In this document: one piece after another, positions 1 to 64,000 of the stretch | How the letters are laid out: each line of letters begins with the position of its first letter | Numbering within the stretch: the first letter of the stretch is position 1 | DNA from: Elusimicrobiota bacterium | GTDB taxonomy: Bacteria; Elusimicrobiota; Elusimicrobia; F11 | Direction of reading: 5' to 3' | NCBI GenBank assembly: GCA_044221725.1 | Contig: JBGAON010000004.1 | Coordinates: 160,001-224,000, forward strand | Length of the DNA: 64,000 bases | Made by a program: the position numbers and the translations under genes | The notes under the pieces: generated by a model | What the model saw: the letters and a program-made list of their open reading frames with translations, nothing else | Database searches by the model: none | Told to the model about the DNA's origin: nothing

Positions 1-155
1 CGCGTTTCGAACATCCATTTTGGAGTGACACGCCAGTCTATTTGGGCACCCCCATAATTAATGCCGATTCCAAAATGTCGAATATCTTGCGAATAAAGGG
101 GGCACCCCCCTAAAAGAAGTGTGGCCAAAAAAAGCCGGCGGACGTGTGTGTTCAT
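1..155 (-). CDS. 5' part of a secreted/outer-membrane protein (runs off the window edge)
   Basis: Read manually: MNTHVRRLFLATLLLGGCPLYSQDIRHFGIGINYGGAQIDWRVTPKWMFETR...; signal-peptide-like N-terminus followed by an alternating beta-strand pattern; not in the ORF track. Confidence 0.5.
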   Translation of the reverse strand, partial: MNTHVRRLFLATLLLGGCPLYSQDIRHFGIGINYGGAQIDWRVTPKWMFET

Positions 156-276
156 CGTAATCCTGCGAGAAGGATAACAGGAAACCGGTGCCGCCGCTGC
201 GGCGAAATTCAACTAACGAGAGGTGGTGTGTTTACTTAAAGTATGGGCCGTGATGCCGAGAGGATGGGCGCGCGCC

Positions 277-732
277 TCATTTTGCTGTCGCTGAGTTCGG
301 AATGTACTGCGTGTCTTTAAGACGATACGCGTCGGACTCAATAAAGGGATACGTTATTTCCCGAGGGTCGTCGCCTTTGCCGGTGTTGTAATGAAGCGTA
401 CCGACGAGCGGGTGTTTTGCGTCGGGGAACGGAAGATCTTCAAATTTCACAATGCCGTTCGCATCGGTGAGAAGGGTCTTGGGTTCGCTTTTCCCTTTGA
501 CATAAGCGTCCACGCTGAAGCCTTCGGCCGGCGATTGGTTCGAGCGCAGCAATTTAAAGAAGAACTTGTAGTTGTTGCTATCGCGGGGTCCCGTGGTTGG
601 TACGGCGGCGGCGAGAGCATTCAAATCGGTGACGGCGGTTGATTGCGCGGCGGGTGAGGAAGATTTCTTCTGGCAAGCGGAAAGCGGTAAAAGAAAAAAT
701 CCAGCCAGGAGTGCCCAGTTTTTAAGTGTCAT
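277..732 (-). CDS. Hypothetical lipoprotein
   Basis: Lipobox LSAC after a hydrophobic stretch; AAGGAG SD upstream. Confidence 0.75.
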   Translation of the reverse strand: MTLKNWALLAGFFLLPLSACQKKSSSPAAQSTAVTDLNALAAAVPTTGPRDSNNYKFFFKLLRSNQSPAEGFSVDAYVKGKSEPKTLLTDANGIVKFEDLPFPDAKHPLVGTLHYNTGKGDDPREITYPFIESDAYRLKDTQYIPNSATAK

Positions 733-782
733 GTGAATCTCCTTATGATGAAAGCAGTTCGCCCATTACAGCAAATAACGGA

Positions 783-2768
783 TTACTCGTTTACGGAGTA
801 GAAGTCGATAAAGAGAGGCCGATCGTTGAGCTTCCAACGTTGCGGCAGGTTCGCAATTTTCTCGGCCAGTTCGTGCTCGTTGCCGTTCGCCAAATTCGTT
901 TTTTGGGCCAACGCCAACCATCGTTGGGCTTCTTCGGGATTGTTTCGTGTCGAGTAAAGCGTGGCGAGATTAGCGGCGCCGTTCGGCGAATCGGGTTGCA
1001 GTTCGATTGTTTTCTTAAAAATATTTTCGGCCGCCTCCAACTTGTCGGCAATGAAATAAAGCGCGCCTAGCAAATTCATTGCGGAGGGCAACGTGGGATC
1101 TTTTTTTAACGCAAGCGATGTTTTTGAAAAAGCGGCCTCGTATTTGTTTTCTTTGGCCAGGCGTCCTGCCTCAATAAATAGTTCGTACGCTTCCAAAAAT
1201 CTGGGGTCGGGTGAAATAGCGTACACCCGCGCCGTGCCGGAAGGCCCGATGAAGACGGTCGGGAAGCGGTTCGGATAGTTTTCCGCCCACCGCCGGTACC
1301 GGTTCCACACAAGATTCAGATTTTCCGTTCCATCGATCGTGGAGGCGGTCGCCGTTCCCTTCCGCAACAAAATATAGTCGTAGCCTCGGCTCAGCAACAC
1401 GTATTTCATCATGTCGACGCTGGTGACGTTGAGAAGAGGTCCAGCGGCCCGATTCGAATAGAGATCGACGCTCGGAGCGACGTTGCTGACCACTCTTGCC
1501 TGCGGATCGGTGTTCTGCCGAACCCATTCAAGGGAAAACCACGGTGGGGCGTTTAGCGGGTTCGGAACATACAGTGCTTTGTAGACCACATGGGCGTTTT
1601 CGAAAAGGGATGCGACCAGCACAACACCAAGCAAGGCGCGTCCCCACGAAAATCGAAAGAACGCGCACACGGTGGCGATGCAGAGAAACGGTAAAATCGG
1701 AACCGCGTAACGCGCGTCTGGAATGTGCCAAAAAACATGGACCGCAAAAAACAAAAAAGTGAACGTCGCAAAATTACCGACGACGATGCGATGGGCTCGG
1801 TGGTGGTTCCACAGGCGATGGGTAGCCAAAACCATGGTGAACACAAACGCAAGCAATAGAATCGGCGCGAGAGCCTTTTGAGCAACAGGGCTCAAGTATT
1901 GAAGCGAACTCCACGACGTAAATACTGTCGCCTGGAACCACTGGTAGGTGAATGTGAAGGCCGGTGATATGTTGTGCGACCAAAAATGCAAGAGATTTAG
2001 GATGTCGCTCCCGTACTCCGTTCGCGAAATCGTGCGATGGTGAAACCAGAGATAGAGGAAAATGGCCCAACCCGCCATTGGCAGACAAAATGCACCAAGC
2101 AACCGGCGGTTCGTTTTCGATAATACGAGCACCGCGATGGTGCCGATAGCAATGAGTATGCCGTCAGGGTGAAGCGTGCCGGCCCATCCGACCACAAATC
2201 CCAGCAGCAGCGCCGTTTTGCGCGAAGGATTACGGATAAGTTCATGCAGAAGATGGGAACTGGTGATCGCCGCAAACGCAAAGTAAGTTGCCGGCATCAC
2301 AATGCCGGAAAATCGAACGACGAGAGGATTCAGCGCATAAAGTGCGGATATCAACAAGGCTTTCTCGCTGTTCAGCCACGCACGGAGCCATTTCGCGAGG
2401 AAAAAAACCGACAGAAGCGTTGCGGCCACGGAAACCCATTCCAAATAAAACCAGCGCGGCGCGATGATTTTTGTGAAGGGCGCGAGCAGCAGCGGTAATC
2501 CGGGCATCGGATAGTCCGGTTTGATTTCCAGTAACGGGTGCCGAACAATTGTGTTCCAAAAATCTTTGGATGTAAGAACGTACAACGCGTCGTCGTTATA
2601 GATGCCGGTACGAAATTCAGAGTTAAGAACCGCGTACAGCACCCCCGCAACAGAGAGAATGCTCATCAACAAAGATTGAAAGTGGCGATCAGCAAAAGAA
2701 TGTTTTGCGATCGGCTTGCTGACGCTGGTGCGGCCGCGCGCCACAGACTTGTTTGCCAGGTGTTTCAT
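783..2768 (-). CDS. GT-C fold (ArnT/PMT-like) membrane glycosyltransferase with C-terminal TPRs
   Basis: YNDDALY motif after the first TM helix, many TM helices, C-terminal TPR pattern (AMNLLGALY...ANLATLY). Confidence 0.7.
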   Translation of the reverse strand: MKHLANKSVARGRTSVSKPIAKHSFADRHFQSLLMSILSVAGVLYAVLNSEFRTGIYNDDALYVLTSKDFWNTIVRHPLLEIKPDYPMPGLPLLLAPFTKIIAPRWFYLEWVSVAATLLSVFFLAKWLRAWLNSEKALLISALYALNPLVVRFSGIVMPATYFAFAAITSSHLLHELIRNPSRKTALLLGFVVGWAGTLHPDGILIAIGTIAVLVLSKTNRRLLGAFCLPMAGWAIFLYLWFHHRTISRTEYGSDILNLLHFWSHNISPAFTFTYQWFQATVFTSWSSLQYLSPVAQKALAPILLLAFVFTMVLATHRLWNHHRAHRIVVGNFATFTFLFFAVHVFWHIPDARYAVPILPFLCIATVCAFFRFSWGRALLGVVLVASLFENAHVVYKALYVPNPLNAPPWFSLEWVRQNTDPQARVVSNVAPSVDLYSNRAAGPLLNVTSVDMMKYVLLSRGYDYILLRKGTATASTIDGTENLNLVWNRYRRWAENYPNRFPTVFIGPSGTARVYAISPDPRFLEAYELFIEAGRLAKENKYEAAFSKTSLALKKDPTLPSAMNLLGALYFIADKLEAAENIFKKTIELQPDSPNGAANLATLYSTRNNPEEAQRWLALAQKTNLANGNEHELAEKIANLPQRWKLNDRPLFIDFYSVNE

Positions 2769-2844
2769 GGATACCTCAAAAAAATTTGATGTGCCGTCCG
2801 CGAAGCGAACGGTCTTTGCGTAAAGGATGAAGGGAACGCTGAGG

Positions 2845-3222
2845 TTAGGCGAAGAAAGGCGGGGCGCGGTCGCCTATCGGGCGTGCGATCGCTTGTGGCG
2901 TGCGAACATGCTGGCGAAACAAAACGGTTCGAATGAAGCTTAATCGCGGTTTCAACAAAATATTATTGCCATTGCGGGGCAGCGCATGAGCGTAATCTTT
3001 TCTCGGTGCGCAGGCGTTGCAGCGATGGATTTTCGTTAGAGGACGGACGATGTGAGGGTGATGGGCGGCCGAGTGTTTCGCGAGGCGATGCAATTGCCGG
3101 CCGTATTCAATGTGCTGAAAGAAGAATCGCCGGCCGGGGACTTGGTGAACGGGCACACTGAGACAGAGGAGAACCGACACAACGAATTTTGCCAAGCTCG
3201 AGGAGTGCCGTGACATGCGCAA
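2845..3222 (-). CDS. Hypothetical His-rich exported protein with CxxC and C-terminal RAPP motif (DUF2946-like)
   Basis: Hydrophobic N-terminus, HHPH, CNAC, terminal DRAPP. Confidence 0.4.
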   Translation of the reverse strand: MRMSRHSSSLAKFVVSVLLCLSVPVHQVPGRRFFFQHIEYGRQLHRLAKHSAAHHPHIVRPLTKIHRCNACAPRKDYAHALPRNGNNILLKPRLSFIRTVLFRQHVRTPQAIARPIGDRAPPFFA

Positions 3223-3313
3223 AAAGTAGCAAATGCGCGCGCAAAAATCCGGCGGGAACTTTCAATAACCCAAAATGTAACATGAAAAACAAACCCATCA
3301 AAAAGGAGACGAT

Positions 3314-4414
3314 ATGTCCTCGAAAGATCTTTTCTCGCCAGTAAAAGTTGGCCCGTATGAATTAAGAAATCGCATTGTCATGGCGCCCATGACGCGCTGC
3401 CGCGCCATTGAAGGCAATGTCCCCAATCCGATCGCGGCCACCTATTATCAGCAGCGCGCCACGGCTGGGCTCATCATTACCGAAGCCACGCAAGTTGCTC
3501 CGGAAGGGCAAGGATACGTGAGCACGCCCGGGATCCATTCGGCCGCACAAACCGAGGGCTGGAAAAAGATCACAAAAGCCGTTCACGATGTTGGTGGCCG
3601 CATTTACTTGCAGTTGTGGCATGTGGGCCGCATTTCTCATTCTCTTTATCAGCCCGGCCATGCGTTACCTGTCGCGCCGTCGGCCATTCCCATGAGCGGA
3701 AATGTCTACACCCCCGAAGGGATGAGGCCGTACGAGACGCCGCGCGCCCTTGATATTGCGGAAATTCCCGGAATCGTTGAGAAATTCCGACTGGGCGCAA
3801 AAAATGCATTGGACGCCGGATTTGACGGTGTTGAGATTCACGGCGCGAACGGTTATTTGATCGATCAATTTTTGCAGGATGGCACCAACAAACGAACCGA
3901 TAGCTATGGCGGGCCCATTGAAAATCGAGCACGTTTTCTGCTCGACGTCACGAATGCGGTGTTAAGCGTTTGGGGCGCCGAACGCGTGGGAATTCGGTTG
4001 TCGCCGAACGGCACGTTCCACGACATGAAAGATTCCGATCCAGAAAAAACATTTTCCTATGTGATTCGGGAACTAAACAAATTGAAACTCGGCTATTTGC
4101 ATTTGCGCACCGGAACCGCTGTTGAAATTCGGCATGGTCGAGCCGCAGTTCCGATGCAAACGTTCCGTCCGCTTTTTTCGAACCCCATCATTTTGAACGA
4201 TCAATTCAATCGCGCAAAAGCCGATGCGGCGATCGCGAGCGGTTTGGCCGATCTTGTGGCATTTGGCGCCGTTTATATTTCCAATCCTGATCTGGTTGAA
4301 CGGTTTCGCATCGGGGCGCCAATCACGCCACCCGACTCATCCACCTTCTACACCGGGGGTGAGAAAGGGTACACGGATTATCCGACGCTGGCGGAGGCAG
4401 CGGCAAGAAAATAA
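3314..4414 (+). CDS. nemA: Old yellow enzyme family alkene reductase (NemA-like)
   Basis: NRIVMAPMTR, QLWHVGR, GFDGVEIHGANGYLIDQFL motifs; AAGGAG SD. Confidence 0.93.
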   Translation: MSSKDLFSPVKVGPYELRNRIVMAPMTRCRAIEGNVPNPIAATYYQQRATAGLIITEATQVAPEGQGYVSTPGIHSAAQTEGWKKITKAVHDVGGRIYLQLWHVGRISHSLYQPGHALPVAPSAIPMSGNVYTPEGMRPYETPRALDIAEIPGIVEKFRLGAKNALDAGFDGVEIHGANGYLIDQFLQDGTNKRTDSYGGPIENRARFLLDVTNAVLSVWGAERVGIRLSPNGTFHDMKDSDPEKTFSYVIRELNKLKLGYLHLRTGTAVEIRHGRAAVPMQTFRPLFSNPIILNDQFNRAKADAAIASGLADLVAFGAVYISNPDLVERFRIGAPITPPDSSTFYTGGEKGYTDYPTLAEAAARK

Positions 4415-4428
4415 CCAGTTCTCCTATA

Positions 4429-4453
4429 GAACCAGAAGCCTCCTTCAGTCGTA
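4429..4453 (+). promoter_or_regulatory. ECF-sigma-type promoter GAAC-N17-CGTA
   Basis: gaac cagaagcctccttcagt cgta, about 30 nt before the SDR start; motif recurs window-wide. Confidence 0.65.
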
Positions 4454-4482
4454 CTTTTTAACACAGACTCAAGGAGGTTTTT

Positions 4483-5490
4483 ATGAAACGTTCCCGCGTA
4501 CTAATGTTGGCTGGCTTGGCCGGACTTTATTTGGCTCTCAGAAACAAAAAGAAAAAGTGGGACAACTTTTTCCGCCGCGTGGTTCTTATTTTTGGTGGAT
4601 CGCGAGGCCTTGGACTTGAATTGGCTCGGCAGTTGCTGGACGATGGCGCGTTCGTGGCCATTTGCGCGCGGGACGCGCAGGAACTTGCGTACGCTCGCGA
4701 AGCCGCTGGTTTCTATAGTGGGAACCTCGCAACATTCCAGGGCGATGTTACCTCCGCGGCCGATATTCAGCGCGTGATCGATGCGGTCGTTGATCAATTC
4801 GGTCGCATTGACGTGTTGATCAACAACGCAGGCTTGATGCAAGTTGGTCCCCTGCAAACGATGAACATAGCGGAATTCGACCGCGCCATGAACACCAACT
4901 TTTGGGGCGCCGTGCACGCTTGCTTAAAGGCCTTGCCGATTTTGCAACGTCAGAACGAAGGGCGCATTGTGAACATTGCTTCTATCGGCGGCGTGGTCAA
5001 TCCTCCCCACCTGGTTCCTTATAACGCAAGCAAAGCGGCGCTGATCGGTTTTTCAGAAAGTTTGAGTGCGGAAGTTTCTGGCGATATTTGCGTGACCACC
5101 GTTTTCCCCGGTCTCATGCGAACCGGAAGTCCGCTGAACGCGGAATTCAAAGGCAATGCCGATGCGGAGTTCCTTTGGTTCGGAACAACCGACATGTTGC
5201 CGGGTTTCTCGATCCGTGTGCAAAGCGCCGCACGAAAGATTTTAAACGCGTGTCGGAGAGGTGATCGCGAGCTTACGTTCACGGTTCCTGCGAAGATCGG
5301 GGCGGTCATGCACGCACTTTTCCCAAACACCACCGTTAATTTGTTTGGAATTGTAAATCGGCTGTTGCCAAAATCAACGCGCCCGTGGTCCAAGCGCGGA
5401 AGCGAAACGCAGGGGATAGCCAACCAAGTGCTTAAGCGTCAACTCGAAGTGGTCGGCACGCAACAGAATCAATCGAGCGGCTTAGCCTAA
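4483..5490 (+). CDS. Short-chain dehydrogenase/reductase
   Basis: GGSRGLG, NNAG and YNASK motifs. Confidence 0.9.
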   Translation: MKRSRVLMLAGLAGLYLALRNKKKKWDNFFRRVVLIFGGSRGLGLELARQLLDDGAFVAICARDAQELAYAREAAGFYSGNLATFQGDVTSAADIQRVIDAVVDQFGRIDVLINNAGLMQVGPLQTMNIAEFDRAMNTNFWGAVHACLKALPILQRQNEGRIVNIASIGGVVNPPHLVPYNASKAALIGFSESLSAEVSGDICVTTVFPGLMRTGSPLNAEFKGNADAEFLWFGTTDMLPGFSIRVQSAARKILNACRRGDRELTFTVPAKIGAVMHALFPNTTVNLFGIVNRLLPKSTRPWSKRGSETQGIANQVLKRQLEVVGTQQNQSSGLA

Positions 5491-5512
5491 GGTAACACGC
5501 GGAAATCGCACC

Positions 5513-5536
5513 GCACTGTTTGTCCGCCCGTTCGTA
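5513..5536 (+). promoter_or_regulatory. ECF-sigma-type promoter variant GCAC-N16-CGTA
   Basis: gcac tgtttgtccgcccgtt cgta upstream of the PA2779-like gene. Confidence 0.5.
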
Positions 5537-5568
5537 CTTAATGAGGAAAATCTAAGGAGGTACGAACG

Positions 5569-5949
5569 ATGATATGGAAAAGGAAGAAACTTAGAGAGCT
5601 TCTGGCAGTGATGACGGCCTCGCTGGTGTTTGCACTGGCCACGAATCGCGCGGAAGCGATGTTGGCTCCCGCACAACTGCCAACAACAACGGCGCGGCGA
5701 GCTGCTGACACGCAGACCATTCAGACATTCCTGGAACAGAAAGAAGTGGCTCAGCATCTCGCGGAAATGAAACTGAATTCGGCTGAAATTGAAGCGCGGC
5801 TCAGTAACTTGTCGGATCAAGAGCTTCACCAGGTGGTCACAAGGATTGATCGTGAGTATCCGGCCGGTGACGCGGGCAGTGTTGCGGTGACCGTTCTTGT
5901 CATCGGCATCCTGGCGCTGCTGTTCGTTTACCTTTTAAGACGCGTCTGA
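5569..5949 (+). CDS. PA2779-family protein
   Basis: Signal peptide, ARLSNLSDQEL...PAGD then C-terminal hydrophobic helix; adjacent to a C39 peptidase. Confidence 0.75.
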   Translation: MIWKRKKLRELLAVMTASLVFALATNRAEAMLAPAQLPTTTARRAADTQTIQTFLEQKEVAQHLAEMKLNSAEIEARLSNLSDQELHQVVTRIDREYPAGDAGSVAVTVLVIGILALLFVYLLRRV

Positions 5950-5966
5950 GTTCCGGGACCCCTGGC

Positions 5967-6935
5967 ATGACATTTCGCCGAATCCCGTTGCCGATCGCGA
6001 TCGGCCTGTGGCTTGTTGGTTGTGCGCCGTTTCGCAAGCGCGGACTGGTGCCCGGCGAACACACCGCGCAGCGCGTCCATTTATCGGCCGTTCCGTTTTA
6101 TCCAAACACCTCTAATCAGTGCGGTCCGGCCTCGTTAGCGACTCTGCTCGCGTATTGGAACAAGCCCGTGGTAATCGCCGACTTGAGGAACGAGGTGTTT
6201 ATAAAAAAATTGGGCGGAACCCTTCCGATGGACATGCGGCCGGCGCTCGCGCGGCGACAGCTTGAAGCGCGAGTTATTTCCGGCTCGTTTGATGCCGTTC
6301 GCGAGGAGCTCCGAAACGGACGGCCGGTGATCGCTTATCTGAATTTCGGAACAAAATCGCACCCGATTGGTCACTTTGTGGTGATCATTGGTTTCGACGA
6401 CGAACGGCGGGGTTTTTGGATCCATTCAGGTGGCGCCCAAAACAAATTCGCCTCGTATCGTCGTTTTAACCGTGGATGGAGTGACACGGACCATTGGATG
6501 CTCACGGCTCAACCGTCCGACAGTGTCGTTGAGGTTCGGCCTGCCGGTATAAAAGGCTTCCAGCTCCATCTCTTTTTGTCGGCGGACGAACATTTCCAAT
6601 TGGGAAACATTTACGAGAAAAAAGGACAATCTGACGCGGCACGTGATCAATACGACAGGGCGCTGCAACGGAACAAACATTTTGATGCGGCGCTCATGGC
6701 GCTCGGAAACCTCGCGTTTGAAAATCGAAATTACCATGCTGCCGAGAAATATTATCGCCGGGTTTTGCGACGGAACCCAAACCATGGCGGTGCCAACAAC
6801 AACCTCGCGATGGTCTATCTTGCTGAAAAAAGAAAATTGTGGGACGCCAAGCGCTTCGCGACGAAAGCACTGTCGACGGAATACAAGGCCTACGCTGAAA
6901 ATACGCTCGCGCAGCTAAGCACGCTCGAGCCCTAG
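5967..6935 (+). CDS. PA2778-family C39-like cysteine peptidase lipoprotein with TPRs
   Basis: LVGC lipobox, QCGPASLA catalytic Cys, GHFVVIIGFD, C-terminal TPRs. Confidence 0.85.
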   Translation: MTFRRIPLPIAIGLWLVGCAPFRKRGLVPGEHTAQRVHLSAVPFYPNTSNQCGPASLATLLAYWNKPVVIADLRNEVFIKKLGGTLPMDMRPALARRQLEARVISGSFDAVREELRNGRPVIAYLNFGTKSHPIGHFVVIIGFDDERRGFWIHSGGAQNKFASYRRFNRGWSDTDHWMLTAQPSDSVVEVRPAGIKGFQLHLFLSADEHFQLGNIYEKKGQSDAARDQYDRALQRNKHFDAALMALGNLAFENRNYHAAEKYYRRVLRRNPNHGGANNNLAMVYLAEKRKLWDAKRFATKALSTEYKAYAENTLAQLSTLEP

Positions 6936-7007
6936 TCGCCGCGCGAGCGCGTTTTAGAAGGTTGCTCCCTTACGCGCGGCTTTATGCCGGAGACCACGTT
7001 GAAACAA

Positions 7008-7814
7008 TTACGCGACGGATTCGGCGCTATAGCGCGCGATAAGACCGGTTCGCACCGCGTATTTGTAGGTGCGCACAAACGTCGCATACGCGAGCAAAAG
7101 ATAAATCAGATCCAGTCCAACGGCCATCCACAGTTGGCTCGCGTGCGCGTGGTATCCTGCGATGATCGAGCGCATGCCCTGAAAAATATAAGAAGGCGGT
7201 AACAAACGCCCGATGATTTGCATCCATTCCGGTAAAACTGACAGTGGATAGAAGACGCCGACGAACGGCGACAGAGGCGCTGGAATTGGCCAAATAAACC
7301 ATTCGGATGCGGGCCCGAGTCGCAAAACGATGGCGGTGGCAAAAATGCCCAGCGCGATACCGAACACGAACAGGTTCAGCAGAAACGGAATCATCAGTAA
7401 TCCATACGGCAAAAACGACAACCCAAACGCAGCACTGGCGAGCGCGACCATCGCGACCAACCCGACCGCGCTCGAGACAACACTCGAACCGATGAGCCCG
7501 AGAATGTATTCGCTGATCGTAAGCGGCGTCGCGAAATAATTCAGGAAATTACGCGACCAAACGTCTTCAAAAAAAGTTGTGGTCACGCCCTGCATCACAC
7601 GAATAAAAAAATCCCACAACAAAACCGCACCCAGCAACGACGGAACGAAGTTGTGTTCGCCGAGCGTCAACGTGTTCATATACGTGGTCATAAAGCCCCA
7701 CAGAATAATATCGACGGCAACCCATGAGAACAGAGGCACCACCCGCGAAATACTGCCGCGCATTAAGTAGAACTGCCGCAACATCACCGCGCCAACCCGA
7801 TTTAACGAAATCAT
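7008..7814 (-). CDS. ABC-2 type transporter permease
   Basis: Six TM helices, GVFYPLSVLPEW; start reassigned to the ATG overlapping the ATPase stop. Confidence 0.88.
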   Translation of the reverse strand: MISLNRVGAVMLRQFYLMRGSISRVVPLFSWVAVDIILWGFMTTYMNTLTLGEHNFVPSLLGAVLLWDFFIRVMQGVTTTFFEDVWSRNFLNYFATPLTISEYILGLIGSSVVSSAVGLVAMVALASAAFGLSFLPYGLLMIPFLLNLFVFGIALGIFATAIVLRLGPASEWFIWPIPAPLSPFVGVFYPLSVLPEWMQIIGRLLPPSYIFQGMRSIIAGYHAHASQLWMAVGLDLIYLLLAYATFVRTYKYAVRTGLIARYSAESVA

Positions 7815-8539
7815 TTTTCGCTCCGTGCCACCGCAATAAATAATTCCTCCATGGTCTTTACTCCGCGTTGAGCCGGCAATTCTTTTGGATTCCCTTCGAG
7901 CAGAATTTTTCCGTGGGATAGAATCAGCACGCGGTCGCAGACGTCTTCCACTTCGTACATGTTGTGGGATGTCCAAAGGATTCCCGTCGAACATTTTTTT
8001 GCGATGTCGCTGATCTGAACGCGCAGCTCAGCCGCGATCGCCGGGTCGAGCGAAGCGGTTGGTTCATCAAGCAATAACAATCGCGGCCGATTTAAAAAAG
8101 CTTTCGCGAGGCTGACCCGCGTTTGTTCGCCGGACGACAACAAACCGCATTTGATCTTTCGAAAACGCGCGAGAGAAAATTGTTCCATTAGTTCCTCAAT
8201 ACGTTCGCGGAGGCGCGGCACGTTGTAAAGAAGACCAAACACGTGCAGGTTCTCGGCCACTGTTAGATTTCCGGGGAGCGGTGCGTACACGGCCGCAAAA
8301 TTCGTGGACTCGAGCGCTTGGCGGTGATGCGTGCGAATATTGAATCCCTCGATTTGAATTTCGCCGCTCGTCGGGGCGAGCACGCCAAGAACCATGTTGA
8401 TCGTGGTTGTTTTGCCGGCGCCGTTTGGACCCAGCAAGCCCACAATTTCATGTTCGTTTACATGAAACGAGACGCCTCCAACCGCCACCGTCGAACCGTA
8501 TTCTTTCCGAAGGTTTGAAACCGATAGTACCGCTGACAT
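7811..8539 (-). CDS. ABC transporter ATP-binding protein
   Basis: GPNGAGKT, LSSGE, LLLLDEPT. Confidence 0.93.
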   Translation of the reverse strand: MSAVLSVSNLRKEYGSTVAVGGVSFHVNEHEIVGLLGPNGAGKTTTINMVLGVLAPTSGEIQIEGFNIRTHHRQALESTNFAAVYAPLPGNLTVAENLHVFGLLYNVPRLRERIEELMEQFSLARFRKIKCGLLSSGEQTRVSLAKAFLNRPRLLLLDEPTASLDPAIAAELRVQISDIAKKCSTGILWTSHNMYEVEDVCDRVLILSHGKILLEGNPKELPAQRGVKTMEELFIAVARSEK

Positions 8540-8574
8540 GTGCGTGTCATGATACAAAGCCAAACAAATTTTGA

Positions 8575-8895
8575 TTACACGTCGAACTCTTGCCTCGATT
8601 TCGGTTCAATCTGTTCGAGTTCGGCCAGTTCGTCGTTTTGACGGTCTCCTTCGCCTTCTTGGTTTGTGGGACCACGCCCGCTTTGCACGCCTTGCGGATT
8701 TTTGATGTCGGCCACCGGATCGGTGTCCGGTTGGCCGGTTTCCATCGCCGTGAAAGCCGCGGACGAGGACGGCCATTTGGTCTCGGCCGCCGGGATTTCC
8801 CAGGTTTCTTGCATGCCAATCGGCAGCGATTCGGATTTGAGATTCGTCATGTGCTTCGCGGATTTTTTCTTATGGGTTTTTGTTCGATTTTTCAT
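8575..8895 (-). CDS. Small hydrophilic hypothetical protein
   Basis: AAGGAGG SD plus ECF-type promoter upstream; low-complexity acidic sequence. Confidence 0.65.
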   Translation of the reverse strand: MKNRTKTHKKKSAKHMTNLKSESLPIGMQETWEIPAAETKWPSSSAAFTAMETGQPDTDPVADIKNPQGVQSGRGPTNQEGEGDRQNDELAELEQIEPKSRQEFDV

Positions 8896-8922
8896 TTGTT
8901 CCTCCTTCGTTCTTACTCTATT

Positions 8923-8977
8923 TACGGCGTCGATAGCCGGAGGTTCTTAGGTCAAACGGAACACGGAATTATTCGTA
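8923..8977. promoter_or_regulatory. Back-to-back divergent ECF-type promoters (minus GAAC-N16-CGTA 8946-8923; plus AAAC-N16-CGTA 8954-8977)
   Basis: Both motifs read directly; each points at a small hydrophilic gene. Confidence 0.65.
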
Positions 8978-9019
8978 ATGGAGGAATAGAGTGTTCAGCC
9001 TTTAAAAGAGGAGGATCTC

Positions 9020-9331
9020 ATGGAGGACTTAAATAAGACGAAGGGAAATTGGTCGCGCAAACAAACCCGTTTTCCGGAAGAACCGCTCTCAAAACAGCGT
9101 GCGCAGCCGTACGAGGGAGATGACCAAAAGCCCGCCATGGAAGATGGGGCGGGCAACGAAGTGAACCCCAATCTGGAGCCGGATCGAAACACGCCGTTGG
9201 CCGACGTAAAAGAACGATCCATTCCTTACGATGAGATCGGTAAAACGGACGCCGAAATTCGCAAAAGACGCGGAACCGCTCAGCAAGAGCCGGGCCCCAA
9301 TCCCGGAGCCACCCCGACCGACGGTTCGTAG
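9020..9331 (+). CDS. Small hydrophilic hypothetical protein
   Basis: GAGGAGG SD plus ECF-type promoter; almost no hydrophobic residues. Confidence 0.65.
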   Translation: MEDLNKTKGNWSRKQTRFPEEPLSKQRAQPYEGDDQKPAMEDGAGNEVNPNLEPDRNTPLADVKERSIPYDEIGKTDAEIRKRRGTAQQEPGPNPGATPTDGS

Positions 9332-9378
9332 CCGTTCGATCGCCGGATCGATACTCTCCGATCGCCTTGCCGGAAAGT

Positions 9379-9912
9379 CTAAATTTGCAGCTTTGGTCGA
9401 GCGAATAGCTCGCGCGCCACCGGTGTGAACGGATGCTCTTTCCTGCCACTCGTTGTGATGTGAATGACGGTCCATCCTTCTGATTTAAGGCGATCCGAAA
9501 TCAAACCGCGGTGGCAGCGCCACCACACCGCTTCGGAACACATGTACGCCGTTGGTTTTTCTCTCGCCAATTCTTTCAACTCTTCGAGCGCATTTGAAAA
9601 TTCTGGACCATCCATGTAATCGGCGTAGCCACGGAACGCGGCGTTTCGCCATTCGGAGTGTTTCGAATCGGGTTTTGGTTTGCGGCGCCCGCCGAGCGCG
9701 GGCATCCATTTGTAATCGATCCCGCTGTTGGGAAGCGCGCGCTCCATCGCTTCGCGACCGACGTGCGGATACCGCCGCGAACCGGGGAAGCTGCGTACGT
9801 CAACCAATGTCTGGATGCCGTTGGACTTGAGCATCGCCACAAACGTTTCCCACGTCAATGTGGAATGTCCGACAGTAAAAATGGTCTGCGATTCGGTTTT
9901 CGTAGCATCCAT
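9379..9912 (-). CDS. DUF488 family protein
   Basis: IFTVGHS, LVDVRSFPGSRRYP, MCSEAVWWRCHR. Confidence 0.9.
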   Translation of the reverse strand: MDATKTESQTIFTVGHSTLTWETFVAMLKSNGIQTLVDVRSFPGSRRYPHVGREAMERALPNSGIDYKWMPALGGRRKPKPDSKHSEWRNAAFRGYADYMDGPEFSNALEELKELAREKPTAYMCSEAVWWRCHRGLISDRLKSEGWTVIHITTSGRKEHPFTPVARELFARPKLQI

Positions 9913-9948
9913 AAAAATATTCTATCAGCGGAGCGCGGGCAGCGTTTC

Positions 9949-10278
9949 TGTCATTCGTGCTAAAAAGTTTCGGTGGCGCTTATGTTCCCGTTGTCTTATT
10001 CATGGCGAAGGCGCTCAAGTTAACGAAGGGAACGCTCAAATATCATTTCACTGACAAGGTGGGCGGAGGAAAACACAAACGCGGTTTCTGCGCCGACGGC
10101 GGTTCCCGCATCACCGGCGCGGAAGGCGAACAACCAGGACGGTTCGTCGCCGTCGCCGCGTCGAGCCTTGATGACCCATAATCTTCGAACCCCGCACGAC
10201 ATTTTTGTTTCCCACGCGGAACCGTGGGACTTCATGAATCCCAAACTGCCGAAGCATAACGAATTCCCGCCAAAATAG
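9949..10278 (+). pseudogene. Frameshifted GFA (CENP-V/Gfa) family gene remnant
   Basis: Fragments CHSC*K / GGAY...KRGFCADGGS...ASSLDDP* / HDIFVSHAEPWDFMNPKLPKHNEFPPK* in different frames; an intact paralog is at 41006-41425. Confidence 0.7.
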
Positions 10279-10416
10279 TTTTTGTCCACGCGCGACCACG
10301 CATTCATGTCGCATATCATTGCTGCATTCCCTTCCGATTTCACCGCGTTTCCGTCGCATATCATTTCCTCGAAAATCGAATCAGCAGCATTCTCAAGACT
10401 TTTCACAAATTTGTCA

Positions 10417-10483
10417 TTGAATATTTAGCGCACTACCACCATTCTAGCTTCATGCCAAAATTGACGTATAAGATATGTTAGGC
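10417..10483 (+). promoter_or_regulatory. Putative array promoter (TTGAAT-N17-CATTCT, 10417-10445) and attI-like head site ending in GTTAGGC (10477-10483)
   Basis: GTTAGGCGTCT at 10477 is the exact reverse complement of AGACGCCTAAC (11141-11151); no attC hairpin seen upstream. Confidence 0.5.
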
Positions 10484-10488
10484 GTCTG

Positions 10489-11136
10489 GTGATGGAGCGA
10501 AAAATGGTCAAAGTCGTTCGAGTCGCGATCGTAGGCTTTTTTTCTTTATCGGCATCGGTGATCTTTTGTTACGAGTTTCGTCCGCCGCAAGGAAAGCATG
10601 TCCAGGCGCCGATCGCCCACCCTATCGAAAGTCTTGAGCCGAAGAATCTGGAACCTGAGTCAGGGATTCGAAAAATTAATTTCGAGCAGTTTCTCATCGA
10701 CTCCGAAGGGTTGCAGGGGTTACCGGCAAAGTTTGGTGAAGATCCGGATAAAGTCTCTCCAATCAAAGGACTCAATGTCGAATATGCGGATCTAACCGGG
10801 GACGGAGAGGAAGAAGCAGTCGTTGAGGCGACCACTATTGCAATGGGAAATGGCGGGGCGGACATCGTCAGAATTTTCACCTTGGACAAGAAGAATGTTC
10901 CTGCCGAGCTAAAAGTCGACAACTCTGGGTTTAAGGGGAATCTATTTGAAGGCCAACATCACTCCACCCCTCGCCTCGGAATTAAGAATGGAAAGTTGAC
11001 ATGTTGGTATCCGATGTATGGGGTGAACGAAAAGAAACCCAAAGCCGGTTGGACCCGAAATATAATCTACAGATGGAGCGGCAGTCAATTTGTAATAGAT
11101 CAGGTCAATGATGTTCCACCATCAGAAAACAAATAA
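10489..11136 (+). CDS. Cassette 1: exported hypothetical protein with DxxGDGxEE (FG-GAP/EF-hand-like) motif
   Basis: N-terminal hydrophobic stretch; YADLTGDGEEEAVV; ends 8 nt before attC. Confidence 0.75.
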   Translation: MMERKMVKVVRVAIVGFFSLSASVIFCYEFRPPQGKHVQAPIAHPIESLEPKNLEPESGIRKINFEQFLIDSEGLQGLPAKFGEDPDKVSPIKGLNVEYADLTGDGEEEAVVEATTIAMGNGGADIVRIFTLDKKNVPAELKVDNSGFKGNLFEGQHHSTPRLGIKNGKLTCWYPMYGVNEKKPKAGWTRNIIYRWSGSQFVIDQVNDVPPSENK

Positions 11137-11144
11137 GCGAAGAC

Positions 11145-11211
11145 GCCTAACCAGCGGCTGCACCCGACTCGCCCCGCCAGCGGGCTCGCGGGTGAGCCTT
11201 ATACGTTAGCC
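11145..11211 (+). repeat. attC site (family A)
   Basis: GCCTAAC cagcggctgcacccgactcgccccgccagcgggctcgcgggtgagccttatac GTTAGCC. Confidence 0.9.
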
Positions 11212-11736
11212 GCCTTTGGGTTGCTCCAGCGCACCAGAGGCAAAACCAATTGGTTTTTTTCTTTTTGAAAAAGGAACCACGAGTTTTCTGATTGCTTTGA
11301 ATACGAGCTTGAACTGTTTATCGAACTTGGCCTCAAGCTCGTCGATACGTTGAACAAGGCGTTCGTTTGAAAAGATGACTTCGCGGAGTCGCACAAACGC
11401 CCGCACAATTGAAATGTTAACGGCGACTGCCCGTGGACTGTGAAGAACGCTAGCAAGCATGGCCACTCCTTGTTCGGTAAAGGCGTAGGGCAAATGACCG
11501 CCAAGGCTTTGACGGGAAGGTATCACAGAATGTGATACCAGAAAATCCACTTCTTTATCGGTTAGCTGAAACATGAAGTCGGTGGGAAAGCGTACTTGAT
11601 TTCGTTTCACTTGCTGCCTAAGCGCAATGGGTTTCACTTGGTACAACTTGGCAAGATCACGGTCCAACATAACGGGAACACCACGAATGACAAGAATGCA
11701 TTGCTGCACGTTTTCTAATGGAATTATCGAGTGCAC
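11206..11736 (-). CDS. Cassette 2: ORF6N (KilA-N-related) DNA-binding domain protein
   Basis: IRGVPVMLDRDLAKLYQV...VKRN..RFPTDFMFQLT...PYAFTEQGVAMLASVLHS, C-terminal coiled coil and PIGF. Confidence 0.9.
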   Translation of the reverse strand: MHSIIPLENVQQCILVIRGVPVMLDRDLAKLYQVKPIALRQQVKRNQVRFPTDFMFQLTDKEVDFLVSHSVIPSRQSLGGHLPYAFTEQGVAMLASVLHSPRAVAVNISIVRAFVRLREVIFSNERLVQRIDELEAKFDKQFKLVFKAIRKLVVPFSKRKKPIGFASGALEQPKGG

Positions 11737-11806
11737 GGCACTATCCTTAGCTTTTGCGGAGGGAAGCAGATTTGAGGGGCTCAGATCCTACAAAATCATG
11801 GCAGGC

Positions 11807-11820
11807 GGCTAACAAATCGT
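11807..11820 (+). repeat. Left half of an attC site (family B) interrupted by an IS
   Basis: GGCTAACaaatcgt matches the start of attC 14534; AGGCGGCTAAC complements GTTAGCCGCCT at 11205. Confidence 0.8.
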
Positions 11821-12185
11821 CAGACCGGGGAAAAAGTCCAATTGAAATGAAGCCGCAGTCATCCCGAATGGGAGCGATCGGAATTTTTCTCGAACTTACC
11901 GCTAACTTACTGCCGCTACCAGTCTCTGAACTCCCAGAATGTTAATCGCTCGCCTCAAGTTGTAACTGAAAACAGACAACGCCATCTCTCCACGCACGTT
12001 TGGCAGTCCTCTCATTAAGAAGTAACCGTGATCCCACCAGCGTTTGAGCGTCCCGAACGGATGTTCGACAATTTCTCGACGGCGCTTCATGATGTCCGGC
12101 CATGCTTTCACTCTCTCGCGCATGCGATCAAGAACATCTTCGTGAATCCAACGAGTAATGCGCCGTTGGTCCCCGCGTGTACATT
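11821..12185 (-). mobile_element. IS1182-family remnant (3' end of transposase 11902-12185 plus terminal sequence)
   Basis: CTRGDQRRITRWIHEDVLDRM...RREIVEHPFGTLK...EMALSVFSYNLRRAINILG; cut off by IS3. Confidence 0.8.
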
Positions 12186-12259
12186 TGACCTTCCCCCTGA
12201 AAACTGTCGCGATTGCAGCTTGAGTCTCCGGGTGCTAGAAAGCACGAAAGGAGATGAAC

Positions 12260-12526
12260 ATGACGAGGAAGCGATACACCGAAGAGCAGATCATTGCGGT
12301 GCTGAAGGAAGGCCAGGCGGGAGTTAAACCGGCAGAACTGTGCCGGAAGCACGGGATGAGCGAGCAAACCTATTACGCCTGGAAATCAAAGTACGGCGGC
12401 CTGGAAGTGAGCGATTTGAGGCGGCTGAAAGCGTTGGAAGACGAAAACCGAAAGCTGAAACATCTCGTGGCGGACCTGACGCTGGACGTCCGCGCGTTAA
12501 AGGCGATTAACGAAAAAAACTGGTAA
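12260..12526 (+). CDS. IS3 transposase OrfA (HTH)
   Basis: RYTEEQII...ELCRKHGMSEQTYYAWKSKYGGLEVS. Confidence 0.92.
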   Translation: MTRKRYTEEQIIAVLKEGQAGVKPAELCRKHGMSEQTYYAWKSKYGGLEVSDLRRLKALEDENRKLKHLVADLTLDVRALKAINEKNW

Positions 12527-12549
12527 AGCCCAAGGCGAAGAGAAAGGCG

Positions 12550-13365
12550 GTGGAGTTCGCCGCTGAGAGCTTTGGGCTGAGCTTAAGACGAGCTTGTCGG
12601 CTGGTGGACATGTGGTTGTCATCGTATCGATATTTACCTAGGCCGACGAACGATGAGACGCTTCGCAACCGAATGAAAGAGCTGGCGGAACAACGGCGGC
12701 GTTTTGGGTGTCCGCGATTACACGTGATGCTCAAGCGCGAGAATCTGGTGGTCAATCACAAACGGACGGAGCGGATTTATCGAGAGGAGAAGCTGTCGCT
12801 TCGTCTGAAGAAACGGAAGCGGCGGCCCGCGGCAGCGCGGATTGAACTGCCGAAACCGGAGCGGCCGAACCAGCGGTGGTCGATGGACTTCGTGCACGAC
12901 GCGTTGTGGTCGGGACGAAAGTTTCGAGCATTAACGATTGTGGATGATTGCTCGCGGGAATGTCCGGCGATTGAAGTGGACACATCGATCGGTGGTAAGC
13001 GTGTTTGTCGTGTTCTGGACCGGTTGGCTGAGATGCGCGGTTTACCGGAAGTGATCACGATGGACAACGGGCCGGAATTCATCGGCAAAGCGTTGGATCA
13101 ATGGGCATATGAGAAAGGCGTGAAGCTGCACTTCATTCAGCCTGGCAAGCCCACACAGAATGCTTACGTGGAAAGCTTCAACGGGAAGTTTCGGGACGAA
13201 TGCTTAAACGACAACTGGTTCACGACAATGCAGCAGGCGAAAAGTATCATTGAAACATGGCGGCGAGATTACAACGAAGCACGGCCTCACAGCTCGTTGG
13301 GCGATCTTTCACCCAGCGAATTCTTGAAGAAAATCGAAGTTAAAAATACGGAAAGACTCCAGTAG
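12550..13365 (+). CDS. IS3 transposase OrfB (rve/DDE), joined to OrfA by -1 frameshift
   Basis: WSMDF, DNGPEF, QNAYVESFNGKFRDECLN. Confidence 0.92.
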   Translation: MEFAAESFGLSLRRACRLVDMWLSSYRYLPRPTNDETLRNRMKELAEQRRRFGCPRLHVMLKRENLVVNHKRTERIYREEKLSLRLKKRKRRPAAARIELPKPERPNQRWSMDFVHDALWSGRKFRALTIVDDCSRECPAIEVDTSIGGKRVCRVLDRLAEMRGLPEVITMDNGPEFIGKALDQWAYEKGVKLHFIQPGKPTQNAYVESFNGKFRDECLNDNWFTTMQQAKSIIETWRRDYNEARPHSSLGDLSPSEFLKKIEVKNTERLQ

Positions 13366-13518
13366 GCTTTGTGACAGAAGACGGGGGAAGGTCAGCGAGT
13401 CTTTTTTTTCTGGCCTGATTTTCTCGAGCTTTCCTTCTATCCTTCCTTTATACGACCGCCTCTTCGGCGGTCATTATGCCTAGGCATCTTATCACTCGAA
13501 ACATTTGGAGGGTAAAAA

Positions 13519-13914
13519 TTGAGAAGAAACGCCATTTTTCTTTACGTGTCTGTATGTTGCCTTCCTTTCTCTGTATCGGCCGCCGAGAAAAAAATCACCA
13601 CTCAATATGAAATGACCCAGAACTCTTGCCGCGAATTCAAAGAAGTAGATCTGGAACTGACTCAAGTTTATAACCAGGTTATTGAAAATAATAAAACGCA
13701 AGAAGTCTTCATCCGGAATTTAAAAAAGGCCGAAAACTCGTGGATCAAATACCGCGATTCTCATCTATCCTCAGTTTATTCCGACCCCGCAGAGAACTAC
13801 GGTTCTGTTCACCCCATGTGTGTTTGCCTGCTTAAAACAGAAATGACGAAATCCCGCATTTCAGAACTCAAGAGATTTCTAGAAGTTACTGAAGGGGATG
13901 TTTGTGGTTATTGA
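13519..13914 (+). CDS. Cassette: lysozyme inhibitor LprI (DUF1311) family protein
   Basis: Signal peptide; TQYEM..C...DLELTQVY...LKKAENSWIKYRD...C...T..RISEL. Confidence 0.8.
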   Translation: MRRNAIFLYVSVCCLPFSVSAAEKKITTQYEMTQNSCREFKEVDLELTQVYNQVIENNKTQEVFIRNLKKAENSWIKYRDSHLSSVYSDPAENYGSVHPMCVCLLKTEMTKSRISELKRFLEVTEGDVCGY

Positions 13915-13922
13915 CCGTGGAG

Positions 13923-13991
13923 GCTGAACTAGCGGCTGCAGCCGACTCACCCCGCTAGCGCGGGGTTCGCGGCTGAGCTTCTACGTTATGC
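13923..13991 (+). repeat. attC site (family A, slightly degenerate R'')
   Basis: GCTGAAC tagcggctgcagccgactcaccccgctagcgcggggttcgcggctgagcttctac GTTATGC. Confidence 0.85.
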
Positions 13992-14234
13992 CGCAAAGCG
14001 ATGAAGTAATTCTGAAACAAGTGATTGATACGGAACGTGTAATTTTTTGGCTTTATCTTGAATACTTTTTAGGTCATGGCGGTTAATACGAATGCTTAAC
14101 ACGGCATCCTTCTTTCGTCGTTCTATGGCACTAGCGATTTCTGATAGCTCGACTTTGGAGACGGGTTTAAACTCACCTCGAACCAAGGCATTCTCAAGCG
14201 CTCTTTCGTCCTTCCCTAATTTCATTCTTCTCAT
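13986..14234 (-). CDS. Antitoxin with C-terminal RHH/CopG-like domain
   Basis: KDAVLSIRINRHDL...VPYQSLVSELLH; overlaps toxin stop. Confidence 0.8.
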   Translation of the reverse strand: MRRMKLGKDERALENALVRGEFKPVSKVELSEIASAIERRKKDAVLSIRINRHDLKSIQDKAKKLHVPYQSLVSELLHRFAA

Positions 14235-14491
14235 TAGATTTCACCTTTCTTCCACATCCGCGTATATTTTCGGCTGGGAAATATTGTTTTCAGAAATAAT
14301 TCACCTTCTGCTTCGACGTAAGGAACAACCCAAATATAGGCGCCGTATTCGAATAGAAGTAATTTCTGATTTGGTCGTTGGGGATGCTGGAGCGCTGTAA
14401 TGAGCCGAGCGCGAATAATCTCTTCGAAGGAAACGCCGCGCTCCGATTTAAGCTTTTCGCTCTTCTCCAGATCCCAACGGACGTGTTTCAT
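14234..14491 (-). CDS. BrnT-like type II toxin
   Basis: WDLEKSEKLKSERGVSFEEI...VPYVE...FLKTIFPSRK. Confidence 0.82.
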   Translation of the reverse strand: MKHVRWDLEKSEKLKSERGVSFEEIIRARLITALQHPQRPNQKLLLFEYGAYIWVVPYVEAEGELFLKTIFPSRKYTRMWKKGEI

Positions 14492-14497
14492 TCATAA

Positions 14498-14526
14498 AGC
14501 GTATTACAAATGTACATACGCAGCAA
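14498..14526 (-). promoter_or_regulatory. TA cassette promoter TTGCTG-N17-TACGCT with overlapping palindromic operator (14499-14521)
   Basis: GCGTAT-TACA-AA-TGTA-C-ATACGC imperfect palindrome spanning the spacer and -10. Confidence 0.6.
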
Positions 14527-14533
14527 TGTTGCG

Positions 14534-14594
14534 GCATAACAAATCGTTGCAGCGGCCGCCACACAGCGGCGCCGCTGAACTTTAGACGTTAGGC
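14534..14594 (+). repeat. attC site (family B)
   Basis: GCATAAC aaatcgttgcagcggccgccacacagcggcgccgctgaactttagac GTTAGGC; GCGGCATAAC complements GTTATGCCGC at 13985. Confidence 0.92.
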
Positions 14595-15122
14595 ACATTT
14601 GAATCCTATCTGTCTTGGCCGCTTAGGAGGTAAAGCCATTAAACTTCGGATTGCTTCAAAGATCTCTCGCATCTGCAAGTCGTGGTTTTCAACTTTCTTC
14701 TCTAGTTGGTCAATTTTCTTGGCGAGCTCCTTATGGGACGCAATTAATTCTCGAAGGCGAACAAATGCCCGCATGATTTCCACGTTTACTTTTATGGCGC
14801 GCTGGCTGTTCAATACCCCGGATAACATAGCCACTCCTTCCTGTGTAAAAACCTTAGGTAAATACTTCGCGTGTTGCCCACGCTTTAAGGTTCCAAATTG
14901 GAACCTTAAAGAACGGTATTCGTCCTTCGTTAACTCAAACATAAAGTCGGATGGGAATCTGCGAGCGTTGCGCTTTACAGCCTTATTTAGGTTCTTCGTT
15001 GCTACGCCATACAGCATGGCAAGGTCCGCATCCACCATTACTCTGTGACCTCGCACAAAAATAATAAGGGTGGCGAGTCTGTCGAATGTAGCCGGCACAG
15101 GAGTTAATTGATGAAAAAGCAA
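14589..15122 (-). CDS. Second ORF6N-domain protein; native 5' end probably lost at a cassette fusion near 15088
   Basis: VRGHRVMVDADLAMLYGV...VKRNARRFPSDFMFELT...FTQEGVAMLSGVLNS...QIGF; the N-terminal ~12 codons overlap the leader and start of the next cassette. Confidence 0.75.
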   Translation of the reverse strand: MLFHQLTPVPATFDRLATLIIFVRGHRVMVDADLAMLYGVATKNLNKAVKRNARRFPSDFMFELTKDEYRSLRFQFGTLKRGQHAKYLPKVFTQEGVAMLSGVLNSQRAIKVNVEIMRAFVRLRELIASHKELAKKIDQLEKKVENHDLQMREIFEAIRSLMALPPKRPRQIGFKCA

Positions 15123-15404
15123 TTTGCAATGATCTTCACTATGGTCGTGGCGCTCGTGGGCTGCGGAAACAGAGACTTGAGGGGCACATTTAAAAAATCC
15201 TCGGACGGAAAAACATATTTAGCGATTGTTGACGACAATGGCGGTCAGTGTGGGCCGTTAAAAGTAGATGGAAAAATTTGGCCCTATAAACCAGATGAAT
15301 CGGGTCCCATTGCCGCTGGTAAGCACACGGTCGAGTGCGGCACGACCATTGACATCATCGTTCCCGATGGGGTTGTCTATAAGTTCGATTATTGGGGGCC
15401 ATAA
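15111..15404 (+). CDS. Cassette: small hypothetical lipoprotein
   Basis: LVGC lipobox; CAGGAG SD; ends 6 nt before attC. Confidence 0.8.
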   Translation: MKKQFAMIFTMVVALVGCGNRDLRGTFKKSSDGKTYLAIVDDNGGQCGPLKVDGKIWPYKPDESGPIAAGKHTVECGTTIDIIVPDGVVYKFDYWGP

Positions 15405-15410
15405 TACGCC

Positions 15411-15471
15411 AGCTAACAAATCATCGCAGCGGATGCCACAAAGCGGTGCCGCTGAACTGTATAAGTTAGGC
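15411..15471 (+). repeat. attC site (family B)
   Basis: AGCTAAC aaatcatcgcagcggatgccacaaagcggtgccgctgaactgtataa GTTAGGC. Confidence 0.9.
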
Positions 15472-15485
15472 GTTTTGGAGGAAAC

Positions 15486-15869
15486 GTGACTGAAAAAGAA
15501 ATAGAAAATACACGCCAAAAGAAAGCGAGATATGTTTGGGCTTTTTTTGCTTCCCTTCTCCTACGCGTATGTCAAGAAATCAATAACCTCGTTTTCAACG
15601 ATTCGAAGACGGGCCAAGCTGTTATCAGCACGATTGGCATCCTTGTGGCCCTATTCACGTTTGTGGCTACGTGGCAGTTCTGTCGAGCACTTAAAGTAAA
15701 TAAGTTTGGTTCTTTTTTGAACGCGATGTTCTCTCCGTTCATATTCGTTCTTCAGGCAATTTTTCTTTTGCAGTTTTATGTCAAACGCACAGGTATCAAA
15801 CTCACATTTTTACTGGCCGACAAAATTGAGAACGCCCAACCGGCGGCTGCATCCGACTCGCCGCGCTAG
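15486..15869 (+). CDS. Cassette: small membrane protein (about 3 TM), reading into its attC
   Basis: GGAGG SD, hydrophobic segments. Confidence 0.7.
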   Translation: MTEKEIENTRQKKARYVWAFFASLLLRVCQEINNLVFNDSKTGQAVISTIGILVALFTFVATWQFCRALKVNKFGSFLNAMFSPFIFVLQAIFLLQFYVKRTGIKLTFLLADKIENAQPAAASDSPR

Positions 15870-15901
15870 CGCGGCGCTCGCGGGTGAACTTGAAGTGATT
15901 G
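15834..15901 (+). repeat. Last attC site (family A) with non-canonical R' (GTGATTG)
   Basis: GCCCAAC cggcggctgcatccgactcgccgcgctagcgcggcgctcgcgggtgaacttgaa G; AACGCCCAAC nearly complements GTTAGGCGTT at 15465. Confidence 0.8.
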
Positions 15902-15997
15902 GCTTCACCTGCCTGTTCCGACAATTAATTTAAAAATCCGCTGATCTTAAACGCATTCCACTCTAAACTCCCTTAGAAGGTTTCTTTAGGAGGGAGT

Positions 15998-16819
15998 ATG
16001 AAAGACGCCGTCGCGCATCAAACCGACCGATCCGGATCACCGGTTCTGTATTTGGTCCTGCTGACAATTGGTGTTGTTTTAATTTTTATGGGGGTGGCTT
16101 CTCTTGGCGGCTCTATGTTGGCCGACCATCTGTCTGGGAAAAAGCTTCCGAACGGAATGGATTGTTTCGTTGTGCCGATCGTGTTTGGTCTTTTGCCGAG
16201 CATTCTTATTGCGCGGTCGCTAACACATCTGCATTCGCGTATTCGGTTTCACGGATTGGCCGTTGTTGCCGTTACATTTTTGTTTTTTATTGGGAGTCTC
16301 GCGTCAACCGCAATGGTGACTTACAACTATTTTGTGCAGGCCGAGATGGCCATCGACCAAGCGTTGACCAATGTGGAGAACGCGTATCAGAAACGTTTCA
16401 ACGTGATTAAAAATTTAAACGCTGCATCAAAACGGTACCAGGAACATGAACGGAGCACGATCAAAGACATCGTTGACGCACGGAAAGCCGCGGTCGATGC
16501 GAAAGTTTCTGCGGATAAGATCCAAGCGCTCGATAAATTCGATGCCACGGTAAAGAGCTTGTTTGTGAATATTGAAGCGTACCCGAATTTAAAAGCCGAT
16601 CAGTTGGTGCTTGAGCTCATGAAGAACATTACCTCTACCGAAAATGACCTCTTGAAGGAAAAAACGGAATACAACAACCGTGTTATCGAATTCAACAAGA
16701 GCATTCGTCTCCTTCCTTACATGCTTGTCGCGCGACTCAGCGGTTTTCAGCAAAAAACTTTGATCCACAGAGAAAACGACACCGATATTTACAACGCGCG
16801 CAGTTTGTTAAAAGATTAA
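15998..16819 (+). CDS. LemA family protein with extra N-terminal TM helices
   Basis: NVENAYQKRFNVIKNL, EAYPNLKAD, YN..V..FN..I. Confidence 0.82.
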   Translation: MKDAVAHQTDRSGSPVLYLVLLTIGVVLIFMGVASLGGSMLADHLSGKKLPNGMDCFVVPIVFGLLPSILIARSLTHLHSRIRFHGLAVVAVTFLFFIGSLASTAMVTYNYFVQAEMAIDQALTNVENAYQKRFNVIKNLNAASKRYQEHERSTIKDIVDARKAAVDAKVSADKIQALDKFDATVKSLFVNIEAYPNLKADQLVLELMKNITSTENDLLKEKTEYNNRVIEFNKSIRLLPYMLVARLSGFQQKTLIHRENDTDIYNARSLLKD

Positions 16820-16828
16820 TTGGTGATT

Positions 16829-17323
16829 TCACTTGTTTGAGACAAGTCCTGGATCGGAAAGGAAAGAAACCTTAAGAATTTTTGTTCGAACGGTCGCTTC
16901 CGGGCCGTCCCACGTCACCGTGTCGCCCGGCTTCGCGCCGAGCATTGCGATTACGATTGGTGCGGACCATGCGAGGGAATTTTTTCCAGTGCGCGCTTCG
17001 TCTTCGCCGACAATTTGAAACGTTTGTTGTTCGCCGGTTTCGGTTTCGATTGTGACTGTTGCCCCAAATCGAATTTCGTCGCCCGATCCGAGCGGCACAA
17101 CCGTGGCGCTGTTAATTCGTGCTTCAAGATAGCGCAAATCACGGTCGATAAGTTTTGCATCGCCGCCAGCCTTTTGAATTTTCGCTTTGTCCGCAGCGAG
17201 TTTGTGCACGTCGGCTTTTAACAGATCGAGCCCGCGCTGCGTAACATAATTCGGCCCCGCCGGCACCGGCCGTTCGAGAATGTCGTCCCCAGCATCATCT
17301 TCCTTCGTAAACGCGCGACTCAT
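16829..17323 (-). CDS. GreA/GreB family elongation-factor-like protein
   Basis: MSRAFTKEDD, NYVTQRGL, IRFGATVT, FQIVGEDEA. Confidence 0.85.
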   Translation of the reverse strand: MSRAFTKEDDAGDDILERPVPAGPNYVTQRGLDLLKADVHKLAADKAKIQKAGGDAKLIDRDLRYLEARINSATVVPLGSGDEIRFGATVTIETETGEQQTFQIVGEDEARTGKNSLAWSAPIVIAMLGAKPGDTVTWDGPEATVRTKILKVSFLSDPGLVSNK

Positions 17324-17430
17324 TTCATTCTTTGTATTACTAGGAACTGAACCCTTTTTGGGTCTTTTGTTTTTTCGATCATTTCTGGAATGGCAACGTA
17401 TTCTTTTTCGTAATGCCGCCGGCCGGCAGT

Positions 17431-17850
17431 TTAAGAATTGCTGGGGTTGGAAAGAAGAACGTACGTGGTGAGTTCGTTGGCCGAAATGACCAATTGGCCA
17501 TCTTTTAAAGACATTGAAACCGGCTGCCACGTGCCGTTGATGAATGCGTAGGCGATCGGATGTTCAATCGTGTTGTCGCAGGAAAACCGAATTGTGATCG
17601 GAGCTGTTGGCGTGAGATCATTTTCGGCTGCGCTTAGCTTAACTACCGAGAGGCAACTCGTGACCGGCGTGCCCACGGGCGGAACATTGTAGATGCGCGA
17701 TTGCGCGGGTTCGGGGAGCCACTCTTGTCCCAAAAGAATATTGAGGCGGGTGCCAGCCGGCAGTGCTCCGTCGGGCACGATCACGGAGGGATCGGCCTGA
17801 ACCACCGTCGGAGAAGATAAAAGTAACGCGCCCAATATTGTTCTACGCAT
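17431..17850 (-). CDS. Hypothetical exported protein
   Basis: Signal peptide (VVQA); ECF-like GGAC-N17-CGTA promoter at 17885-17861. Confidence 0.55.
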   Translation of the reverse strand: MRRTILGALLLSSPTVVQADPSVIVPDGALPAGTRLNILLGQEWLPEPAQSRIYNVPPVGTPVTSCLSVVKLSAAENDLTPTAPITIRFSCDNTIEHPIAYAFINGTWQPVSMSLKDGQLVISANELTTYVLLSNPSNS

Positions 17851-17951
17851 GACACGTAGTTACGAAATATGACCGGGGTTGGTCCACAGAAGAAACGCGG
17901 AAAATTCGGCGAAGAACATTTCGTCGAAAACGATGCGCTATGACGGGGTTT

Positions 17952-18293
17952 TTAGAAAAGCTCTTCCACTTTTTCGGGCGGGCGCGCCACGACGGCGCTA
18001 TTGTCATGAATGACGATGGGGCGCTGCAAAAGGATCGGGTGGTTGGCCATCGCGCGCAGCACATCGTCGGAAAACTTCGATGCAAGTTGCAGCTCGGCGT
18101 AGATCGGCTCTTTTGTGCGGACCATCTCAGGCGCGCGGTCGCCCAACAGTTTCCAAATATTTTTGAGTTCCGCCAGCGTGGGTGGCGTTTTCAAATATTC
18201 AACAATACGCGGCTCAATTTTTTTCTTTTTAAGAATCTCGAGCGTGTTGCGGCACGTTCCGCATTTCGGGTTGTAGTAAATGGTCCAGCTCAT
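17952..18293 (-). CDS. arsC: ArsC/Spx-family (glutaredoxin-type) arsenate reductase
   Basis: IYYNPKCGTCRN, YLKTPP, LLQRPIV, ARPPE; start reassigned. Confidence 0.85.
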   Translation of the reverse strand: MSWTIYYNPKCGTCRNTLEILKKKKIEPRIVEYLKTPPTLAELKNIWKLLGDRAPEMVRTKEPIYAELQLASKFSDDVLRAMANHPILLQRPIVIHDNSAVVARPPEKVEELF

Positions 18294-18533
18294 GACAGTG
18301 ATTCTATCACGGAGCAAACGATTGCGGGTTCGACACGTAAAAAATCTATGGGATTTCTTATCGCAGTGATTTTCGTAACGGTCGCCAGCGTGGGCGCCGC
18401 GAAGCACGACGGAATTTTAAAGAAAGGCAGCGATACCACGTATCGAGATACCGTTGCCTTCGAAAAACGCGCCGCCGAAGAAAGCCTCGAGCGTATTCGC
18501 GACATCGAGAAAAGGAAAGGCTGGAAATCCTCG

Positions 18534-18578
18534 TTGGCAAATGTTTACAGTTTACGATACACTGTAAACTGTAAACAT
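18534..18578 (+). promoter_or_regulatory. Promoter TTGGCA-N18-TACACT with perfect 15-bp inverted-repeat operator
   Basis: ATGTTTACAGTTTAC (18541-55) gatacact GTAAACTGTAAACAT (18564-78), overlapping the start codon. Confidence 0.75.
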
Positions 18579-19350
18579 GAAGACCAGCACGCGAGATCAA
18601 ATTTTGAAGACGGTTGAAAGAAATGGCAAGGTCCGACCGGTGGAGTTGGCGGCGTCTTTAAATCTCTCGCGGCAGATCATCCATCGCTATCTTAAACAGC
18701 TCGTAGCTCAACAGATGCTTGAAGTTCGAGGGTCCATGCCCGTTACTCATTATGTATTGGCTGGGACGCCCGATTTGAATGATGTTATTGCTTGGTTAAA
18801 AAAGCGACCTATGACAACGAACCCGCCGACGGTGTGTGAATCGAGAGAAGTTTTCGCCGCGAGGTTGCCGCGGTTGGTTGGGCTGGTTAAAAGCGGTCTG
18901 TCTCCCGCAGAATTGCCACTCGTTATTTCATCTGTTGGGGAAATTGGTAACAATTCATTCGATCACAATATCGGGCAGTGGCAGGATGTGCCTGGCTGCT
19001 GGTTTGAATATCAGGTCACTGGTTCGTATTGCTGGTTATGGGTGGCGGATCGTGGCCAAGGTATTTTTCAATCTCTGGCTAGGGTGCATCGTAATTTAAA
19101 GAACGATCAAGCCGCTCTAAAAGCGGCATTCGAAACAATCATTTCTGGTCGCGCGCCAGAGAAACGCGGCAATGGACTTAAATACGTCCGAGAAAATATT
19201 TTGTCGACGAAAGGTGGTGGGCTTGCCTGCTTGTCAGGCACGGGCCACGTGAACTATGGTGACGAAGGAAAAGCTTGCTTGGATTACCTAACGAAAAATC
19301 TGATGGAAGTGAAGGGAACGATCACTCTCGTGGCATGGAGACGCAAATGA
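18577..19350 (+). CDS. Winged-HTH fused to GHKL/HATPase-like domain
   Basis: ELAASLNLSRQIIHRYLKQL; EIGNNSFDH (N box), ADRGQGI (G1), RGNGL (G2). Confidence 0.8.
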   Translation: MKTSTRDQILKTVERNGKVRPVELAASLNLSRQIIHRYLKQLVAQQMLEVRGSMPVTHYVLAGTPDLNDVIAWLKKRPMTTNPPTVCESREVFAARLPRLVGLVKSGLSPAELPLVISSVGEIGNNSFDHNIGQWQDVPGCWFEYQVTGSYCWLWVADRGQGIFQSLARVHRNLKNDQAALKAAFETIISGRAPEKRGNGLKYVRENILSTKGGGLACLSGTGHVNYGDEGKACLDYLTKNLMEVKGTITLVAWRRK

Positions 19351-19631
19351 AAATCGAAGTGAAAAAGTTTGGCGAAATTCTTACGTCGCGACCGGCAGGT
19401 CACGAAGCGGGATTATCGATTAAGGCGTACTTCAAACCGAAGGCGGGCGAACGTCTCGAGCTTGATTTTCGTGGCGTGTTGGCGGTGGGTCCATCGTGGT
19501 TGGATGAAGTTCTCACTATTCTACGTGAAGAATACGGAAAAAACCGTGTGCGATGCTTACCTTCTGAAAATGCTTCCGTTATTGAATCTCTGAAAATTAT
19601 CAATAAGCAGTCCAAAAAAACAGCTAAGTAA
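19347..19631 (+). CDS. STAS-like domain protein (DUF4325-like)
   Basis: LTSRPAG, LELDFRGVLAVGPSWLDE; ATGA overlap with the upstream gene. Confidence 0.8.
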   Translation: MKIEVKKFGEILTSRPAGHEAGLSIKAYFKPKAGERLELDFRGVLAVGPSWLDEVLTILREEYGKNRVRCLPSENASVIESLKIINKQSKKTAK

Positions 19632-19679
19632 ATCTTTCGACGTTTCACGGCTCCGTTCGTAAATAGTGAAGAGGCATTT

Positions 19680-19892
19680 ATGAACCGAGTTCCCGTCCAT
19701 TCATCCGCCATCCGCAGTATGGGTTACGATAGGCAGCATCGTGTGCTTGAAATCCGATACGTGGGCGGTGTTCTGTATCGCTATTACGAGGTGCCGCCAA
19801 TTGTCAACGACGCGTTGCGCGCGGCGTCATCGAAAGGTCAGTTTGTGAATGGCGTTGTGAAACCGTTCTTTCGATTCGAGAAGGTTCCGTAG
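19680..19892 (+). CDS. KTSC domain protein
   Basis: VHSSAIRSMGYD...LEIRY..G.LYRYYEVP...ASSKGQF; CGAC-N16-CGTA promoter at 19638-19661. Confidence 0.9.
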   Translation: MNRVPVHSSAIRSMGYDRQHRVLEIRYVGGVLYRYYEVPPIVNDALRAASSKGQFVNGVVKPFFRFEKVP

Positions 19893-19899
19893 CGGAGAC

Positions 19900-20997
19900 T
19901 TAAGGTAAAAATTTGCTGGGTTTTTTTAATTTTGTGGGCAGATACTTTTCGATGACGTGATTCAAACCGTGCTTTGCGAACGCCTGTTGTTCGACGCGGA
20001 CGCCCATCGCGAGCATTTGCTCGATCGCGTTTTTCCATGGTTTGTGGAATTTAATGAAGGGGTCGTTTTTGAGCGCGTCTTTGGCGCGTTTGATGTCCAC
20101 TTCTTCGAGCGGGTGCGTAGCGTCTTTTAATTTGTAATCGATGATATCTTGTGGCGTGACGCCCAAGTACGTCGCTTGTGGCACACAGAAAAATTGATTT
20201 AAGTGTGCATTGTTGCCGGATCCTACTTTAAGCGTGCGATAAATGTTTGTGATGCCGTACGGATCGCCATCCACGAACGCATAGACCGGCAATTTTTTAT
20301 CGTCGGCCAGGCGGCGGATGAAACGGCGGCACGCACGCGTGGGCACGCCGCCCATCGAGATTAAAATGCAATTGGCTGTCGTGTAGTAGTTGTGTTTCAC
20401 AAGCCGCTGAAACATGCCAGCCGTTTCAATCGCGAGAATAAACTTCGCGCTCGTTTCAAACTTCAAGTCTTCGCACGCGGTTGGAATCGAATAAGAACCG
20501 GTGCCAAATTTTGTGCAGTCGATGCGGATTTCTTTTCCGGAATCGGGATCGGTATCGATCACAATGAGCTTGCCGGCCACGTCGCCGCCTTTCTCTTCGG
20601 GAATAAACCCCATTTTTTCGCGGTTCAATCGGAAGTGCGCTTCAATATCGTCCATGATCGTGTCGGACTCGGGCTGTTCGTGAAAGCGCGCCTCGCCCCA
20701 ATTTTTGGACACGTAGTACGCCTCTCTCTTTGTCGCCATGTCGTCTTTCTTAACGATCTCGTGTGATAGGGCCATCATGCGAATGGTTTGCGCAAACGTT
20801 TTAACCGTGTTGTACGTGAGCGTACGTTCTTTCACGCGGTCGCCGATTTCGAAATAGCCTTTTTTCTTGTCGTACGTCACGTTTTCGAGGCTGCGCAGCG
20901 GGAAATCCATGGAGGGCGCGTGTTTCTTAAGAACTTCGTTATAAATTTTATCGGCGGCTTCGCGGATCAGTTTGTCGGCGTTATTTTTCATGGTCAA
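19900..20997 (-). CDS. top6A: DNA topoisomerase VI subunit A
   Basis: TKREAYY (catalytic Tyr region), QPESD, IETAG, GGVP, DGDPYG (TOPRIM). Confidence 0.92.
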   Translation of the reverse strand: MTMKNNADKLIREAADKIYNEVLKKHAPSMDFPLRSLENVTYDKKKGYFEIGDRVKERTLTYNTVKTFAQTIRMMALSHEIVKKDDMATKREAYYVSKNWGEARFHEQPESDTIMDDIEAHFRLNREKMGFIPEEKGGDVAGKLIVIDTDPDSGKEIRIDCTKFGTGSYSIPTACEDLKFETSAKFILAIETAGMFQRLVKHNYYTTANCILISMGGVPTRACRRFIRRLADDKKLPVYAFVDGDPYGITNIYRTLKVGSGNNAHLNQFFCVPQATYLGVTPQDIIDYKLKDATHPLEEVDIKRAKDALKNDPFIKFHKPWKNAIEQMLAMGVRVEQQAFAKHGLNHVIEKYLPTKLKKPSKFLP

Positions 20998-22743
20998 TTA
21001 GTTCAGAGATGTTTTGTCCTTTTCAAGGATGTCGGTCAATAGCGTGAGTACGCGCTTCTCTTCTTTTTCTTTGAAGCCCAAAATTTCGCGCAAACCGATG
21101 CCGATGTGCGGCAAGTATGACTTGATGTAATCTTTTTTGCGTTTCGCTTCGGCTTCGCGGTAACCGCGGCGAAGATAAGCATCCAAGCGGCGTCCGCACT
21201 CTTGGAGTGCCAAGCGAATTTCCTTTGTGATCTCCGGATAGGACGCCACTGCTTCTTTTGATTCGGAGGTGAACGGAACCCACACGCTTGCCATGTGAAC
21301 AGCGATCAAAAGCGGCCCTGTCGGCAGTGCACCCTTCGATTGATCGACTCCATAATTCTTCCACGCGGTAGTAAGAACACTTTTTGCGATGGCACACGCC
21401 GACTGTTGATAGAGAAGCGGTACGCGATTGGCGAATCGCATCACCTCGGCCAATTCTTCTTTCGGAAGCTCACCGCCATAAGCGAGCGCCACTTCAATCT
21501 GAAAGGGATTGCCGCGGTACACCGACGGTGGTCGCGTTTGCGACGTGTAAAAATCGGCATTGATGTTTTTCTTGATGCCTTGCAACAAATTATTTTCGCC
21601 GATGGGGGACAAGCAATTCGTTGGCGGGTTCATGAGCTTCGTGGCACCGATTGCTTTATGCAACTTGTCCGCTTCGTTATGAGCGATGTCGCCCGGTTTC
21701 GCGTTCGGGTCGATGCCCGCGGCCTTAAGAATGCTGTTCGCCACATTGGTCGACACGCGCGCGAAGTCGCGCGCGAGCATGGTCTTTACCGAGCGTGCGG
21801 CCGTGCTTTTCAGCATCTTCATGAGGATGCCAAGCTCAACACCGTGCGGATGTGGTTTGATTTCTTTCGGTTGAATCGGAAGCGCACGGCTGGCTGGTTT
21901 GTAATGTTCTTTGGTTCCATCCGGTCCCTTGTAAATCAGTTCAATGTGCGGGTTCGCGAGCGCGGTTTGGCGAATGTAGTCTTCGACGGAATGGCGGCCT
22001 TTCTGAAATTTAGCTTCGAGCTCAATCGAAACCTTCGTTCCGTGGGGTCGGTCCCATTTCACGACGTCATCTTTAATAACAGTGGGCTGATTCTTCGCAG
22101 TGTCGATTTGAATTTCAAAATAGTGCGCGGGCTTCTTCGCCGAAATGCGCGAGGTGATGCGCGTGGGGGAACCGGTCGTGAGTTGACCGTACATGCCGGC
22201 CGCCGAGATGCCGATGCCCTGTTGACCGCGGCTTTGTTTCATCGAATGGAATTTCGATCCGTAAAGCAACTTTCCGAAGATTCGCGGGATTTGTTCTTTC
22301 ACAACACCCGGTCCGTTGTCGGCCACTGTCACGACGAAACGGTCGCCGCCTTCCAGTTGTTTGATCCCAACGAGAATTTCGGGAGAAATCTTCGCTTCTT
22401 CGCAAGCGTCCAAACTGTTGTCGACCGCTTCGCGAACCGTGGTGAGCAATGCTTTCTTCGCGTTGTCGAAACCGAGCAGATGCCGGTTCTTTAAGAAAAA
22501 TTCGCTAACCGAAATGTCGCGCTGCTTCGCGGCCATTTTGTCGGCTTCGGTTTTTCCTGCTTGCGGGGTCGCTTTGGGTTTTTGTTCCGTTTCCTTTTCC
22601 GTCATCCTGGCGTGCTTTAAGCCAGGATCCATTTTGGCTGTGGATGAACGTGGGCCCTGGATAGAGGCATTCCCGGGCGACGATTTCTTGCCGGCTTGCT
22701 TGCTCTTCGCAGCTGTCTTAATTGGTTTGGGTTTCTTCTTCAA
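20998..22743 (-). CDS. top6B: DNA topoisomerase VI subunit B
   Basis: SVSEFF.KNRHLLGFD, EAVDNSLDACEEA, DNGPG, SRGQQGIGIS, RFANRVPLLY, VPFTSESKEA; start uncertain. Confidence 0.93.
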   Translation of the reverse strand: MKKKPKPIKTAAKSKQAGKKSSPGNASIQGPRSSTAKMDPGLKHARMTEKETEQKPKATPQAGKTEADKMAAKQRDISVSEFFLKNRHLLGFDNAKKALLTTVREAVDNSLDACEEAKISPEILVGIKQLEGGDRFVVTVADNGPGVVKEQIPRIFGKLLYGSKFHSMKQSRGQQGIGISAAGMYGQLTTGSPTRITSRISAKKPAHYFEIQIDTAKNQPTVIKDDVVKWDRPHGTKVSIELEAKFQKGRHSVEDYIRQTALANPHIELIYKGPDGTKEHYKPASRALPIQPKEIKPHPHGVELGILMKMLKSTAARSVKTMLARDFARVSTNVANSILKAAGIDPNAKPGDIAHNEADKLHKAIGATKLMNPPTNCLSPIGENNLLQGIKKNINADFYTSQTRPPSVYRGNPFQIEVALAYGGELPKEELAEVMRFANRVPLLYQQSACAIAKSVLTTAWKNYGVDQSKGALPTGPLLIAVHMASVWVPFTSESKEAVASYPEITKEIRLALQECGRRLDAYLRRGYREAEAKRKKDYIKSYLPHIGIGLREILGFKEKEEKRVLTLLTDILEKDKTSLN

Positions 22744-22789
22744 TGCGGGGGATAATGCCGAATTTGTAGTTGGGCGTCAAAAAAACCCT

Positions 22790-22814
22790 GGAACCTCGAC
22801 AATAAATTCACGTA
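22790..22814 (+). promoter_or_regulatory. ECF-type promoter GGAAC-N16-CGTA
   Basis: ggaac ctcgacaataaattca cgta, 12 nt before the extended SD. Confidence 0.65.
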
Positions 22815-22840
22815 TTATTTCTCAACAGGAGGTGATGCGT

Positions 22841-22882
22841 ATGAAACATGACAGTATCGTATACCAGGTGGTCTCCGCCTAA
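22841..22882 (+). CDS. 13-aa small ORF MKHDSIVYQVVSA
   Basis: AGGAGGTGAT (22827-22836), a 10-nt anti-SD complement, then ATG; own promoter and terminator. Confidence 0.55.
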   Translation: MKHDSIVYQVVSA

Positions 22883-22991
22883 CAGCGAACGTCTCGGGTA
22901 TCTCACTTTGAGGATCATTCGCATTCTGAACCTCTTCAGGAGACGCGGCCGATAAATGTTGCACCGGCGTACCTTCGGCCGGACCCCGCTG
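22883..22991 (+). ncRNA. Candidate structured RNA (multibranch) of unknown family
   Basis: Nested stems CAGCG/CGCTG, CGTCTC/GAGACG, CTCA/TGAG, CTGAA/TTCAG, CCGGC/GCCGG. Confidence 0.4.
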
Positions 22992-22995
22992 AATT

Positions 22996-23033
22996 AAAAA
23001 AGCCCGCGCTGTTAAACCCAGCGCGGGCTTTTT
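22996..23033. terminator. Bidirectional intrinsic terminator
   Basis: AAAAA-AGCCCGCGCTG-ttaaacc-CAGCGCGGGCT-TTTT between convergent units. Confidence 0.88.
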
Positions 23034-23051
23034 CATATAGGATTTATCGAT

Positions 23052-23309
23052 TTATTCACCGTGTACGATTAGGAAGAGTTGATACTGAATGTCTTCGAGC
23101 TCATTATCAACTTCGGTGCAATCGATACCATTTCTCAAACAACTTTCAAGCAGATCTTCGTAATACAATTCAAGCGCTTTTAGTCGGAGCACATCGGCAA
23201 GCGGGCCCACGGCGGGTGCCGGCCGTGGAACCGGATTGTCTGGAAGCACTTGAGTCCCGTCCATTCCCGCATAAACACCTTTTGGCATCGTGCATAAACC
23301 CACGATCAA
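23052..23309 (-). CDS. Small acidic helical hypothetical protein
   Basis: ORF ends just before the terminator; start uncertain. Confidence 0.5.
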   Translation of the reverse strand: MIVGLCTMPKGVYAGMDGTQVLPDNPVPRPAPAVGPLADVLRLKALELYYEDLLESCLRNGIDCTEVDNELEDIQYQLFLIVHGE

Positions 23310-23422
23310 TGAAACTATTACGTAAAAAGTTATTAATCAACTTACTCGCTAACTAAAATGCAACGGGTCTGCCGTCGTGATTGTTTGGCCATGAAATACG
23401 ACGTGTTTTAAGGATGCCCACG

Positions 23423-25270
23423 TTAAGGTGGATTATTCCCAAGGGAAATTGGTTCGAAGTAGATTTGCGGGGCGGAGCGCGTCCACCAACTGCCGGTGGC
23501 GCGCTTTTCGGCGAGGGTTGAAAAGCGGTATTCGTATATGACGGCGCGCACGTAATGGGGCGGTTCTTTTGGGAAAGGGTTCGTGGCTAGCAGATTGAGC
23601 GCCGGTTCGGATCCCTGCATAATGCGCACGGCGAGATTCATGAGCCACGGGTTTTCTTGGTAGGTGCCGAGCGCCGCGAACCACATTTGCCAGTCGAGTC
23701 TTGGTTGGTGCGGTGCCACAAACGCCGGACGGTGTCCAAGGGAGCCGGGTTTGTATTTAAATTCGTACGGTAACCAGGTTTGCGCATCGTTGGATCCTTC
23801 GAGAACAATTTCGTTGCGCGTCGTTGTCATCACCGCGAAAAGACCATAACCATTAACGAAATTGCACCGGTTCATTTCCATCGCCCATCGTCCCACGGTT
23901 GCCGGGTAATGTTTTCCGGGGTTAAAGTGAAGGGGACAAATCAGAGAGTTGAGAACCAGCACGAACACGACGATGGGGACGAGCACAAAGGAGGGCCAAT
24001 TCCGAGCGGGAGGTTGGGGATCGCTCGCATCCGCCACCCATGATTTGGCGTCATCCGACCAAAACGAGTCGTCCAGCAACAGAACACACAGCGCCATCGT
24101 CAATAAATTAAAGAACGCGTAATTCCCGGTTAGCGCGATAAGAATTTGAAGACCAACTTCGGCGTAAAACGCCACGTAGCGGAATCGCCGGGGAAGGAAA
24201 ATAAAGAACGGAACAATGAGCTCGCACGCCAACACAAGGAGTGTCGAGAACTTTTGAAATACGACAGGAAGATGGTGCGCAAAATATCCGATCCACGTTG
24301 GAAGCGGTTGCGTTTGGTAGTGATAGGTGAGTGCGGTGAGGTCGCGCCACGCCGCGTCACCACGCTCGATCTTGAGCAAGCCCGACATGAAAAGAAGCTT
24401 GAATAAAAGGAGTTGCAACAAAAACACGGGCCATGCGTGGGGGGCATGCGCACGTTGCGAACGGATAGAAACGGACATCGGCGCGAGGAAAATGGCGAGA
24501 AATCCGGTTTCGAGCAACAGAAGGTCCCACTGAAAACTTAAGAAGGGTGTGCCGAGCGTGACGAAAGATAGATAAATCGCCCACGCGGTCGCGAGCGCGA
24601 TCGTCGAGAAAAAGCCGCTAATAATAAGGATGGACGCCGCTACGCCAACGCCGCACGCCACATGAAGAGCTGTGTCCGAAACCGAAAACCAAAATAATGT
24701 TGGCAAGCCGAAATAAACTTTCCCGAAACGCTCGGAGACCAGCTGAAGTTGCGCGGCAAAAGGCGTGATGCCCCGAGAGCCAAACAGACCATCCACTTGC
24801 ACCCAGAGCGACACAAACGCAGCGAGATAAATAAACCCGAGCGCGCGCAAAAAAATCCACCGCGCCATCAAATAGGTCGGTGGATTTATTTCGCCGCCCC
24901 ACGCGAGACGTGTGAGTTTTGAAAAAAACGGACGGTTGCGTGCCACACGCCTATAGAACCATTCGCAAACGTGTTTCATAAGAGGAACGCGCTCGTATAT
25001 CCACAGTGGCCAGCCAAACCGTTTGGCTGTTGCGAGCGCACGGAAAGCCGCTTCGGCGCCCGCGACGTGCGTCCCGTCGGGGAGGATCAGCTGAACAGCT
25101 TTTGTGAAGGCGTCGAGGGGGATCTCAGGAAATTTTTCGCCTTCTATTTGATACGGGCTATAAGTAACTGCGTCACCGGTCCGCCGGCGCCAACGCAAGA
25201 CCCAGTATCGGCAGAAATGGCAATCGCCATCAAATATCAGGAGAGGCTTGGCCGGTGGATTTTTTATCAC
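23423..25270 (-). CDS. Lipase maturation factor family protein with N-terminal DCC1-like thiol-disulfide domain
   Basis: LIFDGDCHFC; FQWDLLLLETGFL, HYQTQPLP, GNYAFFNLL, PHQPRLDWQMWFAAL. Confidence 0.9.
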   Translation of the reverse strand: MIKNPPAKPLLIFDGDCHFCRYWVLRWRRRTGDAVTYSPYQIEGEKFPEIPLDAFTKAVQLILPDGTHVAGAEAAFRALATAKRFGWPLWIYERVPLMKHVCEWFYRRVARNRPFFSKLTRLAWGGEINPPTYLMARWIFLRALGFIYLAAFVSLWVQVDGLFGSRGITPFAAQLQLVSERFGKVYFGLPTLFWFSVSDTALHVACGVGVAASILIISGFFSTIALATAWAIYLSFVTLGTPFLSFQWDLLLLETGFLAIFLAPMSVSIRSQRAHAPHAWPVFLLQLLLFKLLFMSGLLKIERGDAAWRDLTALTYHYQTQPLPTWIGYFAHHLPVVFQKFSTLLVLACELIVPFFIFLPRRFRYVAFYAEVGLQILIALTGNYAFFNLLTMALCVLLLDDSFWSDDAKSWVADASDPQPPARNWPSFVLVPIVVFVLVLNSLICPLHFNPGKHYPATVGRWAMEMNRCNFVNGYGLFAVMTTTRNEIVLEGSNDAQTWLPYEFKYKPGSLGHRPAFVAPHQPRLDWQMWFAALGTYQENPWLMNLAVRIMQGSEPALNLLATNPFPKEPPHYVRAVIYEYRFSTLAEKRATGSWWTRSAPQIYFEPISLGNNPP

Positions 25271-25292
25271 GGGCGGGATCGTGGCGCCCAGT

Positions 25293-26303
25293 TTAGAACT
25301 TCAGTTGAAACAGCGGTTTGCTCGGTTCGCGGCGAGCGAGCTCATCAACTCGGTATTGTGCCGGCACACGCTCCCAGTCGGAATACACCTGGCCGTTAAC
25401 CCAGTAGCGTTGGCCCGGAGCGTTCGGTTCGTCGCCGTCGTAAAAAATGGAGTATTCGTTCGACGGAGGCGCGGTGCCGATGTGGCGCGTGCGTGGAATC
25501 AGCTCCATTTTGCCGTCGCCATCAACATCAGCGCGAATCCAATCCATTTGCAACATTTGGTTGTACGTGCCATCGCTGAGCATTTGTTTCAGCTCAGCAT
25601 TGAAGTCTGTAAGAATTTTCGTCGCGTTCGGAACGTTCTTCCTCAGCGCAAAATAAAGCAGGCGTCGAACCAGTGGCGTCCGGCCGATTTCAAGCTTCGC
25701 TTTCGTTTCGCCGCCTTGGTTCTTGAGCAGATACTGAAGCAGCAGGTCGTCAATGAGAATGTAGTCGAGTTCACCCCGCATCATTTTGTCGAGATTCGTC
25801 TGTTGGTCGGCGCCCGCAACGAACTGCGTATCTTTCGCTTTTTTCATTTCTTCGCCGTACGAATACCCGGTCACAATGCCCACGCGTTTTCCTTTGAGTT
25901 CGGTAAGGCTTTTCGCGCGAACGTCGCTGCCGCGCTTTCCGACCAGCACCAGGCGGTTTTCCAACAAAGGCGCTGAATATTCCAGGTAGGTTTCGCGGTC
26001 CGTATCACGCCACAACGCGGGGCTTCCATCAAAATTTCCGTCTTTGATTTGTTGGGTGAGCGTTCCGTCGGTGACGATCGTGACAGTTTCAAAAACCCGA
26101 ATCCGCCGCAGGGCTTCGTTAACAAGGTCGATGACAATTCGCGGCTCTCCGGCCTTGCCGGTGAAGGGTGGCCACGGTGTCGAACCGAGCTTCAGTGTGG
26201 TGTTGGCCGCGAAGCTTTGAACACAAACAGCGATCGTCGCTGCGAAGCAAAATATTCGTCTCAAGAAACCTCCCGCATTGCCATAAAATTTCTCCTGCGC
26301 CAT
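25293..26303 (-). CDS. Family-3 periplasmic substrate-binding protein with C-terminal extension
   Basis: TPWPPF, ELKGKRVGIVTGYSYG, LYFALRK; start uncertain. Confidence 0.75.
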   Translation of the reverse strand: MAQEKFYGNAGGFLRRIFCFAATIAVCVQSFAANTTLKLGSTPWPPFTGKAGEPRIVIDLVNEALRRIRVFETVTIVTDGTLTQQIKDGNFDGSPALWRDTDRETYLEYSAPLLENRLVLVGKRGSDVRAKSLTELKGKRVGIVTGYSYGEEMKKAKDTQFVAGADQQTNLDKMMRGELDYILIDDLLLQYLLKNQGGETKAKLEIGRTPLVRRLLYFALRKNVPNATKILTDFNAELKQMLSDGTYNQMLQMDWIRADVDGDGKMELIPRTRHIGTAPPSNEYSIFYDGDEPNAPGQRYWVNGQVYSDWERVPAQYRVDELARREPSKPLFQLKF

Positions 26304-26324
26304 TATATCAGCGGCGGCGCAAAC

Positions 26325-26365
26325 AAAAAAAAGGAGGCCGGCCCCTTGCGGGGGCTCGGCCTCCT
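26325..26365 (-). terminator. Intrinsic terminator after hsp20
   Basis: AGGAGGCCG...CGGCCTCCT stem followed by T8 on the minus strand. Confidence 0.8.
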
Positions 26366-26381
26366 CGTTTTGCAACGAGAC

Positions 26382-26861
26382 TTAGTTTTCTTTGACGTTA
26401 ATCGCGATTTGTTTTGGCTTCGCTTCTTCTTTTTTTGGAAGCGTTAACGTCAACACGCCGTTTTTGTACGAGGCGTCGACTTTCGTCGAATCCACGGTGG
26501 TCGGCAACGTGACCGCACGGTAGAAACTTCCGTACGACCGTTCGGTGCGCAGCACGCCATCTTCGTCGGATTTTTCCTCACGCTTCTTTTCGCCTTTGAT
26601 CACGAGCGTGTTGCCGTCGACCGAGACGTTCAGGTCTTTGCGGTCGATGCCCGGCACTTCGGTGGTGATCTTGAGGCCGTCTTTTGTATCAGCGATATCC
26701 ATTGCCGGCACAAGCGCGACACCGTCCGATCCCTCCGGAAGTTCTCCGTTCCATCGGCCCAACGAGAAATTAAAGAGCTTGTTCATTTCGTTCTGAAGCG
26801 CCTCCATTTCTCGGAAGGGAGCCCACGTATTTCGTTGCGATTTCCACGGTATGATGTTCAT
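26382..26861 (-). CDS. Hsp20/alpha-crystallin small heat-shock protein
   Basis: PAMDI, EVPGI, ERSYGSFYRAVTLP, ASYKNGVLTLTLPK, IAINV. Confidence 0.95.
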   Translation of the reverse strand: MNIIPWKSQRNTWAPFREMEALQNEMNKLFNFSLGRWNGELPEGSDGVALVPAMDIADTKDGLKITTEVPGIDRKDLNVSVDGNTLVIKGEKKREEKSDEDGVLRTERSYGSFYRAVTLPTTVDSTKVDASYKNGVLTLTLPKKEEAKPKQIAINVKEN

Positions 26862-26923
26862 ACTCTTTTCCTCCTTTTTTGGCGCTCGCCTTTCGCGAGC
26901 GCTAATTTTTCAGCAAAAAAAAT

Positions 26924-27220
26924 CTACGACCGATGCCCCGCGCGCGTTTCTTGTTGAATTTCGAGCACGACGCGCAGATGCCCAATAGTAACCCTCCGTT
27001 TTTGCATGAGGTTCCAAACATGGTTGAGTCGATTCAAATCTTGTTTCGAATAAAGCCGATCGGCGCCACGCTTCCGAATGGGGCGCACGATTCCTTCGGT
27101 GTCCAGTTCTTTAACCACCCACAGCGGAATTTTAATCAGCCGACACACGACCCCGGTCGGGAACACCGGTTCATCCATTTCGATTTCTACATCATCCAAT
27201 GTCAGGCCTTTATTCCACAT
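26924..27220 (-). CDS. MerR-family, HspR-like transcriptional regulator
   Basis: PVFPTGVVCRLI...GIVRPIR...RLYSKQDL; directly upstream of hsp20. Confidence 0.75.
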   Translation of the reverse strand: MWNKGLTLDDVEIEMDEPVFPTGVVCRLIKIPLWVVKELDTEGIVRPIRKRGADRLYSKQDLNRLNHVWNLMQKRRVTIGHLRVVLEIQQETRAGHRS

Positions 27221-27242
27221 AGGTTTCTTTCCTTGTGGCCGC

Positions 27243-27271
27243 AGTATAACCGTAACAGGTCACGTTGTCAA
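27243..27271 (-). promoter_or_regulatory. Consensus sigma70 promoter TTGACA-N17-TATACT with palindrome in the spacer
   Basis: ttgaca acgtgacctgttacggt tatact; CGTGAC-ct-GTTACG. Confidence 0.8.
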
Positions 27272-27402
27272 CGATAAAAATACATAAATACTCCCATTAT
27301 AGGAGTAACGCCGCAGATCGACCGCTCGATTTATCGATGAATTTAACTTCGTCGTATTCGAAGCAGCGATCCATGAAGTATTGTTATTTCATGGCACGTT
27401 TC

Positions 27403-27780
27403 TTATTTCTTCTCGAAATCGGTGAGGTCAAAGATTTGGCGGATTTCGATGATATCGCCGGGTTCGGCCGGGCATTTTTGCGCCCACTTCACGAGCTCTT
27501 CTTTGGATTTTGCTTCGACCATCCAATAGCCGCCGAGCACTTCATTCGCTTCAATAAATGGACCATCGGTTACCGTCGGTTTCCCGGTTTTTTTATCGAA
27601 CGACACGCGCGCTCCAGCGCTGAGCGGCTTAAGGCCATTCAACGATTCAATTTTGACGGATTTGCCCATCTCTTCATTAAAGCGCCCCATTGGCTCGATA
27701 TCCTCTAATTTTGGCGCGAAATTAGGGTCCACTTTTTTTCCTTGGTAAACACTTGGAATCATCAACATCATGAATTTCAT
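27403..27780 (-). CDS. YciI family protein
   Basis: MKFMML, TVTDGPFIEANEVLGGYWMV, IEIRQI; CGAC-N16-CGTA promoter at 27837-27814. Confidence 0.88.
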   Translation of the reverse strand: MKFMMLMIPSVYQGKKVDPNFAPKLEDIEPMGRFNEEMGKSVKIESLNGLKPLSAGARVSFDKKTGKPTVTDGPFIEANEVLGGYWMVEAKSKEELVKWAQKCPAEPGDIIEIRQIFDLTDFEKK

Positions 27781-27965
27781 ATCTGTTCTCCTTTCATTTT
27801 ATTACCACTCTATTACGAACGCATCTTTCAATAGTCGTTTGGCGAGGCCTAATTTCGATAGACAAAAAATTATTTTTGAGTTCTCTTTGGCCAGCACGCG
27901 TGGAGATTCACGGCGGTAGATTTCATCGATGTTGGTTGGATCGGTGCGGGATGGTCTGTCGTTTG

Positions 27966-30900
27966 TTACCAAACGACGCCGATTTTTAGACGCTCACGAA
28001 CGCCAGACTTGGACTTCAAATCGCCGAAGTAAATACCGTTTGCCACACGCTCGCCATTGTCATTTCGCCCGTCCCACTTTGGTTCTTTAAGAGTTGCAAC
28101 TTTTACTCCGGTGCGGGTGTAGATGGCCGCGCTGTCGATATCGATGTTCTCAAAAAGAACGTACGGATCGTTTGGACCTTTTGGATTTGGAACCGCGCGC
28201 ACGTGCCCGTCCGTCCCTCCCGCCAAGTTCTGCGTGGTCACAACATGAGGATAAGACGGGGAAACGCTCGGAAGATAATTTGTATCTCCCGCGTAACTTG
28301 CATTTAAAGAATGAGCGCCTGGCGTAAGATCTTGCACCGTGATCGTAGCGGCGCCGTTCAAAATCGCACTTGTTCCCAACACACGGCTTCCATCTTTGAA
28401 CGTCACAAGCCCCGTGGCCGGTTGTGTTACAGCGGCGTTCAGCGTAACAACGGCCCTATATTGCGATGGGTTCGGATTGGATGTCAGTGTGATCAAGCTT
28501 GGTGACCGACCCACGGATCCGGTCAACACAATATTTTCCGGGCCGGTTGTTGTGTAGGGCCCCTGGCCGTAGACGTACACGCGAAACGTGATCGGAGATT
28601 TTGATGCTTGCAGTTCTTTTGCTGAGAGGAGGCTTGTTGTCGCCGTCAGGTTTGGCGACGGCGATGCCGCTGCAAAATCAAAAACAAGATCTGGAGCGGT
28701 CGTGTTAAACGGAGCTCCCTCCACACTATGCGCGACAACCGCGTATCCTTTTCCGTCCTGAGCATAAGCGCGCATGGTTAAACTTGAGATCGATACCGGA
28801 ACATTATTTTGCGGACCCACCGAAAATTCCACATACCGAGCGTTTGCGACGGCTCCAGCTAACGTTGCATCGTACAGGTTTCTATCGGGCGTTGAGGCGT
28901 ACCGTCCGACGCCGAGAACATCCGTTCCGGGTTGCAATCCCGAGCCGCGGCTCAATAAGCCGGGAGCGATCGTCGGCGAATAGACGGAGGGGGATACGTT
29001 TTCAATTCCTAAAGTCACGTATCCCGACAAATCCCACTGAACGAGAATCCCATCATCACCGGGATCGAGACAATTGACGGACCGTGTGTTCGATGGAAGA
29101 CTTTCTGCTTTGTCGTTATAGGCCGTGACGGTAAACATGTAAATTTTCCCGGACGACAGCCCGCTAACACTACGCGAGAGATTCGGGCCACAGTCGGTCA
29201 CCACAATTTTGTCGTCCACGACCATTCGAAGATGATATCCCGTTGCTCCACTGACGTTTGTCCACGAGAGGTTAAATGAAGATCCGGACTGCGTAATGTC
29301 GTTAAGATAAGGGGACGCGGGAGCGTCCGGCATCGAGGCGATCATCGAGACGATTTGAAAACCATTCGGTGAAAGTCCTCGGATGCGGACAGTGTGAAGA
29401 CCGGCGGTAAGCATTGTGGTGCCGGCCAGCGAATCGATTTCCGCAAGCGGAGACTTTGTGATGAGCAAGTGGCTACCGTCCACCGAGAGTTCCGCCGATC
29501 CTCCGGCGCCGCGCGTATTTAATGTGAGCGTGTAAGTACCCGTGCGCGGAACAATGATGTTCCAAGAAATCCATCCGCCGGGTTGAGAAATTCCTCCGGA
29601 TCCAGCGCCCGACGACGTTGTGGAGTTGCCAAACGAAAGCGCGGATGGAATCAAATGGCCGTTCGTGGGCGCCGGCGGTAAAGAGTCAAAGCTCTGGTCG
29701 ATGCCTTGTGTAATCGGATAGCGCGAAATGTCGAGGAGTCCCTGATTCGCCGTGAAGTCCGCCCAACTTGGCCACTGGGCGTAGGTTCCGAGCACGGTCA
29801 CTTCTCCGCCGGCGCGGGAGAACATATCAAGCGAACGCGATTGCGCGTCGGCGGCTCGTGCATCGTTGTATTTCACGGCCGTTTGCAATGGAGATCCGCC
29901 ATCGTCGCCCCCAAGAGACCAACCTCCTTCGTAGGTCAGTGTTTCAAGTCCATAGCTCTTTGCCCAGCTCACTTCCGTATTAATCATGTTCTGATAATTG
30001 AGGCCGGCCGGCTGGCCGGCGGCTTCGCCGCCGCCCGGAATTCCACCTGCGAAAATCGCGTCGGCACTGGTGATGCGCACTTCGCCGATGTAAACGGTTT
30101 GACCGGTGAGCGACGGATTTCCAAGGTTGCCTTGGCCTCGAATCGTAATTGTGTGCGTGGACCCAGGAGTTGCCTGGAATGTTTTCGTCGCGTAATAATC
30201 GGACCACGTCCAAGCGACAATCCGCGACCGCCAAGGAACGTTCGAATCGTAGGCCGGGGGCGTGTATCCATCCCCTTGGCTGTAACTGCGCGAGGTAATG
30301 TCCGTGTTGTCATCGAGATAAACGCGAACATTTTCCATCTGGCCCGCATGGTTTAGCGCTTTGAAGCTCACCGCATACACATTCGATGTTTGATTTGCAG
30401 GAATGGTAAAGCTGGCCTTAATCTCTCCGCGATCTTTTAGATACGCGTATTGCGGACCCCAAGTGATGCCGGCGTTCCACGGGGCATCTTTTCCGCCAAC
30501 GACCGCGTCATCGTCGTAAGGCGCCGGCATTCCTGCCGGCGGGTTGATCGGGTTGCTCAATCGAAAAATTCCGGCGGCGCTCGTCCCGTCGGTAGGGACT
30601 TTAAAACTCCAAACCGGATTTGAAGGCGACGCATTGAAGCCGGCGGAGACTGTTGTGGCATTGAACGTGGGATCCCGAAGGATAGTTGTGAGCCCGTTTC
30701 CGTTTGCGGCGCCGTAATACGTCGCGCCGCCTCCTCCCCAAAAAAAATGGTTGATGGGATATGGTGTCGATACGTGCTGTGTGCCATCCGCATTATTGAA
30801 ATAATGCTCCATGAAATCGAACGGTGGGATAATTGTGCCGGTGTTTGTGTATTGCCATTCAACCAGCGGTCGAACCGTTGACATCATTTTGTCGTCGCCA

Positions 30901-32846
30901 TACACCGCACGGAAAGTGTCTGAATGGTCTTTTGTGCGGAGCGCCACAAAACGGAGACGCCACGTGTTTATGCTGTCGTACGCACCGCGATCTTTCTTCC
31001 CGATGCCTCCGCCGCTAATCGAATAACTGTTCGCATCACCGCGAGGCAAGTCTTTGAAAACGTATGTTCCAGCGCCGTTCGCGGTTCCGGTCTTGTTGAT
31101 GGTTGCACCGTCGATTGATTTCCCCGAAAGCGTCAGAGTGCTTCCCGGGGTTGCTCCCTCGACGGAGACTTGAACCGTTAATGGTTGGTTGTCATAGTTA
31201 ATCGCCTGATAGGTGCTGTCCTTCGCATCAACATGTTCAGCCACGAGCGAATTGATACCTTGCCAATCGATCCAGAAAGGGTTGCCCCAGTTCCACAATT
31301 CATTTGCAATTTCGAAATACACACGCAAGTTCGAATTCAATGGGGGGAAAACCGGGTTCGTTTGTGGGCTTGTGTAGGGATTTACACCGTCCGAACCGTA
31401 ACGCAAAAGGTTTGCCAATTTTGAAGTGTAATCATTGGACGCGTCGGTCGGAATAGACAACATAATATCGCGTCCGGTTTCATTTGCGGCCATCACTTTA
31501 TATTCCCAGCTGGGCCCGTTCGGTTGCGCAATCGCTTGTGGATTGTTGGAGTCCCAGTTCCACGAAAGCGGTGTTCCGTCGCTGGTGGTAAGTCTACCGT
31601 TGCTCATTTTTCCAGAGCTCTGATTGAAAAATGTCGGCAGCGTGCGATCGGCCCATTCGTGTTCGAGATTCGCCACCAACTGGTAACGCAGAGTCGTGAA
31701 ATGACTCAACGCGTTTCGTTGATGCGACGTGAAGATCGTATCTTCGCCGTAAGTCGCCGTCGAATCGGGAGCGATGGGTCGCATTAATTTCAGATCCGTA
31801 AGGCCGCCCGGTCCCGTGGGTTGACCGTCTCGATGAGAATTCACGAATCGGATCGCACTCGCATTGACGTTCTTATCCACCGTTTGGAAAGAGCCGGTCG
31901 TGGTGTTGTTGCTCGAATTGTAAGAATACGCCAGCGACGCTCCGTTCAGATTTCCGGACAATGACACGTTCGCTTTTCCCTTGAATGAGAAACGAATCGT
32001 TCCGCGCATTAGCGGATCAAGTCCAAGTCCCTGGTTCAGGCTTTCTTGAAAAATGTACTCACAATCACTCTGAGGCCATCCGTCGGAATCCAGCGTTGGA
32101 CGCGCTCCTCCGTTGTACGGCTCCCATGTGTTTCTCGCACCTTGAATGATATTCGTGAAGGCGGACGTAAGATCTCCGGCCGCGTTAAATCCCACTTGCG
32201 CGAACGGATCAATCACTTGTTCCGGAAGCGACGGACTTTGCCAACGAAGAGAGACCGCTCCATAACCGGTTGCCTTTCGATATTCGAGCTTCACTTCGTA
32301 ACGGGTGCCGGCTGAGACATTAAAAGGACTTTCATCCATGGTGCCCGTATGGATGGTCCAATTGTCGATAAGCGTGGTCCATGCTCCGCCCATCGGTCGA
32401 ATGTAAAGTCGCACGCCGCCCGTGCTCCATACTTTGAAAGTGTAAGATTCAGAAAAGCACGGAATGACCTGTCCTGCCCACCGCACCGAAAAATTGTCCG
32501 CTTGAACATCGCGAAATCCGGCTCCAATAGATCCACCCGGTTTTTGGCCCGCGGCCCATTCGAAATCCACGCGCACATCTTTGCGTTGAAACGTGGGATT
32601 GCCACTTAAATCGGGCGTTGAAAAGTAATCGCCATTGAGACCCGCATTCGTAAGTCCGCCTCGCACGGTCGTGCTTTGTGTGGGCGCCCCAGCCGCTCCG
32701 ACGGTGCCGAGCGTGGGCTCTCCAAGAAACAGAGACCCATCCGGAGGGAGCGAAAAACCGGGATTACAAAGAAGCGCGCAGGCGAGACTGGCGGCGAGGA
32801 ATTTCTTCGAAAAGCCATTCTTTCGGGATGAGAAATCTGCCCGCAT
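27966..32846 (-). CDS. Large secreted PA14 + clan-GH-A-like catalytic domain + CBM/FN3/Ig-like (Big_3) protein with FlgD-like C-terminal tail
   Basis: PA14 (GLNGDYF, NFSVRWAG); VYFEIANELWNW and TYEGG; FN3 (FTVTAYN..ES.PSN); Big_3 (ASYAGDTNYLPSVS); AVPNP...WDGRNDNGERVANGIY. Confidence 0.75.
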   Translation of the reverse strand: MRADFSSRKNGFSKKFLAASLACALLCNPGFSLPPDGSLFLGEPTLGTVGAAGAPTQSTTVRGGLTNAGLNGDYFSTPDLSGNPTFQRKDVRVDFEWAAGQKPGGSIGAGFRDVQADNFSVRWAGQVIPCFSESYTFKVWSTGGVRLYIRPMGGAWTTLIDNWTIHTGTMDESPFNVSAGTRYEVKLEYRKATGYGAVSLRWQSPSLPEQVIDPFAQVGFNAAGDLTSAFTNIIQGARNTWEPYNGGARPTLDSDGWPQSDCEYIFQESLNQGLGLDPLMRGTIRFSFKGKANVSLSGNLNGASLAYSYNSSNNTTTGSFQTVDKNVNASAIRFVNSHRDGQPTGPGGLTDLKLMRPIAPDSTATYGEDTIFTSHQRNALSHFTTLRYQLVANLEHEWADRTLPTFFNQSSGKMSNGRLTTSDGTPLSWNWDSNNPQAIAQPNGPSWEYKVMAANETGRDIMLSIPTDASNDYTSKLANLLRYGSDGVNPYTSPQTNPVFPPLNSNLRVYFEIANELWNWGNPFWIDWQGINSLVAEHVDAKDSTYQAINYDNQPLTVQVSVEGATPGSTLTLSGKSIDGATINKTGTANGAGTYVFKDLPRGDANSYSISGGGIGKKDRGAYDSINTWRLRFVALRTKDHSDTFRAVYGDDKMMSTVRPLVEWQYTNTGTIIPPFDFMEHYFNNADGTQHVSTPYPINHFFWGGGGATYYGAANGNGLTTILRDPTFNATTVSAGFNASPSNPVWSFKVPTDGTSAAGIFRLSNPINPPAGMPAPYDDDAVVGGKDAPWNAGITWGPQYAYLKDRGEIKASFTIPANQTSNVYAVSFKALNHAGQMENVRVYLDDNTDITSRSYSQGDGYTPPAYDSNVPWRSRIVAWTWSDYYATKTFQATPGSTHTITIRGQGNLGNPSLTGQTVYIGEVRITSADAIFAGGIPGGGEAAGQPAGLNYQNMINTEVSWAKSYGLETLTYEGGWSLGGDDGGSPLQTAVKYNDARAADAQSRSLDMFSRAGGEVTVLGTYAQWPSWADFTANQGLLDISRYPITQGIDQSFDSLPPAPTNGHLIPSALSFGNSTTSSGAGSGGISQPGGWISWNIIVPRTGTYTLTLNTRGAGGSAELSVDGSHLLITKSPLAEIDSLAGTTMLTAGLHTVRIRGLSPNGFQIVSMIASMPDAPASPYLNDITQSGSSFNLSWTNVSGATGYHLRMVVDDKIVVTDCGPNLSRSVSGLSSGKIYMFTVTAYNDKAESLPSNTRSVNCLDPGDDGILVQWDLSGYVTLGIENVSPSVYSPTIAPGLLSRGSGLQPGTDVLGVGRYASTPDRNLYDATLAGAVANARYVEFSVGPQNNVPVSISSLTMRAYAQDGKGYAVVAHSVEGAPFNTTAPDLVFDFAAASPSPNLTATTSLLSAKELQASKSPITFRVYVYGQGPYTTTGPENIVLTGSVGRSPSLITLTSNPNPSQYRAVVTLNAAVTQPATGLVTFKDGSRVLGTSAILNGAATITVQDLTPGAHSLNASYAGDTNYLPSVSPSYPHVVTTQNLAGGTDGHVRAVPNPKGPNDPYVLFENIDIDSAAIYTRTGVKVATLKEPKWDGRNDNGERVANGIYFGDLKSKSGVRERLKIGVVW

Positions 32847-32997
32847 ATCGATCAGTATGAGGACACTTCATGGCACTCGCCAGGCCTTCTCGTCTGTCAG
32901 GGGGAAAAATTCGTATCCAATAATCAATGCGAACGAACGAGTGGCAAAAATCTTAGTAGCCTCGGTGCCAGATATTATTTTTCGGAGGGGGGATTTA

Positions 32998-33372
32998 ATG
33001 AAAATCGCAGCAATTGTTGTTCGGACATTGATGGGTCTCATGTTTTTGTTTGCGTCGATCACATTTCTATTTAAGTTGATCACGCCGCCGCCCATGACCG
33101 GCGCAATGAAGGTGTTTAACGATGGATTGGAGGCGTCTGTCTATATGATGCCGACCGTAAAAGTGATTGAGCTGCTCTGTGGTTTGGCCTTTGTCTCTGG
33201 AAAATTCGTGCGGCTCGCGGTCGCGGTTATTTTCCCCATTATTGTGAATATTTTGGGGGTCCACTTATTCCTCGCGCCGGAGGGACTTCCGGTCGCAATT
33301 CCAATTTTTATCGGGGATTTGTTTTTGGCCTATTGCTACCGCGACTCTTATCGAGCGATGTTTCAACCGTGA
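32998..33372 (+). CDS. DoxX family membrane protein
   Basis: RTLMGLMFLFAS, VKVIELLCG, FPIIVNI..HLFLAP; start reassigned (GGAGG SD). Confidence 0.8.
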   Translation: MKIAAIVVRTLMGLMFLFASITFLFKLITPPPMTGAMKVFNDGLEASVYMMPTVKVIELLCGLAFVSGKFVRLAVAVIFPIIVNILGVHLFLAPEGLPVAIPIFIGDLFLAYCYRDSYRAMFQP

Positions 33373-33391
33373 GTATTCGTAGTTCCGAAAG

Positions 33392-35362
33392 TTAAATAAC
33401 GCGGTCGTTGCCGCCGTCGATGGGAATTTGCGCGCCGGTGGTTCGTCGAAATACCGGGCCGAGTAGAGCACTGACGAGCGCAGCCACGTCCTGAGAGGTC
33501 ACTTCCGTACCGAGCACGTTGTTCCGTTTGTACGCATCCACGGTAAGCCCGTAACTTCGCGCACGCGTGTTCAGCACCTCTTTCGTCCAGATTCCGGTGT
33601 CATAGACGGCGTTCGGATGAACCACATTAATGCGAATTCCTTTGCGCCCCAGCTCCAGCGCCGCAACACGGCAGAGTTGTGTGAGTCCAGCCTTGGCGAC
33701 CGAATACGCAGAGGCTCCCGGGCCGGGTGCAGCGACATTTTTTGACCCGATCACCACCGCGGCCGGTTCGATTCCATGCTCGAGGTAAGGAAGCGCGTAG
33801 CGAAGAAGCGTTTGATGGCTTGTGAGGTTTACATCCAAACTTTTTTTCCACAGCGCAGCGTCGAGATCAGCAACGTTGCGACTGGGCGGAAATTGTCCTG
33901 CGTTGCTCACGATAAAGTCGAGGCCGCCAAATTGTTTCACAGTGGCTTCGACAGCGGCCTTGATCGCCGATTCATCCGTAACGTCGCACCGTAAGCCCAG
34001 CACGCCGGCGTCTTGGAACACGTCGGAAATATTTTTGTGAATATCAAGCGCGGCCACAACAGCGCCCCCATGCCGCAAGGTTTCAACGCACGCTTTGCCA
34101 ATGCCGCTCGCGGCGCCGGTAACGAGCGCAATTTTCCCTTGAAACGCGGGGGCGGTTTTCTGCGTTTTGAGCTTCGCTTGCTCAAGCTCCCAATATTCAA
34201 TATCGAAAAGATCCTTTTCGTTTAATGGTTTCCAGCCGCCCAGGGCTTCCGCTTGCAGCACCGCTTTCATGGTGTGCCGCGCAATATCGAAAACAATTCG
34301 TGTGTCATTAAGTGATCGGCCAAAATAAACCGCACCGCGTTTTTTCCAAACGGCCCAGCGCGGTGCCGGGTCGAGTGGCACCATGCCGCGACGTTTGTGT
34401 TTGGCGAAATAGGACCGATAGTCGGCCACGTAGTTTGAAACCTCGCGGTCCGTGTGTTCGCCGAGAACAAGCGCTGCGCGCCTTGTGCGAATCACATGAT
34501 CGGGTGTGATGGTGCCACGCGTTGCGAGCCGGTCAATATGGGGGTGGTTGCTAAACCCGACCGCTTCGTTGCGTTCGTCCAATTTTGCCAGGACGGGTTG
34601 ACCCCACGCTTTCGAAACGGCACGGCGAATTTTTGCGAGATCGATTAAATCCACGTTTTGTTTTGTGACAGGAAGTTTGCGAATACGCGCTTGCCGGTTG
34701 ATTGCGCGTTCCGCCATTGTGACGAGTCGAATCATTTTTTCGTAGCTGCGTTGTGCGCTGCGATCAAAGGTGAACACGCCGTGGTTCATGAGAACGATAC
34801 CTTGCAATTTGTGCCACTCAATGTTCCGCGTTTGTTCAAAAACGTTCTTGGCTAAGATAAAACCGGGTTTTACGTAGGGAATGACGAGTACGCTGTCACC
34901 ATAGAGACGGTGGATGTGCGCGTGACCTTGCGGTGTGTCTGTGAGCGTCACAACAGCATCGGCATGCGTGTGATCAACAAACGTGAACGGAATGAGCGCG
35001 TGCAGCAAAACCTCGATTGACGGATTGGGCGCGGATGGCGACGTGAGATTAAGCCTCAAATTTTTCACCATATCGCTGTCGGTGAGCGCGGGAAGCGTCA
35101 GCATTTTCATGAGGGGCTCCATCTTTAGCGCAGCGAAGCCGCCCGGTCCGATGGAGGCCAAATCACCGCCGCTTCCTTTAACATAGATCAGGTGTTCGTT
35201 CTCGCCGAACACGTTTCGCTCTTGCAATTTCACCGATGTGTTTCCGCCGCCATGCAAAACGAGGTCCTCTTCCTGTCCCAGTAGACGGGACGTGTAGATC
35301 CGCATCTCGAGCGAGTCGTTCTTTATTTTTTTGGCGGTCGCGGCGCTCCAGCGGTTTTTCAT
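33392..35362 (-). CDS. Bifunctional class II aldolase / short-chain dehydrogenase
   Basis: LVLHGGGNTSVK, PSIE, DHTHAD, NHG; GAASGIG, SNAG, YSVAK. Confidence 0.9.
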   Translation of the reverse strand: MKNRWSAATAKKIKNDSLEMRIYTSRLLGQEEDLVLHGGGNTSVKLQERNVFGENEHLIYVKGSGGDLASIGPGGFAALKMEPLMKMLTLPALTDSDMVKNLRLNLTSPSAPNPSIEVLLHALIPFTFVDHTHADAVVTLTDTPQGHAHIHRLYGDSVLVIPYVKPGFILAKNVFEQTRNIEWHKLQGIVLMNHGVFTFDRSAQRSYEKMIRLVTMAERAINRQARIRKLPVTKQNVDLIDLAKIRRAVSKAWGQPVLAKLDERNEAVGFSNHPHIDRLATRGTITPDHVIRTRRAALVLGEHTDREVSNYVADYRSYFAKHKRRGMVPLDPAPRWAVWKKRGAVYFGRSLNDTRIVFDIARHTMKAVLQAEALGGWKPLNEKDLFDIEYWELEQAKLKTQKTAPAFQGKIALVTGAASGIGKACVETLRHGGAVVAALDIHKNISDVFQDAGVLGLRCDVTDESAIKAAVEATVKQFGGLDFIVSNAGQFPPSRNVADLDAALWKKSLDVNLTSHQTLLRYALPYLEHGIEPAAVVIGSKNVAAPGPGASAYSVAKAGLTQLCRVAALELGRKGIRINVVHPNAVYDTGIWTKEVLNTRARSYGLTVDAYKRNNVLGTEVTSQDVAALVSALLGPVFRRTTGAQIPIDGGNDRVI

Positions 35363-36480
35363 CGTTTTGTTTTTTCTCCTCGTTCCGGATAAAGACGCAA
35401 GATGCTTTTTCTGTTGGCCGCGCAGACGCCTCTCTCCGTGATAAGACCGGTCACGAGCCGTGACGGCGTGGTGTCAAATCCATAGTTGGCGGCTGGACTT
35501 TCGTCCGGCGTGAGCGCTACTTCCACTACTTTATTTTTGTGACGACCTTCAATGAACCGGACCTCGCGCGGATTTCGTTCCTCAATCGGAATGTCGCTGA
35601 TGGTCCGGGTGGTCCAGTCGAACGTGGACGATGGGAAAGCGGCATAAAAGGGAATGTTGTTGTCGTGCGCGGCCACTGCTTTCAAGTATGTTCCTATTTT
35701 GTTGGTGACGTGCCCGTCCGCCGTCACGCGGTCACTGCCCACGATGACCACATCCACCATTCCGTGTTGCATCAGGTGTCCACCGGTGTTGTCAGCAATC
35801 ACTGTGTGCGGAACGCGTTCCTGGCTCAACTCCCAGGCGGTAAGTTTGCTGCCTTGGTTCCGCGGGCGTGTTTCATCCACCCATACATGAATATTCAATC
35901 CTTTCTTGTGTGCACGATAGATCGGCGACGTGGCCGTGCCATGGTCCACGAACGCAAGCCACCCCGCGTTGCAATGCGTCAGTATATTGAGCGGCTCGTT
36001 TTTCTTTTTTCGAGCGGCGAGACGTTCGAAAATCCGCAGGCCGTGACGACCAATCGCGTCGCACATCGCCATGTCTTCGTTGGCGATCCGCTCCGCTGTC
36101 GCCAGCGCCGCGCCCAGTTTCGCGTTGATCCCAATCGCCTCGCGAATGGCGGTCATTTGTTCGCCGATGGCCCATGCAAGATTGATGGCGGTGGGCCGGG
36201 TGCTCAAAAGCCGCCTTGCGCGTTTTTCGAGTTGCGTGTTGAAGCTACGAGTCTTCGCGGCTTCGCGCACAGCGAGAACCATTCCGTACGCGCCGGCCAC
36301 GCCGATGAGGCCGGCGCCTCGCACATGCATCTCCGCTATTGCGGTCGCCATTTGTTCGACGGTGCGGATATTTTCGATGACAAATTTAAACGGGAGGCTG
36401 CGTTGGTCGATTATGCGAACGACCGAAGGTGTTGTGCGTTCGGTCCAGATCGTGCGATAGTGTTTGTTTTTAACCTTCAC
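35359..36480 (-). CDS. mtnA: S-methyl-5-thioribose-1-phosphate isomerase
   Basis: DQRSLP, MHVRGAGLIG, TRPTAINL, LTHCNAGWLA, DETRPRNQG, NKIGTY; GTG start assumed. Confidence 0.93.
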   Translation of the reverse strand: MKVKNKHYRTIWTERTTPSVVRIIDQRSLPFKFVIENIRTVEQMATAIAEMHVRGAGLIGVAGAYGMVLAVREAAKTRSFNTQLEKRARRLLSTRPTAINLAWAIGEQMTAIREAIGINAKLGAALATAERIANEDMAMCDAIGRHGLRIFERLAARKKKNEPLNILTHCNAGWLAFVDHGTATSPIYRAHKKGLNIHVWVDETRPRNQGSKLTAWELSQERVPHTVIADNTGGHLMQHGMVDVVIVGSDRVTADGHVTNKIGTYLKAVAAHDNNIPFYAAFPSSTFDWTTRTISDIPIEERNPREVRFIEGRHKNKVVEVALTPDESPAANYGFDTTPSRLVTGLITERGVCAANRKSILRLYPERGEKTKR

Positions 36481-36655
36481 AAGCGGAACGTATTCTATCT
36501 GTGAAGATTCGAATCGGCGAGAGAAGATTAATCGGGAATTTGGGGTTCCATGCGTTGCGTCATACGCGATGAAGTCTTGCTGTCCCCGGCATGGCCCCAT
36601 CTCCTTAATTTTTGAAAACGCGATATCAAACGAGGAGATGGGGTCAAGGTGCGCC

Positions 36656-36832
36656 TCAATGCGTCAATCGTTTCCCAACGGCAATGCCAGCAATCAACGC
36701 AATAAGGAACAGTGAGATAAAGATGAAGAACAGAACCTTCGCAATGCCCGCCGCCGCTACCGAAACGCCAGTGAATCCAAATCCGGCAGCGATTAGCGAA
36801 ATTACGAGGAATATCAATGCCCAGCGTAACAT
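36656..36832 (-). CDS. DUF1328 (YtjA-like) small membrane protein, missed by the ORF track
   Basis: MLRWALIFLVISLIAAGFGFTGVSVAAAGIAKVLFFIF...; AAGGAGG SD; CAAC-N16-CGTA promoter at 36889-36866. Confidence 0.9.
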   Translation of the reverse strand: MLRWALIFLVISLIAAGFGFTGVSVAAAGIAKVLFFIFISLFLIALIAGIAVGKRLTH

Positions 36833-36921
36833 AGGTCAACCTCCTTATTATTGCTTGCCTATTTTTACGTTGAGCGAGGTTGAAAGTTGGCCAGAAAAAC
36901 TGACCGAACGCTGTTGATGGA

Positions 36922-37419
36922 TTATTTCGCGTGCGGCCGAATTTTCGGCGCTTCGGACCGATGTTTTTCCATTTCGTCGGAAAGATCGTTCAAGCGTGCC
37001 TCGCCCAACACACGCTCGGATTCGGGGAAAAGAATCTGTTCTTCGGACTTCATGTGCGCTTCGAGTCCCAATCGAAACAACGCAAACGTTTGCGGCCATG
37101 TGGGATCGGACTGCTTCACTTGTTGTTCAAGTTGCTCCATGTAGCCATCGATTGTTTTGTGCTCGTGCTCGAGATGTTTCACGTAGGCGAATGTCACTCC
37201 GCTGTTTTCGAAACGGGAAAGCTCTTTCGCGATGACGGGGTAGTAAAAATAATCCTCGAACCACGCGTGCAAAAGAAGGTGGTCCTTGAACAACTCAGCG
37301 ATCCGAATCAATTTGTTTTTGTCACGTGCGCCCGGTGCCGATTTGTAAATGGCATCGATGTCGCCGAGCATCTTGCGGAAAGTTTTGTGATCGCCGAGAA
37401 GACGATCGGTAATTCTCAT
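36922..37419 (-). CDS. Hemerythrin/HHE cation-binding domain protein
   Basis: L..DH, H...ED.FYYP, EH..I, H...EE..LFP; GGAAC-N16-CGTA promoter at 37470-37446. Confidence 0.85.
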   Translation of the reverse strand: MRITDRLLGDHKTFRKMLGDIDAIYKSAPGARDKNKLIRIAELFKDHLLLHAWFEDYFYYPVIAKELSRFENSGVTFAYVKHLEHEHKTIDGYMEQLEQQVKQSDPTWPQTFALFRLGLEAHMKSEEQILFPESERVLGEARLNDLSDEMEKHRSEAPKIRPHAK

Positions 37420-37526
37420 AGCGCCTCCAACCCGTTTGGTATTTCTACGTCGAGCATCATACAAGGTTCCGAAAAACAAAAGAGCCAAGCCGCGCCCGCG
37501 CCTTGGCCCTCATTTAAACTCCGCGT

Positions 37527-37991
37527 TTAGCGTTTGTTATTGATAAGTTTATTAAGAGCGTGCAGGAACGGATAAAGGCGTTTGGACAAAGGCATTTCGG
37601 AGAACGACTTTTTTGCAAGCAAACTAAATTTTTTGGGATTGGATGCGTCACGGCTGCGCTGGATGTAAATCAGCGGAATATTGCGCAAATTTTCATCGGC
37701 GTTTACAATGGCCACGAGCTGCGTACTATCGATCGCTGGAACGTCCTCGGCGAGCAGGATCAAATCCGGTTTTTGGCGTGGCTGCTCGATGTTCTTGTTA
37801 CGCAGATAATCAAGGGCATCAACACCGTCGCGTACGCTAATAACGCGATATTGGTTCCGTTCCTCGCCCAGTTCCTTGCGAACCATCACCGCGTCCATTG
37901 GGTCTTTTTCCACGTACAACACACAGATGGCGGGCGTCTCCGAGAGAGTCGGAGTTTTTTCTACCGGGCGTTGTTCTTCTTCAATGAACAT
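37527..37991 (-). CDS. Atypical single-domain response regulator receiver (phospho-Asp replaced)
   Basis: VLYVEKDPMD, DGVDALDYL, PDLILLAEDVP, LRNIPLI. Confidence 0.7.
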   Translation of the reverse strand: MFIEEEQRPVEKTPTLSETPAICVLYVEKDPMDAVMVRKELGEERNQYRVISVRDGVDALDYLRNKNIEQPRQKPDLILLAEDVPAIDSTQLVAIVNADENLRNIPLIYIQRSRDASNPKKFSLLAKKSFSEMPLSKRLYPFLHALNKLINNKR

Positions 37992-38139
37992 GTTCCAGCG
38001 TTGAAGAAATCACCGCGAATTTACAGTGCATTGACGCGTGATTTTGGTCACGTGAGCCGGCCCGTGCCGAACACTCCACATAACGGATTTGCCGCGACAG
38101 TGCCATCAATTTGTCACGGCCTAACGCTACGATTTGGGC

Positions 38140-38733
38140 ATGAGTGAACCGTTGCCCGAAGAGCGCCGAAAGTACCCACGATTTTCCGACCGCATTCTGG
38201 CTGGCGCCAAAGTCGACATGAAGCCTTGTCCGCCCCTCTTTGGCGAGCCCGTCAGCGGTTATCTTATTGACCTTTCGGCCGGTGGAATGGCGATACTGAT
38301 TCCAGATCTAATCCCGAAGAATGTTTTCTTAAAAATGACGATGATCTTACCGGACGACTTTAAGTTGGAATCAGTGGTCACCGTTCGGCGGATTATCAAG
38401 CAGGGACGTGAGAACGATTATTTGCATGGAATTGAGTTTCTGAACCCAAGCCCGGAGATGATTGAGCACATCGAAAAAGTGTCAGCGGATATTCTCTCTT
38501 GCAACGAGCGCACAAAAAAAGACGGCAAAGAAATTTGTGTCGATGCGTGCGGATTGCGTTCCGTTTGCAAACGCCCGCAATGCGCGGTGAAAAACATCCA
38601 GTCGGCGCTTATTAAGTTCACGCAGGAGCTCAAGGAACCGCCGACGAAACCGCCGGAGCCTGTTCCCGCCATCGACCATAGCGATTGGCTTAAAGTCAGG
38701 GATCAGTTCAAAAAATTCTTCGAAGCCGCGTAG
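38140..38733 (+). CDS. PilZ domain protein
   Basis: ERRKYPR and DLSAGG motifs, GIEF. Confidence 0.85.
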   Translation: MSEPLPEERRKYPRFSDRILAGAKVDMKPCPPLFGEPVSGYLIDLSAGGMAILIPDLIPKNVFLKMTMILPDDFKLESVVTVRRIIKQGRENDYLHGIEFLNPSPEMIEHIEKVSADILSCNERTKKDGKEICVDACGLRSVCKRPQCAVKNIQSALIKFTQELKEPPTKPPEPVPAIDHSDWLKVRDQFKKFFEAA

Positions 38734-38755
38734 TTGCCGGCGCCTCCGTGTTTGT

Positions 38756-39328
38756 TTATAGCTTCCACTTGGGTCGAACGTAGTGGCACGTGTAACCCCC
38801 CGGATGTTTCTGGAGATAATCCTGGTGGTATTCTTCGGCACTCCAAAAATCCGACGCCGGAACAACTTGGGTGACGACCGGTCCTGGCCATTTTTTCGAT
38901 GCATCGATTTCTTTGATCAGGTTTTCAGCCGTCTTTTTCTGCTCGTCGTTTAAATAGAAGATGGCCGAGCGATAGGACGTCCCGATATCGTTCCCTTGGC
39001 GATTCCTTGTGGTGGGATCATGAACCTGAAAAAAATATTCGAGTAGCGCCTGGTACGACGTGTTCTTCGGATCAAACGTAATCTTAATCGCTTCGGCGTG
39101 TGAGCCGTGGTTTTCATAAGTGGCATTTTTAACATCGCCCCCCGTGTACCCGACTTCGGTGTGCGTCACGCCCGGTTGCTGGCGGAACAACTCTTCGAGC
39201 CCCCAAAAACATCCACCCGCTAAAATTGCTGTTTCGGTCATCTTTTTCTCCTTGGTCTGTGCAAACGCGGTTAGCGGAAGCAACAGCGCCACAATGGCGG
39301 TAACAATAAGTGACGTTGTTTTTTTCAT
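38756..39328 (-). CDS. msrA: Peptide-methionine (S)-S-oxide reductase
   Basis: [31 protein letters not shown]. Confidence 0.96.
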
Positions 39329-39355
39329 ATTGGAATTTCTCTACGTTGAACGAAC

Positions 39356-39775
39356 CTATTTTCGTGCCACGAAAAAAGCTCCGGTGAGCATCATCGCGAC
39401 ACCGAGCCATTGCATGGCGTTCAATCGTTCCCCAAGAAATGTGATTGATAGTCCGATCGCAACGATCATGCTCAACTTATCGATCGGACTGATGAGCGAG
39501 GCCGGGCCCAGCTGCAGCGCGCGGTAATAACACATCCACGACAACCCGGTGGCGATTCCGGACAGTGTAAGAAATGTCACCGTATGAAGCGTAAGCGATC
39601 GCACGCTCGACCATTCGCCGCGGGCGATCACGATCGCGACGAGAAACGGAAAAATGGCGGTGGTTCGAATCAATGTGGCCAAATTCGATGGGATGCCTTG
39701 TACGCCGATTTTTCCGAGAAGCGCGGTTGTTCCCGCGAAAAACGCGGAGCCAAGCGCGAGCATTCGCCAATCCAT
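39356..39775 (-). CDS. EamA/DMT family small transporter
   Basis: KIGVQGIPSNLATLIRT, SGIATGLSW..YYRALQ, PIDKLS. Confidence 0.88.
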   Translation of the reverse strand: MDWRMLALGSAFFAGTTALLGKIGVQGIPSNLATLIRTTAIFPFLVAIVIARGEWSSVRSLTLHTVTFLTLSGIATGLSWMCYYRALQLGPASLISPIDKLSMIVAIGLSITFLGERLNAMQWLGVAMMLTGAFFVARK

Positions 39776-39884
39776 TATTCGCAACCCAAAATGCCGAACA
39801 AAACTAAAATCATTTCCGCATTTTTGAAAATTAAAAAGCGGAGAAGTTGAAAATTCGTCTGCCGGAAGAAGGCTTGAGGGCGCA

Positions 39885-40955
39885 TCAATATTTTTCGATG
39901 TCTCCGGCCGAGGGCAGAATGTCTTTAAACGTTGTGCCATAGATTTCCCAGATTGTGAGAAAGAGCACCGCGAGCAGGGGGCCGAGAATAAAACCGGAGA
40001 GGCCCATCATCGCCAAACCACCGACGGTGCTGATGAAGACCATGAGTTCTGGCATTTCGGTTTCTTTGCCCACGAGGATAGGGCGCAAAACATTGTCCGC
40101 GCTCCCAACGACGAGCGCGCACCACAGAAACACCAGCACGGCGGCCACCGTTTGGCCTTTCACATAGAGATAAACGCATGCCGGCAGCCAAACGAGAGCG
40201 GACCCGATGTTCGGTACCATCGACAGTACGGCCATCACGGTGCCCCAGAAAAGTGCGCTCGGCACACCGGCGACCCACAATGCGAGGCCCGCCAGCGCGC
40301 CTTGAACCACACCGATTACAAAAAGTCCTTTGATGGTCGCGCGCGCCATGGAGCGAAATCCGTTCACCAATTTTTTCTCGTCTCGGTTTTCGAGCGGCAG
40401 GTAGTAAAGAATTTTGTTGAGAATAGAGGGTCCGCTGATAAAAAAGAAAAACATCGCGTACAGCATAATCGCAAAATTCAGAAAAAATACGAGCGTGCCG
40501 GCCGTAAAAGCGGATGCGCGCCGGAAGATAAAATTTCCGAGTCCGCCCACGACCCCTGAGACCTTGGTCAAAATCGCGTCGCGGTACGGTTTGACGTATT
40601 GGTAACCAGGCAATTGAACAATGTGTTCGTTCAGCTCGTCCCTCGTTAAGTTTTCTTGAGCCCACGGCACGACGTCTTGCGTCACCTTTACCGCTTGGTT
40701 GGCCACAATCCCAACGAATCCAAAGAGCGGCAGAATGACCAGCAAAACAAAAGCCAGCAACGTCAATCCGGAAGCAATGCCGGCGCGTTTGCGCACCACT
40801 CCCAGGATTCGCAGGTAAAGAGGCCGCATCAAGCTCGAGAAAATCGCCGCAAACAAGAGCGTGATTAGGAAATCGCTGATCATCCAAACAAACGCACTGC
40901 TGATCACGAGCACAAGCAGCAACAACGCTGAACGCTGGAATTTTTCCGATGTCAT
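39885..40955 (-). CDS. AI-2E family transporter
   Basis: QGALAG, PNIGSALVW, DNVLRP, STVGG...G...GP; GAAC-N16-CGTA promoter at 41007-40984. Confidence 0.9.
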   Translation of the reverse strand: MTSEKFQRSALLLLVLVISSAFVWMISDFLITLLFAAIFSSLMRPLYLRILGVVRKRAGIASGLTLLAFVLLVILPLFGFVGIVANQAVKVTQDVVPWAQENLTRDELNEHIVQLPGYQYVKPYRDAILTKVSGVVGGLGNFIFRRASAFTAGTLVFFLNFAIMLYAMFFFFISGPSILNKILYYLPLENRDEKKLVNGFRSMARATIKGLFVIGVVQGALAGLALWVAGVPSALFWGTVMAVLSMVPNIGSALVWLPACVYLYVKGQTVAAVLVFLWCALVVGSADNVLRPILVGKETEMPELMVFISTVGGLAMMGLSGFILGPLLAVLFLTIWEIYGTTFKDILPSAGDIEKY

Positions 40956-41005
40956 TTACGCAGCCTCCTGTTCTATGCCGCCTTACGGGCGAAAGATGGG
41001 TTGGT

Positions 41006-41425
41006 TCATGGTTTTGGCGGGCGCTGATCGAACTTCGGAAGTGCTTCGGGATCCACGTACCATTCTCCATGCAGCGGCCAAAAAATATTTGCTTGAGGGC
41101 GGATTGGGGGAGTGGATTCGAGAAGTCCGGCTTGCACCATCCAGCGCACCCCGTCGCGCGCGAAGCGCGGCACCGGAGACCCGCAGGTTTTGCAAAACGC
41201 GCGCGGATAATTTTCGGCCTGCTTGTGGATGAACAGCGTTATGTTGTCTTCGCCGGCGATCCACCGAAAACGGTCTCGCTGCATAAAAATGTTGGCCGAA
41301 TGCGCGGAGCCCGTCGAGCGTTGGCATCGCTCGCAGTGGCAGTACCAAAATCCCAAAAATGGCGGTGTGATTTCGAATTGCACGGTGCCGCACAAACAGC
41401 TGCCAAGAGTTGATTTGTCGCTCAT
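41006..41425 (-). CDS. GFA family protein
   Basis: GSCLCG, CHCERCQR, FCKTCGS. Confidence 0.9.
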   Translation of the reverse strand: MSDKSTLGSCLCGTVQFEITPPFLGFWYCHCERCQRSTGSAHSANIFMQRDRFRWIAGEDNITLFIHKQAENYPRAFCKTCGSPVPRFARDGVRWMVQAGLLESTPPIRPQANIFWPLHGEWYVDPEALPKFDQRPPKP

Positions 41426-41532
41426 AGAAAACGAATTGTAGCACGTCCTCCGCCAAGAAGATGGCGAAGTGAACGCGCTCGGGAAACGCTGCGTAGGTTT
41501 AGGAGAGAATGTAATGAGAAAGGAACATCAAC

Positions 41533-41889
41533 ATGACGAAAAAGAAAAACACACGACTAAAAAAATCGGGCGATGAGAAAGGAATTGAGTACGCGGCGGC
41601 GCAGCCCGGAGAAAACGAAAAGCCAACGTTCACGAGCGTCTACGACGATGCAGCGCTTGCGAGCGGTCCAGACGTGAAAGACGCCGACGTGAGCAGTGGC
41701 CGTACGAAAGACGCGAATATCATCGGGGTCAGCGTGGAAGAAACGCGCGTGAATTGGAGTGAGACGCCTGATATTGAGGCAGGTCAGCAACGCGAATCAA
41801 ATGAGCAGCACAAGACTTCACGTCGCCTCACCAAACAGGAAAAAGCCGAAGGAAAAATGCGCACCGGCGCCGCGCGCCGCCACCGATAA
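41533..41889 (+). CDS. Small hydrophilic hypothetical protein
   Basis: AAGGA SD; GAAC-N17-CGTA promoter at 41471-41495. Confidence 0.6.
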   Translation: MTKKKNTRLKKSGDEKGIEYAAAQPGENEKPTFTSVYDDAALASGPDVKDADVSSGRTKDANIIGVSVEETRVNWSETPDIEAGQQRESNEQHKTSRRLTKQEKAEGKMRTGAARRHR

Positions 41890-42067
41890 TTACTATTCCG
41901 CTTCCGCGCGAGGGTTCGAAATCCTTTTTTCCAACATCGCTTTGTAGTCGACCGGCGTACCGTCGAACAGCCGCATCCGAGCGGTACAGGCGGCCGACGG
42001 CCGCGAGAATCCAAGTGACCGCTAGAACTGCTGTGAGGACAAATACCGTCGCTTTATTTCCCTTCAT
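41828..42067 (-). CDS. Small hypothetical membrane-anchored protein
   Basis: N-terminal TM segment; overlaps the convergent gene by about 60 nt. Confidence 0.35.
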   Translation of the reverse strand: MKGNKATVFVLTAVLAVTWILAAVGRLYRSDAAVRRYAGRLQSDVGKKDFEPSRGSGIVIIGGGARRRCAFFLRLFPVW

Positions 42068-42120
42068 TTTCGACGGGCCTTAGAACTTAAATGAAGGAAT
42101 GGAACGAAGCGGGAGTTTGA

Positions 42121-42420
42121 TTAGGCGGCGCTCTCGCGATTCATTCGGTCGTTTCCTTCGAGCTTCACGAGCTTGTTGTAAATTCCCAACAACAAGAACG
42201 TTGGGACCCACAGTCCAACGAAATTGGGCGATGTCCGGCGCCCAGCGAAAATTCTTAGTCCTGCCGAAAAGACCATGCTCGCAATACCGAGGCTCAGATA
42301 AAACACGGAAGGCACCTTTGCTGTTTGATTCTCAATCCTCTTTGTCCATTTTCCTTCGACGGGCGGGCGGTTCATCATTTCTTCGGTGGCGTTCGTGCCT
42401 TTTTCTTTTAAATCGTTCAT
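42121..42420 (-). CDS. Small two-TM hypothetical protein
   Basis: EG..TK.IE.QTAKVPS...NFVGLWVPTFLLLGIYNKLVK; AAGGAGG SD. Confidence 0.8.
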   Translation of the reverse strand: MNDLKEKGTNATEEMMNRPPVEGKWTKRIENQTAKVPSVFYLSLGIASMVFSAGLRIFAGRRTSPNFVGLWVPTFLLLGIYNKLVKLEGNDRMNRESAA

Positions 42421-42449
42421 AAATCCTCCTTGATTCGTTGTAACCCTGT

Positions 42450-42502
42450 TACGAACGAAGTTGGCGTGCGGTTCTAAAAAACGATTTTTCATCTCTCTCG
42501 TA
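42450..42502. promoter_or_regulatory. Back-to-back divergent ECF-type promoters (minus GAAC-N17-CGTA 42474-42450; plus AAAC-N16-CGTA 42479-42502)
   Basis: Same architecture as 8923-8977. Confidence 0.65.
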
Positions 42503-42533
42503 TGTTGTTTAACGAAACTTAGAGGAGCGTGTT

Positions 42534-43046
42534 ATGAATCGATTATTCAAGACATACGTGGGCGCAGCATTTGTGGGCGCGAGTTTGATGCCGAGGTCCT
42601 ATGGCCGGGCGGCGGATTCTCCGGCGGCGGCCCAGAAAGCCGATCAGAACGTTATTGAAAGAACGAACGACGATGTCCGCGATGCCGCGCAGGATCTCAA
42701 ACAACAAGGCGAAGATCAGCGCAAGGCTGGGCAGAAAATTGAAAACAAAGGAAGAAAAGACGCTGAAGCGTTGCGGTACGATACGCGCAGCGTTAGCGAG
42801 TTAAACGATAGCGTTGCGAGAAAAAGAAGCCAAGCAAACGATTACGAAGCGAAAGGGCGCTTGGACCTTGCCCAAAAGTTGCGCAGCGAAGCAAACGACG
42901 AAGAAAATCGCAGCCGCAGCCTGCAAAATGATCTGGTCGGAAAAGACCAAGCGGCTCAAGAGCGCCAGCAGCGTGGGCAAGAACTGCAACAGCGCGGAAG
43001 CCAAGCGGCGCAAGAAGGCGAAGCGGCGTACGAGCAGGCGCGGTAA
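42534..43046 (+). CDS. Exported coiled-coil hydrophilic protein
   Basis: Signal peptide then Q/E/K/A-rich helical sequence. Confidence 0.7.
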   Translation: MNRLFKTYVGAAFVGASLMPRSYGRAADSPAAAQKADQNVIERTNDDVRDAAQDLKQQGEDQRKAGQKIENKGRKDAEALRYDTRSVSELNDSVARKRSQANDYEAKGRLDLAQKLRSEANDEENRSRSLQNDLVGKDQAAQERQQRGQELQQRGSQAAQEGEAAYEQAR

Positions 43047-43074
43047 GCGCATTACCGCGTCCAGCGCGCTACCG

Positions 43075-44235
43075 TTAGGGTCGCGCCCAGGCGCTGCCGA
43101 CTTGGATATAGACCGCAACATTGTCAGGACCAACGGCGAAGTCCAACCCGGTGTGCAGTCCATAGCTTCGCGCAAGTTCGTAGCGGAAGCCTGTGCCACC
43201 GGTAACAATGGTTTGTGTATTTTTTCTTTGATCCAAATCGTTCCATGCCGCGCCGCCCCCGACGAATCCGATCAAGCTGAACCGCTTCCAGCATTGCCAT
43301 CGCAGCTCGGAATCGATTTGTGCCATTTCCTCGCCTTGGTAGCGCAACACCGGCGCTCCGCGAAGATTGATATAGGGGTGCAAATAGAACGGGGCGCTGC
43401 CAAAGCTCGCAGCGCCGTCGGCGCGTACGCCGAGAAAAAGTTTTGAGCTGATTGGCACGAACTGCATTGCCACGCAGCTCGCTCGCTGAAAATCTTCATC
43501 GCCCCCAAATGCTGGATCAAAAAAACCGGCGGAAGCTTCGAGATAGGTACCTTTGTTGGGTGTAAAAAAATTGTCGCGCGTATCAAACGTCAACGATGGT
43601 GTAAAACCGCCCACGGTGGATACGCGGGAAACGGCCGGTTCGCTTTGCGTTCTGGTGGTTTCCTGGAATTTCACGACCGTTTCTGCGAGCGCATAATTCA
43701 ATCCCACCCACAAACGCGAATCGCCAAACCGGTACTTTAGACGAGCTGTTCCACCTTTCGGCTCGAGGTTGTATCGCAACGGGTCGTTTTTTAACGAGGG
43801 ATCTTTACCGATACCGTAGTAGTCTAAGTTTGCTGACGCATAGACAAAGCCAACCATCGTTTGAAGGTGTTCATCAAACCAATGGCGAATGTCGCCGGCA
43901 AATGTTCCCCAGGTTCCGTTTTCAGTGCCAAATCCTCCGGCCATCGAAATGTTGGGTCGCCCGAGTCCCAGCCTTTTGGACGGCAATGGCTTACTGAGAA
44001 ACATAACGCCCAGACCGCCGCCGTAACCGACCGCGGGCTCGGTGACGACGATGGGAATAGGCACAAATCCATATTTTTCTTCCAAGAATTCGCTTGCATC
44101 GAACGCATTGTCATCGGGCGATCGAAATTTTGATTCTGCGAAAATCAACGACGCGCACAGCATTAGCGCCAGAAATAAAAATACCTCCCGCCGATGATTC
44201 CATCCATTTGGAACATTCACACTTAGTAAAAACAT
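43075..44235 (-). CDS. BamA/TamA (Omp85)-like outer-membrane protein
   Basis: FDTRDNFFTPNKG, LRG, GTGFRY, terminal YIQVGSAW; start at TAATG overlap. Confidence 0.75.
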   Translation of the reverse strand: MFLLSVNVPNGWNHRREVFLFLALMLCASLIFAESKFRSPDDNAFDASEFLEEKYGFVPIPIVVTEPAVGYGGGLGVMFLSKPLPSKRLGLGRPNISMAGGFGTENGTWGTFAGDIRHWFDEHLQTMVGFVYASANLDYYGIGKDPSLKNDPLRYNLEPKGGTARLKYRFGDSRLWVGLNYALAETVVKFQETTRTQSEPAVSRVSTVGGFTPSLTFDTRDNFFTPNKGTYLEASAGFFDPAFGGDEDFQRASCVAMQFVPISSKLFLGVRADGAASFGSAPFYLHPYINLRGAPVLRYQGEEMAQIDSELRWQCWKRFSLIGFVGGGAAWNDLDQRKNTQTIVTGGTGFRYELARSYGLHTGLDFAVGPDNVAVYIQVGSAWARP

Positions 44236-45467
44236 TAGTGAAGACTCGCCATCGCGCGGCCGGCCAGCCACGACGTGGTCCACGCGTTTTGGAAATTAAA
44301 ACCTCCGGTGACCGCATCGATATCCAAGACTTCGCCGGCGAAATACAATCCGCGTTGAATGCGGCTCTCCATGGTTCGAAAATTCACTTCGTCCAATTTC
44401 ACCCCGCCGCACGTTACAAACTCTTCTTTGAATGGGTTTTGTCCGCGCACCATGTAGCGACCGCGCGTGAGGGCGTCGGCGATGCCGGTCATGTGCTCGC
44501 GTGAAAGTGCCGCCCACGTCAAATTTCCTGGAACGCCGGCGGATTCGAACAACCGTTCCCACAATCGGCGCGGCGTCCCAAACGTGGGCACCGAGGCCAC
44601 GAGTTTTTTCGCGAATTCGTTCTTAATATCTCGCAGACCCTTTTCAATAGCAGCCGGTTTCCATCCAATCCAGTCGACGGTAATCTCCACGTGATAGCCG
44701 GCGTCAAAGAATTCGCGCGCGCCCCACGCGGACAATTTCAAAACCGCCGGGCCGCTAAGCCCGTGATGCGTGATGAGAAGCGCTCCCGTTTGCTTCAGTT
44801 TTGTTCCGGCCACGCTGAGTTCGGCTTTCGGAACGGAAATACCCTCCAGTCCGCGGAGGCGTTTGTCGGGAATGTGAAACGTGAACAGCGATGGCACGGG
44901 CTTTGTTACCGTGTGGCCCAATCTTTCAGCCCACTGCCAGCCGCGCCGGCCGCTGCCGGTGGCGAGCAAAACTTTTTTTGTGTGCAACGCTTCGTCTTTT
45001 CCGATCGTCACGCGAAAACCGCCTTCTTCGGCGGTCACCGCCGACACGTCACAATGCGTGCGCAGTTCGATACCGCTCGCCCGCGCGGCGTCCATCAATG
45101 CGTTCACGATTGATTGCGAGGAATCGGTGACGGGGAACATGCGACCATCCTCTTCGGTCTTCAGCGGAACGCCGCGCTTTTCGAACCATGCCACCGTGTG
45201 TTTCGGCTGAAAATGGTGAAACGGGCCGAGCAATTCCTTCTTTCCGCGCGGATAAGCATTCACGAGAATTTTCGGATCAAAACACGCGTGCGTAACGTTG
45301 CATCGGCCGCCGCCCGAAAGTTTTACTTTGGCGAGCGGATTCTGCCCCTGTTCAAGAATAACGATGGCCTGTCCGGGTTTGGCTTCGGCGCAACTGATTG
45401 CGCCAAAAAAGCCGGCCGCTCCGCCGCCAATGACGATCACGTCATAAGATGAGGTGGTATTTTTCAC
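44235..45467 (-). CDS. HI0933/YhiN family flavoprotein
   Basis: GGGAAG, SGGGRCNVTH, GRMFP, FVTCGGV, GEVLDIDAVTGGFNFQ. Confidence 0.93.
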   Translation of the reverse strand: MKNTTSSYDVIVIGGGAAGFFGAISCAEAKPGQAIVILEQGQNPLAKVKLSGGGRCNVTHACFDPKILVNAYPRGKKELLGPFHHFQPKHTVAWFEKRGVPLKTEEDGRMFPVTDSSQSIVNALMDAARASGIELRTHCDVSAVTAEEGGFRVTIGKDEALHTKKVLLATGSGRRGWQWAERLGHTVTKPVPSLFTFHIPDKRLRGLEGISVPKAELSVAGTKLKQTGALLITHHGLSGPAVLKLSAWGAREFFDAGYHVEITVDWIGWKPAAIEKGLRDIKNEFAKKLVASVPTFGTPRRLWERLFESAGVPGNLTWAALSREHMTGIADALTRGRYMVRGQNPFKEEFVTCGGVKLDEVNFRTMESRIQRGLYFAGEVLDIDAVTGGFNFQNAWTTSWLAGRAMASLH

Positions 45468-45536
45468 TGCGCGCAGTATCGCTTATGCTCCGTCCCGACG
45501 CAAAACGTCGATCATTGTGCTATACGTCAATGCGTT

Positions 45537-47321
45537 ATGGGCATTCTGCTAAGTGGTCGCAACCTCACAAAAAGTTTTAGTTCTCGTCCGTTGTTCGAAG
45601 GGCTTTCGTTCGGTTTGTTTGAAAACGAACGAACGGGGCTTATCGGTCCGAACGGCGCGGGAAAATCCACGTTGCTAAAAATTATTGCTGGTTTGGAAAA
45701 GCCGGATGCGGGCGAGCTGTCGATGCGACGCGGCTTGCGTGTGAAATATTTGCCGCAACAAGATGTGTTCGACAATGCCACCAGTCGGACCGTGCGCGAC
45801 GAGTTGGTACACGCGCTACAAAATTTGGGTCTCGAAGATTGGGAAGTCGATGTGCGCGTTGACGAGGCTCTGGAAAACAGCGGCTTTAATCCCGATCAGA
45901 AAGTGGCCAGTTTATCGGGCGGTTGGCGCAAACGCCTCGCAATTTTGGGTCAAGTGTTGTGTCAGCCGGATTTGTTGCTATTGGATGAACCGACAAACCA
46001 TCTGGATTTGAACGGTGTCTTGTGGCTCGAGAGGTTTTTGCTCGAACAGAAATTTTCATTTCTCATGATTACGCACGACCGCCGGTTTTTGGAATCGGTT
46101 TCCAATCGCGTGATTGAACTCAACAAACGCTACGAAGACGGCCATTTCTCGAGCGTGGGCAATTACAGCGACTTCATCGAGAGCCGCGAAAAATTGTTTA
46201 GCGCACAGTCTCAGCGCGAAGACGCGACGCGCAACATCGTCCGACAAGAAATCGAATGGCTGCGCAAAGGTCCGAAGGCCCGCACAACGAAACAAAAGGC
46301 CCGCATCGATCGCGCGGGAGAGCTTATCGCGGATCTAAACGAACTTACGTATCGGAACGCGCAAGCAAAAACCGTGAACATTAATTTTTCGAGCAGCGAC
46401 CGTCGCAGCAAAAAGCTCATCGAATGCACGGGTATCGTAAAAAGCATGGGCGGAAAAAAGCTTTTTGGTCCGCTGGATTTTATGATGGGTCCCGGCGACA
46501 AGTTGGGTCTTTTGGGCGGGAACGGAAGCGGAAAGAGCACGCTGCTAAAACTTCTGGCCGGCACGTTGCCGCCCGATTCCGGCACCATCAAGCGCGCCGA
46601 TGCACTAAAGGTAATTACGTTCGATCAACACCGTGAGCAACTGAACAAAGATTGGCCTTTGCGCAAAGCGTTGTGCGAAAACGGCGAGAAAGTGGAATAC
46701 AAAGGCTCGTTCATTCATGTGGCCGGTTGGGCGGCGCGCTTTTTGTTCACAGCGGATCAGTTGGACAAGCCGCTTAGCAAACTTTCGGGCGGCGAACAGT
46801 CGCGCGTGTTGATCGCGCGCCTCATGCTTCGGCCGGCCGATATTTTGTTGCTCGACGAGCCGACGAACGATTTGGATATTAATTCGCTCGACGTGTTGGA
46901 AGCGAGCTTGAAAGATTTTCCCGGTGCGATTGTGCTCGTGACGCACGACCGTTATTTGTTGGACCGCGTCAGCAAACAAATCTTGGCATTGGACGGTAAA
47001 GGCAACGGCCGTTTTTTTGCGGATTTGGATCAATGGGAATCCTCCTTCGCAGACGAAACGGCGTCTGCTACGGAGGACAAGTCCATGCTGCCGACACCGC
47101 CGCTTAGCGAAAAACCCAAACCAGCGAAGAGTTCCAAAGAATTAAGAAAGGTGGAGGAACAGATCCAATTGTTGGAAGCGCAGTGCGAACAAGCAAAAGC
47201 CGCATTGGTTGATCCGGCGATTGCATCGAACGCGGCGGAACTTTTCTCCCGGCAGGAGGTCCTGGCCGCTCTGGAAAAGGAATTAGAAACGCTGATGCAA
47301 CACTGGGAATCGCTTAACTGA
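45537..47321 (+). CDS. ABC-F family ATPase (Uup-like)
   Basis: Two NBDs, KGPKARTTKQKAR linker, C-terminal coiled coil, no TM segments. Confidence 0.9.
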   Translation: MGILLSGRNLTKSFSSRPLFEGLSFGLFENERTGLIGPNGAGKSTLLKIIAGLEKPDAGELSMRRGLRVKYLPQQDVFDNATSRTVRDELVHALQNLGLEDWEVDVRVDEALENSGFNPDQKVASLSGGWRKRLAILGQVLCQPDLLLLDEPTNHLDLNGVLWLERFLLEQKFSFLMITHDRRFLESVSNRVIELNKRYEDGHFSSVGNYSDFIESREKLFSAQSQREDATRNIVRQEIEWLRKGPKARTTKQKARIDRAGELIADLNELTYRNAQAKTVNINFSSSDRRSKKLIECTGIVKSMGGKKLFGPLDFMMGPGDKLGLLGGNGSGKSTLLKLLAGTLPPDSGTIKRADALKVITFDQHREQLNKDWPLRKALCENGEKVEYKGSFIHVAGWAARFLFTADQLDKPLSKLSGGEQSRVLIARLMLRPADILLLDEPTNDLDINSLDVLEASLKDFPGAIVLVTHDRYLLDRVSKQILALDGKGNGRFFADLDQWESSFADETASATEDKSMLPTPPLSEKPKPAKSSKELRKVEEQIQLLEAQCEQAKAALVDPAIASNAAELFSRQEVLAALEKELETLMQHWESLN

Positions 47322-47408
47322 GATACAATCCTCAATCCGTCGAATATGCCACAATCCGATTGCTCCCTCAAAAACCCCTCCCAATAATCTTTTCATTTAG
47401 GGGGATGT

Positions 47409-49205
47409 ATGCTGCACGACTTACTCAAACGTCATTTTGGTTTTGATTCGTTTCGCCCGCTGCAGGAAGAAATCATTCGCGACACGCTCGAAGGACGCGA
47501 TGTGTTCGCGCTGTTGCCGACCGGCGGTGGAAAATCTCTCTGCTTTCAACTTCCCGCACTGGCGCGCGATGGGCTGACGCTCGTCATCTCTCCGTTAATC
47601 GCATTAATGAAAGACCAGGTTGACGCCCTTGTCGCCAACGGAATTTCCGCAACGTTTTTAAACTCCAGCGTGACGCCAGAGGAAAGCGCCAAACGTCACC
47701 GCGCCCTTAACGAAGGGAAAATTCGGCTCCTATATATGGCGCCGGAGCGACTGATGATTCCGGGCGTGCTCGACCAGGTGCGGTCATGGAACGTGAAACT
47801 CTTCGCGGTCGACGAAGCCCACTGCATCAGCGAATGGGGACACGACTTCCGTCCTGATTACCGCCAGCTTATGAATCTCCGCGCGCTTTTTCCGCAGACA
47901 CCGGTGATGGCGCTCACGGCGACCGCGACGGGTCGCGTGCGAAAAGACATTATCCGATTGCTCGGTCTTGCGAATGGGAAGTCGTACGTCGCAAGCTTTA
48001 ATCGACCGAACCTTATTTACCGCGTTCGCCCGAAGAGCAACGCCCCAGCGCAGGTGCTTTCCTTTTTGCGCGAGAGGTCCGGGGAATCTGGAATCGTTTA
48101 CTGCGCAAGTCGGCAGGGCTGTGAGGATCTAGCGGATCGGCTCGCCGAGGCCGGTATAAAAGCAAAAGCCTACCATGCGGGTTTGTCCATCGACGTGCGT
48201 TCGCGTCACCAAGAAGAATTTCTTCGCGACGACGTAACGGTGATTTGCGCGACGATCGCTTTTGGCATGGGAATTAACAAGTCAAACGTCCGGTTCGTCG
48301 TGCATTACGATTTGCCAAAGAACATCGAAGGTTATTATCAGGAAACGGGCCGCGCCGGTCGCGATGGGCTGGCGAGCGAATGCTTGCTGCTGTTCAATCC
48401 CGGCGATGTTCAGAAGCAATTGCGTTTCATCAATGAGAAGAGCGATCCGGTGGAACAACAAGTGGCGCACCGCCAGTTGCAAGATATGGTCCATTATGCC
48501 GAGACAACCCAATGCCGTCGCGCGCACCTGCTCGGTTACTTTGGCGAGGGAGCGCCGTCATCGTGTGAAGCATGCGACAACTGCCTCACACCGCGCTCGC
48601 GGTTCGACGGCACTATCGCCGCACAGAAGTTCTTGTCTTGCGTAGTTCGCATTCGTCAAAAAAGTGGTTTCTCCGTTGGGTTGAACCACGTCGTTGATGT
48701 GTTGCGCGGAGCGAAATCCGAAAAAATCGAGCGCTGGGGTCACGATACGCTGTCGACTTATGCGATCGGAAAAGAATTCGGAAAACGTGAATGGCAAGCG
48801 CTCGGTCGTGAACTTTTGCGCATGGGTTTCGTCGCACAATCGGAGGGAACGTTTGCAACACTCGACGTGACGCCCGAAGGCCGCACGCTTCTCGCCGAGC
48901 GCCGCTCCTTGCAGCTCACGCAGCCGATGCTTCCGACCGCCCGCGAACGCCGCGAAAAAATCTCAGCGACATCGCCCGTAAACGAAACGCTCTTCCAACG
49001 CCTCCGCCAACTGCGCCGCACCCTCGCTGACAGCGCCGACGTCCCCGCCTACATCGTCTTCTCCGACGCCACGCTCCGCGAAATGGCCGCCCGCGCCCCG
49101 CAAACTCTAGAAGAACTATCGCGCGTGAACGGAGTAGGAGAGAAAAAACTCAAAGCCTACGGCGAAGCGTTCTTGGAAGAGATCCGGTCGCATGGCGCGA
49201 CGTGA
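47409..49205 (+). CDS. recQ: ATP-dependent DNA helicase RecQ
   Basis: PTGGGKSLC, DEAHCISEWGHDFRP, QETGRAGRDG, Zn/RQC cysteines, HRDC. Confidence 0.96.
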   Translation: MLHDLLKRHFGFDSFRPLQEEIIRDTLEGRDVFALLPTGGGKSLCFQLPALARDGLTLVISPLIALMKDQVDALVANGISATFLNSSVTPEESAKRHRALNEGKIRLLYMAPERLMIPGVLDQVRSWNVKLFAVDEAHCISEWGHDFRPDYRQLMNLRALFPQTPVMALTATATGRVRKDIIRLLGLANGKSYVASFNRPNLIYRVRPKSNAPAQVLSFLRERSGESGIVYCASRQGCEDLADRLAEAGIKAKAYHAGLSIDVRSRHQEEFLRDDVTVICATIAFGMGINKSNVRFVVHYDLPKNIEGYYQETGRAGRDGLASECLLLFNPGDVQKQLRFINEKSDPVEQQVAHRQLQDMVHYAETTQCRRAHLLGYFGEGAPSSCEACDNCLTPRSRFDGTIAAQKFLSCVVRIRQKSGFSVGLNHVVDVLRGAKSEKIERWGHDTLSTYAIGKEFGKREWQALGRELLRMGFVAQSEGTFATLDVTPEGRTLLAERRSLQLTQPMLPTARERREKISATSPVNETLFQRLRQLRRTLADSADVPAYIVFSDATLREMAARAPQTLEELSRVNGVGEKKLKAYGEAFLEEIRSHGAT

Positions 49206-49218
49206 TGTGGAGAAGTCG

Positions 49219-49800
49219 CTAAATTGTGAGCGAACCGCGAAATGCGCGCGCGGCGTAGTAAGACTCGGCTCCGTTGTGATACGTGAACACGGTGTTGTAG
49301 CGGCGATCACAGAAGATGGCGCCGCCTCGTTTCCGAATTTCCGCCGGCGTTTTTACCCAACTAGATGTTTTTGTGTCGAATTCGCCAAGCGTCTGCAACA
49401 TTCGATACTGATCTTCTGTTAGAACTTCGATTCCCATCGCGGTCGCCATATTTATGGCGCTATCTTTTGGTTTAAACTCTTTTCTGGCCTTAAACGCTTC
49501 ATGGTCGTAGCAGAAGCTTCTGCGGCCTTTCGGACTTTCTTCCGAGCAATCAAAAAAAATGTATTCGTCCGTCTTCTTGTCGTAACCCACAACATCCGGT
49601 TCGCTGCCGGTTCGTTCCATTTCGCTGAGCGACCACAGGCCGGGATCGTTCGCTTGAAGCCTCGCCTCTACGTCCGACCACTTGATACCGAGGTGACGAT
49701 TCTCGTTTTTTTCAAAACGTGATTTCACGACTCGTATTACCTCGTCGCGTTCTTTTGGCGACAAATCCTTTTTTTCCCTTCGCGTTGTCTGTGATTTCAT
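49219..49800 (-). CDS. DUF4256 family protein
   Basis: RFEKN..RH, EMERTG.EPDVV, FDTKTSSW, YHNGAESYYAARAFRG. Confidence 0.85.
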   Translation of the reverse strand: MKSQTTRREKKDLSPKERDEVIRVVKSRFEKNENRHLGIKWSDVEARLQANDPGLWSLSEMERTGSEPDVVGYDKKTDEYIFFDCSEESPKGRRSFCYDHEAFKARKEFKPKDSAINMATAMGIEVLTEDQYRMLQTLGEFDTKTSSWVKTPAEIRKRGGAIFCDRRYNTVFTYHNGAESYYAARAFRGSLTI

Positions 49801-49850
49801 GGCCAGGCCCCGTCCTTTGTTATTCCGACCTCGCGATAATCGGTTTCATG

Positions 49851-50345
49851 CTATCCGCGACGCGCGGCTTCGATTTTTGCAATGTCGATTTTGACCATGT
49901 CCATCATGGCGTTCATCGCACGTTTCGCGGCAGTGGTGTTCGGGTCATTGATCGCTTCGACGAGCACGCGCGGCACAATTTGCCAGCTTAAACCAAACTT
50001 ATCTCTGCACCAGCTGCAAGCGACCGCCTGACCGCCGTTCGTAACGATGGCGTCCCAGTAACGGTCGGTTTCCTCTTGGGTATCGGTGAACACTTGAAAA
50101 GAAATGGCGTTGGTGAACGCAACGCCCGGTCCGCCGTTTAAGCCAACGAAGGCTTGCCCCAAAACGGTGAATTCAACCGTGAGCACGTCGCCCGCCTTGC
50201 CGTTCGGATAGTCGGTTGGAGATTTGTGCACGGCGACAACGCGGCTGTCGGGAAATGTTTTCGCGTAAAAGTTGGCTGCTTCCTCTGCGTTTTTATTGAA
50301 CCACAGACAGGTTGCGATAGCGGTTTTGCGGGTTTCTTTTTTCAT
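49851..50345 (-). CDS. VOC/PhnB-like protein
   Basis: CLWFN..AEEAA.FY, GLNGGP, DKFGLSWQIVP, MVKIDIA. Confidence 0.88.
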   Translation of the reverse strand: MKKETRKTAIATCLWFNKNAEEAANFYAKTFPDSRVVAVHKSPTDYPNGKAGDVLTVEFTVLGQAFVGLNGGPGVAFTNAISFQVFTDTQEETDRYWDAIVTNGGQAVACSWCRDKFGLSWQIVPRVLVEAINDPNTTAAKRAMNAMMDMVKIDIAKIEAARRG

Positions 50346-50465
50346 AAGCGCCTCCGAGTCGAATGTTAAAAACAATTCTACGAACTATTTTGGGCAGGCG
50401 GTTCCCAAGGCGTGGGCGGTTTCTTGAAGTTCGTCATAATGAGAACGAACCGCGTTTCCGCCTGG

Positions 50466-50870
50466 TTATGATGGGTGCGAAATTTTTTTCGCCCGAGCGA
50501 TCGATTTGCGAACGTCCACTTCACTGATGGCAATTCGTGGATCGGCCGCCAACGCTAGCGAATAATACCCGACAAATTCCTTGTTTTCGCCGTCCAACAA
50601 GTTGACAAGCTTGGCGAGCGTTGGCGCTGCATCAAGCGGTTTGTCTCTGTTGCGGACCGACAAGAGCTCATCAATTTCGGCGATGATCGAAGAAAGTCCG
50701 CGCAGCCACTGGAACCGTTCGTCTTTGATCGCTTTGTTGAGCGCCTCGTACGGATCGTATTTTCTGCCGTCTTGTTCTTGCGCGCGCTTGAGCTGATAAT
50801 CCATGAGTCCCTTGTGGTGGACAATGAGATAACGGCTCAGTTGCTGAAGTTCGTGTCGTGCGTCGTCCAT
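50466..50870 (-). CDS. Hypothetical protein
   Basis: HK.L.D...FQWLRGLS..IA.IDE pattern; start uncertain. Confidence 0.55.
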   Translation of the reverse strand: MDDARHELQQLSRYLIVHHKGLMDYQLKRAQEQDGRKYDPYEALNKAIKDERFQWLRGLSSIIAEIDELLSVRNRDKPLDAAPTLAKLVNLLDGENKEFVGYYSLALAADPRIAISEVDVRKSIARAKKISHPS

Positions 50871-50892
50871 GGGTGTTCGCAGTGACGAAGTT

Positions 50893-51099
50893 TTATTTCT
50901 TTTGCTTCTTGCGCCACTCCGAGGTTGGCAAGCCAGCAAAACCCCAGTTATCCAATTCCACCTCGTCGATTACGATGTGGGTCTTTTGTGGGTCCTTGTT
51001 CAGCACGCGCACCATCGTCTCTGTGATTTCTTTGATGACCTGCGCTTTCTGTTTTTTGGTGACGTTGTCTTTCAGGATACGAACATTGATGTACGGCAT
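50893..51099 (-). CDS. 4-oxalocrotonate tautomerase family protein
   Basis: N-terminal MP, QK..VI..IT, IDEV...NWG.AG. Confidence 0.9.
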   Translation of the reverse strand: MPYINVRILKDNVTKKQKAQVIKEITETMVRVLNKDPQKTHIVIDEVELDNWGFAGLPTSEWRKKQKK

Positions 51100-51140
51100 G
51101 GGGCAATCCTCGCTCTATTAGTAATGTGCCAATCGCTATT

Positions 51141-51872
51141 CTATTGCATGTTTCGAAAGTAAAGTTCTCCCCAAAAGGGAATGGCTCTGATCCGGTTGTC
51201 GCTATTGGCGGACAACGGTGTTTCAGTAAGGCCCAGCAATTTACGGAATTCGTTTAATAAATAGATTCGCAGGTCTTCACCATAGACGATGATGTCCGAC
51301 TGATGGATAGAAAAAACGGGATTGCCGGATTGGCACGGATCAATCAGTAGGTAGCGGTGAGAAAAAATGGGTATCAGTCGCGGAGCTTTTTTGACCAACT
51401 CTTGAACACGGGTGGCTCGTGCCTCTGCATCCGACGGTTTTGGTCCCCAAGATTTCAGCCAAAAATTATTGTTTTCGACATCAAAGACGATTCCCTGCCA
51501 AAGCCAGTCCAATTTCTCTTCAATTTCTTTTTTATCCGTCAGGTAGTTATAAAAGGATGGGACGTTGACCAGTGTTGGTTCATCAGAGGAGCTGCTATAT
51601 TTTTCCACTTCGAGCGGCTTGTTCGTGGTGAAAAGCGTTTTTAAAAACAGCCGATAATCATCGGGAAACTTAACTCCCCAAATCGATTCCATTTTCAGAA
51701 TATCGGATTCCGAAGCCCCATTCAGCCATTTCGTGCCCTTCTGCCAAGGGTGCGGCTCAATCCTCTCGCCAGTAAGTGAATCGGTAACGAGATATTTTTC
51801 CCAGGCAGCTTCCGTGGCTTGTTTGAATTCGTTGAGAAACACGGCGTCAAATTTCCCGGAAAACTGTGTCAT
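51141..51872 (-). CDS. SMI1/KNR4 (SUKH) family immunity-like protein
   Basis: GASESDI..ME..WGVKFPDDYRLFL; APRLIPIFSHRY, GNPVFSIHQSDIIVYG. Confidence 0.8.
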   Translation of the reverse strand: MTQFSGKFDAVFLNEFKQATEAAWEKYLVTDSLTGERIEPHPWQKGTKWLNGASESDILKMESIWGVKFPDDYRLFLKTLFTTNKPLEVEKYSSSSDEPTLVNVPSFYNYLTDKKEIEEKLDWLWQGIVFDVENNNFWLKSWGPKPSDAEARATRVQELVKKAPRLIPIFSHRYLLIDPCQSGNPVFSIHQSDIIVYGEDLRIYLLNEFRKLLGLTETPLSANSDNRIRAIPFWGELYFRNMQ

Positions 51873-51924
51873 TTAGAACCTCCATCACGTGCCCGGAATG
51901 ATCTGTAAAGCATGTAACTCGAAT

Positions 51925-52011
51925 CGGAGAGGGTGAGATTCGAACTCACGAGACCCTTGCAGGCCTGCCCGCTTTCAAGGCGGGTCCATTCGACCGCTCT
52001 GGCACCTCTCC
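51925..52011 (-). tRNA. tRNA-Ser (anticodon TGA), CCA not encoded
   Basis: GGAGAGG/CCTCTCC acceptor, CCCGC-CTTGAAA-GCGGG anticodon arm, long variable arm, GTTCGAATC T-loop. Confidence 0.96.
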
Positions 52012-52024
52012 AAAAACCATTTCG

Positions 52025-52285
52025 TTATTCGTCTATTTTTATTCCCCAAACTCCTGCTTTTGCGATTGTCTTGCCGGTGAAAGTATCTTGGATTTCAATG
52101 CGCCCCGACCCATTGGTTGCTTGCTTCCAGCCGGTTAGCATAGACGATAAAAATTGTTCCTTTTGAGTGGCGCGCAGAGCATTCCATTTCCTATTAGCCC
52201 TAAAAGAAAGCAAATTATCTTCTACCCTCGTTTCCTCAAGGCCAAGTGTCGCGAAGAGATTTCCTTCCTTTTTCAATTTTTTCAA
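52025..52285 (-). CDS. Hypothetical protein or 3' gene fragment
   Basis: Open frame extends upstream only to an in-frame TAA; weak start. Confidence 0.35.
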   Translation of the reverse strand: MKKLKKEGNLFATLGLEETRVEDNLLSFRANRKWNALRATQKEQFLSSMLTGWKQATNGSGRIEIQDTFTGKTIAKAGVWGIKIDE

Positions 52286-52457
52286 AAATTCATCCCTTGC
52301 TTTTGAATCTGGCTGTGGGATTGGTGTTTAAAATTGTCGTGTTCTGTTTACAACTCTCTACAACCGCCGCAAGTTTCGTGCCGATTGTAGCTCATTCTCG
52401 ACACGCGATAGAGAGTGTGTTCCTTGAACCTCGCGCAATTCGCACTATAATTCGCGA

Positions 52458-53414
52458 ATGCGTCAGAAATGCTCCGTCATTGTTCTGTTCGTTTTTGCCA
52501 TGGTCTCTTTCTCCTTTGCAGAGGACCGCTTCGAAACCTTTTTTTCCCCGACAAATTCGGCTTCATTTATGTTGGTCGATGAACCCGGACGAAACAACAC
52601 GCCGGATATTGTTCAGATGTCGGCACGGGGAACGTGGATCGCGTCCAAGAGCGAAAGAAATAAGTGGACTGTGAGTGGTCTTGCAGCTCGCACACAATTT
52701 GAGCACAGTGTTCTCATTCCGCCCACCGGACCAGTTTTTCCTGACCGGCTTTCCGAACTAAGCGGAGGCATTGGATTTTTAAATAAAACGGACGATCGCC
52801 GCTTGCAAGGTGTGAATGTCGCAATCGGTTCGGCCAGCGACCAAATGTTCCAGTCGATTCGTGAAACGGAGATAAATATCACCGGAAGTGCCATGCGACC
52901 GAGTGGCCCGACGAACGCATGGATTTTTCTTTTTAATTATTCGAACAATCGTCCTTTTTTAAACAACATTCCACTCCCCGGCGTTGCGTACATGTGGTTT
53001 AAACCAAAAAAAGGTTTCCGAGCAATTGTTGGCTTTCCGTTTATGATGGTGAGATATCAAAAAGGGGCGTGGACATCGTCCGCTGCGTTGGTGGGAAGCA
53101 CGAATTATTCGGCGTCGCTCGCGCGCCGTCTGAAAGGTCCGTTTGAAACCTATTTGGGGTTCGAGCGATCCCCGCAACAGTGGCTGCGTGCCGGACGCGA
53201 CGACAACAAAAAGCGGCTTATTTACGACGAGAATAAATTTCTGTGGGGTTTCCGAGGTCCGCTGAGCAAAGCGGTAACGCTCGATGGCGCTGTCGGTCGC
53301 ACGTTCACGCGTCGTCTGTTCGAAGCGAAAGACGCCACGCATGACGCATCAAAGGTTCATCTCGATGAGGCTTGGCTCTTCGCTTTAAAGCTCAATGCCA
53401 AGTGGGGAAAATAA
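52458..53414 (+). CDS. Putative outer-membrane beta-barrel protein
   Basis: Signal peptide, amphipathic strands, aromatic residue near the C-terminus. Confidence 0.6.
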   Translation: MRQKCSVIVLFVFAMVSFSFAEDRFETFFSPTNSASFMLVDEPGRNNTPDIVQMSARGTWIASKSERNKWTVSGLAARTQFEHSVLIPPTGPVFPDRLSELSGGIGFLNKTDDRRLQGVNVAIGSASDQMFQSIRETEINITGSAMRPSGPTNAWIFLFNYSNNRPFLNNIPLPGVAYMWFKPKKGFRAIVGFPFMMVRYQKGAWTSSAALVGSTNYSASLARRLKGPFETYLGFERSPQQWLRAGRDDNKKRLIYDENKFLWGFRGPLSKAVTLDGAVGRTFTRRLFEAKDATHDASKVHLDEAWLFALKLNAKWGK

Positions 53415-53417
53415 AGC

Positions 53418-54281
53418 CTAGAAGCCGACCTTCCCATACAGCTGAAATCCGGTGTACGCGTAATCAATTTTCCCGCGCAAGTCGACACCGGGGAAGTGCG
53501 CGCCTTTTCCGTCCATCGAAAGTTGCATGTTGTCCATGGCCACGCCCAGCGCGAAATGTTTCACGACCGCGTACTCCACGCCGCCGCGCATTTCCATCAG
53601 CCGTCCCGCAAAACCGTCTGAGCCAAACGCAAAAATTTGCGAGCTGCTGCGGAATGTCCATTTGGGCCAAAGCGCCACGTCGAGCCGGAGCCCAGCCACC
53701 GGTAACGGCGCCGTCAAATTGAAGGAGCGCGACGTATCGAACAGTCCGCTGGACTTCAATCCAAAATCGATTGGCATCAAATAGAGTCCGCCGATCACGG
53801 CGAAGTCAACGCGTTGATCTTGGACGAACGAATAACTGTAGGCGAGTTCAATAATATCAAGGTTCAAGTGGCTGTCGACGTCGCTGCCTGTTGGGATAGT
53901 GATGACGTTTCCGTTATCGGTAGTGTATTGAATGTCTTGGCCAAGTTTTGTGTGCGCGCTGCGGCGCAGAGCGAACCAGGACGCATCCACTCGGTGCTTG
54001 TGATTTTGTGTGAACCGCCAAAAACCTTCCGTTCGGAAAACCGATGTGCGATGTTCGAGTGCCAAGGTATCTTCGAGATCAATGTCCAAACCTAAGCCAC
54101 TTCCCAAGCGAACGGAAGTGTCCGAGTCCGAAGCAAATACACCGAGGGACAAGGCGGCTGTCTCCGATGCCGGACCCTCAATCGTTTTTGCGGTTTCCGT
54201 TGCGGCGTAAGCGCGCGCAATTCCCAACGCAACCAACGTTGTCGCTATCACCAAGTATTTTCTGTTGCGCATAAACAACAT
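53418..54281 (-). CDS. Putative outer-membrane beta-barrel protein
   Basis: Signal peptide, APLPVAGL, terminal YTGFQLYGKVGF; AAGGAGG SD. Confidence 0.7.
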   Translation of the reverse strand: MLFMRNRKYLVIATTLVALGIARAYAATETAKTIEGPASETAALSLGVFASDSDTSVRLGSGLGLDIDLEDTLALEHRTSVFRTEGFWRFTQNHKHRVDASWFALRRSAHTKLGQDIQYTTDNGNVITIPTGSDVDSHLNLDIIELAYSYSFVQDQRVDFAVIGGLYLMPIDFGLKSSGLFDTSRSFNLTAPLPVAGLRLDVALWPKWTFRSSSQIFAFGSDGFAGRLMEMRGGVEYAVVKHFALGVAMDNMQLSMDGKGAHFPGVDLRGKIDYAYTGFQLYGKVGF

Positions 54282-54325
54282 GGCCTCCTTATTTTTTTGA
54301 AATTTTCGCACTCGAAATTGTGGGC

Positions 54326-56395
54326 TCAAAGAGAAAGCGTGGTGCGTGGAAGAGCGGATTCGTCTTCATCGGCGGCTGGCGTGCACATCAACAATCGGCT
54401 TGAATCGATCGTGAAACGGTTCACAAGAAAATCTTTCACAGCGACGGAACGATCGGTGGCCAGTTTTAGGAGTTGGTCGCGTTTTTCTTGGGCAAGCAAT
54501 TCGGTTTTTTTTATTTTTTTACCGGGCGCCAAGTCCGGAAGCGTGCCGAACCCACAAACCGTCAGTTGTACGTTGGGACGTTCTTGCAGCTTTTTTCCTA
54601 CGGCCGAAAGATATTCTTCTGTTTCTTTCGTCATGTTCAAAGTCCCGGGTTCAAAGATCAGTGGTTGAAACCGCCACTTCGTAGCAAACTGAATGCCGCT
54701 CACCAACAGGTTTATGGTTTTGAGTGGGGGGAAAAAATATTCGGCGGCTTTTTCGGCGGCGATACCAATCGCGGTGGCCGTGATTTTCGCCATCAAGGAA
54801 CCGAACCCAACATCGGGGTCGCTTGCTGGACCTGTCACGGGCACGTTCAGTTCAATATTCCCGTACTTGTCTTTTATTAAAGCGAGCACGACATTGGTTG
54901 GAATTCCGATTCGCGCGGTTCGCTCATCTTCTTTTTCGCGATTGATGTACTGAAATTCAAGTTTCTTTAATACCACAAAGTTCTTTGCTTCCAATTGATC
55001 ATCGGTAATTGATGTTTCTGAGTCCATGTTGAAGACACCAGTTTGAATGCGGCTTCCAGTGTAGCGCTCCGAATATCCGGTGTAGGGCGTGAGATCAAGT
55101 TCTTTGATTCTTGCGGAAAACTTTCCGTTTAATTTTTTCGCAAACGGCGTGACATATCCTTTCGCCGAAAACCGGTCGTATTTTCCCAGAACCGCTTTAA
55201 AATCAAACGCCAGCGGCTGGTCCGGATGAATGGTCGAGATATTCGTTACGCTGAAATCGAATGGATTCATTCGAAAAACCGGCGGACGATGAAATGTTTC
55301 ATCGTGAAGTTCGAGCCGAACATTGCCGGCATTTTTTAGTTCGGCGATTTTAAATACGGACCGCGACGATTCTGATCCCGCATTTAAAAGTTGCAGGTTC
55401 ATGCCTTTCATATCGATCGGCCCGTTTATGTTGAACCGCAGCTTCTTGCCATACCCATTTTTGGTTTTTGGAGCTTTCTGGCTGAGGCCGCCCACGTCGA
55501 CGAAGTCCATTCGCGCGTCCCACTGGCCTTTGAACAAACCGTGCTTCGTCTCGTATCTCGAATCAATGTGCCCTTTAAGCGATATGTGGCCCACCAACTG
55601 CTCAATGCCAGATTTGGCAACGATAGCAGCCCAAGGCTTCAGCGGAAAATTTCTGATTGTGATCGCGGCCTGGATGTGCGGCGCGGCGCTGAACGGCGTG
55701 TAGGTGCCTTTCAGGAAAATGGGGCTTCCGTTTAAAACAAGGTCCGCTTCAATCGGTGTTGCGCTTTCGGGCCGCCACGATTCCGCCGGTCCAATATAAA
55801 GACGATTCACATGGAGCACGGAATTTATTTCGGGCGATCGGTAATCAAATTCCAAATTCTTGAAGGTCACTTTTCCGAAACCGACAGCCCACGGCTTGGA
55901 AGGCGGCGTCTGCACCGAGGTGGTCGGCTCGGCTCCGCTCTCAGCAGATCCCACTTTTGAAGTGTTCACGCCGTTAATAATCCATTCGCCCGCGGGATTT
56001 TTTTCGATCTGGAACCGCGCGTCAGCCAAGTCAATGTATCCGACGCGGATGCGATGAAAGAGAACATTCCACCAATCCAATCGTGCTTGCGCCGAGTCGA
56101 GGTGAAAGTCTTTGTTCAACAGCTGCGCGCCGCGCGCGGAGACCGTCACGCGCCCATTGGGCAGCACCACCAAAAATCCAAAGCGAAACGACCGACCTGT
56201 GAATTTCCGTGCCTGCCAAGCAACAATCCGAGGAACAACCAATCCCGTCAACAGGAATCCCAAAGCACCCAACACAACCAAACCGATGAAAATTCGGGTC
56301 CCTTTCTTGGCTCGAGATCGGGTCGCGCTAGATGTTTTTTCCTCCATGGCAGGAGTTTGTTTGGGCTCCGGAGGAGGCGCGAGTGTCGCTGTCAT
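54326..56395 (-). CDS. DUF748 (AsmA-like) domain protein with OmpA-like C-terminus
   Basis: N-terminal TM; LDLTPYTGY...IQTG; ALIKDKYGNIELNVPVTG. Confidence 0.75.
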   Translation of the reverse strand: MTATLAPPPEPKQTPAMEEKTSSATRSRAKKGTRIFIGLVVLGALGFLLTGLVVPRIVAWQARKFTGRSFRFGFLVVLPNGRVTVSARGAQLLNKDFHLDSAQARLDWWNVLFHRIRVGYIDLADARFQIEKNPAGEWIINGVNTSKVGSAESGAEPTTSVQTPPSKPWAVGFGKVTFKNLEFDYRSPEINSVLHVNRLYIGPAESWRPESATPIEADLVLNGSPIFLKGTYTPFSAAPHIQAAITIRNFPLKPWAAIVAKSGIEQLVGHISLKGHIDSRYETKHGLFKGQWDARMDFVDVGGLSQKAPKTKNGYGKKLRFNINGPIDMKGMNLQLLNAGSESSRSVFKIAELKNAGNVRLELHDETFHRPPVFRMNPFDFSVTNISTIHPDQPLAFDFKAVLGKYDRFSAKGYVTPFAKKLNGKFSARIKELDLTPYTGYSERYTGSRIQTGVFNMDSETSITDDQLEAKNFVVLKKLEFQYINREKEDERTARIGIPTNVVLALIKDKYGNIELNVPVTGPASDPDVGFGSLMAKITATAIGIAAEKAAEYFFPPLKTINLLVSGIQFATKWRFQPLIFEPGTLNMTKETEEYLSAVGKKLQERPNVQLTVCGFGTLPDLAPGKKIKKTELLAQEKRDQLLKLATDRSVAVKDFLVNRFTIDSSRLLMCTPAADEDESALPRTTLSL

Positions 56396-56401
56396 CGTGG
56401 T

Positions 56402-57244
56402 TTAATTTGAAACGAGTTCCGCTCCGTTCGGTTGGGTTTTGTTGATGATCACGCGATGCGGTACCGGCGCCGAAATTTTCGCGTCGTCAAAAGCAATTTT
56501 GATTTGTTCGAGAGCATCGAAATACACATTCCAGTAGTGCGCCGGTTCAACAAACGGTCGAATCGCCAACGTGACGGCACCATCGGCGACCTTTAATACG
56601 TTGATTGTTGGCGCCGGATTCTTCAATACGAGCGGATGACGCTTGAGACATTCCAATGCAACAGATTTTGATTTCGCAATGTTAGCGTCGGGAGAAATCG
56701 CCATTGTAAGGTCCACGCGAATATTTCCATGTCGCGAAAAATTCACAATGGTTCCATTGGAAACCGAAGAGTTGGCTAGGATGACCGTTTTGTTTTCAGG
56801 CGACAAAAGGATTGTGTTGAAAATTTGGATTTCTTTCACTTCGCCGAACTGTCCGGCCACTTCGATGACATCGCCCACTTTAATGGGCTTAAACACCAAA
56901 AGCAGCACGCCTCCCGCAAAATTTGAGAGAGAGCCCTGCAGCGCAAGCCCAACGGCGAGCCCCGCGGCCCCGATGACCGCGACGAACGATGTGGTTTGGA
57001 TTCCAATAATGCCTGCGACGCTCACCAACAACAAAACTTTGAGGCTTACGTTTAGCAGGCTCGATAAAAATGATTGGAGGGATTCATCGAGACGCCGCTG
57101 AAACATGATCTTGGAAACCATCTTAGTGGCAAGATTGGCGGCCCAGAGCCCCACGATAAAAACAATTAGTGCCGATACCAACTTCGGCGCGTAGAGAACA
57201 ACGACGTTTTTGAACTGATCAACGACAGAAATGGCTTGATCCAT
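56402..57244 (-). CDS. mscS: Small-conductance mechanosensitive channel
   Basis: AVIGAAGLAVGLALQGSLSNFAGG, KPIKVGD. Confidence 0.93.
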   Translation of the reverse strand: MDQAISVVDQFKNVVVLYAPKLVSALIVFIVGLWAANLATKMVSKIMFQRRLDESLQSFLSSLLNVSLKVLLLVSVAGIIGIQTTSFVAVIGAAGLAVGLALQGSLSNFAGGVLLLVFKPIKVGDVIEVAGQFGEVKEIQIFNTILLSPENKTVILANSSVSNGTIVNFSRHGNIRVDLTMAISPDANIAKSKSVALECLKRHPLVLKNPAPTINVLKVADGAVTLAIRPFVEPAHYWNVYFDALEQIKIAFDDAKISAPVPHRVIINKTQPNGAELVSN

Positions 57245-57289
57245 TTTTGTTACCCCCAATTACTCAATTGTGTGAAAACAGTCGCTACG

Positions 57290-57688
57290 TTACTTCGCCG
57301 TCGCCGGCACCGGTTCAACGATCTTGTTGCGCTTGTCTTTTCCGTGATACGTGACAGCGCGCGGCCCCATGTCCACGCGGTACCAAACGATGCCGGCCGC
57401 GGCGATCTCTGCGAGAAACTGAGGATAGGTCGACTCCCGTTTTTGTGAGCGTTTGAGCGCGACGTGGAACGCGGCCGCATCAAACTTTCCCGCGGACAGC
57501 GGTGTAAATCCCACCGGCGCCGGATGCGTGATGGACGTTTTTCCGCCGACGTATTTGACCGTGTACGTCAAAACGTCCACTTCGTAACGTTCGACGCCGA
57601 TGCTTTTTAAAGCGTCAAACAGTTGCGGATAGGACCATTTATTGTCGGTGGCTTGTTTATAAACCTGTTGAAGTGATTGTTCATCCAC
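57290..57688 (-). CDS. DUF1398-like protein
   Basis: Two repeats YPQ....K/A..G...Y.VD....VTY. Confidence 0.7.
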   Translation of the reverse strand: MDEQSLQQVYKQATDNKWSYPQLFDALKSIGVERYEVDVLTYTVKYVGGKTSITHPAPVGFTPLSAGKFDAAAFHVALKRSQKRESTYPQFLAEIAAAGIVWYRVDMGPRAVTYHGKDKRNKIVEPVPATAK

Positions 57689-57724
57689 GGTCCCATGATT
57701 GTACTAGACGTGGGACCGCTTGAA

Positions 57725-58321
57725 TCAAACGCGCAGATGAGCGAGAAGGTTTAAAGAACCCCCGCCGTCCACGTCGCCCACTTTGAAGAAGAAATGTTGA
57801 TAATCCACGCTCACGCCAAACGTTGCGCCAGCGGAGACGGGCATATCAAAACCAACACCGAGCAAGAAGGTGGGGCTGATGTCCTCTTCGTTGTTGCCAC
57901 GTGTAACGGGAGCGCCCGTAGCATTTGATGCCTCAACATTCACTTGTGTCCGCGCAAATCCAAAACCGCCTTCAAAAAATGGCGATCGGTTACCTTTCGG
58001 TGCAAGATCGTGACGAACCATCGCCAGCATACTGATGATGCTTACTTCGGTGTTCACCTGGTCCATGGAATCTTTTCCAAACGAAGCGTAGCTCATGCCG
58101 ACACCATAGCTTTCGTAGGGATTAACACGATGCATGGCTTGCGCAGCGATGGCGATTCCGGGATCTGCGATATCGTCCAAGTCTCCAACCAATGGAAGTG
58201 CCAATCCAATGTGCGCGGATGTTGTTGTTTGCATTTCCGCCGCAGCAGCCACCGTCCCTAAAAACAGGCTTGAACCTAAAACGAGCGCCATCATTATTAT
58301 TTTATTGTGAGTCGTTAACAT
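57725..58321 (-). CDS. Eight-stranded outer-membrane beta-barrel protein
   Basis: Signal peptide, PFFEGGFG, LGVGFD. Confidence 0.7.
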   Translation of the reverse strand: MLTTHNKIIMMALVLGSSLFLGTVAAAAEMQTTTSAHIGLALPLVGDLDDIADPGIAIAAQAMHRVNPYESYGVGMSYASFGKDSMDQVNTEVSIISMLAMVRHDLAPKGNRSPFFEGGFGFARTQVNVEASNATGAPVTRGNNEEDISPTFLLGVGFDMPVSAGATFGVSVDYQHFFFKVGDVDGGGSLNLLAHLRV

Positions 58322-58369
58322 TGCGTCCTCCTGAGAGTTGTGAAAATTTTAAGCGGTTAAACATATCTA

Positions 58370-59224
58370 CTACGTGCGAGCAACCAAAATCTCCTCACCG
58401 TTGGATGGAAGAAGTCCGTCCTTGCGGTTGGCAAAATAACGTTTGCGGGTTACCTCGGCGGATACGTGTTCGGGATTCTTGAGCCCGGCGTGTTTCGCCA
58501 GCGCCACCAAATCGGCCGGAGCGTAAAAGCTGATGAACGGTGTGCCGGACATTGACGCGCCTCTTTTCGCGCGCTCGGCCATGTCGCGATCTTCCTCGTC
58601 GACGAGTTCAATCGGCAACATAAACGTCACAACAACGGTTGATCCCGGTGCCAGCGTGGCGAGCCGGCGTAACGTGGCTCTGTTCGCTTCGTCCGTTAAA
58701 TACATACTGACACCGGTCGACGCGATCACGGCCGGTTTTTTTTCATCAAAGCCGGCCTTCAGTAACGCGTCCCACCACGACATCTTTTCAAAATCAACCG
58801 ACACCATTCGTAGCCACGCCGGCACGCCGTAGCCCAGTTGGTTCAATCGTTCGCGTTTCCACGCTTGTGGACCGGGACGGTCAATTTCAAATACGCGTAA
58901 GCGCGATGCGAGTTTTGTGTTTCGCTCGGCGAACGTGTCGAGTCCCGCGCCGAGCAGAACGTATTGACCGACGCCGCGCTCCGCTTGTTCGGCCAGCAAA
59001 TCTTCGACGAAGCGTGTGCGCGCAACAATGGACGCGCGGATGCGGCGTGTCCATGCGGGGTTCATATCGGGTCGCTTGCGCCAGTCTTCGGTGGGCGCTA
59101 CAAGTTTTAAGCCTATCTCATCGTCGAGCACGAGCGGCGGTGAATCGATTTGCGCGTGCATCGCTCGCCACAGCGCTACGCGCACCGCGGTGCTGTCGGG
59201 TTGCGCGGTTTCATTCTCGGTCAC
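58370..59224 (-). CDS. Class I SAM-dependent methyltransferase (LCM family)
   Basis: ARTRFVED, QYVLLGAGLDTFA, VFEIDRP, GVSMYL. Confidence 0.9.
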   Translation of the reverse strand: MTENETAQPDSTAVRVALWRAMHAQIDSPPLVLDDEIGLKLVAPTEDWRKRPDMNPAWTRRIRASIVARTRFVEDLLAEQAERGVGQYVLLGAGLDTFAERNTKLASRLRVFEIDRPGPQAWKRERLNQLGYGVPAWLRMVSVDFEKMSWWDALLKAGFDEKKPAVIASTGVSMYLTDEANRATLRRLATLAPGSTVVVTFMLPIELVDEEDRDMAERAKRGASMSGTPFISFYAPADLVALAKHAGLKNPEHVSAEVTRKRYFANRKDGLLPSNGEEILVART

Positions 59225-59307
59225 GGGGCATTCTCCTTAGCGGTTTCTCAGGACCATTCTAACACGCGGCCTTTCGAACCAGCGTTGGAATTGAGCGTAT
59301 CTGAGAT

Positions 59308-60375
59308 ATGGTTAAACGATTCGCGCTTGTCTCTGTGTGGCTATTTGTCGGTTGCGCGCGCTGCGTTGTCGGAAAAAACGAACGCGCGGATTTTTATCCA
59401 ACGCCGAGCCGGTTTAACGAAGCGAAAAAAGCGTGGGAAGTAACACTCGAAGGTCGCATCTACGAACCGAAAGAAAATGCGGCGATCAAAGCCACGGTTG
59501 CGAGTCTTCGAATTTTAAACCTCGCCGTACAAAAAATCGACACGCGGTTTGTTGATGAGCGGCTCGCCTCGTTGTTTGCTGAAAACAAAAAAGGGCGCCG
59601 CGTGCGCCTGCAATTTTCCGACCGCGGAACGCCCGCGAAAATCGGCAAAACCAATTCTGTGGGTCAGTTTGAAAAACAAATTGAGATCCCGGCTGACCGT
59701 ATGACGCGCCCCGATGCCGATGGGTTTGCCAGTTACAGCGTGAGCGCGTGCGCGCCGCAAGAACCGTCGGGTTTTGTGCAGCTGCTCGCGTCGTCCGGAA
59801 CATCCGTGATTTCGACCGTCGATGACACGCTAAAAATTACGGGCAGCGACGCGCCGGCCGCCGCGGCTGTGAACAGTTTGTTGCGGCGCTACGAGTCCGT
59901 GCCTGGCATGGCGCGGTTGTATCAAGATTGGCATGCGAAAGGCGCCGCGTTTCATTATGTCTCTGGTATGCCGCGCGAGCTTTATCCATCGTTTGCGCGG
60001 TTTTTAGCGGAAGGAGGTTTTCCGAAAGGCTCCATTGAATTGCGAACGTGGTCGTTGCAAGGAGAGTCGCTGCTCGACAAAATGGACCAATTGGCCGCCG
60101 CATTCAACGACGAAAGCTTCAAGAACGATGTGATTTCAAAAATGCTCGAGCAGTTTCCCAATCGCCGTTTTATTTTGGTTGGGAATTCGGTATCGAACGA
60201 CCCTGAAGTGATGGGCGAGCTGGCGTACCGCTATCCATCGCGCGTGTCGGCCGTTTACATTCTCGATCCAATGCAAGCCGACACGCGCGCACGACTGGAA
60301 ACCGCGTTTCGCGAGGTGCCAAAAGAAAAGTGGCACGTGTTCCGCAAGCCCGCCGAACTCACGACCGCGCTTTAA
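59308..60375 (+). CDS. App1-family phosphatidate-phosphatase-like lipoprotein (degenerate motifs)
   Basis: VISTVDDTLK, VPGMA.LY, FHYVSG.P..LY, GFPKG, FP.RRFILVGNS..DPE. Confidence 0.75.
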   Translation: MVKRFALVSVWLFVGCARCVVGKNERADFYPTPSRFNEAKKAWEVTLEGRIYEPKENAAIKATVASLRILNLAVQKIDTRFVDERLASLFAENKKGRRVRLQFSDRGTPAKIGKTNSVGQFEKQIEIPADRMTRPDADGFASYSVSACAPQEPSGFVQLLASSGTSVISTVDDTLKITGSDAPAAAAVNSLLRRYESVPGMARLYQDWHAKGAAFHYVSGMPRELYPSFARFLAEGGFPKGSIELRTWSLQGESLLDKMDQLAAAFNDESFKNDVISKMLEQFPNRRFILVGNSVSNDPEVMGELAYRYPSRVSAVYILDPMQADTRARLETAFREVPKEKWHVFRKPAELTTAL

Positions 60376-60414
60376 AGTTCGCTCGTCGTGCGCAGGCTCA
60401 TGTTTTTATGGCGC

Positions 60415-62649
60415 CTATTTTTCGTTTGTTACCGGCACCGTGTTCCGAATCAGTTTTGCCGAAACCCCAAAAACAAACCACGTAAGCGCGAGCGCACCGA
60501 TGGCAAAAACCGTGTCGCCCGGCACGCGCAGCCAGCGCAACGTCTGCATCAGGGGTGTTTTCAAGAATTCGTGGCTGCGCGCATACCAGTAACCGTGGTC
60601 AACCGAGGCCCAGGTCTGTAAAAGTCCGACGGGCAACAAGCTGAACAGGATCATGGCGGCCAAACCCAAATTCATGCACCAGAACGAAAACTTGAGAATG
60701 GATTCGTTCCATTTGAGCGACGGGTTCATCGCTTTCAAGCAGAACAACATCAGGGCGATGCCGAGCATGCCGTACACGCCGAAGAGCGCTGCGTGGCCGT
60801 GCACCGGCGTCGTGTTCAAACCCTGCATGTAATAAAGAGCTATCGGCGGGTTGATCATGAAACCGAAAAGGCCGGCGCCCACCATGTTCCAAAACGCGAC
60901 CGCAAGAAAGTAATAAATCGGCCAGCGATAGTTGGCGATCCATTCGGATGCCTTGGAAAGGCGGTAATCGTCCCACGCGCTGTAGGCGACGAGCATGAGC
61001 GGCACTACCTCGAGAGCGCTGAATACCGAGCCCCACGCAATCGCTACCGTCGGCGTGCCGCTGAAATAGAGATGATGCAGCGTGCCGATGATGCCGCCCG
61101 ACAAGTAAATTGTTGCCGACAAGAGGGCCGTCTCCGCTGCGAACGCCGGTTTGATGAGATTGAGTTTCGTGAAGAAGAACGCAATCACCACGGTGGCAAA
61201 CACTTCAAAAAACCCTTCGACCCACAGATGCACAACCCACCAACGCCAATATTCCACGATCGACAGGTGTGTTTGGCGACCCCAGCTAAGTCCCGCTCCG
61301 TAAAACAAGCCGATCGCGGTTGTTGAAATAAGAAACAACGCGAGCAGCGGTTTGTGATCGCCAGGTTTTCGAAAGGCCGGCGCAATCCCGCGGATTACGA
61401 GGAACAGCCAGAGAAGGAGACCGACAAACAACGCCAACTGCCACACGCGACCGAGGTCAACGTACTCGTAGCCTTGATGTCCGAAATAAAACCACGCGTC
61501 GCCTTTCAGTTTGTTGAAGATGCTAAGCCACTGGCCTGTCATGGATCCGGCCACGACCAAAAGCAGCGCAATGAAAAGCGCGTTCACGCCCAACGCTTGG
61601 CCTTTGCGTTCTTCGCCGCTGACGGCCGGGCCAATGAAAAGACCCGCGGCGAGCCATGCCGTTGCAATCCACAGGACCCCCAGTTGCACGTGCCATGTTC
61701 GCGTCACGCTATAGGGAAGCCACTGCGCGAGGGGGAATCCATAAAACCCGCCGCCTTCCACACCGTAGTGCGCGGTTATTACGCCGGCCAGTATTTGAAC
61801 GACAATTAATAACGACACGACCCAAAAATATTTCAGCGTTGCGCGTTGGGATGCGGTGAGCGTGGAACCGATGAGCGGATCTTTCTGCGGCGCCTTTTCG
61901 GGCGCGGGCCCGCCGCGCGAGACATAGAACCACACAAGCGCTGCAATGCCGCCCAGCAGCATCAACACACTCACGCCGGTCCATACGACGGTTTCGCCGG
62001 TCGGCCGATTTCCGGTGAGCGGTTCGTGCGGCCAGTTGCTCGTGTAAGAGATTTTGTGATTCGGTCGGTTTGTGGAAGCAGCCCACGATGTCCAAAAGAA
62101 GAACGACGACAAATCGCGCAAGCGACCCGGATCGGTGACCGCTCCTTTGTGGATGGCGTATTCCTCCTTCCCGTTCAAGAAAACGTCGGAAAAATGCTGA
62201 TGATTGCTTTCAAATGCCTGCACGCGCAACGGATCGATTACGAGGGTTTTGGTTTCCGGGTTGTAGGTGTTCGTGCGGAGGAAATCCTGCAGACGGTTTT
62301 CCAATTGCCCTTTGTTCTCGTTCGGCAAAGAATCAAAATTCGTTTTGAAATCGGTCTGTGCCCAGGAATCAAGAATAAACATTGCTTCGCGGTGCAGCCA
62401 ATCGGCGGTCCAGTCGGGGGCGACGTAACTGCCGTGGCCCCACACCGACCCCACTTCCATTCCGCCCATTGCTTGCCACACATTCTGGCCGCGGGAGATT
62501 TGACCGTGGTCGATCAGGACGGTTCCATCGGTGCTGGTGACTTGTTCCGGAATCGGTGGAAGTTCTTGATAAATGCGAGAGCCCACCCATCCCAACACGC
62601 CAAATGATACAGCCAAGACGCCAACAAATAGTAACCACAGCTTCTTCAT
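60415..62649 (-). CDS. norB: Quinol-dependent nitric oxide reductase (qNOR)
   Basis: GSVWGHGSYVAPDWTADWLHRE, RTWH, WWVVHLWVEGFFEVF, GTLHH, HGHAALFGVYG. Confidence 0.96.
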   Translation of the reverse strand: MKKLWLLFVGVLAVSFGVLGWVGSRIYQELPPIPEQVTSTDGTVLIDHGQISRGQNVWQAMGGMEVGSVWGHGSYVAPDWTADWLHREAMFILDSWAQTDFKTNFDSLPNENKGQLENRLQDFLRTNTYNPETKTLVIDPLRVQAFESNHQHFSDVFLNGKEEYAIHKGAVTDPGRLRDLSSFFFWTSWAASTNRPNHKISYTSNWPHEPLTGNRPTGETVVWTGVSVLMLLGGIAALVWFYVSRGGPAPEKAPQKDPLIGSTLTASQRATLKYFWVVSLLIVVQILAGVITAHYGVEGGGFYGFPLAQWLPYSVTRTWHVQLGVLWIATAWLAAGLFIGPAVSGEERKGQALGVNALFIALLLVVAGSMTGQWLSIFNKLKGDAWFYFGHQGYEYVDLGRVWQLALFVGLLLWLFLVIRGIAPAFRKPGDHKPLLALFLISTTAIGLFYGAGLSWGRQTHLSIVEYWRWWVVHLWVEGFFEVFATVVIAFFFTKLNLIKPAFAAETALLSATIYLSGGIIGTLHHLYFSGTPTVAIAWGSVFSALEVVPLMLVAYSAWDDYRLSKASEWIANYRWPIYYFLAVAFWNMVGAGLFGFMINPPIALYYMQGLNTTPVHGHAALFGVYGMLGIALMLFCLKAMNPSLKWNESILKFSFWCMNLGLAAMILFSLLPVGLLQTWASVDHGYWYARSHEFLKTPLMQTLRWLRVPGDTVFAIGALALTWFVFGVSAKLIRNTVPVTNEK

Positions 62650-62758
62650 TCCATCCCCCTATATGTTCCGCATGCGATGCGGAAATCTTTCCGGCGCGCA
62701 TATTAACATGCGATTTCATATTGCGAATATGACGGAGCTCATATTTGGCAGAAATATC

Positions 62759-62787
62759 TTGAATATTTAACCAATTAGTTAAATAAT
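62759..62787 (+). promoter_or_regulatory. Promoter TTGAAT-N17-AATAAT with ATTTAAC-N6-GTTAAAT operator; likely leaderless ArsR mRNA
   Basis: Palindrome at 62765-62784; ATG 5 nt after the -10; no SD. Confidence 0.7.
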
Positions 62788-62792
62788 GTGGC

Positions 62793-63137
62793 ATGCTCAC
62801 CGACGACCAACTGAACCAAACTTTCAACGCCCTCGCCGATCCCACGCGCCGGGCCATGCTCGCCCGTTTATCGCGCGGCGAAGCAAACGTTTCTGATCTG
62901 GCCGCGCCCTTTCTGGACAAGATGAGCTTGCCAGCCGTCACCAAGCATTTAAAAGTACTCGAAAACGCTGGGCTTGTGCTGAAAGGCCGGGACGCGCAGT
63001 GGCGCCCGTGCGTAATAAATGGAGAAGCGCTCAAAGAAGCGTCCGACTGGATGGAGCGATACCGGGTTCATTGGGAAGCGAGTTTCGATCGGCTCGACGA
63101 ATATTTAAAGAAAGTCACAAAAGGAAAAAAATTATGA
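62793..63137 (+). CDS. ArsR/SmtB family regulator
   Basis: F.ALADPTRRAMLARL, MSLPAVTKHLKVLE.AGLV, GRDAQWRPC. Confidence 0.93.
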   Translation: MLTDDQLNQTFNALADPTRRAMLARLSRGEANVSDLAAPFLDKMSLPAVTKHLKVLENAGLVLKGRDAQWRPCVINGEALKEASDWMERYRVHWEASFDRLDEYLKKVTKGKKL

Positions 63138-64000
63138 CAACCGCGCAAGCGAAATCGAACGAATTAAAAATTACGCGTTTCTACGAGGCGCCCGTCGCCG
63201 CTGTTTGGGCCGCCTGGACCGACCCGAAACAAGTGGCGCAATGGTGGGGGCCGCGCGGTTTCTCGCTCACCACACACGCGCACGATTTGAAAACCGGTGG
63301 TCATTGGCATTACACAATGCACGGGCCCGATGGCGCCAATTACGTGAACAAAACGAAATATCACGAAGTTATTACGCACAAGAGAATGGTTTACGACCAC
63401 GGAGGAAACGACGAACGAAAACCACTTTTCCGCGTCACCGTTAATTTTGCGGCGGTCAATGGCGGGACGCTGATGGACATGACCATGGCGTGCCCAACAC
63501 CGGAGGAGGCTGAGCAGACAAAGAAGTTCGTGAAAAAAGCGGGCGGTGAAGCCACGTGGGATAGGCTTGCGGAGTACCTTATGAAAGGTTCGTCGGGAAA
63601 AGACATTTTTGTGATTAATCGTTCGTTTGATGTGCCGATCGAAACGATGTACGAGATGTGGACGAATCCGGCGCATGTAGCGCAATGGCTGCCGCCGACG
63701 GGATTCAGCATGAAATATCTCAAGGCGGATATTTGCGAGGGCGGTTCGGCATCGTATTCCATGTTCGCGGAGAACGGCGGTATGACCATGCACGGTCGCG
63801 CGTCCTATTTGAAGTTGGTCAAGCCACACACGATTGTTTACACGCAACAGTTCGTCGATGAAAAAGGGAATATTTCGCGGCATCCAATGGCGCCCACGTG
63901 GCCCGAGACGATGCTTACCACGGTCACGCTCACCGAAGAAGGCGCAAACAAAACACGCGTCAGCGTAAAATGGGAAGTCTACGGACATGCGTCCGACGCA
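63134..64000 (+). CDS. Tandem SRPBCC (AHSA1-like) domain protein, runs off the window edge
   Basis: MTTAQAKSNELKITRFYEAPVAAVWAAWTDPKQVAQWWGPRGF...; second domain VINRSFDVPIETMYEMWTNP; ATGA overlap with ArsR; not in the ORF track. Confidence 0.9.
   Translation, partial: MTTAQAKSNELKITRFYEAPVAAVWAAWTDPKQVAQWWGPRGFSLTTHAHDLKTGGHWHYTMHGPDGANYVNKTKYHEVITHKRMVYDHGGNDERKPLFRVTVNFAAVNGGTLMDMTMACPTPEEAEQTKKFVKKAGGEATWDRLAEYLMKGSSGKDIFVINRSFDVPIETMYEMWTNPAHVAQWLPPTGFSMKYLKADICEGGSASYSMFAENGGMTMHGRASYLKLVKPHTIVYTQQFVDEKGNISRHPMAPTWPETMLTTVTLTEEGANKTRVSVKWEVYGHASDA

Follow-up and report, generated by a model that had tools for sequence, protein, structure and literature searches.

The unit at positions 22790–23033 of the analysed window (the whole 64,000-nt stretch of Elusimicrobiota DNA) is best explained as a real, free-standing mini-mRNA of ~210 nt, probably distantly related to the Ms_IGR-5-type RNAs, that would act by ribosome binding rather than through its peptide; we put the probability of this explanation at roughly 0.55. 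The sequence-only reading had proposed a stand-alone dual-function RNA, with ribosome binding among its options, and a stand-alone, translated, ribosome-engaging small RNA with a strong Shine–Dalgarno sequence (SD) is still the best interpretation. Its further proposal, an undescribed new system, is probably wrong: a widespread family with kinship to Rfam Ms_IGR-5 has the same layout, ORF length, and stop register. The features of the unit and its neighbour are as follows:

22790–23033, + strand: mini-mRNA unit, free-standing, ~210 nt as a predicted RNA
22790–22814, + strand: candidate ECF-type promoter GGAAC-N16-CGTA, a sequence motif (GGAAC 22790–94, CGTA 22811–14)
22827–22836, + strand: first SD AGGAGGTGAT, with GAGGTG ending 6 nt ahead of the ATG
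22841–22882, + strand: 13-codon ORF encoding MKHDSIVYQVVSA (ATG at 22841, TAA at 22880–82)
22866–22873, + strand: second 16S-tail match AGGTGGTC inside the ORF, 8 nt, with AGGTG ending 6 nt before the last sense codon
22883–22991, + strand: 3′ untranslated domain, 109 nt, closed by CAGCG 22883–87 and CGCTG 22987–91
22890–95 and 22940–45, + strand: inner junction stem, CGTCTC with GAGACG, as seen in the sequence
22915–22936, + strand: segment pairing with the SD and AUG in the minimum-energy fold (alternative closed state)
22997–23033, both strands: intrinsic terminator, arms 22997–23011 and 23019–23033, 15/15 pairs
23052–23288, − strand: convergent 78-aa orphan ORF, a neighbour that has the terminator in common, membership in the unit not being implied

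The elements named by the sequence-only reading (the letters of GGAAC-N16-CGTA, AGGAGGTGAT, the 13-codon ORF, the 109-nt CAGCG/CGCTG stretch, CGTCTC/GAGACG, and the terminator) are all found in the sequence at the places it gave. Overall, its observations were partly confirmed, and its interpretation is partly supported.

The unit sits between the divergent genes top6B-top6A (Pfam assignments) and the convergent 78-aa orphan ORF, which comes after an LMF gene. No gene lies downstream on the + strand, the next genes being on the − strand; hence, an attenuator is unlikely, as had been argued before. The terminator can probably also end the transcript of the 78-aa ORF, since A/T runs on both of its sides make it usable for both strands. 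The search for relatives of the 78-aa ORF among proteins of 42–137 aa retrieved only the ORF itself (Atlas hits, 0.78), and parts of it are covered by assembled contigs from two RNA runs. Among the relatives listed, those inspected carry different genes upstream of top6B, and synteny with top6B is not kept. Within top6B, a CGTC-tagged REP doublet (window 22600–22683) lies in frame in the N-terminal extension, and a similar insert is seen in top6B of a relative (G005). A REP origin was considered for the 3′ domain and rejected, as the CGTC-REPs of this genome differ.

The first SD matches the 3′ tail of the genome's own 16S rRNA perfectly over 10 nt (−17.7 kcal/mol), in agreement with the complementarity claimed for it earlier. 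Its description as extreme holds in that it is rare, the 10-mer having three copies in the 2.8-Mb genome, and fails in that it is an ordinary kind of SD in this lineage, because GGAGGTGA-N4-8-ATG is present in 12/12 genomes of the bacterial family. The second match, inside the ORF (AGGUGGUC in the RNA), has a pairing energy of −12.2 kcal/mol; matches as strong are seen at the corresponding positions in 15 of the 2,122 long ORFs, and AGGTG in this register in two of the 2,122 long ORFs of the genome. Its 6-nt spacing to the last codon equals the spacing of the first SD to the start codon; at the distance suited to initiation downstream of it, there is no start codon. AGGTGG sites with a stop in the same register are rare in this genome (only 9/796). 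The second match can alternatively form a local 6-bp hairpin with 22875–22880. The encoded 13-aa peptide is not hydrophobic, and, as the sequence-only reading had noted, a typical type I toxin is unlikely.

The relatives were found with a search pattern composed of this SD and the AGGTGG of the ORF; its choice was prompted by a similar deltaproteobacterial family, and it succeeded only after several other patterns. It matched 24 of 251 genomes in the phylum of a Syntrophales MAG (G576). Three pattern matches are stand-alone short ORFs whose peptides end in TVICEVVTS, TVICEVAAS, and KVTCEVVSS. In the class of G727, which may be Binatia, the pattern occurs in 113 of 251 genomes, nearly all with a single copy, compared with 14 for the reversed pattern. 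Two family members score 33 and 23 bits with the Rfam model Ms_IGR-5 (RF02471, "Actinobacteria sRNA"; gathering threshold 45 bits), the consensus of which independently shows the same GAGGUG-to-stop register.

Of 72 loci inspected, 70–71 fit the family pattern. The ORFs have 13, 14, and 15 codons at 23, 41, and 6 of 70 loci, respectively. The stop, which is absent from the search pattern, falls in one register at 71/71 loci, and Cys and Glu are found at 71/71, although the pattern also permitted Tyr and Gln. The end of the ORF (GGUGGYG) forms a helix with a 3′ CRCCACC that covaries (UA in 30 and CG in 5 of 35 sequences); in these 35 sequences, covariation comprises 16 two-sided cells versus 4.7 in shuffled data, a level reached in 0/500 shuffles. 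An invariant CACC loop is kept. In most members, a U-tract follows ~100–130 nt past the stop, and the neighbours vary, often being convergent; hence, family members stand alone, as does this locus. The energy of the second SD has a median of −12.4 in the family (genome median −2.9; this locus −12.2); since AGGTGG was in the pattern, both this energy and the invariance of AGGTGG in the family are circular. In the class of G727, many members (L405, L444–L473) have an extra conserved, GC-rich paired sequence ~60 nt upstream of the SD. Another subfamily of this class has a TTGACA-type promoter directly upstream of the SD, whereas this locus has the candidate ECF promoter.

The published sources, in their accessible parts, place IGR-5 of M. 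smegmatis between MSMEG_5794 and 5795 and call it validated and uncharacterised (bioRxiv 10.1101/2021.12.14.472595), give it the name ncMSMEG15794c (PMC10454040), and count it among the RNAs transcribed in Streptomyces (PMC8079986, PMC8780764); these parts of the four sources mention no ORF for it. Our literature searches gave no relevant hit for the peptide or for the idea of an internal SD, and, among the papers listed, none naming this kind of RNA in Binatia.

Whether the locus belongs to this family is answered differently by its layout, which says that it is a member, and by the profile models, which say that it is not. The locus and the Ms_IGR-5 relatives have in common a stand-alone unit of ~200 nt, the AGGAGGTG SD, a structured 3′ part, and a terminator, as well as (G/C)AGGTGG in the same stop register, with the stop five codons after a Glu/Gln codon. 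The ORF has 13 codons here and 13–15 codons in the relatives (70 loci), while the SD spacing is 6 nt here and 5, 7, or 8 nt at 71 loci. The peptide ends in SIVYQVVSA at the locus and in TVICEVVAS in the family, with Tyr-Gln-Val here instead of Cys-Glu-Val. The locus lacks the CACCACC partner for a helix of the Ms_IGR-5 type with its ORF (−15.9 versus a family median of −22.2; 231/300 shuffles as good), and its 3′ domain shows no likeness to the family 3′ domain above that of shuffles (120/300).

RF02471 has no match in the window and none in the genome at E ≤ 10. The covariance model R3, built from 35 family members with the locus excluded, scores 13/13 held-out members at 25–103 bits and this locus at 3.8 bits, on the SD only; nhmmer with the family does not detect the locus either. 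With the family peptide profile, the ORF is the first of 58 SD-led ORFs of 11–17 codons, a result that is partly circular; among 111,819 stops, its peptide ranks 82–131, and the six peptide positions outside the pattern place it in the top 6% (6,977/111,819). The top match of the peptide profile in the genome (window 45537–45580) is antisense to the start of an ABC-F gene, has no SD, and was rejected. The non-circular evidence of layout and peptide has a combined chance of roughly 1 in 1,400, a figure uncorrected for the use of several patterns. Kinship with the Ms_IGR-5-type family is, on this sequence evidence, a little better than even, and the locus is not filed as a member.

In the mechanism that we propose, the 30S subunit would load at the first SD, and the 13 codons would then be translated. 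Once the last codon occupies the P site and UAA the A site, AGGUGGUC would stand at the spacing of an initiation SD (6 nt), and the 16S tail could re-pair with it, so that the terminating or post-termination ribosome would be held beside the folded 3′ part. An RNA free of ribosomes could fold shut, with its own SD and AUG paired. The effect would probably be to hold ribosomes, or to make the stability and refolding of the RNA depend on translation. The idea of a second SD is weakened by the family helix, because the same bases pair in it; the conservation of GGUGG in the family could stem from the covarying CACCACC helix, with no ribosome contact. A broader view would have all Ms_IGR-5-type RNAs, including this one, be cross-phylum ribosome-holding mini-mRNAs, in which the ribosome is loaded at one SD and, on terminating, has its 16S tail gripped again by a second SD set at initiation spacing from the last codon; this copy, having lost Cys-Glu and the 3′ helix and kept both SDs and the stop register, would then be a natural experiment that locates the functional core in the register rather than in the peptide or the fold. 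We consider this view doubtful.

Folding analysis yields z = −4.5 for the whole unit, owed to the terminator. With the terminator removed (22822–22992), z is −0.81, and 39/200 shuffles are as good; for the 3′ part (22883–22992), z is −1.87, with 7/200 shuffles as good. The minimum-energy fold of the whole RNA is not the multibranch structure: the SD and AUG pair with 22915–22936 in a duplex of −19.1 kcal/mol (18/300 shuffles as good), and this closed fold lies ~7 kcal/mol below the open form. Keeping the ORF open, as a ribosome would, gives the multibranch in the predicted fold. Neither shuffles (z −0.8 to −1.9) nor homologues support the multibranch 3′ domain described earlier.

The ECF promoter at 22790–22814 is a plausible candidate. 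The letters of GGAAC-N16-CGTA are present as the sequence-only reading had them, although they do not exceed chance: the motif has 19 sites genome-wide, 3 of them intergenic, and spacers of 14, 15, 17, and 18 nt give 18–24 sites and 1–3 intergenic ones, i.e., there is no enrichment. The 600 nt upstream of each of nine alternative sigma genes contain no copy of the motif (0/9). A second copy of the motif in the window (37424–37470, − strand) lies 26 nt before a gene for a 165-aa hemerythrin-like protein, and copies of the GGAACTT type are repeated in some genomes of the class. The description of the RNA as stress-induced has this motif, not enriched in the genome, as its sole basis, and transcription under stress is possible.

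Searches for close homologues were made at several levels. At the gathering threshold, the only Rfam match in the whole window is tRNA-Ser; the comparison with Rfam suggested by the sequence-only reading thus finds no match to the unit. A scan by E-value gives 15 sub-threshold matches, mostly on the terminator. With blastn, only the terminator or pieces of 16–42 nt are matched in 60 relatives; three promoter-region matches in relatives fall inside genes and were discarded. Among 392 genomes of the class, six have matches of 18–40 nt (E 0.006–0.02), and among 400 genomes of the phylum, two have comparable short matches, none of these being a homologue; there is none in three genomes of the same genus either, one of them 100% complete. 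The single-sequence covariance model R1 gives one weak match in the 60 relatives and none elsewhere in its own genome; on further loci, it gives none in the 80 scanned out of a set of 119 and one SD-only match in 90 loci.

The pattern search in the class matches 8/392 other genomes, and none of the 7/9 loci translated is this unit. This pattern required GGAGGTGA with ATG, so that members with GGAGGTGG or a GTG start would be missed, and absence from Elusimicrobiota does not follow; 41/71 family loci have the 5-nt SD spacing typical of GTG starts. Inspection of ~90 of the ~100 GGAGGTGA-N4-8-ATG matches in genomes of the bacterial family shows no homologue. Scans of viral, phage, and plasmid sequences give no homologue of the unit, a metagenome scan gives six matches, all unrelated, and 10 genomes of other phyla give one pattern match, also unrelated. 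Protein searches with the antisense 73-aa frame, the frame read through the stop, and the 35-aa frame find no relative, and no relative encoding the peptide was found in the searches made. No homologue is seen in the Elusimicrobiota genomes searched; one variant of ~89% identity has an indel-free ORF.

This variant comes from public sequencing runs, four of which were compared as assembled contigs, which show neither strand nor transcription. DNA contigs of two studies are identical to the window over 22670–22893 and 22761–22944. A 266-nt contig of the RNA library X7 aligns over 22811–22984 at ~89%, with 17 differing letters and two gaps; the aligned part starts at the −10 box, and 94 letters of the contig stay unaligned. 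The gaps are 1-nt deletions at 22883 and 22926; neither falls within the ORF, whereas the frame read through the stop and the +1 35-aa frame would both be disrupted. Over 22977–23215, another X7 contig is identical to the window. By our reading of the coordinates, the two X7 contigs overlap by 30 nt, and the variant would be an allele beside identical downstream DNA. An allele joined to identical downstream DNA and unlike upstream DNA may have arisen through an exchange of alleles or through an element that integrates here.

Several other systems resemble the locus in part. In leaders of the Thr, Leu, and His attenuator type, hairpins and a terminator also come after a short ORF, and their Rfam models give sub-threshold scores here (25–28 bits), which come from the terminator alone; unlike the locus, such leaders have a regulatory codon run and a downstream gene on the same strand, both absent here. 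In known dual-function sRNAs (SgrS/SgrT, RNAIII, SR1, Pos19), a short ORF and an untranslated structured part are combined in one small transcript. Their ORFs are longer than the one here and have peptide functions shown, and they have no sequence relation to the locus. A tmRNA was rejected, as a normal tmRNA is encoded elsewhere in the genome and the locus has no tRNA-like match; 6S RNA was rejected for lack of a match at the locus, and RF00013 finds no 6S RNA anywhere in this 94% complete genome.

An uncatalogued RNA of Chloroflexota (L342–L369, e.g., L342:1535-1682) is found in 28/41 genomes around G394. It has a AGGAGGTGATGC SD, an ORF of 17–19 codons (MDNCSSSTGPxASP...), an internal anti-SD, a covarying stem, and a terminator, and nine of its loci have no Rfam match at gathering. 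Like the locus, this RNA (L159, L223) is stand-alone, with AGGAGGTGATGC, ATG, a short ORF with similar first codons, and a terminator; unlike it, the ORF is longer, contains the internal anti-SD, and lacks a stop-proximal SD (median −4.5). The model of this RNA scores only the first 45 nt of the locus (13.5 bits, genome-wide E 0.35), and R3 is weak on two of these RNAs (10.7 and 8.7 bits). An identity of this RNA with Rhodopirellula-1 was considered and is wrong, judging from PMC2864571.

Other tiny genes with an SD were seen as well. A stand-alone gene for a Cys-containing peptide of 9–10 aa (MGPKSPCGC type), with a GGAGGTG SD and a terminator, lies in this genome near position 613,500 (G000:C3) and at eight loci in other genomes of the bacterial family (L076, L082, L084, L372, L540, L552, L554, L558); in several cases, it is convergent with a metE-like gene, metE being our own reading. 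At L386:~1640 (− strand), a GGAGGTGA SD precedes a 17-aa Lys/Ala-rich ORF (MAAKKKKK...) and then a terminator. A viral contig of similar look (L606:401-459; AGGAGGTGG SD, 14-aa ORF ending in TWEVVRF, hairpin) was rejected, R3 giving it no score.

Against this background, the locus may instead be an ordinary, lineage-specific small-peptide gene, with the 13-aa peptide as its product and the likeness to the family due to convergence of strong SDs and short ORFs. Such a gene would fit the GGAGGTG SDs on other stand-alone tiny genes of the lineage, the failure of the family models at the locus, and the X7 variant, whose ORF has no indels; however, the stop register (9/796) and the second SD (15/2,122) would then be coincidences, a simple peptide gene would be expected to have a 3′ part shorter than ~110 nt, and the searches made found no relative encoding the peptide. 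We regard this explanation as unlikely, though deserving attention. That the arrangement is due to chance or decay in a variable intergenic spacer, in which the terminator alone is functional, serving the convergent genes, is distinctly improbable. It would account for the different genes upstream of top6B in the listed relatives that were inspected, for a body folding no better than shuffles, for a promoter motif with no enrichment, and for the lack of a homologue in the three same-genus genomes, but not for a promoter-like motif, a perfect SD, an optimally spaced ATG, and a terminator in the correct order, nor for a layout matching a conserved family, and the X7 variant aligns from the −10 box and not upstream of it.

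Two further explanations concern the RNA structure. In dual RNAs of the RNAIII type, C-rich loops pair with SDs of target mRNAs, and the unit could be a trans-acting antisense sRNA of this sort, its C-rich loops (CCUC 22931–34 and the CAC 22962–64 region) targeting SDs on other mRNAs while the ORF is translated only to stabilise or unmask it. The placement of CCUC in a hairpin loop of the ORF-open fold and the invariant CACC loop of the family are consistent with such a role; at this locus, however, neither statistics nor covariation supports the hairpins, and in the X7 variant the stem of the CCUC hairpin lacks its first base (deletion at 22926). We consider such a role very unlikely. A type I toxin-like mRNA, with the SD folded away and a +1-frame 35-aa ORF (22848–22955, MTVSYTRW...LRIIRILNLFRRRGR) encoding a cationic amphipathic toxin, is hardly credible. 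The SD-sequestered minimum-energy fold, the helical hydrophobic moment of the 35-aa peptide (up to 0.83), and the terminator in common with the convergent transcript speak for it, and are opposed by the distance of 15 nt between the ATG of this ORF and AGGAGG, the breaking of its frame by the two 1-nt deletions of the X7 variant, its absence from the protein collection (only four matches, to proteins of 856–2,355 aa), and the failure to identify an antitoxin promoter. A type I toxin–antitoxin system was rejected as such, given the non-hydrophobic 13-aa peptide, the 35-aa frame broken in the variant, and the lack of homologues.

A diverged mini-mRNA of the Ms_IGR-5 type acting by ribosome binding is, then, the explanation that we prefer. 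Ms_IGR-5 is catalogued as non-coding, yet nearly one in two of the sampled genomes of an unrelated class has a single copy of a relative, always with a perfect SD and an ORF of 13–15 codons. If the locus does not belong to them, it would be a tiny gene of a single species and of modest interest. If it does, this kind of RNA reaches Elusimicrobiota, and Cys-Glu and the ORF helix would be dispensable, while the two SD sites and the stop register are kept.
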